Shown here: in pieces, positions 1 to 34,115 of the stretch
How the letters are laid out: every line of letters begins with the position of its first letter
Numbering within the stretch: position 1 is the first letter of the stretch
Assembly: GCA_051453625.1 (NCBI GenBank)
Contig: JBOZIK010000001.1
Location: 2,361,677 to 2,395,791, forward strand
DNA from: Welwitschia mirabilis
Taxonomy: Eukaryota
Direction: 5' to 3'
DNA length: 34,115 bases
Notes under the pieces: generated by a model
What the model was told of the DNA's origin: nothing
Database searches by the model: none
The model's input: the letters and a program-made list of their open reading frames with translations, nothing else
Position numbers and translations under genes: made by a program

Positions 1-255
1 CATGTGGATCAAGGGGGAAATTGTTGGGTACGTGGTCCCTAGACCCAGCCCGACAAGTGGGTAAATATTATGGGTTTCAATTTCCTTGGTATGATGATAA
101 AGGGCATAACAATTGGTATTGGAGCCATGGTTATTGGCTGGTCTTGGGTTGGAGTCTCCTTGGTGGCTTCCTGGTTCATGTGAGTACTTGACATGTGGAT
201 TGAGGGGGAGATTGTTGGGTATGCAGTCCTCATGCCCAGCCCAACAAGTGAGTAA
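1..255 (+). mobile_element. Tandem-array TRIM (internal end/PPT - LTR - PBS - internal - PPT - truncated LTR), 191-bp period, running off the left edge of the window
   Basis: PPT-like AAGGGGGAAA at 11-20; LTR TGTTGGG...ATAACA at 22-111; degenerate tRNA-iMet PBS TGGTATTGGAGC at 114-125; PPT GAGGGGGAG at 202-210; second LTR starts TGTTGGG at 213 and breaks at about 255. Colinear with the copy at 5553-5862. Confidence 0.9.
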
Positions 256-949
256 TGGTCACCGTTTAGGCAAATATATTTGCCTTAATGCTTGTAGCCT
301 CGTCCGAAAGGCAGAAAAATTTGATAAATCTCAGCCAACTTTTAGATATATATATGTATTATATATCTAAGCTAGTTATAAGTCTATGGTCTTATATTCG
401 AGTTTTATGAGTTTCTAGTTTCCTTATAGTACATGTGACATAAACTTCAATGTATATGGATCACAAGTAAGATATATCCATTTTGGTAACTAGCTCTTAG
501 AATAATAATGATTACCTTTAAACCTTCATATGACAAAGTGAATGAGTGTATATAGTTTCCTAGGTAACTTGTTAACTTCCTTTAAGAAAAAAATAATTAC
601 TTATGATGTTAATATAAAGTATTAATCAAAAGCTAAAATAAGTTTGTATTTATAGCTCAAACTTTAGGATTCCCAGGGAACGGGATCAAGTTAGCCCTTC
701 TAAATATGCACTAGCTTCCTTTAACCCTTTAAGAAAAATGTGGCAAAAGGTAAATCCTCTTAAAATGGAAAGGTTTTTATTGATGACTAGTAGAAAGTAT
801 CTTAGGCTTATAAAATAGTATCTTAGACTTATTAGAAAGTGTCTCAGACTTAAAACAACCTAAAATTAAAAGAATGCTTAGCTTGAAATTTTCTAATGAG
901 TTGCTCCAATTATATATATTAGCATCTGACGTACAAACGAGATGGCTTT

Positions 950-2010
950 TGTTTGTCTCAACCATTCTCACTACCTCTCATAAAGAATCATATGGTTAAA
1001 TGTTCAAATTTAATAAAGATTTTGTTTTGTTGATTAGTTTTCCCTTTTTACATATCTATTAGAGGGAATATATGATATAATCTAGTATTATATAACTCTT
1101 ATATTATAGATGGTATTCATTTTCTTTAGACTCTAACCTTGATACAAAATATTAGAGCATTTATGGATTTGGTAATGAAGAATACATGATGAAAGGAATT
1201 GTTTTATTTCAAGAACTCATCTTCACTAAGCATAGATTTTCTTTGCCTTTTTTTTATTTATTTATCCCAAATGACTACTTTTCTTAAACCAAAAAAAATG
1301 TAAATTATAAGAAAAAATAAAAGATAAAAACCACATCAAATTTTTGATCTTAGTACATTTCACTGCTCCACTGGAAATTTCATTTGCCCCTATCATTCTC
1401 TAGCTGTGTGGTTTCCAATGTCTATCTAGGATTAAGCCCTTGGATTCAATGGAGGACTTGAAAATCCACCTTAAGAAACTTTATGCCTAATAAATTCAAA
1501 TAATGCTTGCATCAATTATATTATAATGGCTATTGACAAAGAGTTATTCGATGCTTATTCCTCACATACCATTACATATCATTATTGTTGTTTCTCTGAG
1601 AAAACATTTTATTGGTTTAGTGATATATTGTTAAGTTTGTTGTAAACCTAATTGGTTGATTCCAATTGTTGAACTTAAAACATTTAGTAATTTAGTAATC
1701 ATGCCTCTCTCTATAAGTTTGTCAACAAATCATTTAGTTACACACAAGTCCTCATAGTATGCCAAGTAGTACATCTAAAGTTCTTAATCAAGGACCACTT
1801 AAATAGAGAGAAGTGTCTTACTAGTTGAATTACCATCCTATTGGAAAATAACATGCATTATTAGTTACATGCATTATTAGTTTTCTTTCTTTCCATTTTA
1901 AAAAGTATTATTAGATGTTGACATTTAAAACAATATTAATACCCATTAATCTTAACACATGAGAGGGTCCCTACACGATACATGAAAGATAAGATATCAA
2001 TTTTGTATAG
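950..2010 (+). mobile_element. Heavily decayed, internally deleted Ty3/gypsy pol remnant (RT, integrase Zn finger, GPY/F region, possible chromodomain)
   Basis: Manual translation across frameshifts: 'DGIHFL*...RAFMDLVM' at ~1110-1180 (cf. [24 protein letters not shown]); 'LRK.FYW..IVKFV' at ~1595-1645; 'QGPLK..VSY*L/ELPSYWKI' at ~1790-1850; 'NT*E' (cf. ATWE) at ~1955. Confidence 0.45.
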
Positions 2011-3889
2011 TATTTTCATTCATTTGGATTTCTATATTTTTGTTTTAATTTATGTTAGAGCTAAAAAACTTTATACTATATTTAACAGGATTAAAGGCAT
2101 AAATAGAATCACGATGATTGTTAGGGTATTGATTGATTAAAATGTTTTTGGTGCATGGAAAAGTTAAGATAGTAATAGCTAGGCAAAAAGAATATAAAGA
2201 TAAGGAACACTCTTACCAAACTAGTGATGAAGACACAAGTTGTTAGAGCAAGAAACATTTAAGGAGATTTTTCTAAAGTTCTTCATATAAAAAGATTCTA
2301 ATGATCTAACATAATTATTCTTCTAATTTTATTTTATCACTAGAGTTATCAAACTAATTTATTTATTTAAAATAATTTTCTATAATCAATGATTTAATTT
2401 ATTAATAATTACCTTGGTTATACTTTATATTAGAAATTACGAAAGATATAATTAATAATAGTTATGAATGTCTATAGAGNNNNNNNNNNNNNNNNNNNNN
2501 NNNNNNNNNNNNNNNNNNNNAAAAAAAAACGAAAGGGAAAAAAATTCTGAAGAGTCAACTAGTAAAGCCTTCTTATAAACATTGGAAAAAATACTAAAAA
2601 CGATGTGGCACATTGATCTATAACATAAAAGTCTTCATGCATTAAAGGATAACTACTGTTCATGATTTTATGGTTCTTAAAAACTTAATTAAAGCCTACA
2701 TCTTCATATCTTCCATCATACCAAAACCACCAAAAAAATAAATAAATAAAATTACTATAGTAGTTTTTGATAATATCCTACATGATTTCAGTTTTTCATT
2801 TTATTTTCATGTTTGTTTTTCACATTCTTTAAGTTTAATATCCATTCAATGATAAAGTAGTCTCATAAATTGAGTTTTAAGGACAGAGTTTATAAACTAT
2901 TTGGTTTATTTCTGATTTTAAATGCATCTATACTAAGGCTAATATATTATTGTCTGAACAATAACATATTAAGGGATTAAAGTGAAGGATGTTATAATTA
3001 ATTAGTTGAAACTAGGGTAACTATGATATTGTTAGAAACATAGATATTAAGGAATTCGAATGAATTTCATAAAATAAATAAATAGTTTATTTGAAAGACA
3101 ATGACCTAGATGTGATGTAGCTAATTTTCTCTTAAGTCTAAGCTAAAAATTCATTCTTCAGAAATAATATCATTAGCAATTCCTTACATTTATATTAAAC
3201 ATTCTTAAACATGTTAAAGTCATTATCAATTATTTAAGAATCTTTTCAGAATTGAAGTAGGATTATATCCTAGTTTGGTATACTTTTCAGAGTATTTAAT
3301 CTATATTTGTCTAATAGCTTTATTTTTTTAAAAAAATACAATATTTATTTTGATTGTCAAGAATCTTTCTATTACCTTGTAAGAAGTAGAAGTACTAGAT
3401 ATGAGTTAGTATTAGATTAATGTTAATATGATTTAAATTATTAAGGTTATTATAAATGATTGTAATAAGATTGATAATATTAAATTATGTTAGAAAGTCT
3501 CATGATTAAATTGACCTATTAGCATAATAGAGTTGAATATATCTAGTAAGATGAATTTAATTGTTAAAATGTCAAATGTTAAATTTGTTCAATAGAGTAT
3601 AGCCAATAATAATTTGATAGACTTAAAGTTAACAAGCTTACCTTATGGGTTAAGATAGCATGAACAAAGTCACGCTATTAAAAATTTATTACTATTGGGA
3701 TAATTTGGCATAGATAATGCTGACATTTTATTATGTTACTATAAGGTTAGTAGAATGAGGTATCAAATGATATGACATTATGAAATGATTACTCAAAGTT
3801 GGCCATTGGCTAAACTAAGTGTAAAGAATTAATGAGAGCTTGTTTATCAAAAACCTAAATTAAGACACTAGTTATATATGATCCATAAA

Positions 3890-4960
3890 TTTTTTTTTCA
3901 GTAAATTTTTAAGGCTTGGCACAAAATCAAACCCTTCCTTCATTGGCATCTGGTTAAACTCATTTACAATCAGTGAGCTACTCATTCTCCTTGGTGTTCT
4001 CTGGCCTTCTAAATAGCAAATAACTCTTTAGCTTCTCACTCTCTAGTTAGATTTCATAGATTGGCTAAAGCAGGGCTTCTTCATTTATATCAATTTGTTA
4101 CTCTTTAAGAAAATTATATCAAAATCAATTATTCTCATCTTAAAACCAAATAGAAGGCTCAAAAATTGGATCTTCCTATCATCAAGCTTATTGAAGAAGT
4201 GGTCTCTAAATTTAATTAGCATCATAGCAACCTGAATAGATGGGATGATTGATTTTGGCCTGATGGCAAAAATATTACTCAGATTTCTCTTTCTTCAACT
4301 CGCACTTGGTTCCAAGATTTTGATAGTCTCATAAAAAATATGAACTCCAAATGGTGTCTAAACTGGATGGAAGATAAATAAAAACAATTTTTCAAGGAAG
4401 TTTGGAGGATCCAAGCTCATCCTAAAACCAAACTTTTCTTTTGGTGTCTCATTCATCAAGGGATTCCTATGGCTCATCATCTTTAACTTTCAGGGGTAGC
4501 TCATCCTTTGTGTCCTCTATGTTAAGATCCAGAAATCTTTCAGCATACTTTTTGGGATTGCCACATTACCAGTCAAGTTTGGGATTTGATCAAAAGTATT
4601 GACAGACTAAGTACATCTCTTTAATATCCTAATTTTATTTTATTACAAGATTCTCCAAACAGCTTCTCCAAGTAGGGTTGGAATATCCTAATCCTAGAAT
4701 GTGTTCGCTTTATTTGGAAATATCGATGTCATGCTTGGTTTAATAAGGATCCCCTTTAAGACTTTTCCACAGTAATCAAATTTTTTATTCTCAAGGGAGT
4801 TCTTCTTCAATATGAAGTTTTAGGTCTCTGAGCTAATTATAAATTTCTAAAGCTCCAATATACTAAGTTCCTCTAAAAGGCTGTTGCCTTTTAGTTCCCA
4901 GTTTTCTTTAGTTTCCAAGTGCTAGTAACTGTCCCAGGGGGTGCGGTTACTTTCTATTAT
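3890..4960 (+). mobile_element. 5'-truncated L1-type LINE 3' end with RT-associated zinc-binding (zf-RVT) domain, pseudogenised
   Basis: 4400-4590 reads WRIQAHPKTKLFFWCLIHQGIPMAHHL*LSGVAHPLCPLC*DPEIFQHTFWDCHITSQVWD (CxxC..H...C with the flanking W pattern); upstream IFKAWHKIKPFLHW at ~3905-3947. Confidence 0.85.
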
Positions 4961-5023
4961 TTTTGGGCTCTATTAAAGTGTTCTATTTTGTCATGATATT
5001 TCTCTACCTTAACAACTCCGACA

Positions 5024-5076
5024 CCCCCCTCAACCCCCTGACCCCCCCCTCCCCATCACCACCCCCCACCCCATCC
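5024..5076 (-). repeat. C-rich low-complexity tract (G-rich, quadruplex-compatible, on the minus strand)
   Basis: Six runs of 4-8 C within ~55 bp in an otherwise very AT-rich region. Confidence 0.8.
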
Positions 5077-5552
5077 ACTAGAACATTTTAGGAAGGTAGC
5101 CAATCTGAGATGATGAATATCATGCACATATTAATCCTATTAGCTAATGAAAAATGTGCCTAGCCATTGTTCCTGGCATGGATAGGGGGTAGGACCTCCG
5201 TGTCTGATGTATTATTTTACTTTCAATTTTGTATACATGATACATTATCCTCTTAATTCTCACCATGTATTTCTCTTTGTGTTTTAAGGGATTTAAAATA
5301 TCTATTTCAAAAGATTTGTAGAGATGAAAATCCAAGCATTTAGGGATGAATAGCCTATTAGGAGATGAGATCAGTGTGGTAGTAAATAGTGGCTTTTTTA
5401 AATTTATTAGGGCTTAAAGTAAAATCTGGGAGGAGAAAATCAGTTTTACTTTGAGATTTTTTAGGGAAAAGAGACAATTTTTGGTAGAAGGAAAAGTTCA
5501 ATTCCATTGAAAAATCCATTGAGAATTTGAATAAGGTAACCTTTCAATGAAT

Positions 5553-5862
5553 TGTTGGGTATGTAGTCCCCATGATGTAATGGATTCTAGTTTATTAGAT
5601 TCCACTAAAAGCCATGGCTTTTGGTGTGATGGTAAAGGGCCCAATAATTGGTATCAGAGTTAAGGTTATTGGTAGGTCTCAGGTTCGAGTCTCCCTAGTG
5701 ACTTCCTAGTTCATGTAAGTACTTGACATGTTGAGTGAGGGAGAGATTATTGGATATGTAGTTCTCATGCCCAGCCCGACAAGTGAGTAAATGTAATGGA
5801 TTCCAGTTTATTAGATTCCACTAAAATTCATGGCTTTTGGTGTGATGATAAAGGGCCCAACA
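5553..5862 (+). mobile_element. Complete 310-bp TRIM with 5-bp target-site duplication TGAAT
   Basis: TSD TGAAT at 5548-5552 and 5863-5867; 5' LTR 5553-5646 (TGTTGGG...CCCAATA); PBS 5649-5659; PPT GAGGGAGAG 5737-5745; 3' LTR 5748-5862 (TATTGG...CCCAACA); terminal inverted repeat TGTTGGG/CCCAACA; no coding capacity. Confidence 0.95.
5649..5659 (+). promoter_or_regulatory. Primer-binding site complementary to the tRNA-iMet 3' end
   Basis: TGGTATCAGAG 2 nt after the LTR end. Confidence 0.9.
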
Positions 5863-5869
5863 TGAATCC

Positions 5870-6900
5870 ACATGAATTTCCTTTTAGATTCAAAACTTAA
5901 AGCTCTGTCTCCATCCCTTGTATTTTTCAAATTATTGAGATCATTTAAGTTTTTGATTATGAATGAAAGTGCAAATGAGAATGGAAGTAGTTTGCATGTC
6001 AAATTTTTTAATTTATAGACGCAGTGGCTAGACCGAGGTAAGATCAAAAAGCTATACATAGAGTAAGGGATCATTGTGTTCAAATGCATGTCTTTAGCAC
6101 TATAAAAGTCAGTGAAAGGTGGAATGGTGTGAATATCACAAAGTTGGTACGATTCACACAAATATGCAGTGCCAGGATAATCATCACTGAAGATGTCAGG
6201 ATACGAGGAAGAGCTTGGGCAAACATCATTTCCGCCTTGTCCGTAAACACTTTTTAATGATGGATACATAGGGTATGACTCACGTCTTTGATCACAGAGA
6301 TTTGAATCCTTTGCTTCATCACCCGAGCATTCCCCATAGAATGATATGCCCAAGGATCCTATTGGAAAAAATGACTTACAGTCAATGGTGAGGATGGTTA
6401 TAACATGATCAATGCATCTCTAAAGGTATTGAAGGCAAAAGAAGAAGAGACACTACAATGGTTGAAGCAGTTGCAGTCATAGGCATCCAAAAAATAGAAA
6501 GAAATGAAGAACATGCTGATCGATGAGATAAGGAAGCACATCTAGATGCATTATTGCTTCTATGAGAAGTTCATTTTCGAGTCCAATGATAAGATGCTTT
6601 GCAGAAAGAAAGTATTCCCAGAGTCATCACATCTTCATTTACAGAGAACAAGTATCCACTTATAAATCCATTCTTCTTTATAGATGATCTCATGGCTAGG
6701 GTATATGTAGGGTTTACAATATTTGGGCTATAAGAAACACAAAGTTCTCTCCAAAAATTATGTGCGTTATCATCGTCATCAATGAACATGAATATGCTAC
6801 GTTTTGGGAAGTGTATCACGAGATGTCAAAAACCATACTTGGCATTAACAAAAGTAGATAAATGTGTTAGGTGTGGCACAACCTTAGGGACTTGCCTAGT
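5870..6900. pseudogene. Unidentified coding-like island (decayed gene or TE fragment); strand uncertain
   Basis: Higher GC and about 14 retained CpGs versus CpG-poor flanks; minus ORFs of 180 and 82 aa; plus frames also look protein-like between stops. No family recognised with confidence. Confidence 0.3.
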
Positions 6901-7329
6901 TATTTTGCAAAAATTTTGTATCAAGTTATGATAATATAAGCCCTCATTTTTATTGGAACACTGTAGCATCACCTTTGTTATGGCTGTATTTGGCTTATCA
7001 TCACATCCAAGATAGAATCTCTCTCATTTTGGACATATGTAAATTAAAGGAAAGAGAAAAGAACAAAGAGATCCTTTCTCTAGTTCTCAAATGTTAATTT
7101 TCGTATTGCTTGTCATTTATTGGAAAGTATTATTTTCATTGAAAATATTTTTAACATTAGGGGGGCATAAAATTGCACATATTTATAGTAATGTTAAGAG
7201 TTTTTCTTTTTCTTCTTATTTGAAAGTAAAAAAATATTTTTTAATTTTAAAGCCCTTATTGTACTTTTTGAAAGAATATTATATGTTATGCCCCTTTGGC
7301 ATATTGGTTGTAAAGGTGACCTAAAATGT

Positions 7330-8140
7330 GAGCAAGGCATCTACATCCCTTTCAATTTACATTTATTATTCTTTGTGTATTGTGTGGACTAAAATTCGAA
7401 TAAGGCATAATATTCTAGTTATTTTAGTTGATGGTCCTATTCCACTCTAGAGGAGATAGAATGAAGTGAAGGGTAGAGGAGAAAACCCTTAGAACCATGT
7501 AAGTTGAGATATGGTCAATCCATCAAAAGAGGAGATGATGAGAAATCTTCTAAGTTATCCTTAAGAATTATTAAGAGTACATAACTAGCCTTGTAGTATC
7601 TTGAGATGAGTTTGTGAAATTTTGCAAGATGTGTGGCATGAAATTGAATAGTGCACACATCAACAGGGTGTATAACATGTTGTTGTTAATGGATTGATTA
7701 TTAGGATAATTTGACATAAGTAATGCCAACATTTTATTTTGCTAGTATAAGATCAGCAAAAGAACGTTTCAAATGATATGACATTATGAAATGGTTATTC
7801 AAAGTTAGCCATTGGCTAAACTAAGTGAAGAGAATTAATAAAAGCTTGTTTGTTAAAACCCTAAATTAAGACATTGATTATATATGATTCATAAATTATA
7901 GATCTAAGTCAAAACATTTTGGTGAGATAGCCAAATTAATATGAGGAATATCATGTATATATTGATCCTATTAGCATCCTATTAGCTAATGAAAAATAAG
8001 TCCAACCATTGTCCTTGGCATGACCAAGTTTTGGGGCCTTCATGTTTGATGTATCATCTTAGTTTTAATTTTTTATACATGATGCATTCTCCTCTTAATG
8101 TTCATCACATATTTTTATTTGCATCTTAAGGGATTTAAAA
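7330..8140 (-). mobile_element. Second, uninterrupted copy of the old LINE-like sequence
   Basis: 7700-7897 aligns to 3695-3890 and 7913-8140 aligns to 5082-5298 (e.g. CAAATGATATGACATTATGAAATG; CCTATTAGCTAATGAAAAAT; TTAAGGGATTTAAAA). The left boundary is a guess. Confidence 0.6.
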
Positions 8141-8429
8141 CCCTTCAGTTACAACATTAGTTATTTTACATTATATGATGCTTGTGCAAGTTATTAAATA
8201 AACAAAGTTTATGTTGTTAAATATATTTTTTTAAGGATTTCATATTTATTTTAAATATATAACACAAAATGCAAAATATAATGGATAAAATTCAAATCTA
8301 AAATGAATTATAACAACTATGTGATCAAAATTAAAACTTTTAGTGAGTGTGCCTTTACTCATAATTAAAACACTGCACTCACCTATATAAATGATTCAAT
8401 TATGCATAGCATCTCATAGTATGTTACAT

Positions 8430-8500
8430 AAGGAATCTAAAGATTTGAACTAATCACCTCTTAAGCCAAGAATTGAGTATTCGCCTAGCTAGACTACCAT
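8430..8500 (-). mobile_element. Possible decayed tRNA-derived SINE head
   Basis: Minus strand GGTAGTCTAGCTAGG (A-box-like) then AGTTCAAATCT (B-box-like, CpG decayed) at tRNA-like spacing. Confidence 0.3.
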
Positions 8501-9795
8501 CATATTTGCTGAGTAATAAGAACAATCATGTCAAAGAATAAACAACTAACCTTAACACTAAGTGCTTTGAGGAATTTCGAGCACTAAAGGTAAATAGCTT
8601 GATATCTTATAGTGCTTTAAGTTAAATGTACTTAAAATAAATTATTAGCTAAATTAATAAAAATCCCTAATATCATTACATTGATAAAAGTAAGCAAAAA
8701 ACATTAAATTACATTTAAAAAATTAACAAGCAAAAATATTTAATAAAAGAAAATAACAGAATTATATTTTATTAATTAAAATAACATGAATCTATTAAAA
8801 CCATCTCAATGTGATAAGACATAGTTGACATTACTTTAGTAAGGTATAATATGATTCTAAAATGAAAGATCTACATCTAAGATTACAACTAGGATTTTTG
8901 TCTTCTAGTTTAAGTGTTCATTTTTAGAGAAACACTTTAATAGGGTATGCTAACTGTATAAATTAGTGCACATGTTTAGTACATAGCATTTATCCTACAA
9001 AATAAAATAATAATTTTAAGGGGGTCTGCATGCCTATTAATGTGTGTATGTTAATGTGTCATATTCATGCATCATCACATAATGAGAAAGCTTAAAACGA
9101 TGAAATATGTGACATAAAAATTGTATAAAAGTATGTGATATTATTACATACTTGGCATGGTTTTTGTACAAAAATGACGAAGGGTTTAAATAATAGAATT
9201 CTAAAATTCACACATGGTTAAGTAGATTCTAGATTTTGCAAAAATATTCTCTAAATGAATGTGATTAACTTGTGACGCATATCGCATCACATCATTTATT
9301 TAAGTCTAAAGTTAGCAAGCCCCATTCAAAGGTAGAGTGCTTTGCTGATCTTTAAATTGGAAGAAGATAAACTAGTTGTTAACATGTTGGATACCTAAAT
9401 TTTGATGCTTAGTTCCACATCCTAATAGTAAGCTTTCCAATAGGTTTTAAGCATTCAACAAAGTTGTAAGCCTAGAAAACTTTTTAACAATAAGAAAACA
9501 TCAAATTTCACTGGCTTTCCTTAAGGAAGACATATTTGTTTAATAAAACATATTAAAGAGGTTCCTCAAAGTAAAATTTAAATTCTTTTTTTTTTTTTTT
9601 AATTTGTAACTATACCTTTTCTCCAAGATCAAAGTAAAACTCAGGTCTGGATATGGAAGAAATATTAAAATGAAAGAATATTTTGGCATTGACTTAGATT
9701 GAAAGCAAATTGAAAGAAACTGGAAGCAAATACTATGCACATAATAAGGTGGAGGAAAGAATGTGCTTATAAAAATGCATTGGAGTTGGTTAATA

Positions 9796-10297
9796 ACTAG
9801 CTTAAATGTATATAATATATATACATCTAATGTTTATCTAAGAAATACCAAAATATGTTGCCTTTTGGACAATGGTACAAGCATCAACCTAATTATATTT
9901 AGCCTCCACCCATTGGGATTGAAGTTAACCAGAATAAAAGTTAACTTTACCCATAGTCAACCTTAACTTTAATTGTAAAGTCAATGTTGATCATTTATAA
10001 AATTTCAGTGCCTCACTCTTAATTAAAATTTTCCTATTCTTTGCCATAATTTCCATAGAAAATTTTGGCCAAGAGTGAGGAATGTACTTTTTTTAAATGG
10101 TCAACATTGAACTTATAATTAAACTCAATGTTACCTATGGGCAAAGTCAACTTTCACTATCGTTAAAGTCAATCCCAATGTGAAGGCAAGATGTACTCAT
10201 GTTTGATGCTCATACCCTCATCCAAAANNNNNNNNNNTATTATATCTTTTAGCTAAATGTTAGATGTATATATAATATATACATTTAACTAGCTAGT
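9796..10297. mobile_element. Foldback / long-TIR MITE-like element (~240-bp arms, ~20-nt loop)
   Basis: The left arm matches the reverse complement of the right arm throughout, e.g. CATTGGGATTGA/TCAATCCCAATG, CCTCACTCTT/AAGAGTGAGG, TCAATGTTGATCATTTA/TAAATGGTCAACATTGA, TATATACATCTAA/TTAGATGTATATA. Confidence 0.85.
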
Positions 10298-12895
10298 GGT
10301 ACCATATCGCTAATTGCGAGTAAAGAAAAGCATTGAACATTATTGATAATAAGTGTTTTTAAAATATGGGTTATAACAAATAAATGTTTTTAAAATCCAA
10401 ACCATTTGGGGATACGGGGAATACCATTATGGAGTTTTCTTCCTTATGTCACATAAGCATGTTGAATATGTAATACATGAGATATAAAATATGCAGAATT
10501 GAGAAATTTGAATTCCATGANNNNNNNNNNNNNNNNNNNNNNNNNNNNNNNNNNNNNNNNNNNNNNNNNNNNNNNNNNNNNNNNNNNNNNNNNNNNNNNN
10601 NNNNNNNNNNNNNNNNNNNNTGAGATATAAAATATGCAGAATTGAGAAATTTGAAGTCCATGAATTTAGAAATGATGTAGCTAAAGCGATGTTTTGACAT
10701 AGTACTTAATAGTATTTGATGAAGATTTCCTAGCAATGGCAATTGATGAAAATAATAGTTATGTTAATATTTTTTCCCCTAAAATTTCATGCATAGTATC
10801 CAATTTGTGATGCAGAGTAGGATTCATTGCCTCCTCAAAGAATTGATGATGCATAAAATTTGAATACAAAGATTGAATTAATTGAGCATCAAATTTGAGA
10901 GTTCATGAAAAGCAAAGAAAAAATTATGAAAATTTATTTTTTCTAAGAAAAAAGTAATGCTAGATGATTATAGACATGATGTAACATACACAAAGAATTA
11001 CATAATAATATTATATTGTTAAACTATAGATTATAAATTTTATTGTAAGAAATGTACAACATTGTAATTCTTTTTGTATACCTAATTTGCATGAAATTAT
11101 AATTTTTGAATAATAAAGATGTAAGAATAAAAAAATTTGAAAGAAAACTATGGAGTATCCTTTGTTAGTATATAATCTATATCAATATAAGTATTTATCT
11201 TATAATGTAGCATGTCATTATTGGTTACTTTTACAAGATGGCCCTTTACCCTAGTGGTAATAGTTTATCTTAAGTAGTAATTGTAAAACTTAAAAAATTC
11301 AAAGTTGACCCTTTTTTTGAATAATTGACAACCCCTCCCCAAACTATATTTTTTTTTTGGGAAAAAGTCAAGGAAAAACTAATGTAAGATTAGTAAGTGT
11401 CAAAAAAAAAAAAAAAGGAAGAAGAAGAGATTACGGGAAAAAGCAAAATTAAAGAGATTAAGAAATGTAGTTATCAAATGTATAGGCATTAGTAATAATT
11501 TCATTATGCATATTATTATTTTTTTATATAAGAAAATGTTATCACTTAATATAATATATTGATAAATTTATTAGTATACTAATACAAATTATTGACTAGT
11601 AACATTGTATTATATTAATTAAGAAGTAAGTCTAGACAAAAGAATTTTATTAAAAAAAGTAATATGATTTATTGATTAATAAAATATAAAATATTAAAAT
11701 TAATATATGTCTAATAATGTTAGTAATTAAAGTAATATATTTTATTATATATTAACATGGTTAGTAATAAAGTAAATAAACAAAATACAAGTGATAGCAT
11801 TTGAAAATGATAAAGACTAATATACAAGTTTCAATCCATGTAAAATATAATAAACCTTGATGAAATTTGTTATGCATGAATTTTAACAATTAAAAACATA
11901 ATTTATTATTATAAAAATCCTTAAACTAAGATGAAATAGCTTTTTACATTTTTATTAAAAAATTCCAATATTTTGCAAAATTTTAGTACCATGACATATT
12001 ACTTATTTTATTTTCATTTATATTTATTCTACTTATTTCTTTTATATCTATATATTTTATTTTTGAATCTTTTTATATTACTTATTGTTTAGCGCATTTA
12101 AATATAATTATTTTATTCAAACTTAAGAGAAATCTAAAGGATAAAAATGGGACGATGAAAGGAATGACATGAAAAAGTAGAAAAGTAAATTTTTGTACTT
12201 GGGTTTTTGGCCTATTAAGGAAAAATAATAATTATTAAAAGTATCATAAGGTTAAAAAATTGTTAAAAATATCACATGATTTCCATTATAATAATATGAT
12301 ATCACTATTTATAAGCTAGTCATCATAACATTATCATAATTTTTAATTTCTTAATCCTAAAATAACCTTTCATATATATAAAACTAAACTTGAAGATGAC
12401 TTTCAAACATAGAATCTTCTTATGTATTGTAATGGAATGGCAACTTAAATCCAAAATAAATTCCATTATAAAGAAAGTTATATTTTATAACTTGTGATTT
12501 TAAATAAGAAAACATGATGAAATTTAAAATTAAATTAAAAAACAAAATAAATATCTTCAAAGCAAAATATTTCAATTTTCACCATCGCTGTGAAGTTGTA
12601 GAAGCCTTCTTTTTAGAATTCCTCACTTGTCTTTGAAGGTACTTATTAGTGTTATAAGTCATATTATTCTTATACATCCCCAATATGAAAACCCTTATTT
12701 CTCCATCATACATCACTCCCCATCTTATGACCCATGCTACTAGATATATCAATGCCTTTTATGCCAGATTTAACAATGTTTTTATCAATAAATGAATCTT
12801 GTATGAGTTTACCACAACTAAATGATGAACACTCTTAAACTGATTACTAATCATCAACTACAAACACAAAGAGAGCAAAAAATATGAACAAAAAA

Positions 12896-13677
12896 NNNNN
12901 NNNNNNNNNNNNNNNNNNNNNNNNNNNNNNNNNNNNNNNNNNNNNNNNNNNNNNNNNNNNNNNNNNNNNNNNNNNNNNNNNNNNNNNNNNNNNNNNNNNN
13001 NNNNNNNNNNNNNNNNNNNNNNNNNNNNNNNNNNNNNNNNNNNNNNNNNNNNNNNNNNNNNNNNNNNNNNNNNNNNNNNNNNNNNNNNNNNNNNNNNNNN
13101 NNNNNNNNNNNNNNNNNNNNNNNNNNNNNNNNNNNNNNNNNNNNNNNNNNNNNNNNNNNNNNNNNNNNNNNNNNNNNNNNNNNNNNNNNNNNNNNNNNNN
13201 NNNNNNNNNNNNNNNNNNNNNNNNNNNNNNNNNNNNNNNNNNNNNNNNNNNNNNNNNNNNNNNNNNNNNNNNNNNNNNNNNNNNNNNNNNNNNNNNNNNN
13301 NNNNNNNNNNNNNNNNNNNNNNNNNNNNNNNNNNNNNNNNNNNNNNNNNNNNNNNNNNNNNNNNNNNNNNNNNNNNNNNNNNNNNNNNNNNNNNNNNNNN
13401 NNNNNNNNNNNNNNNNNNNNNNNNNNNNNNNNNNNNNNNNNNNNNNNNNNNNNNNNNNNNNNNNNNNNNNNNNNNNNNNNNNNNNNNNNNNNNNNNNNNN
13501 NNNNNNNNNNNNNNNNNNNNNNNNNNNNNNNNNNNNNNNNNNNNNNNNNNNNNNNNNNNNNNNNNNNNNNNNNNNNNNNNNNNNNNNNNNNNNNNNNNNN
13601 NNNNNNNNNNNNNNNNNNNNNNNNNNNNNNNNNNNNNNNNNNNNNNNNNNNNNNNNNNNNNNNNNNNNNNNNNNNNN
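12896..13677. other. Assembly gap (others at 2480-2520, 10228-10237, 10521-10620, 22598-22741, 31897-31996)
   Basis: Runs of N. Confidence 1.
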
Positions 13678-13899
13678 TGAAAACCTTTTTTGCCCTTCAT
13701 TTATATTATTACAAAGTCTTTTTCAAGTTTTCATAGCCTTGCAATCATAAACGCTAAATCCTTATGGTCATCTTTTCTTTGCTATCTTTATAGTTTATGT
13801 TAGCCTCCCTTTATATTGTGAATTTTTTAGTGAATAGAGATATAATGATGCTAATATTACATTGCTGAAAATATAATTAAAAAAATAGTTAAGAATTAT

Positions 13900-14410
13900 A
13901 AGAATACACCTTTTAGATCAATAGCTTCAAATTCAAAATATTCTTATTGAGAAATTGACTATAATTTAAAAGGAAATATATAAATTTAAAAAACTAGTAG
14001 ACTATCAATACTTCTCTTCCTGTAGTCTCTATTTTTTGTGCAAGATTAGCTATGATTTCAATTTCCCTTTATTTGAGCCTTTCATATCATTAAAGATGAT
14101 AGCCTTTCTAACCCTATGTTTTTGCTTTTGTAGAGTATCTTTAAGTTAAAAAATGATTAAGTGTGATAACAATTTAATTTTAGATTAATAGTTTCAAATC
14201 TGAAATGTTTCTATGAAGAAATTGATTACAATTTTAAAAGGAAACATATAAAATCAAGACCTCATAGACTTCAATGCTTCTTTTTTCTGTGATCTCTATC
14301 GTATTTGCAAGATTCACTGTGACTTTAATTCTCTCCTGTTTAGTCCTTTAATATCATTGATGATGACAACATTTCTAGGCCTCTGTTTCTACTTTTGTAG
14401 AGTATCTTTT
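13900..14410. repeat. Diverged tandem duplication, ~265-bp unit x2
   Basis: TTTTAGATyAATAGyTTCAAAT...AAAAGGAAAyATATAAA...TGCAAGATT...CTTTTGTAGAGTATCTTT occurs in 13900-14142 and again in 14165-14410. Confidence 0.85.
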
Positions 14411-15099
14411 TCGGCTTCTGCAACAATGATGAAATTTTGAATCCTTCTGTCTAGAGTTTCTTTGTAGCGTTTGTATTTTCCTAGCCCTCTTTTTATAGGA
14501 TGAATTTATCTCCATTTATTTGATTTTTTCCCTTTTTTTTAATTGTTGCTTTATAAAATAGTTTCTTGTTCTTTTAAATAAATAATAAACTTTTTTAACT
14601 ATTTCTTAAAAAAATGAATTTTTGATTTTTCAAGTAATTAATAAACTTTTTATTATCCCCATTTAGTAGATTGTCCTTTTTATTTTATAAACTATCTTAT
14701 ATTTTGTTTAATGTAAGAAATAAAATTTTTTCTACTAGGCCCATTTGCTTTTTCTATTTTGAAAAACTATTTTTTTATGTTGTTAGTTAAATAATAGACT
14801 TTATTAAAAATTATATTTTAACCATTTGGTAGTTTTTTTTAAAAACTTTCTTATGTTTTAAATTATTTAATAAATTTATTCATTAGTCTCAGTTAGTAGT
14901 TTATTCATTTTATAAATTTGTTTTTATTTTTTCAATTCAATGATAAATTTTTTAAAAAATAAATTTTATTTTTAAATCATATAATAAACTTTTTTAAAAA
15001 GAACTATTTTTTGTTTTATAGTTTTTTAATTTTATAAATGTGTATTTTATTTTTAATTAATAAATAATAATTTTTTACTTGAATTAATCAATAATATCA

Positions 15100-15665
15100 A
15101 TATTTTATTTTTTATTTATAATAAATATATTTTATTTATTTAAAATAAAAATTAAATAATATATAATAGTGTCTAGGACAAATCAGTCATTAGGTATTGG
15201 TTTCTTAGCCAAAAAACAAAAATTAAATTATATGTAATGGTTTTCAAAACAAATTACCCATTAGGCATTCACTTCTTAGGCAAAAATAATAACAACATTT
15301 TTATTTATAATAAAAATAATTTATTTATTTAAGATAAAAATTAAATAATATGTAATAGTATCTAAGATAAATCACCCATTGGGTATTAGCCTCTCAATCA
15401 GAAAATAAAAATTAAGTAATATGTAATGGCGTCCAGGACAAATTAGTCATTGGACATTTACTTCTCGGACAAAAATAATAATAATATTTTTATTTAAAAT
15501 AAAAAATTTATTTATTTAAAATAAAAATTAAATAATGTATAATAGTGTTTAAGACAAACCATCCATTGAGTATTGGCCCCTTGTCCAAATAAATAAATAA
15601 ATAATATGTAATGGTGTCCAAGACAAATTAGCCATTAGATACTAGTCTCTCGGTCAATAAATAAT
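15100..15665. repeat. Higher-order tandem repeat: ~188-bp unit x3, each containing two related ~50-bp cores
   Basis: Core like ATATGTAATGGTGTCCAGGACAAATTAGCCATTGGGCATT at ~15169, 15239, 15358, 15428, 15545 and 15613 (alternating ~70 and ~118 bp spacing). Confidence 0.9.
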
Positions 15666-15699
15666 GCAATTTGAATATATAGGAGAATAAGCATAAATT

Positions 15700-16450
15700 C
15701 AATAGATTATTGTGTTAAATAATTGAAAGATAGAATATGAAATACAAAGATGTCATTAAGGTATTTAATAAATTGATTATTTAGTGTATTGTCCCCATTA
15801 TGAAAGCAAAGAAAGCATTGATGGAACTTAAATTTTGATGATTTATTTCTCATCAAAACACATAATATTATGTTTATGTCTTTGTAAAAATGGTATTTTA
15901 AAGTGCATGCCTCTAGAATTATCAATAGTGGATTGTCATTAGAAAAGACAAGAAAGTCAACATGTTGTTAAAAATTTGTACATGATGTCAAAAAGAATAC
16001 TTTAAGAAGTAGTTAAAAAAATAAAAGCTATTATTAGATAGGGTTATGAAGAGTAAGAGTAATAATAATACCTTAGAAATAAGAATGTTTTAACTACTAA
16101 GTAAAATAAGTAAATAAAGCATAAGTAAATAAGACATAACTAGATTACAATAATACTATGCTAACATATAGAGAATATCACATTAGAGATATCCATGAAT
16201 AACTATGAAATAGAATTCCATGTTTGATGTTAGCTATAAAGTAAGAGATGGGTATCCATTTATGGGTTCTTTAACCTTTGATAAAAGAAGTGCCCTATGT
16301 ACGTATACACAAGATCATCCTTGAAATCTAAAATAAGTAATGAAGAAAGAAGTGGAAATAAAAAAATTTAGGATTTCCTAATAATAAGGGTAAATGATAA
16401 TTGATACCTTAATTATGAATTCCTTCTACTAGGTTGTCTAACTTTAAATA
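15700..16450 (-). mobile_element. Decayed Ty3/gypsy integrase remnant
   Basis: Minus frame DDLVYTYIGHFFYQRLK...QTWNSIS*LFMDIS (cf. DVxxYVxxCxxCQxxK...PWxSISMDFI); FHNGDNTLNNQFIKYLN at ~15755-15805 (cf. FHPQTDGQTExxNxxLExYLR). Confidence 0.4.
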
Positions 16451-16526
16451 GCTAATTCTTAAGGTTTAAAACTTGAGTTTTACCTATTACTCATAAAGTG
16501 TATTCTTATGATAGAAAATAAAATAT

Positions 16527-16815
16527 TTGAAAGAGCAAAGTATAGTAATGAATAAAAATCATGCATGATAATCAATACATTGAGATTCAAAGATATTTAT
16601 TTAAAATAGATTAATCATTTAATTATTTAAATATAAATTTATACAAAAAGTGTTTTCCACGTTTGCATAACTGCTTGAGAAATTTAACAAATTCAATTTT
16701 AAGTGAATTAGATATATCCATATGAACTTTTTGTTAAAAATAAGTAGACATATTAAACAAGGAATAATTTAGATTGTAATGTTTAACTTAATTTTCTTAA
16801 CATACACCCTTTTAA
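16527..16815 (-). repeat. LTR-like direct repeat, partner of 17846-18135
   Basis: AAGTGTTTTyCAyGTTTGCATAA...TTTAACAAATTCwATTTTA...TTAAAAATAA...CATATTAAA...ATTGTAATGT...ACCCTTT shared by both copies. Confidence 0.7.
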
Positions 16816-16829
16816 TGTCATACCTAAAA

Positions 16830-17740
16830 ATTAGATTGGTATCAAAACATGAATCAATGATGTGAGAACTAAATAATGAAAGAACCAAATGTGAAATTTC
16901 AAGGAATATTTTCTTTGAGTGATCTTCCCAAGTGAATGTATGCCTCTTATCCTATACAAGTAAAAATAAGGCATCTTTCAAGTAGTCTTCTCAAGTAATA
17001 TACATCCCTTTCTTGAGAATGATGAGGGACAAACCTCAATCAAGTGAAGTCATTACAAAATGAAACACTTCAAACTACACAAATTGGATACATTCAAAAG
17101 AGCACTAACTTCAATGTACATGTGGGTTTACCACCCCTATGAAACTAATCTAAACCTCGATTAATGGGACTAACTCAAAATTGAGACTAACATAATAAAA
17201 TAACAAGGTTTCTTCTTCCATTTCAAAACTTCTTTAATAATAATAATAATAATCTTTAAAAGAATATTGATGTTCATCCTCAAATAATAATCCTTAAAAA
17301 CCTTTTTCCCTTACTAATGTTTTTTAATTTTAAATTCTCATGCTTGTAAGTATCCTTAAAAGGATGTATATTTTTAAAAAGGTAGTGCAACCAAATAAAA
17401 CTAAAGATCATAAGGATTTTGAAAATCATAAATAAATCATATTTACCAGGATAACTCATTCATCTTAGAAAATCTCATTAATGACATTGACTTTTATGCC
17501 ACACTATAAACCCAATTGTATATATGCTCATTGTCCTTTACTCTAATGCTAAAGATGTATATTCAATTTTAGCAATTAAATTCTTTATCATTATGATCTT
17601 TTGTGCCATAAAGTCCTTGCTTTGTAAGGTTCCTATCATTTCTTAAAGGATAAGACCTAGAAAATAATGAGACTTAGATATTGTAGAATTAAAAGGGTCT
17701 AGGATGAAAGAGGCTCTCTCCACATATAATTTTGATACCA
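16830..17740 (-). mobile_element. PBS plus decayed copia-like gag/protease between two LTR-like repeats
   Basis: Reverse PBS TTTGATACCA at 17731-17740, 2 nt from TGT at 17743; weak 'MIGTLQSK' gag start and 'IIDSC' (cf. WIIDSGA) at ~16850. Confidence 0.5.
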
Positions 17741-17742
17741 CT

Positions 17743-18158
17743 TGTAAGAATGAAGTTCAATAATTTAAAAAAAAATCATGCTAATCAACCCTTAAAAGTT
17801 GAGGCTTAGATTTGTATAATTATAAGAATTTATCATGAAAGAGAATGTAAGAGTGGAGCTTAATAATAGGGAGGAAAACCATGCATGTGAATCAACCCAT
17901 AAACCTTGAAATGTATACCATCAAAAAGTGCCAATGGTTTTATTATGCAAACATAAATCTATATAATAAGTGTTTTTCATGTTTGCATAAATATTTGATA
18001 ACTTTAACAAATTCTATTTTAGGTGCATTGGGAATACTTATGTGCATTTTTATTAAAAATAACACAACATATTAAATAGGGAGTAATTGATATTGTAATG
18101 TATAATGTAATTTTTACAATAGTATTACCCTTTACCTATGAGACATGACCTTCTAACA
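17743..18158 (-). repeat. LTR (TGT...AACA), with its first ~100 bp loosely duplicated
   Basis: Begins TGTAAG next to the reverse PBS and ends TTCTAACA; 17743 and 17846 start similarly; homologous to 16527-16815. Confidence 0.6.
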
Positions 18159-21100
18159 TTGCTTTACATGAAAAAAGTCCTTCATGTCTCCCTTCAATAA
18201 CAGAAGGTTCATATAATTATAGTGTAAATACAAACATGGAAATTTTTTCGGGTGAATTAGAGACCCTAGAAAAAAACATGTCAATGCAATGCTAAAATCT
18301 AAATCCTACAACTATAATGATATTTTATGATACTATCTATATGACTTATAGATATTTTAGATAGTATCTCCTCACTAAAATCAAACATATGATTCTAATT
18401 AAAACATTAGAAAAACATTACTAGGAACCATAATGTGAATCACTTGGCCTCTAATTACTAGACATCCAGGATTGCAAATGATAATGATGGTAAAAGTAAC
18501 CTTAGTTTTTATATACTATTCAGTAATTCCCCATGCTAGTAAATCAATTTTCAAAATTTATATTTTCTTAAACTAGTATAATATTGTTATGGTAAAAATT
18601 CTATTTTCATAAGAAAGGAAGAGTAGAGACTTACTGAGATATCGTTGCTGCATAAGGAGTTTTTTAGAGCATGTATTACCATTTCAAGCACCAATATCTA
18701 ACTTGTTTAAGAAGGAATGTTAAACCAGAGGTCAACAAGCTATCTAGATAACTCATGCTTTACCTTATCTAGTGGCTTTATTATAATATTTACCACTTAT
18801 TCATTTAGAGGATAATATGCTATTTTAATGGTACCATCATGAATAAGTTCTTTATTATTATGATACTTTATACGAATGCATTTTTTACAATCATGAATTA
18901 CTTAATTCTTTATCATGTAAATTGCAAATTAATTATCCACATGCTGTTCTATTGGCTCTTCTTGAGTTAGGCTGAATGTTTAGGTTATATATCCAAACAA
19001 ATTTCTTGAAAATTTTTCATGCTAATATGTATCCTGCATTTAAGGAAGAATTAACTATATATTTTTGCCTCTTTAGCCTCCAAAAATTATTGAATTTTTA
19101 AGAAAGATTTGTAAATTTTACCAATTTACTAGTGTTAATGTATCTTAAAAAATTTTCATTTGAATATGCACATAGTGTAAAATTTTCAGTTTTTAACATA
19201 TAATATATCATACTATATTATCCTTTTCAGGTATCTCAACACTCTCATGGTTGTATTTTAATCCTATAAGAATATTACTAAAATAGTTTTATAAATATAT
19301 GTGTCTATATTAGAGCTGACTACTTAAATAAATACTTTAATGAATCTTTCATACAAAGTTTCATGACATTTAGAAGGCGAATCTTTAGTTGAAAGCTTAA
19401 TTCCTACCTCCATTAGTGTATAAATTATTCTTCAATTTTTCATTTAAAAATTTTAAAGAATGCTATAAATGTACTTCTCCTATTATAGAAATAGATTACC
19501 ATCTTCTTGATAAAGTTTAATGCCTAAGTAATACTTCATCAAATCAAGTTTTAAAATCTCAAATATTTTAGTCAAATATTTCTTTATATTTCTAATTATG
19601 TGATTCATATTGCTTGTCACTCAAATATCATCTATGAATATAAAAAGATGTGACATTATATTTAATGTTCTCAATAAACGAAGTGGTGTCAATGTTTTAG
19701 TATTTCATATTTTAAATCCAAGTTTTTTAAACTTCTTGATAACTTATTATACTAAGAACATGATGCTTATTTTAGAATATAGAGAGAATTTTCTAGTCTA
19801 TACAACTTGTGATTTTGTTCATTTACCTGAAAAAGGTTAGGCTAGGTCATGTAAATTTCATTTTTCAAATCATCATTTAAAAAATTATTTTTACATATAA
19901 TTTATACACTTTCAAATGTTGGTGAGTGGCTAATGTAAATTCTAATTATATGTTGTTTTGCTATTAGTGTAAAGACTTCCTTATAGTCTATGCCCTTTTT
20001 TTACTTAAGTCCTTTAGCAACAATTCATGCCTTATATTTATTAGGAGTAGAATTTAATTTAAATTTGTTTCTAAACATCCATTTGTTTAGAATAAGTTTC
20101 TTCACAAAAGAAATATCAATAACTTTTCATGTTTCCTTTTGTATAAGAGCTTTATACTTATTTTGTATTACACATCTCTATCTACCATCTTAAATAGATT
20201 TCACATAATAAGAGGTTCTTCATTAATACAAATATGCAATTACATAAGGTTTAGATCCATAAAATTTTATTACATCCTTGTCCTATATGCATTATAAGTG
20301 CTTAGTTTAACAAATTAATCAACTTTAAACTCTTTAAGGATCTATGAAACTCCTCGATTATCATGATGAGTAGTTTAAAAGGATTCATCAAGTTCATATG
20401 TGGAATCTCCAATGCTTGCTAGATCACTTGGTGATTAAAATATAAAGAAGGAAAAAACTATAAAAGTAAATCAAAGTTTTCTTCTATCATTATTTTAAGA
20501 AAAACACATTTGAGCGTTATCATACTTATCAGTGTAATATTTAAGAATTTGAAGTAAGTTTTCTTTTTGTCCTCTCATTCTAGAATCTTAATATCAAGAT
20601 ATTAATTTTTTTAATGTTTTAGATCTTAAATTATTCATCTAGTTATTCAAATACATTAGTTCATCATCTATTTTTACACACACCACATCTTGAGAGATAA
20701 ATTATGATTCTTTTAGAAGAGATAAAATATTTGTAATCTTTTTAATCTTGAAAGAATTCAACAAAAATGCCTTTAGTTACATAGGATTTAAGCTTTATAA
20801 GGTCCTTAGAAAGAATATAAAAAGAATAAATAGAGCTAAAAATTTTAAAATGGCTTATATCTAGAGGCAATTCATTCTAACATTGGAAAATTGATGGTAT
20901 AGGATTATTTAGAGGAGTTAGTTTGTTTAGGAATTTTATGATTGTATGCATATTTCTTTTCAAAGATGATGAACTCACATAATTCATCAATGTGTGATTC
21001 ATCTATTTAATAACATCATTTTATTAAGCGATATTAGGCATTATCAACTAGTGATGATGAACTTCATTTCCTTATAAAAATTCTTTAAATTTATAAAAAA

Positions 21101-21280
21101 TTTACTCAATATCATTATTACTTTAAAAAATAACAATTCTACATCTAGATTCTAATTCAAGTAGTTTCTTTCACTATTTTAACACTAAGATAATATATCA
21201 TTTTTATTTTAAAAATTCTACCTAAGTCATTTTAGTAAAATCATTAATGAATGTGATGTAGTATATACTACCGTTAGAAG

Positions 21281-21472
21281 TTATTATAACCATTGAATTA
21301 AAAATATTTATTTGAATAAGTTGTAATTTTCATGTGGACTTGAAAGTACTAAGCTTAAAGGTTTGCTAGTTAGCTTTTATTATAACCATTGAATTAAAAA
21401 TATTTATCTAAACAAGTTGTAATTTTCATGTGGACTTGAAAGTGCTAAGCTTAAAGGTTTGCTAGTTAGCTT
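21281..21472. repeat. 96-bp near-perfect tandem duplication inside the copia integrase
   Basis: TTATTATAACCATTGAATT...TTTGCTAGTTAGCTT at 21281-21376 and 21377-21472 with a few transitions. Confidence 0.95.
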
Positions 21473-21863
21473 GTCCATGATGCAAGCTTTATAGCTCAAA
21501 GGTTTAAACTAGAGTTTGGGGAAACCCTTTAAGTATGAAGTATAAATGCCTAATTTATCACCATGAATATGCCTAATATGATCATGTAAAATTGTTCTTT
21601 GATAGGATTAACTAAACCATTCAATGAAACTAATCATTAAGAGATACATTTACTTATTCATTCATCTCCATAACATTTATATTTATTTCCTATGTTATAA
21701 GTCTAATCGAATCATCATATAGCATACCTTGCATCATAAATAATGTATTTAAAGGATAAACTACTTATAGCATTTTATCAATAATCATTGTAAGAATGTT
21801 AAATCTCTAATTATTAACATAGAAAATGATAAATTTCATTTTAAGGTTGAAATGTAAAGAAAA

Positions 21864-21927
21864 TAAAAAAAGATAAAATATAAAAGATACGCTTATAAAA
21901 AAAGATAAAATATAAAAGATACGCTTA
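21864..21927. repeat. Perfect 32-bp tandem duplication
   Basis: TAAAAAAAGATAAAATATAAAAGATACGCTTA x2. Confidence 0.95.
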
Positions 21928-23598
21928 CTTTAATTTCATCCAAGCAATTTCTTTAATGGATTGTTTGGACTTAATTTCCATGATGAAAGCTCAAAAACTC
22001 TATATTTAAATATTTAAATAGAGAGTTTTTTGATGTCACATGTTTAGCTACACTTGTATTTATGATCCATGATGTAATTATTGAAGATATTAAATTGTTC
22101 ATCATTTCTTATATTTTGAGATCAATAGATTTGAGACTACTTTTAATGCATTTAGTATTTCTTTTATAAAAATATTTTCTAGCAACATATCTTAATGGTC
22201 ATTTTCTTTCTCTAAATATAATGCAAAACGATCCTGAAAATCAATTTCCTTTACTATGTTCTTAGTAATTTTAAGTTGAAGTTGTTTTATTATGTTAATT
22301 AATTATATAATTTATACATTATTTAAACTTTTTTATATTTTTAGAATTTTCTATATATTTGATTATAGTATGATTCTTTTTACCATATCTTTCACAAACT
22401 AAATTGGATTTTGTAATATGATTTATTAAGAGAATTTTACATTTTGAACTCTACCTTAATCTTAGATTATGTTGTTTCTACCTCTATCTCTTCTTAATGT
22501 GTTAGAGGAATGATTGAAGTAATCTTTATGATTATCAACATTAAAATATAAATCATTACTATCACTTGTGATGGTAGTGTTAAAGTTATTATTACATNNN
22601 NNNNNNNNNNNNNNNNNNNNNNNNNNNNNNNNNNNNNNNNNNNNNNNNNNNNNNNNNNNNNNNNNNNNNNNNNNNNNNNNNNNNNNNNNNNNNNNNNNNN
22701 NNNNNNNNNNNNNNNNNNNNNNNNNNNNNNNNNNNNNNNNNTTTTATAATTACAATTAATAATCTATTTGATTGGTCTTAATATGTTGATTATTTTATGA
22801 GCCTTACCATATTACATCTATAATTCATTTGTTTTTCTCACTAAATGGAGAAATTCTAGATTGGATTTAGAATCAAGATTTTTTCTTAGAACTTTCATAA
22901 CTAAACATGTTATATCATGTGGATTCTCATTAATCAAGCCATGTAAGTTGTATTCAATGTAGATTAAGATACATACATTGATTTTATAAACATCCTTATT
23001 CACTTTATAAGATTTATTATTTATTTAGCTTAGTAAAAGAGTTTTATAATGATTCCTCTAAGCATTCTCAAACTTAAATGCTATTTTGAAACCTATTAAT
23101 TAGACATCCAAATTTTTATTTCTATAAAGCATTCTTTTATCATTTTATTTCAAGTTACTAAACATATTACCTAGGAGGAGGACTTTAAAACTTAATTACC
23201 ATTAAGAGTACATTGATCCAAACCTATAAAATCTTATAGCATTAAAAAGAATCTCTATGACCAAGATATACACAAAGTACCACTAAAAGGTCATGGAATA
23301 TTTAAATATCTTATAAAGAAATGTATATATTTTAGCTTTTAAGGCTCTAAGAATTAGTTAAACTTTGTTGAGCATAAAATAAGTCTTTGTTAATATACAT
23401 AGCTAAAAATTCATTCTTATAATGGGTTGTAATAAAGAAATAAACTTTATATGTAAAAGGTGTCACCCTTGCATGTAAAAGGTATGGCCAATATACTAGA
23501 GATGTTTAAAAACTAGAAATGCTATGAAAATTAGTATAATTTAATTGAAACTAGTGTGGATAAAACTTACATGATGCAGATATGCATAAAAAGAAGGC

Positions 23599-23602
<4 letters not shown>

Positions 23603-23674
<72 letters not shown>
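23603..23674. repeat. Compound microsatellite (AT)15(AG)21
   Basis: Read directly from the sequence. Confidence 0.98.
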
Positions 23675-23677
<3 letters not shown>

Positions 23678-23999
23678 TAAAGATATTATATATCAACCAT
23701 TTCTTCGTAAAAAAATAAAAATAAGAAAGAATTTATGAAATCATTCCTGACCTATAATTTTATTTAAAAAATTTAAAATTAAAGAAAAAAATGTAGAACT
23801 ATAGATTCAATAATGATAGAGAAATATTCCTCTAATAACATTTAAAAGAAAAATATAAAATTATTTTAATGTAATATAGTATAAATCCCAAAAACACTGT
23901 TATAAGTATATATTTAGTGAGGAGTATACAATAAATAAGAAATATGTAGGAAAAAAAGTACAATGCTTACAAATTAAATTTTCTTTTAATATATCTTCG

Positions 24000-25230
24000 A
24001 TGAGCTCTTCTTAATAGAGGCATCCAAAAGCCTCACTTAGCTTTTATCACTTTGATCAGTTTAATTATTAGTAACCTTTAATAAAAATTACAAGTAAGAA
24101 AAGATATTGCACAAGAAATATTCTCCTCAAGTTCCCTACAAAAGGCTTCTTTTAAGCTTCTAACTCCAATATCTCAAAGTTCTTCTTTCTTAACTCTAAC
24201 TCACAAAGTATACCCTTCATCTTGATACACACTATAATATATAATACTTTAAGAATTATCTTAATCATGAAGGAATCCTCTAATGATAGACTCTTATATG
24301 TTTTAACAAAAATAACTTCTAAACATAACATACTTCTTATGCCTAGATTTCCTCTGAACATAACATATTCCTTACACCTAGACTCTATACCTAGATTTTC
24401 TTTAAAAATGCTAATTTAAATAACTTCACATGATGCCTATGTGTAATTACACATAGTTCTTACATGGAAATTACACATGAAAATTTTTCCCATACAAATA
24501 CACTTAAAACTTAGTAAATAGATTCTTAACCAAAACACATTATTTATTTTTATTTTTTAAGGATGCTCCTACATCATTCTTCATACTTGAAAGTGAGCTA
24601 TTACAAGAAAGGGATTTCTCTTTTAGTGGACTTTTGCAACTTATTGTTAGGTAGTTATCCTCTACAATCTAAATTGCATCATCTAGGCAATATTGTAGTA
24701 ATAAGTACTCCTTATACACCTTCCTCCATTTCTGCTTCTTACAAATTTTAAGAATTATTGTTCTTTCATTCACCTTGTACTTTCTTTGTTTAACTTTTGT
24801 AGCTCTACAATCCAATATTTATCTCAATAGATTCTTCATAATACTCCACTAGTTTATTAACATTTAACATAGGTGAAATATCCATATTTTTTAGAATATT
24901 TAATTGGTTAGAATTTGGTGAAATATTGTTCACAATTATGGATGGACAAACCCTTCAAAATTTGAGCTTGTTATATGTGCATGTGAGAAATGTTTTCTCT
25001 TGTAGTTATATCACCACTATGTCATCCTCCAACTCCACATATCTTCTTTACTTGTTAGTTACATCAATAAGCTCAAAATTTAATGCTTTCAAATATTTCC
25101 ATACATATTAATTTTATTCGCATAATCCTCTATCATTACTAAAGGTTTTAATATATCATGCAATAGATTTAGCATCCTTAGGTGATATATATTAACCCAC
25201 TTTATTTTGATAACTTAGACTTCTCAAATC
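24000..25230 (-). mobile_element. Chromovirus-type Ty3/gypsy 3' end: integrase C-terminus, chromodomain, PPT, 3' LTR starting at 24576
   Basis: NK*RRYVELEDDIVVI*LQEKTFLTCTYNKLKF*RVCP...MDISPMLNVNKL at ~24850-25060; KVYKEYLL..CLDDAI*IVE chromodomain at ~24655-24722; purine-rich tract then TGATGTAGGAGCATCC as the LTR start. The left LTR end is not resolved. Confidence 0.8.
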
Positions 25231-25233
25231 TAG

Positions 25234-26638
25234 TGTTGTATGTATGTAGGAAATAAAGACAATAAAGAAGCATTTAAGTTGATTAAAGACATCCATAAAG
25301 TTAGAAGATGTCTAGAGACTTAAAGACATCTATGAAATGTGAATATGTTTATACATTGTAAAGATGTCTACATAGGTTGAAGATGTCTTGGCTAAATTAT
25401 AAGAGCTTAATAGAGGATGTCCACTAGAAGATAAGAACAGTGCAATAGAACTAAAACTAGAAGGGGATCTTAGTATAGATTGAAGATGTCTCCAATTGTA
25501 GAAAACATATACAATACTTAAAGATATAACTTTTAAAGATAAGATACTATCTCATAACAGAAAATAAAATAGATGTTTCAAGTATTAAATCAAGCTATAT
25601 AAGTGATTTCCCTATTGCTTGCATGATGGATCTAGTCATTTTACATGTCTTTTAAGCTATTTTACATACTAAATCTAACCATTTTTAATGCGACACAATC
25701 CATTTAGAGAAGAATCAATAACTAGGGTAAATCAAAGCTTAATAAATAATATATGAATGTGATCTAACATGACAAGTAGTACCAGATGAAATATGTTATA
25801 TTTTCTCTTTGAATGTACTTTAGAATAGATTAGACAAATCATCTTTAGTAAAAGGTATGATTGAACTCATCACCAAAATGATAGATTAGAAGTAAATCTT
25901 GTAGTAAAGATACAACATCATGGGATGAATTCAAAAATAAGTGAAGGCATCATTAAGAAGAAACTAGACCACTTCCAAACCATGAAGAAAGGAACAAATA
26001 CAATTAGTAATATATTTCTATATTTTTCTTTATTTTCTTCTTAGGCAAGTATTTCTTAGGCTTTGAGTTGTTCTACATATCTTGTACTAGCTTACTCTCT
26101 TTATAATTTATTATACTATATTTGTAAAAATTTTATTTTGTTATAATTTAATATTATTCCAAATATAGCTATCATTGTATATCAACCCACATGGGGATTT
26201 GTGTTCTCAGGCTTTGTTAAAGATTTTAAGTTGTAATTATGGCCTTTGAGGATTTTTGTATGCTTTTGTAAGAGAAACTATTTAATTATAAGGTTATCAA
26301 TAAGTCTAAAACCATTATTTCATTGTAAAATTAGTCACAAACGTAAAACCACTAGTTGATTATAAGGTTAATGATAAGCCTAAAACCATAGTCTATTGTA
26401 AAGTTAGGGATGAATCTTAAATCACATATTTGTGGAAGGAATAACATATAGAGGTTTTCAAGTTTTAACCTGTTAAATGTGGACTACCAAGTTTAAGAAG
26501 CCATGTTATCTAATAAGAGTTTTTATTTCTAAGTTTTTAGTTTCCTTGTTACTTATTTTTGGTTGTTGAATTTTGTTATTAGTATAAATGTTTTTTGGGA
26601 ATTCATTCACCCCTTCCCTTTGAGTTAAATAATTTACA
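25234..26638 (+). repeat. 5' LTR (~1.4 kb) of a Sirevirus-like copia element
   Basis: Starts TGTTG and ends TTACA 2 nt before the PBS; C-rich ATTCACCCCTTCCC at ~26606-26618 near the LTR end as in Sireviruses; internal motif arrays at 25285-25495 and 26283-26425. Confidence 0.7.
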
Positions 26639-26640
26639 AG

Positions 26641-26651
26641 TGGTATCAGAG
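26641..26651 (+). promoter_or_regulatory. tRNA-iMet primer-binding site
   Basis: TGGTATCAGAG after ...TTACA-AG. Confidence 0.9.
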
Positions 26652-26699
26652 TAGGTACTCATGAAAATGTGTAACAAACTTGAGTAAAATATAATAAAG

Positions 26700-29600
26700 G
26701 AGTTCTTAACTATTAGAGGTCTACTCTTTAATGAGACTATAACTATGTCTATTAAAAATGAGGATTTAGATCTACTTGAAGTATTTGTATTTTGAAATGG
26801 GGTAGGCTAGAAAATATAAATATGTAACATCATATAAGATAGTAAAAAATATACATTTATGTATTACCATGCTAAAGGATAGAAAAACCTAAATAGATAA
26901 AAAGAAGAAGGCATATATGTGGAAAGGAAGTTTGGGATCTTTTAGAAGGTTTTTATAAAGGCATATTAGTAATTAAGTAATCCAAGTTACTGGTGTTAAT
27001 AAATCAATTTAAGAATCTCAAAGTGAATAAAGGTGGAATAATACATAAATAGTTTACTAGAGGAATCAACATTGTGAATGAAATTCATGGAATTAATGGA
27101 GATCTACTAGAAGAGAAGGTGATCAAAAATATTATTTAGATTACTCATTCTAGTTTAAATACAAAAACCATCACTATGGAGGAATCGAGGAACTTTATTA
27201 TAATTAAATTCAAAGAATTATAAAGTAGCTTAATAGCATATGAAATGAACATAATTGAAGATGAGATCATCAAAGAAAAGACTATAACACTCTTACTAAA
27301 TAAGACATTGAGGAATTATAGTAAAGAAAGATCTATAGTTGCATTAGATAATGACTTAGATAATGATGATGAATATGAACTTTCCTTAATCTATGAAATA
27401 ATAAAACAACTACTATTTAAATGAAATAGAAGAAGAAAAAAATAAATAAAGACAACCAAACCCACAAGGCAAAGATAAGAGTAAAGGTAAGAACATTGAG
27501 TTCTATAAAATTAATTTTTTAGATATAGAATGTTGGAATTCTAGGAGTAGAGGCCATCTTGCCTCAAATTATCTAAGTACTAATACAAGACAAGAAAACA
27601 CAGAAATACAAAAGGAATAATAAAACCCTATACATTAGTTGAAATGATGACAATAAAGTTATAGAGGATTAAAAAAGTTCTTACCTATCATTCATGGAAG
27701 TTACCCATGAAATAAAAGACTTAAATTTATAGATATAATGATCTTAATAACTTGAATTATGAAGAATATGAGCTCATACTTCAACGAATGTATGAATTAA
27801 TATTTGAAAGATTTGTTAATATTTAAAAATTACATACTAAATGAAAAAGATGTTTCATAACTGTAAATTAGCCTATGAATTAAAAAAGAAAACTCTTATT
27901 CCAAGCTAAAAAATGAAAATATTTCTCTTAAAAGATTGGTAAAGTAAGTACTAAGTTAGATAAAGTAAAATAGAATATGCAGGATGCCAAATTTATTAAT
28001 GAAAGATTGATCCAAGGAAAGAGAACAATGCTTTTAAGGAAGAATAATGCTTCTACAAATCAACCTCAAAAGGACTCACAAAATGTTTTCACACATTAGA
28101 AATACAAAATAAGCTATGAATATTTGTTACATTCAAATAATATGATTTGTTTTTATTTTCATAAAAAATTGCTTTATAAAAGGTATTATCCATTACTTTG
28201 TCATCAACATTATTGCATTAAAGTTTAGAAAGAAAAAGAAAGATGGATAAATAAATTTGTCTTTAAAAATAATATTAAGAAGGTGTCAAATAAAATTAAT
28301 AGAGATCTTATTGCTTAAATAGAATTTCAAGATATAAAAAGAGTATTTAGTACATTAAAAGTGGTTTTTCAAGGCATATAATAGGTAATAAATCACTATT
28401 CAATAGTTTGATTGAGTACGATTATAGAGTAGCATCATTTAGAAACTACATTAAAGAATTAATCAACAACATAGGCATAATCAGAGGCAGTAACATTTTA
28501 AGGATAAATAATGTCTTTTATGTGATGGATTATTACATAATATTTTAGGTATAAGTTAGTTATGTAAATCTAACTCTAATATAAAGTTTTAAAAAGTTAG
28601 CTATAGTGTAATGGATAACACTTTTAGTAAAATGTTGTTTTCTGGTCAGAGAAAGGTCAATGTATATGTTACATCTCTTGTTAACATTACAAACAAGAAT
28701 ATGAGATATTTTATTATTATAATGAATGAACTGAGGATGTGACATAAGAATCTACAACATGTAAAGATGAAATTAATGAAAACCTTATCCATCAAATAAC
28801 TTGTAAAAGGTATTCCTAAGTTTAAAAGCTTTGATCACTTAGTATGTGATTCTTTCTTAGAGGGGAAAAAAAAACAAGGATAAGATTCAATAATAAAAAT
28901 TTTATTCACACTTCTTGTCCACTATATTTAGTACATTTAGATTTGAGAGAACCTTCACAAACTAAAATCTTAGAAAATAAAATATATTACCTAATTTTAG
29001 TTGATGATTTTTTTAGATTTACATGCATAACCTTCCTTGGTTACAAGGATGAGGATTTTAATAGTTTTACTAATTTATGCAATACATTGTAGAATGGAAA
29101 AGGATATCATGTCAAATAATGGTAAAGCATTTCAAAATTCTTGATGTATTGAATTTTGTGAACAACATGGGATTAATCATTAGTTTTATATACCAAGAAT
29201 TCCATAGACAAATGAAGTAGTAGAGTGAAAAAGTTAAAATCTAAATAAAATGACTAGAACCATGACACATGATCAAAAGGTAGTACATCATTTTTGGATA
29301 GAAGTATTCTACACCACATGTTACATATAGAACAAAGTATTAGAAAGATCATTTATTAAAAGAAACTTCTTATGAGTTTTAGCATGGTGCAAAACTTCTC
29401 ATAAATCAAATGTTTTATTCTAAATGAAAAGAAACAATTACAAAAATTTGATGTTAATGCCAATAAAGATATAGTTCTTGTTATTATACATTTAGCAAGT
29501 CTTATAAAACATTTAAAATACATATTCTAACTTTAGAAGAAACCTTTAATGTATGGATGAATGATAATTGTATAGGATAATGATGAATAAAAGGTTTAAA

Positions 29601-30050
29601 GAAAGAAATATACTTTAGAAAAATAAGATGAATTAAATAAAGGAATAAAGAGACATAATGAATAGAATAAACCAAAATCTCAAAAGAAAAGATGGATGGA
29701 GATAGCACATTCTCCAAGAGACATCATTGAAAGCCTACAAAGTGAATTAAATACTATAAGACTAATAAAGATCACTATGAATATGCTACCTACAAATTTA
29801 TAGTGGAATGTGACATCTTAACAAATGATAATGATGATAAAGCCTAGTTGATAAATATACAAAAGTAAATAGTCATGTGATGAGAGTTGGGGACTAGAAA
29901 TTTTCCAAATCGGTAAATGGAAGAGATGAGCTCTTATGTTAACTATATTAATTTACATTATCACATATTACTTTACTAGAGTTGTTTTGCATCTATCTAG
30001 GATAATCATGCATAAAATATCATTAGAAACATTGTTTAATACCTTTTTTA
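26700..30050 (+). mobile_element. Decayed Ty1/copia (Sirevirus-like) gag-protease-integrase; RT/RNase H largely deleted
   Basis: gag K*SKLLVLINQFKNL...NIVNE...EL*SSLIAYEM (26970-27247); knuckle ECWNSRSRGHLASNY (~27530); protease *YIKSGFSRHIIG (28348); *HKNLQHV...LVKGIPK...VCDS (28740-28855); PLYLVHLDL...LVDDFFRFT, SNNGKAF, P*TNEVVE*K, FWIEV.YTTCY (28920-29330). Confidence 0.93.
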
Positions 30051-30902
30051 TGTAGACATGTCCAATAACAGTATATGTCTACTTGTAGTACATGTCTAGA
30101 TTTAAAATAAATGAAACACTTAGTATCATTCTTTCATAGGTATGTATGAGGTAAATTAATCAAAAAATAGAAGACTATTATACTTGCAAAGAAAATTCAA
30201 ACAAAAGAGAATCAACAGTTAAGATAAAGAAAGTGATCTTCAATTAGTAATGCAAGAGAATGGAAATGCTCCAAGGATCCAATGATTCATCCATCTCTCC
30301 TCCTTTGCTTCAATTATTTCTATGTCTAAAACATACACTAAATTGTCAAGTCATTAAGGCTCTGCATGAAGGCATAATCTCATCCACTACATGAGTGTTG
30401 ATGAGTTAGCCATTTATAACCATGAAAAATATGAAGAAAAGTGCATAAGATTCATCAAACAAGAGGCACTATGAATCACAAAAGTAACTTTAGACAACTG
30501 AAAAATTTGAAAGAACTCAATAATTAAGTAAGCTTTATCTAAATATTGCTGATACTACTTTACTATGCATTAACAATAAGAGGATAAAACCTACTTTAAG
30601 AAGTAGTTCTACCTAAATATTACTAATACAAATTAAAATTATGCATTAACAATAAAAGGATTTAAACTAATTATTTATTAAAACCAAAAGATATACATTA
30701 CATTAATAAAGGAGAAAAAGAAGAATAACTCCTCAACTAGCCTTGAGCATTCTGCCCCCAAGAAAGAGTATTAGAACATCATGATGTCTAATTCTTTAAG
30801 TTTTTCCCAAGTTTTCCAACTAAAAAATGAATATAATGAAGGATTTAAGGCCCTTTTATTAGAAGAGATGGGGGTTGAGGAGTGGTTACAAGCTCTTGAC
30901 TT

Positions 30903-31110
30903 ATGGCATTAAGTAGAATCTTCATCATTTAGCATTAAGTAGAATATTTTGTCTTATAACATTTGGTGGAGATTACCTTGTAGCATTAGGTAGATAAGAT
31001 TTTGTCCTCTAGCATTAAGTAGAATTATTTGTCATTTAGGATTTGATGAAGGTTGTCTTATAGCATTTGGTGGAGATCTTCATGTAGTATTTGGTGGAAT
31101 CTTTGTCATG
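30903..31110. repeat. Degenerate minisatellite, ~25-29-bp unit, about 8 copies
   Basis: Recurring TAGCATTwrGTrGA...TTGTC. Confidence 0.8.
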
Positions 31111-33082
31111 ATGAGTCCAACATGTGGCCTTTATAGCTAGATTCCTTTACCAATCAGTGCTATTAATACATGTCTTCAATGTCACCTTCACATGACTTTA
31201 CGACATGTTTTTCAATACTATAGCTACATGTTACCACTTCATATCTTTATTACCATTCTTATTTTATGAAAACTTGTGTCCATCTTTTACCATGTATTCC
31301 AAAACATGGCTAAAGACCTATAATTATTATGGAGAAAGAAATAATATTAAATTTTATTTTAAAAATAATAAAAGAGTTAAATCAATAAATTAAGTATCTT
31401 TCTTTATGCCAAATTTACCAATTTACTTGCTTAAAATGTCAATTTTGGCATGCAAACACAACTCATAACTGGCCTTTTGCTAGATCCTTAGTAAAAAGAT
31501 GATAAAAAAATGGTGAAGCATGGAAAAAAATAACTAAGTAAAAATGGCAAGTAAGGAAATGATTTAACATTTTGTGAAAATTTTTGATCAATTTTTAATA
31601 ATTAAGCATCAAAATCAAATTTTTTTAAATAAAAGTGGAAGCCATACCCCCTAACCAAAATTAAAATTTTTCCTCAAAGTCATAAAGATGGAAAATATAT
31701 GCAAGGATTTAGAGAACAAGTTAATTACATGGATAGAAAATGATGATGATAAATGTATTTAGGGGAAAAAATGCAACATAAGGTTTAAACTAGAATGTAA
31801 TTTTTAAGAAACATAAAACATGCAATCTAATGAAAATTCATTATCTACAAATTTAAAAGATAGATTACCTAGATTAATGGCCACATTCATTAAATANNNN
31901 NNNNNNNNNNNNNNNNNNNNNNNNNNNNNNNNNNNNNNNNNNNNNNNNNNNNNNNNNNNNNNNNNNNNNNNNNNNNNNNNNNNNNNNNNNNNNNNNAAGT
32001 TAAAGAAAAGTAAACACAAAAAGCATCTCCCAATTTCCACCTTTTTCATTCCAAATTACCTTTTCTACAATCACGCCTTATTTCTTATTTAAAGCATTTT
32101 GATCTATTTGGGCATTTAGTGTTAGGAAATCTCTTTCTAACAGAGTTAAACATGTTTATTTATTAAGGAATTAGTGCTACATTACCAATGAGTGTTTACA
32201 GTCTCGATGTAGTTGAATCATGTTATAAATAAATTATTAGAGCTGCATTGCTCATGAGTGTCCATAGCCCTGATGTAGTTAACTAAATCTAATTTTGATT
32301 GATCATAAAATAATGTACGTTTTAAGAGAAGATATTTTGATTTTATTTTTAATAATCCTTCTCATATTTAATACATTTTTATATAATTAAGTGGTCATTA
32401 ACCCATTAATCTAATCAAGATAAATCTTGTCCCATAAAATGCTTCTAAAACAATTAGCTTGATATGAAATTAGATTCTACCTTAATTCAAGTATATTTTT
32501 TCATTGAAGGTCTTAAGTGAAACTAAACCCTAACTCAAAAATAAGCAAAAATTCTTCTTAAAAAACTCCAAGTAAACTTAAATTTCACTTAATTTATAAT
32601 AATAATGCATTCACTTATTAACAGTTTGTTCTCTTAGGATCATCAACTAGGACCATCTAATCTTAAGAACTCATTGATAGATGAAAGGAGAAGGTGGTTA
32701 GTGGACTTTATTCGAGGAAATGCAAATGGAAGAAATGGAAGATGAAATCAGAGGTGATGATGGTTTATTCAATGGAGTGGATGGTATTAAATATTTCCTA
32801 CCTGAAAATGCTTATGATGGTGATTGTATAGATGGAAGTGCTTGTAAGGTTTTAGACAAGAAAGGGCATCAAGCATAAAATTTTTAAGAAGTTTTAATTT
32901 TCTTAAACCAAAATTTATTCTAAAGGGAAAATTTACAATAAAAGAAAAATTTAATCTGAATGCATATGTTACGACGCTAATTTATAGTAATTTGATGGTG
33001 TAATTGGAGTACTTTTGTAGGACATTTATACAGGTTTAGATGCATTTCTGCCAATTATGAAGAGAGGACAGGATAATCATGA

Positions 33083-33890
33083 AAACATGTAATTCTTGAC
33101 ATAATGGGAGGCATTTCAAGTATGTTCTGATACTTAGTATATTGAAGGAGGACTAAAGGTAAAGAAGACCAATTTACGCTACTTAAGAAGCTTGGGCAGA
33201 GTGTCGTCCTCACTGTCATCCCCATGACAGAGGGGACAACATCTTATTATGATAGTTACAAAAGAGTAGCACATGGGCATGCAATCCAAGGTGTTGTCTC
33301 CTCTGTTGTGTGGATGACCAATAGGACGATAACATCGATAACATGTGTGGGTAATTCATGGGAGCACAGGCACAGAACCCAAGCCCTTAAGATGGCATCA
33401 TCCCTTAGTCATGTGGACAACAGACAGGACACCATCTATTTTTACACTGCAATAATAGATTTCATTGTGAAGAGTATCAAACAGGCCAAACATGTAATTC
33501 TTAACATAATTAGAGGTATTTCAGGCATGTTATGGTACTTAGAATATTGAAGGAGGACTAAAGGTGAAGAAGGCCAATTTACGCTACTTAAGGAGCTTAG
33601 GAAGCATGTCATCCCCGCTGTCGTCCCCATGACAGAGGGGATGAAGCTCATTACGACAGCTACATAGGAGTAGCACATGGACATGCAATTCAAGGCATTG
33701 TTCCCTCTGTTGTGTGGATTACCAACAGGATGACAGCATTGGTAACATGCACGGGCAATCCACGAGAGCATAGGCACATAACCCAAGCCGTTAAGATGAT
33801 GTCGTCCCCTTGGTCGTGTGGACGACAGATAGGACAACATCTGTTTTTACACTGTGGTAATAAATTTCATTGTGAAGAGTGCCAAATGGG
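33083..33890. repeat. 405-bp tandem duplication with three ~40-bp palindromes per unit
   Basis: AAACATGTAATTCTT at 33083 and 33488; colinear to ATTTCATTGTGAAGAGT in both units. Confidence 0.95.
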
Positions 33891-33948
33891 TCATTTGGAC
33901 TATTAGGATTTTCTTAACAAACATCTAGGATTACAGTTCATTATAAAA

Positions 33949-33957
33949 CTATAAATA
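33949..33957 (+). promoter_or_regulatory. TATA box of the putative LTR promoter
   Basis: CTATAAATA followed by CCCTTTCCTTCTTT. Confidence 0.5.
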
Positions 33958-34115
33958 CCCTTTCCTTCTTTACTTCCAAACCATCTGTTATACTTGATAT
34001 GCTTATGACAGAAGTTTGAAGGTAGAGGGTCCATTTAGTAGCTGCAGAAAGGGGTTTCCTTGGTGTTAGGTTGTGTCTCTTCCATTGAGGAGCTATTATT
34101 CTATTATAAGTGGAT

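Follow-up and report, generated by a model that had tools for sequence, protein, structure and literature searches.

Does the mini LTR retrotransposon (TRIM) at positions 5553-5862 of this DNA, copy B below, contain a promoter of the tRNA type? A first-pass annotation of the 34,115-nucleotide stretch analysed here (the window) had proposed that the junction between LTR and primer-binding site (PBS), together with the internal domain, mimics a tRNA gene and may give the whole family an internal Pol III promoter. In its full form, the proposal combines the LTR end, the PBS and the internal domain into one tRNA-type (type 2) internal promoter; the family would then be a TRIM driven by Pol III (TRIMp3), with a promoter located outside the body of the LTR. 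The evidence assembled here points elsewhere: the element is probably a canonical, non-autonomous Copia-type TRIM belonging to an abundant plant family, and its tRNA-like block is probably not part of a working tRNA-type promoter.

A complete TRIM and its tandem-array relative

Copy B is a complete canonical TRIM of 310 bp in which all five defining TRIM features are found. It lies on the forward strand, as do all features described here, between identical copies of the target-site duplication TGAAT (5548-5552 and 5863-5867). Its 5' LTR (5553-5646, 94 bp) opens with TG and has a 22-bp deletion relative to the 3' LTR (5748-5862, 115 bp, TG..CA); aligned with each other, 5575-5644 and 5791-5860 show 94% identity. 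The dinucleotide AT separates the end of the 5' LTR at 5646 from a PBS of the initiator-Met tRNA type, TGGTATCAGAGT, at 5649-5660, which begins 2 nt past the LTR end, has one mismatch to the canonical 12-mer and carries the motif that the accessible text of PMC7215508 gives as the conserved plant PBS. The internal domain of 101 bp contains a decayed hairpin at 5658-5674 (a 5-bp stem and a 7-nt loop when intact), whose 5' arm is formed by the letters that extend the PBS on its 3' side, and a B-box-like block, GGTTCGAGTCTCCC, at 5682-5695, in which the 11-mer 5682-5692 agrees with the B-box consensus at 10 of 11 positions. It ends in a purine run at 5733-5747, the polypurine tract region GAGTGAGGGAGAGAT, which stands directly before the 3' LTR and is identical to the corresponding letters of the array copy at 13 of 15 positions. 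The LTR motif occurs three times in the window against none expected. The element is non-coding: the open reading frames of at least 70 aa that overlap 5553-5862 all enter from the flank.

A relative of this element, copy A, is found in a tandem array at 1-255, where it is clipped by the window edge. It consists of an internal tail (1-21), an LTR (22-111), an internal domain (112-212) in which a PBS-like sequence (114-125) is again preceded by AT, and a truncated LTR (213-255). Its segment 86-255 is 84% identical to 5621-5790 over 170 bp, and the LTR starts of the two copies agree at 38 of 43 positions. Tandem arrays are described as common among TRIMs in the accessible text of PMC4717578. The first-pass description of 5553-5862 as a TRIM with a tandem-array relative is borne out by this anatomy and by the likeness of copy A.

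No paralogous empty site was found for copy B: the duplication that involves its flank ends at 5298/8140, 255 bp before the TRIM, and therefore affords no empty-site comparison. This dispersed duplication pairs 3693-3891 with 7699-7897 and 5082-5298 with 7913-8140 at 74-84% identity. Just upstream of a duplicated segment lies a C-rich tract of about 55 bp (5020-5075), conspicuous in DNA of 27% G+C.

Elsewhere in the window, a second initiator-tRNA-type PBS, TGGTATCAGAGT, is found at 26641-26652 after ...TTTACAAG; the sequence that follows it is unlike the TRIM internal domain, and the site may mark where the LTR and PBS of a further LTR retrotransposon meet. The open reading frame at 28850-29092 appears integrase-like by eye and has no Pfam match, and Pfam matched none of five neighbouring open reading frames. 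Two further repeats were noted: a satellite-looking tandem array at 15106-15666, whose six copies (60-82% identity) show nested periodicities of about 71/118 and 189 bp, and a pair of 405-bp direct repeat units at 33083-33893 (80-87% identity), in which either strand carries 134-aa open frames unmatched in Pfam.

Box motifs at the LTR/PBS junction

Every string quoted in the first-pass annotation was found in its place, in both copies. In copy B, AGGTC (5674-5678) and TCA (5679-5681) lead into GGTTCGAGTCT (5682-5692), which is followed by CCC, while GGCCCAATAATTGGTATCAGAG occupies 5638-5659, 44 bp upstream of the B-box-like 11-mer. In copy A, GCCA/TGGTTAT/TGGC is found at 124-138 and GGTTGGAGTCTCC at 147-159. 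The motif had also been said to keep its CpG in a CpG-poor window. The AT-rich, plant-like window is indeed poor in this dinucleotide, with 110 observed against 592 expected, but the CpG of the motif is not the only one in the element, since copy B retains two, at 5686 and 5777.

A B-box match at 10 of 11 positions with its CpG intact counts in favour of a Pol III promoter. Such matches nevertheless occur in the window at chance level: the consensus GGTTCGANNCC, with at most one mismatch allowed, finds a single match in the window, where 0.60 would be expected, and at least one turns up in 43 of 100 shuffles. It is doubtful that the B-box-like match exceeds chance. The GGTTC core of the box, which lies outside the LTR, is shared by copy B and the majority of the family; copy A has GGTTG, with TTGGA in place of TTCGA, and this change of the central C in the core of the motif further argues against a promoter function.

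The second element of a tRNA-type promoter is missing. Between 5600 and 5740 the best A-box matches have three mismatches to TRGCNNAGTGG, which specifies nine positions, and two to looser forms. The stretch that had been taken for an A box and D arm assembled at the LTR end consists of nothing more than the LTR end and the PBS. The junction itself is generic: a search with the junction pattern gave one match, in the metagenome contig L001, where the same LTR end, AT and PBS belong to an unrelated mini-element, rich in GC, whose likeness to copy B goes no further than these. The L001 element (601-735), on a GC-rich, grass-like contig, is a very small LTR-like element with the same LTR end, GGGCCCAACA, the AT and the PBS, from which only about 30 bp lead to the next repeat.

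Comparison with tRNA and 5S models

Searches with RNA models gave a similar picture. At the gathering score, Rfam returned no match in the whole window. At E<=10 it returned four matches in a 601-base slice, three in a 101-base slice of copy B and two in a 101-base slice of copy A, none of them to a tRNA. The Rfam check proposed in the first-pass annotation, carried out here on both window copies, thus left the tRNA model silent at any threshold tried, which weighs against a Pol III promoter. ARAGORN at its default settings found no tRNA in the window. At an 80% threshold it reports cloverleaves at 101-171 and 5624-5706, homologous places in the two copies, and these relaxed-threshold matches speak for a tRNA-type promoter; across the whole 34 kb the same threshold yields 12 matches, and a 70% threshold yields 99. 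The cloverleaf of copy A survives to an 85% threshold, as do those of 6 of 500 dinucleotide shuffles, while that of copy B survives only at 80%, where 41 of 500 shuffles do likewise.

There is, then, a faint tRNA-shaped signal, which comes mainly from the copy A hairpin plus the T-loop-like motif and is far below that of a tRNA gene or a recognisable pseudogene. With no tRNA from Rfam at E<=10, none from ARAGORN at default and no A box, the proposed mimicry of a tRNA gene by the LTR/PBS junction and internal domain does not hold. Identification as a tRNA gene or pseudogene was rejected, given a cloverleaf that appears only at ARAGORN thresholds of 80-85% and the lack of an Rfam match. A hammerhead (retrozyme) reading and a 5S reading were likewise rejected, neither having an Rfam match; the 5S box C is matched once in the window, at 16245, and box A four times, in each case beyond 27 kb, so that none of these matches falls in the element.

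Family reads and possible conservation of the block

Reads were aligned to 5480-5930 at a likeness of at least 80% from two RNA runs (X15 and X18), one DNA capture run (X21) and one DNA contig set (X4), all under the same species label. The family is abundant, being represented by 1716 DNA reads (X21), 933 and 668 RNA reads (X15 and X18) and 2342 contig pieces (X4). Beyond these sets, the LTR pattern had no match in metagenome and viral contigs, and two internal-domain patterns had none in viral contigs.

Relative to the family reads, copy B carries many private changes. Upstream of 5609 most reads diverge from it (301, 205 and 533 reads with loose ends) and show, just upstream of that position, another LTR segment in a 30-nt stretch containing TATAAAG. 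Because most reads carry this different segment, copy B belongs to a minority LTR subfamily.

Among the 40 best-supported variants listed, out of 117, those in the internal domain fall at 19 positions, none within the PBS (5647-5659) and none within 5682-5695, and these two are the longest variant-free stretches among the variants listed. The other 77 may include minority variants inside the block. For the 14-nt block the nominal probability of such a gap is p=0.043 if the block was specified beforehand, which favours a promoter; a gap of at least 14 nt arises somewhere in 68% of random placements, which does not. Reads of a diverged subfamily that cease to match after 5659 still end in GGGTTCGA in three of the four runs (30-nt stretches). 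Between the two window copies, the block is identical at 14 of 18 positions, against 32 of 37 in the adjacent 37 nt. The test that the first-pass annotation had laid down, greater conservation of the B-box-like motif than of neighbouring internal sequence, therefore gives a divided answer: the motif is the majority form in the reads and free of variants among those listed, while the comparison of the window copies goes the other way. Taken together, these data are weak evidence that the block is conserved across the family, and they do not indicate the cause.

A rival explanation takes the block for a cis-acting RNA signal beside the PBS that handles tRNA-binding factors, or for an isolated B box that TFIIIC occupies but from which nothing is transcribed (of the extra-TFIIIC type). 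The position of the block directly after the PBS hairpin would suit such a role, as would a conservation comparable to that of the PBS among the 40 of 117 variants listed. A two-sequence consensus fold adds one compensatory pair, C-G to U-A, which joins the PBS extension to a segment past the B-box-like block. That pair is, however, the sole compensatory one among 27 predicted from two sequences, and neither internal domain is more stably folded than its shuffled versions (z +1.14 and +1.44; 175 and 189 of 200 shuffles reach an equal or better fold). We regard this explanation as quite improbable.

The PBS extension, the hairpin and the primer tRNA

The hairpin that precedes the block is intact in copy A, at 123-139, where a 5-bp stem encloses a 7-nt loop and the T-loop-like motif follows four bases further on. 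At 5660, 5661, 5663, 5673 and 5674 the majority letters of the family reads are those of copy A; since most reads carry them, the hairpin is the normal state of the family and the version in copy B is decayed.

The origin of the 5' arm can be read from the letters that follow the PBS. In copy A and in most family reads these letters match a miR1511 antisense probe (PMC4470002), bar one extra base. miR1511 is linked evolutionarily to the initiator-Met tRNA and targets LTR elements, according to the accessible text of PMC8215267. PBS and extension together match miR1511 antisense at 5649-5668 and 114-133. Because the post-PBS letters continue this match, the likeliest reading of the hairpin's 5' arm is as part of a PBS of about 18-19 nt, and the 3' end of the initiator-Met tRNA itself presumably carries the letters of the extension. 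A search for a plant initiator tRNA with an acceptor-stem pattern built from the PBS returned 106 + 6 loci, and ARAGORN found no tRNA in these 112 records. One idea considered was that read-through had made the entire internal domain a copy of the primer tRNA; compared by eye, its likeness to that tRNA seemed to stop after the extension of about 18-19 nt. To judge from the match, transcripts of the family would be natural targets of miR1511 or of 3' fragments of the initiator tRNA.

The layout of the intact hairpin brings in a further explanation, namely that hairpin and block are an inert relic of a tRNA or of a piece of a tRNA-derived SINE, taken up beside its PBS by an ancestral element and comprising anticodon arm, variable loop and T arm and devoid of promoter activity. 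The order seen in copy A (stem of 5, loop of 7, stem of 5, four nucleotides, T-loop-like motif) has the spacing of the 3' half of a tRNA, and it is this layout that ARAGORN accepts at 85%, at the shuffle frequency given above; moreover, Kojima suggests, in the accessible text of PMC10886601, that tRNA-bearing TRIMs arose through the insertion of SINEs. Against a relic stand the silence of the Rfam tRNA model and the poor pairing of the supposed T arm, whose stem, by reading, forms only three of five pairs even with the family majority letters. The 5' arm of the hairpin is in addition already explained by the PBS extension, and no donor tRNA can be named. Such an origin is unlikely.

Transcription

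LTR retrotransposition requires an RNA with an identical R sequence at both ends, and the geometry of a Pol III transcript can be examined in this light. Copy B contains two TTTT runs only, at the same place in each LTR: one is at 5619-5622 in the 5' LTR, 24 bp from the LTR end; the other, at 5835-5838 in the 3' LTR, is the first to be met downstream of the B-box-like block. The first run has high family-read depth and no variant among the 40 of 117 listed. A tRNA-like Pol III start, some 50-60 bp before the B box, would be expected at or just after the first T4, and a transcript ending at the second T4 would then carry a terminal repeat of 0-4 nt, none of it usable. It is the equivalent placement of the two runs that would deprive a Pol III transcript of a usable repeat; were the start further upstream, Pol III would meet the first T4 at once. 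The Pol III terminal repeat of Cassandra, by comparison, measures 18 bp, with start and terminator both in the LTR (accessible text of PMC10886601).

The first-pass annotation had suggested that read-through in tandem arrays could supply the terminal redundancy. Judging from these positions, the T4 run would hinder or stop such read-through, at least in the subfamily of copy B, and the suggestion loses ground accordingly; copy A has no T4 run. The TATAAAG upstream of 5609, in contrast to this Pol III geometry, suits a usual Pol II promoter in the LTR, which would start transcription about 25-35 bp downstream.

RNA depth along the element tracks DNA depth, with ratios of 0.30-0.71 for X15/X21 and 0.21-0.46 for X18/X21 that fall gently from 5' to 3' without a step near 5630-5640. 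No pile-up of RNA starts or ends was found along the element in X15 or X18, which are cDNA and oligo-dT libraries, nor did a Pol II transcription start site appear in them. Mate orientations of the RNA reads are equal, and reads continue beyond the LTR ends into flanks that do not match, with 69 and 57 such reads behind 5862. The RNA signal has the look of copies that are passively transcribed as part of other transcripts. The lack of a step in the depth ratio and of a pile-up of starts counts against a Pol III promoter as far as cDNA and oligo-dT libraries register one; because poly(A)/cDNA and oligo-dT libraries would miss most Pol III transcripts, the RNA reads do not decide the Pol III question.

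A Pol III-driven TRIM has precedents in Cassandra and Helenus (accessible text of PMC10886601), and these add to the points in favour of a type 2 promoter formed by LTR end, PBS and internal domain. With the A box and tRNA-model matches missing and with T4 runs that would leave no usable R, we consider it very unlikely. The tRNA-type internal promoter proposed for the family is on these grounds (A box, tRNA models and T4 geometry) unsupported rather than refuted.

A probably ordinary TRIM with a tRNA-like appearance

The canonical, Copia-type TRIM that we favour would be transcribed from its LTR by RNA polymerase II, as other TRIMs are, and would be copied in trans by the proteins of a Copia element with the initiator-Met tRNA as primer. 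The accessible text of PMC4717578 derives TRIMs from Copia elements by internal deletion. The tRNA look of copy B would then have three sources. The first is the PBS, which is complementary to the 3' end of the tRNA and therefore repeats the tRNA's own 5' acceptor strand. The second would be the small hairpin, in whose 5' arm the PBS continues beyond its 3' end, and the third the GC-rich 14-nt block, which would merely happen to hold the T-loop-like GGTTCGA. The block has probably been kept for a cis role in the element RNA (packaging, dimerisation or primer handling), or else the family is simply young.

That GGTTCGAGTCTCCC is a working B box, through which a plant TRIM recruits TFIIIC or Pol III by way of a promoter straddling the LTR end, PBS and internal domain, is highly improbable. 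If true, it would place a B box giving rise to a non-coding RNA of about 200 nt, or a chromatin-boundary site, at hundreds of loci. It would also realise the TRIMp3 principle in a new arrangement, the only plant examples to date being Cassandra (5S) and one Helenus of Selaginella, and would mean that a widespread plant TRIM is driven by Pol III from outside the LTR body, extending the principle of Cassandra and Helenus and scattering TFIIIC sites near genes. Two points can be taken from the locus. An element primed by initiator tRNA always repeats part of that tRNA in its PBS, and a single adjacent T-loop-like 11-mer can be enough to give an ordinary TRIM the appearance of a tRNA gene, which calls for caution. 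A 14-nt block that follows the PBS hairpin and is seemingly as constant as the PBS is, furthermore, a candidate cis signal for the borrowing of Copia machinery by TRIMs, a process that is poorly understood.

Comparison with known systems

Canonical plant TRIM families were reportedly described by Witte et al. in 2001. Gao et al. (2016) list 156 TRIM families in the accessible text of PMC4717578, and Kojima (2024) calls the canonical plant TRIMs "TRIMp2" in that of PMC10886601. Searches of the running text of papers yielded no relevant paper for strings of the copy B family and no report of a tRNA-type box in a TRIM internal domain; three motif strings of copy B had no match in one text supplement of PMC4717578, and the word tRNA is absent from the main text of Gao et al. 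in its accessible form (PMC4717578). The family may already stand in the supplements of the Helenus paper or in the sequence sets of TRIM surveys.

Copy B shares with tRNA-derived SINEs the character of a short, abundant, non-coding retroelement and a B-box-like GGTTCGA. Those SINEs, however, have a 5' tRNA-like head with both boxes and a LINE-type or A-rich tail, and are without LTRs, PBS and polypurine tract. Identification of copy B as a tRNA-derived SINE was rejected, as LTRs, PBS, polypurine tract and a 5-bp target-site duplication are present and the A box is absent.

Helenus (TRIMp3) resembles copy B in being a TRIM with a tRNA-box-like motif, and embodies the same idea of a small-RNA promoter driving a TRIM. 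In Helenus each LTR contains a tRNA-like sequence in which box A (TRGCY..YGG) and box B (GGTTC) are conserved, and the only plant Helenus reported in the accessible text is that of Selaginella (PMC10886601). The LTRs of copy B, in contrast, hold neither box; its sole B-box-like match lies in the internal domain and it has no A box. Cassandra is, like the copy B family, a TRIM of plants; it shares the PBS motif and occurs in tandem arrays (accessible text of PMC7215508). Copy B differs from it in having no 5S boxes in or near the element and in a Pol III geometry that would give no terminal repeat, against the 18 bp of Cassandra.

The closest correspondence is with the canonical plant TRIMs. 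These too are smaller than 1 kb and non-coding, with two short LTRs, an initiator-Met PBS, a polypurine tract and a 5-bp target-site duplication, and, like the family of copy B, they form tandem arrays and exist in many copies, some of them in transcribed regions. Between them and copy B we find no structural difference.
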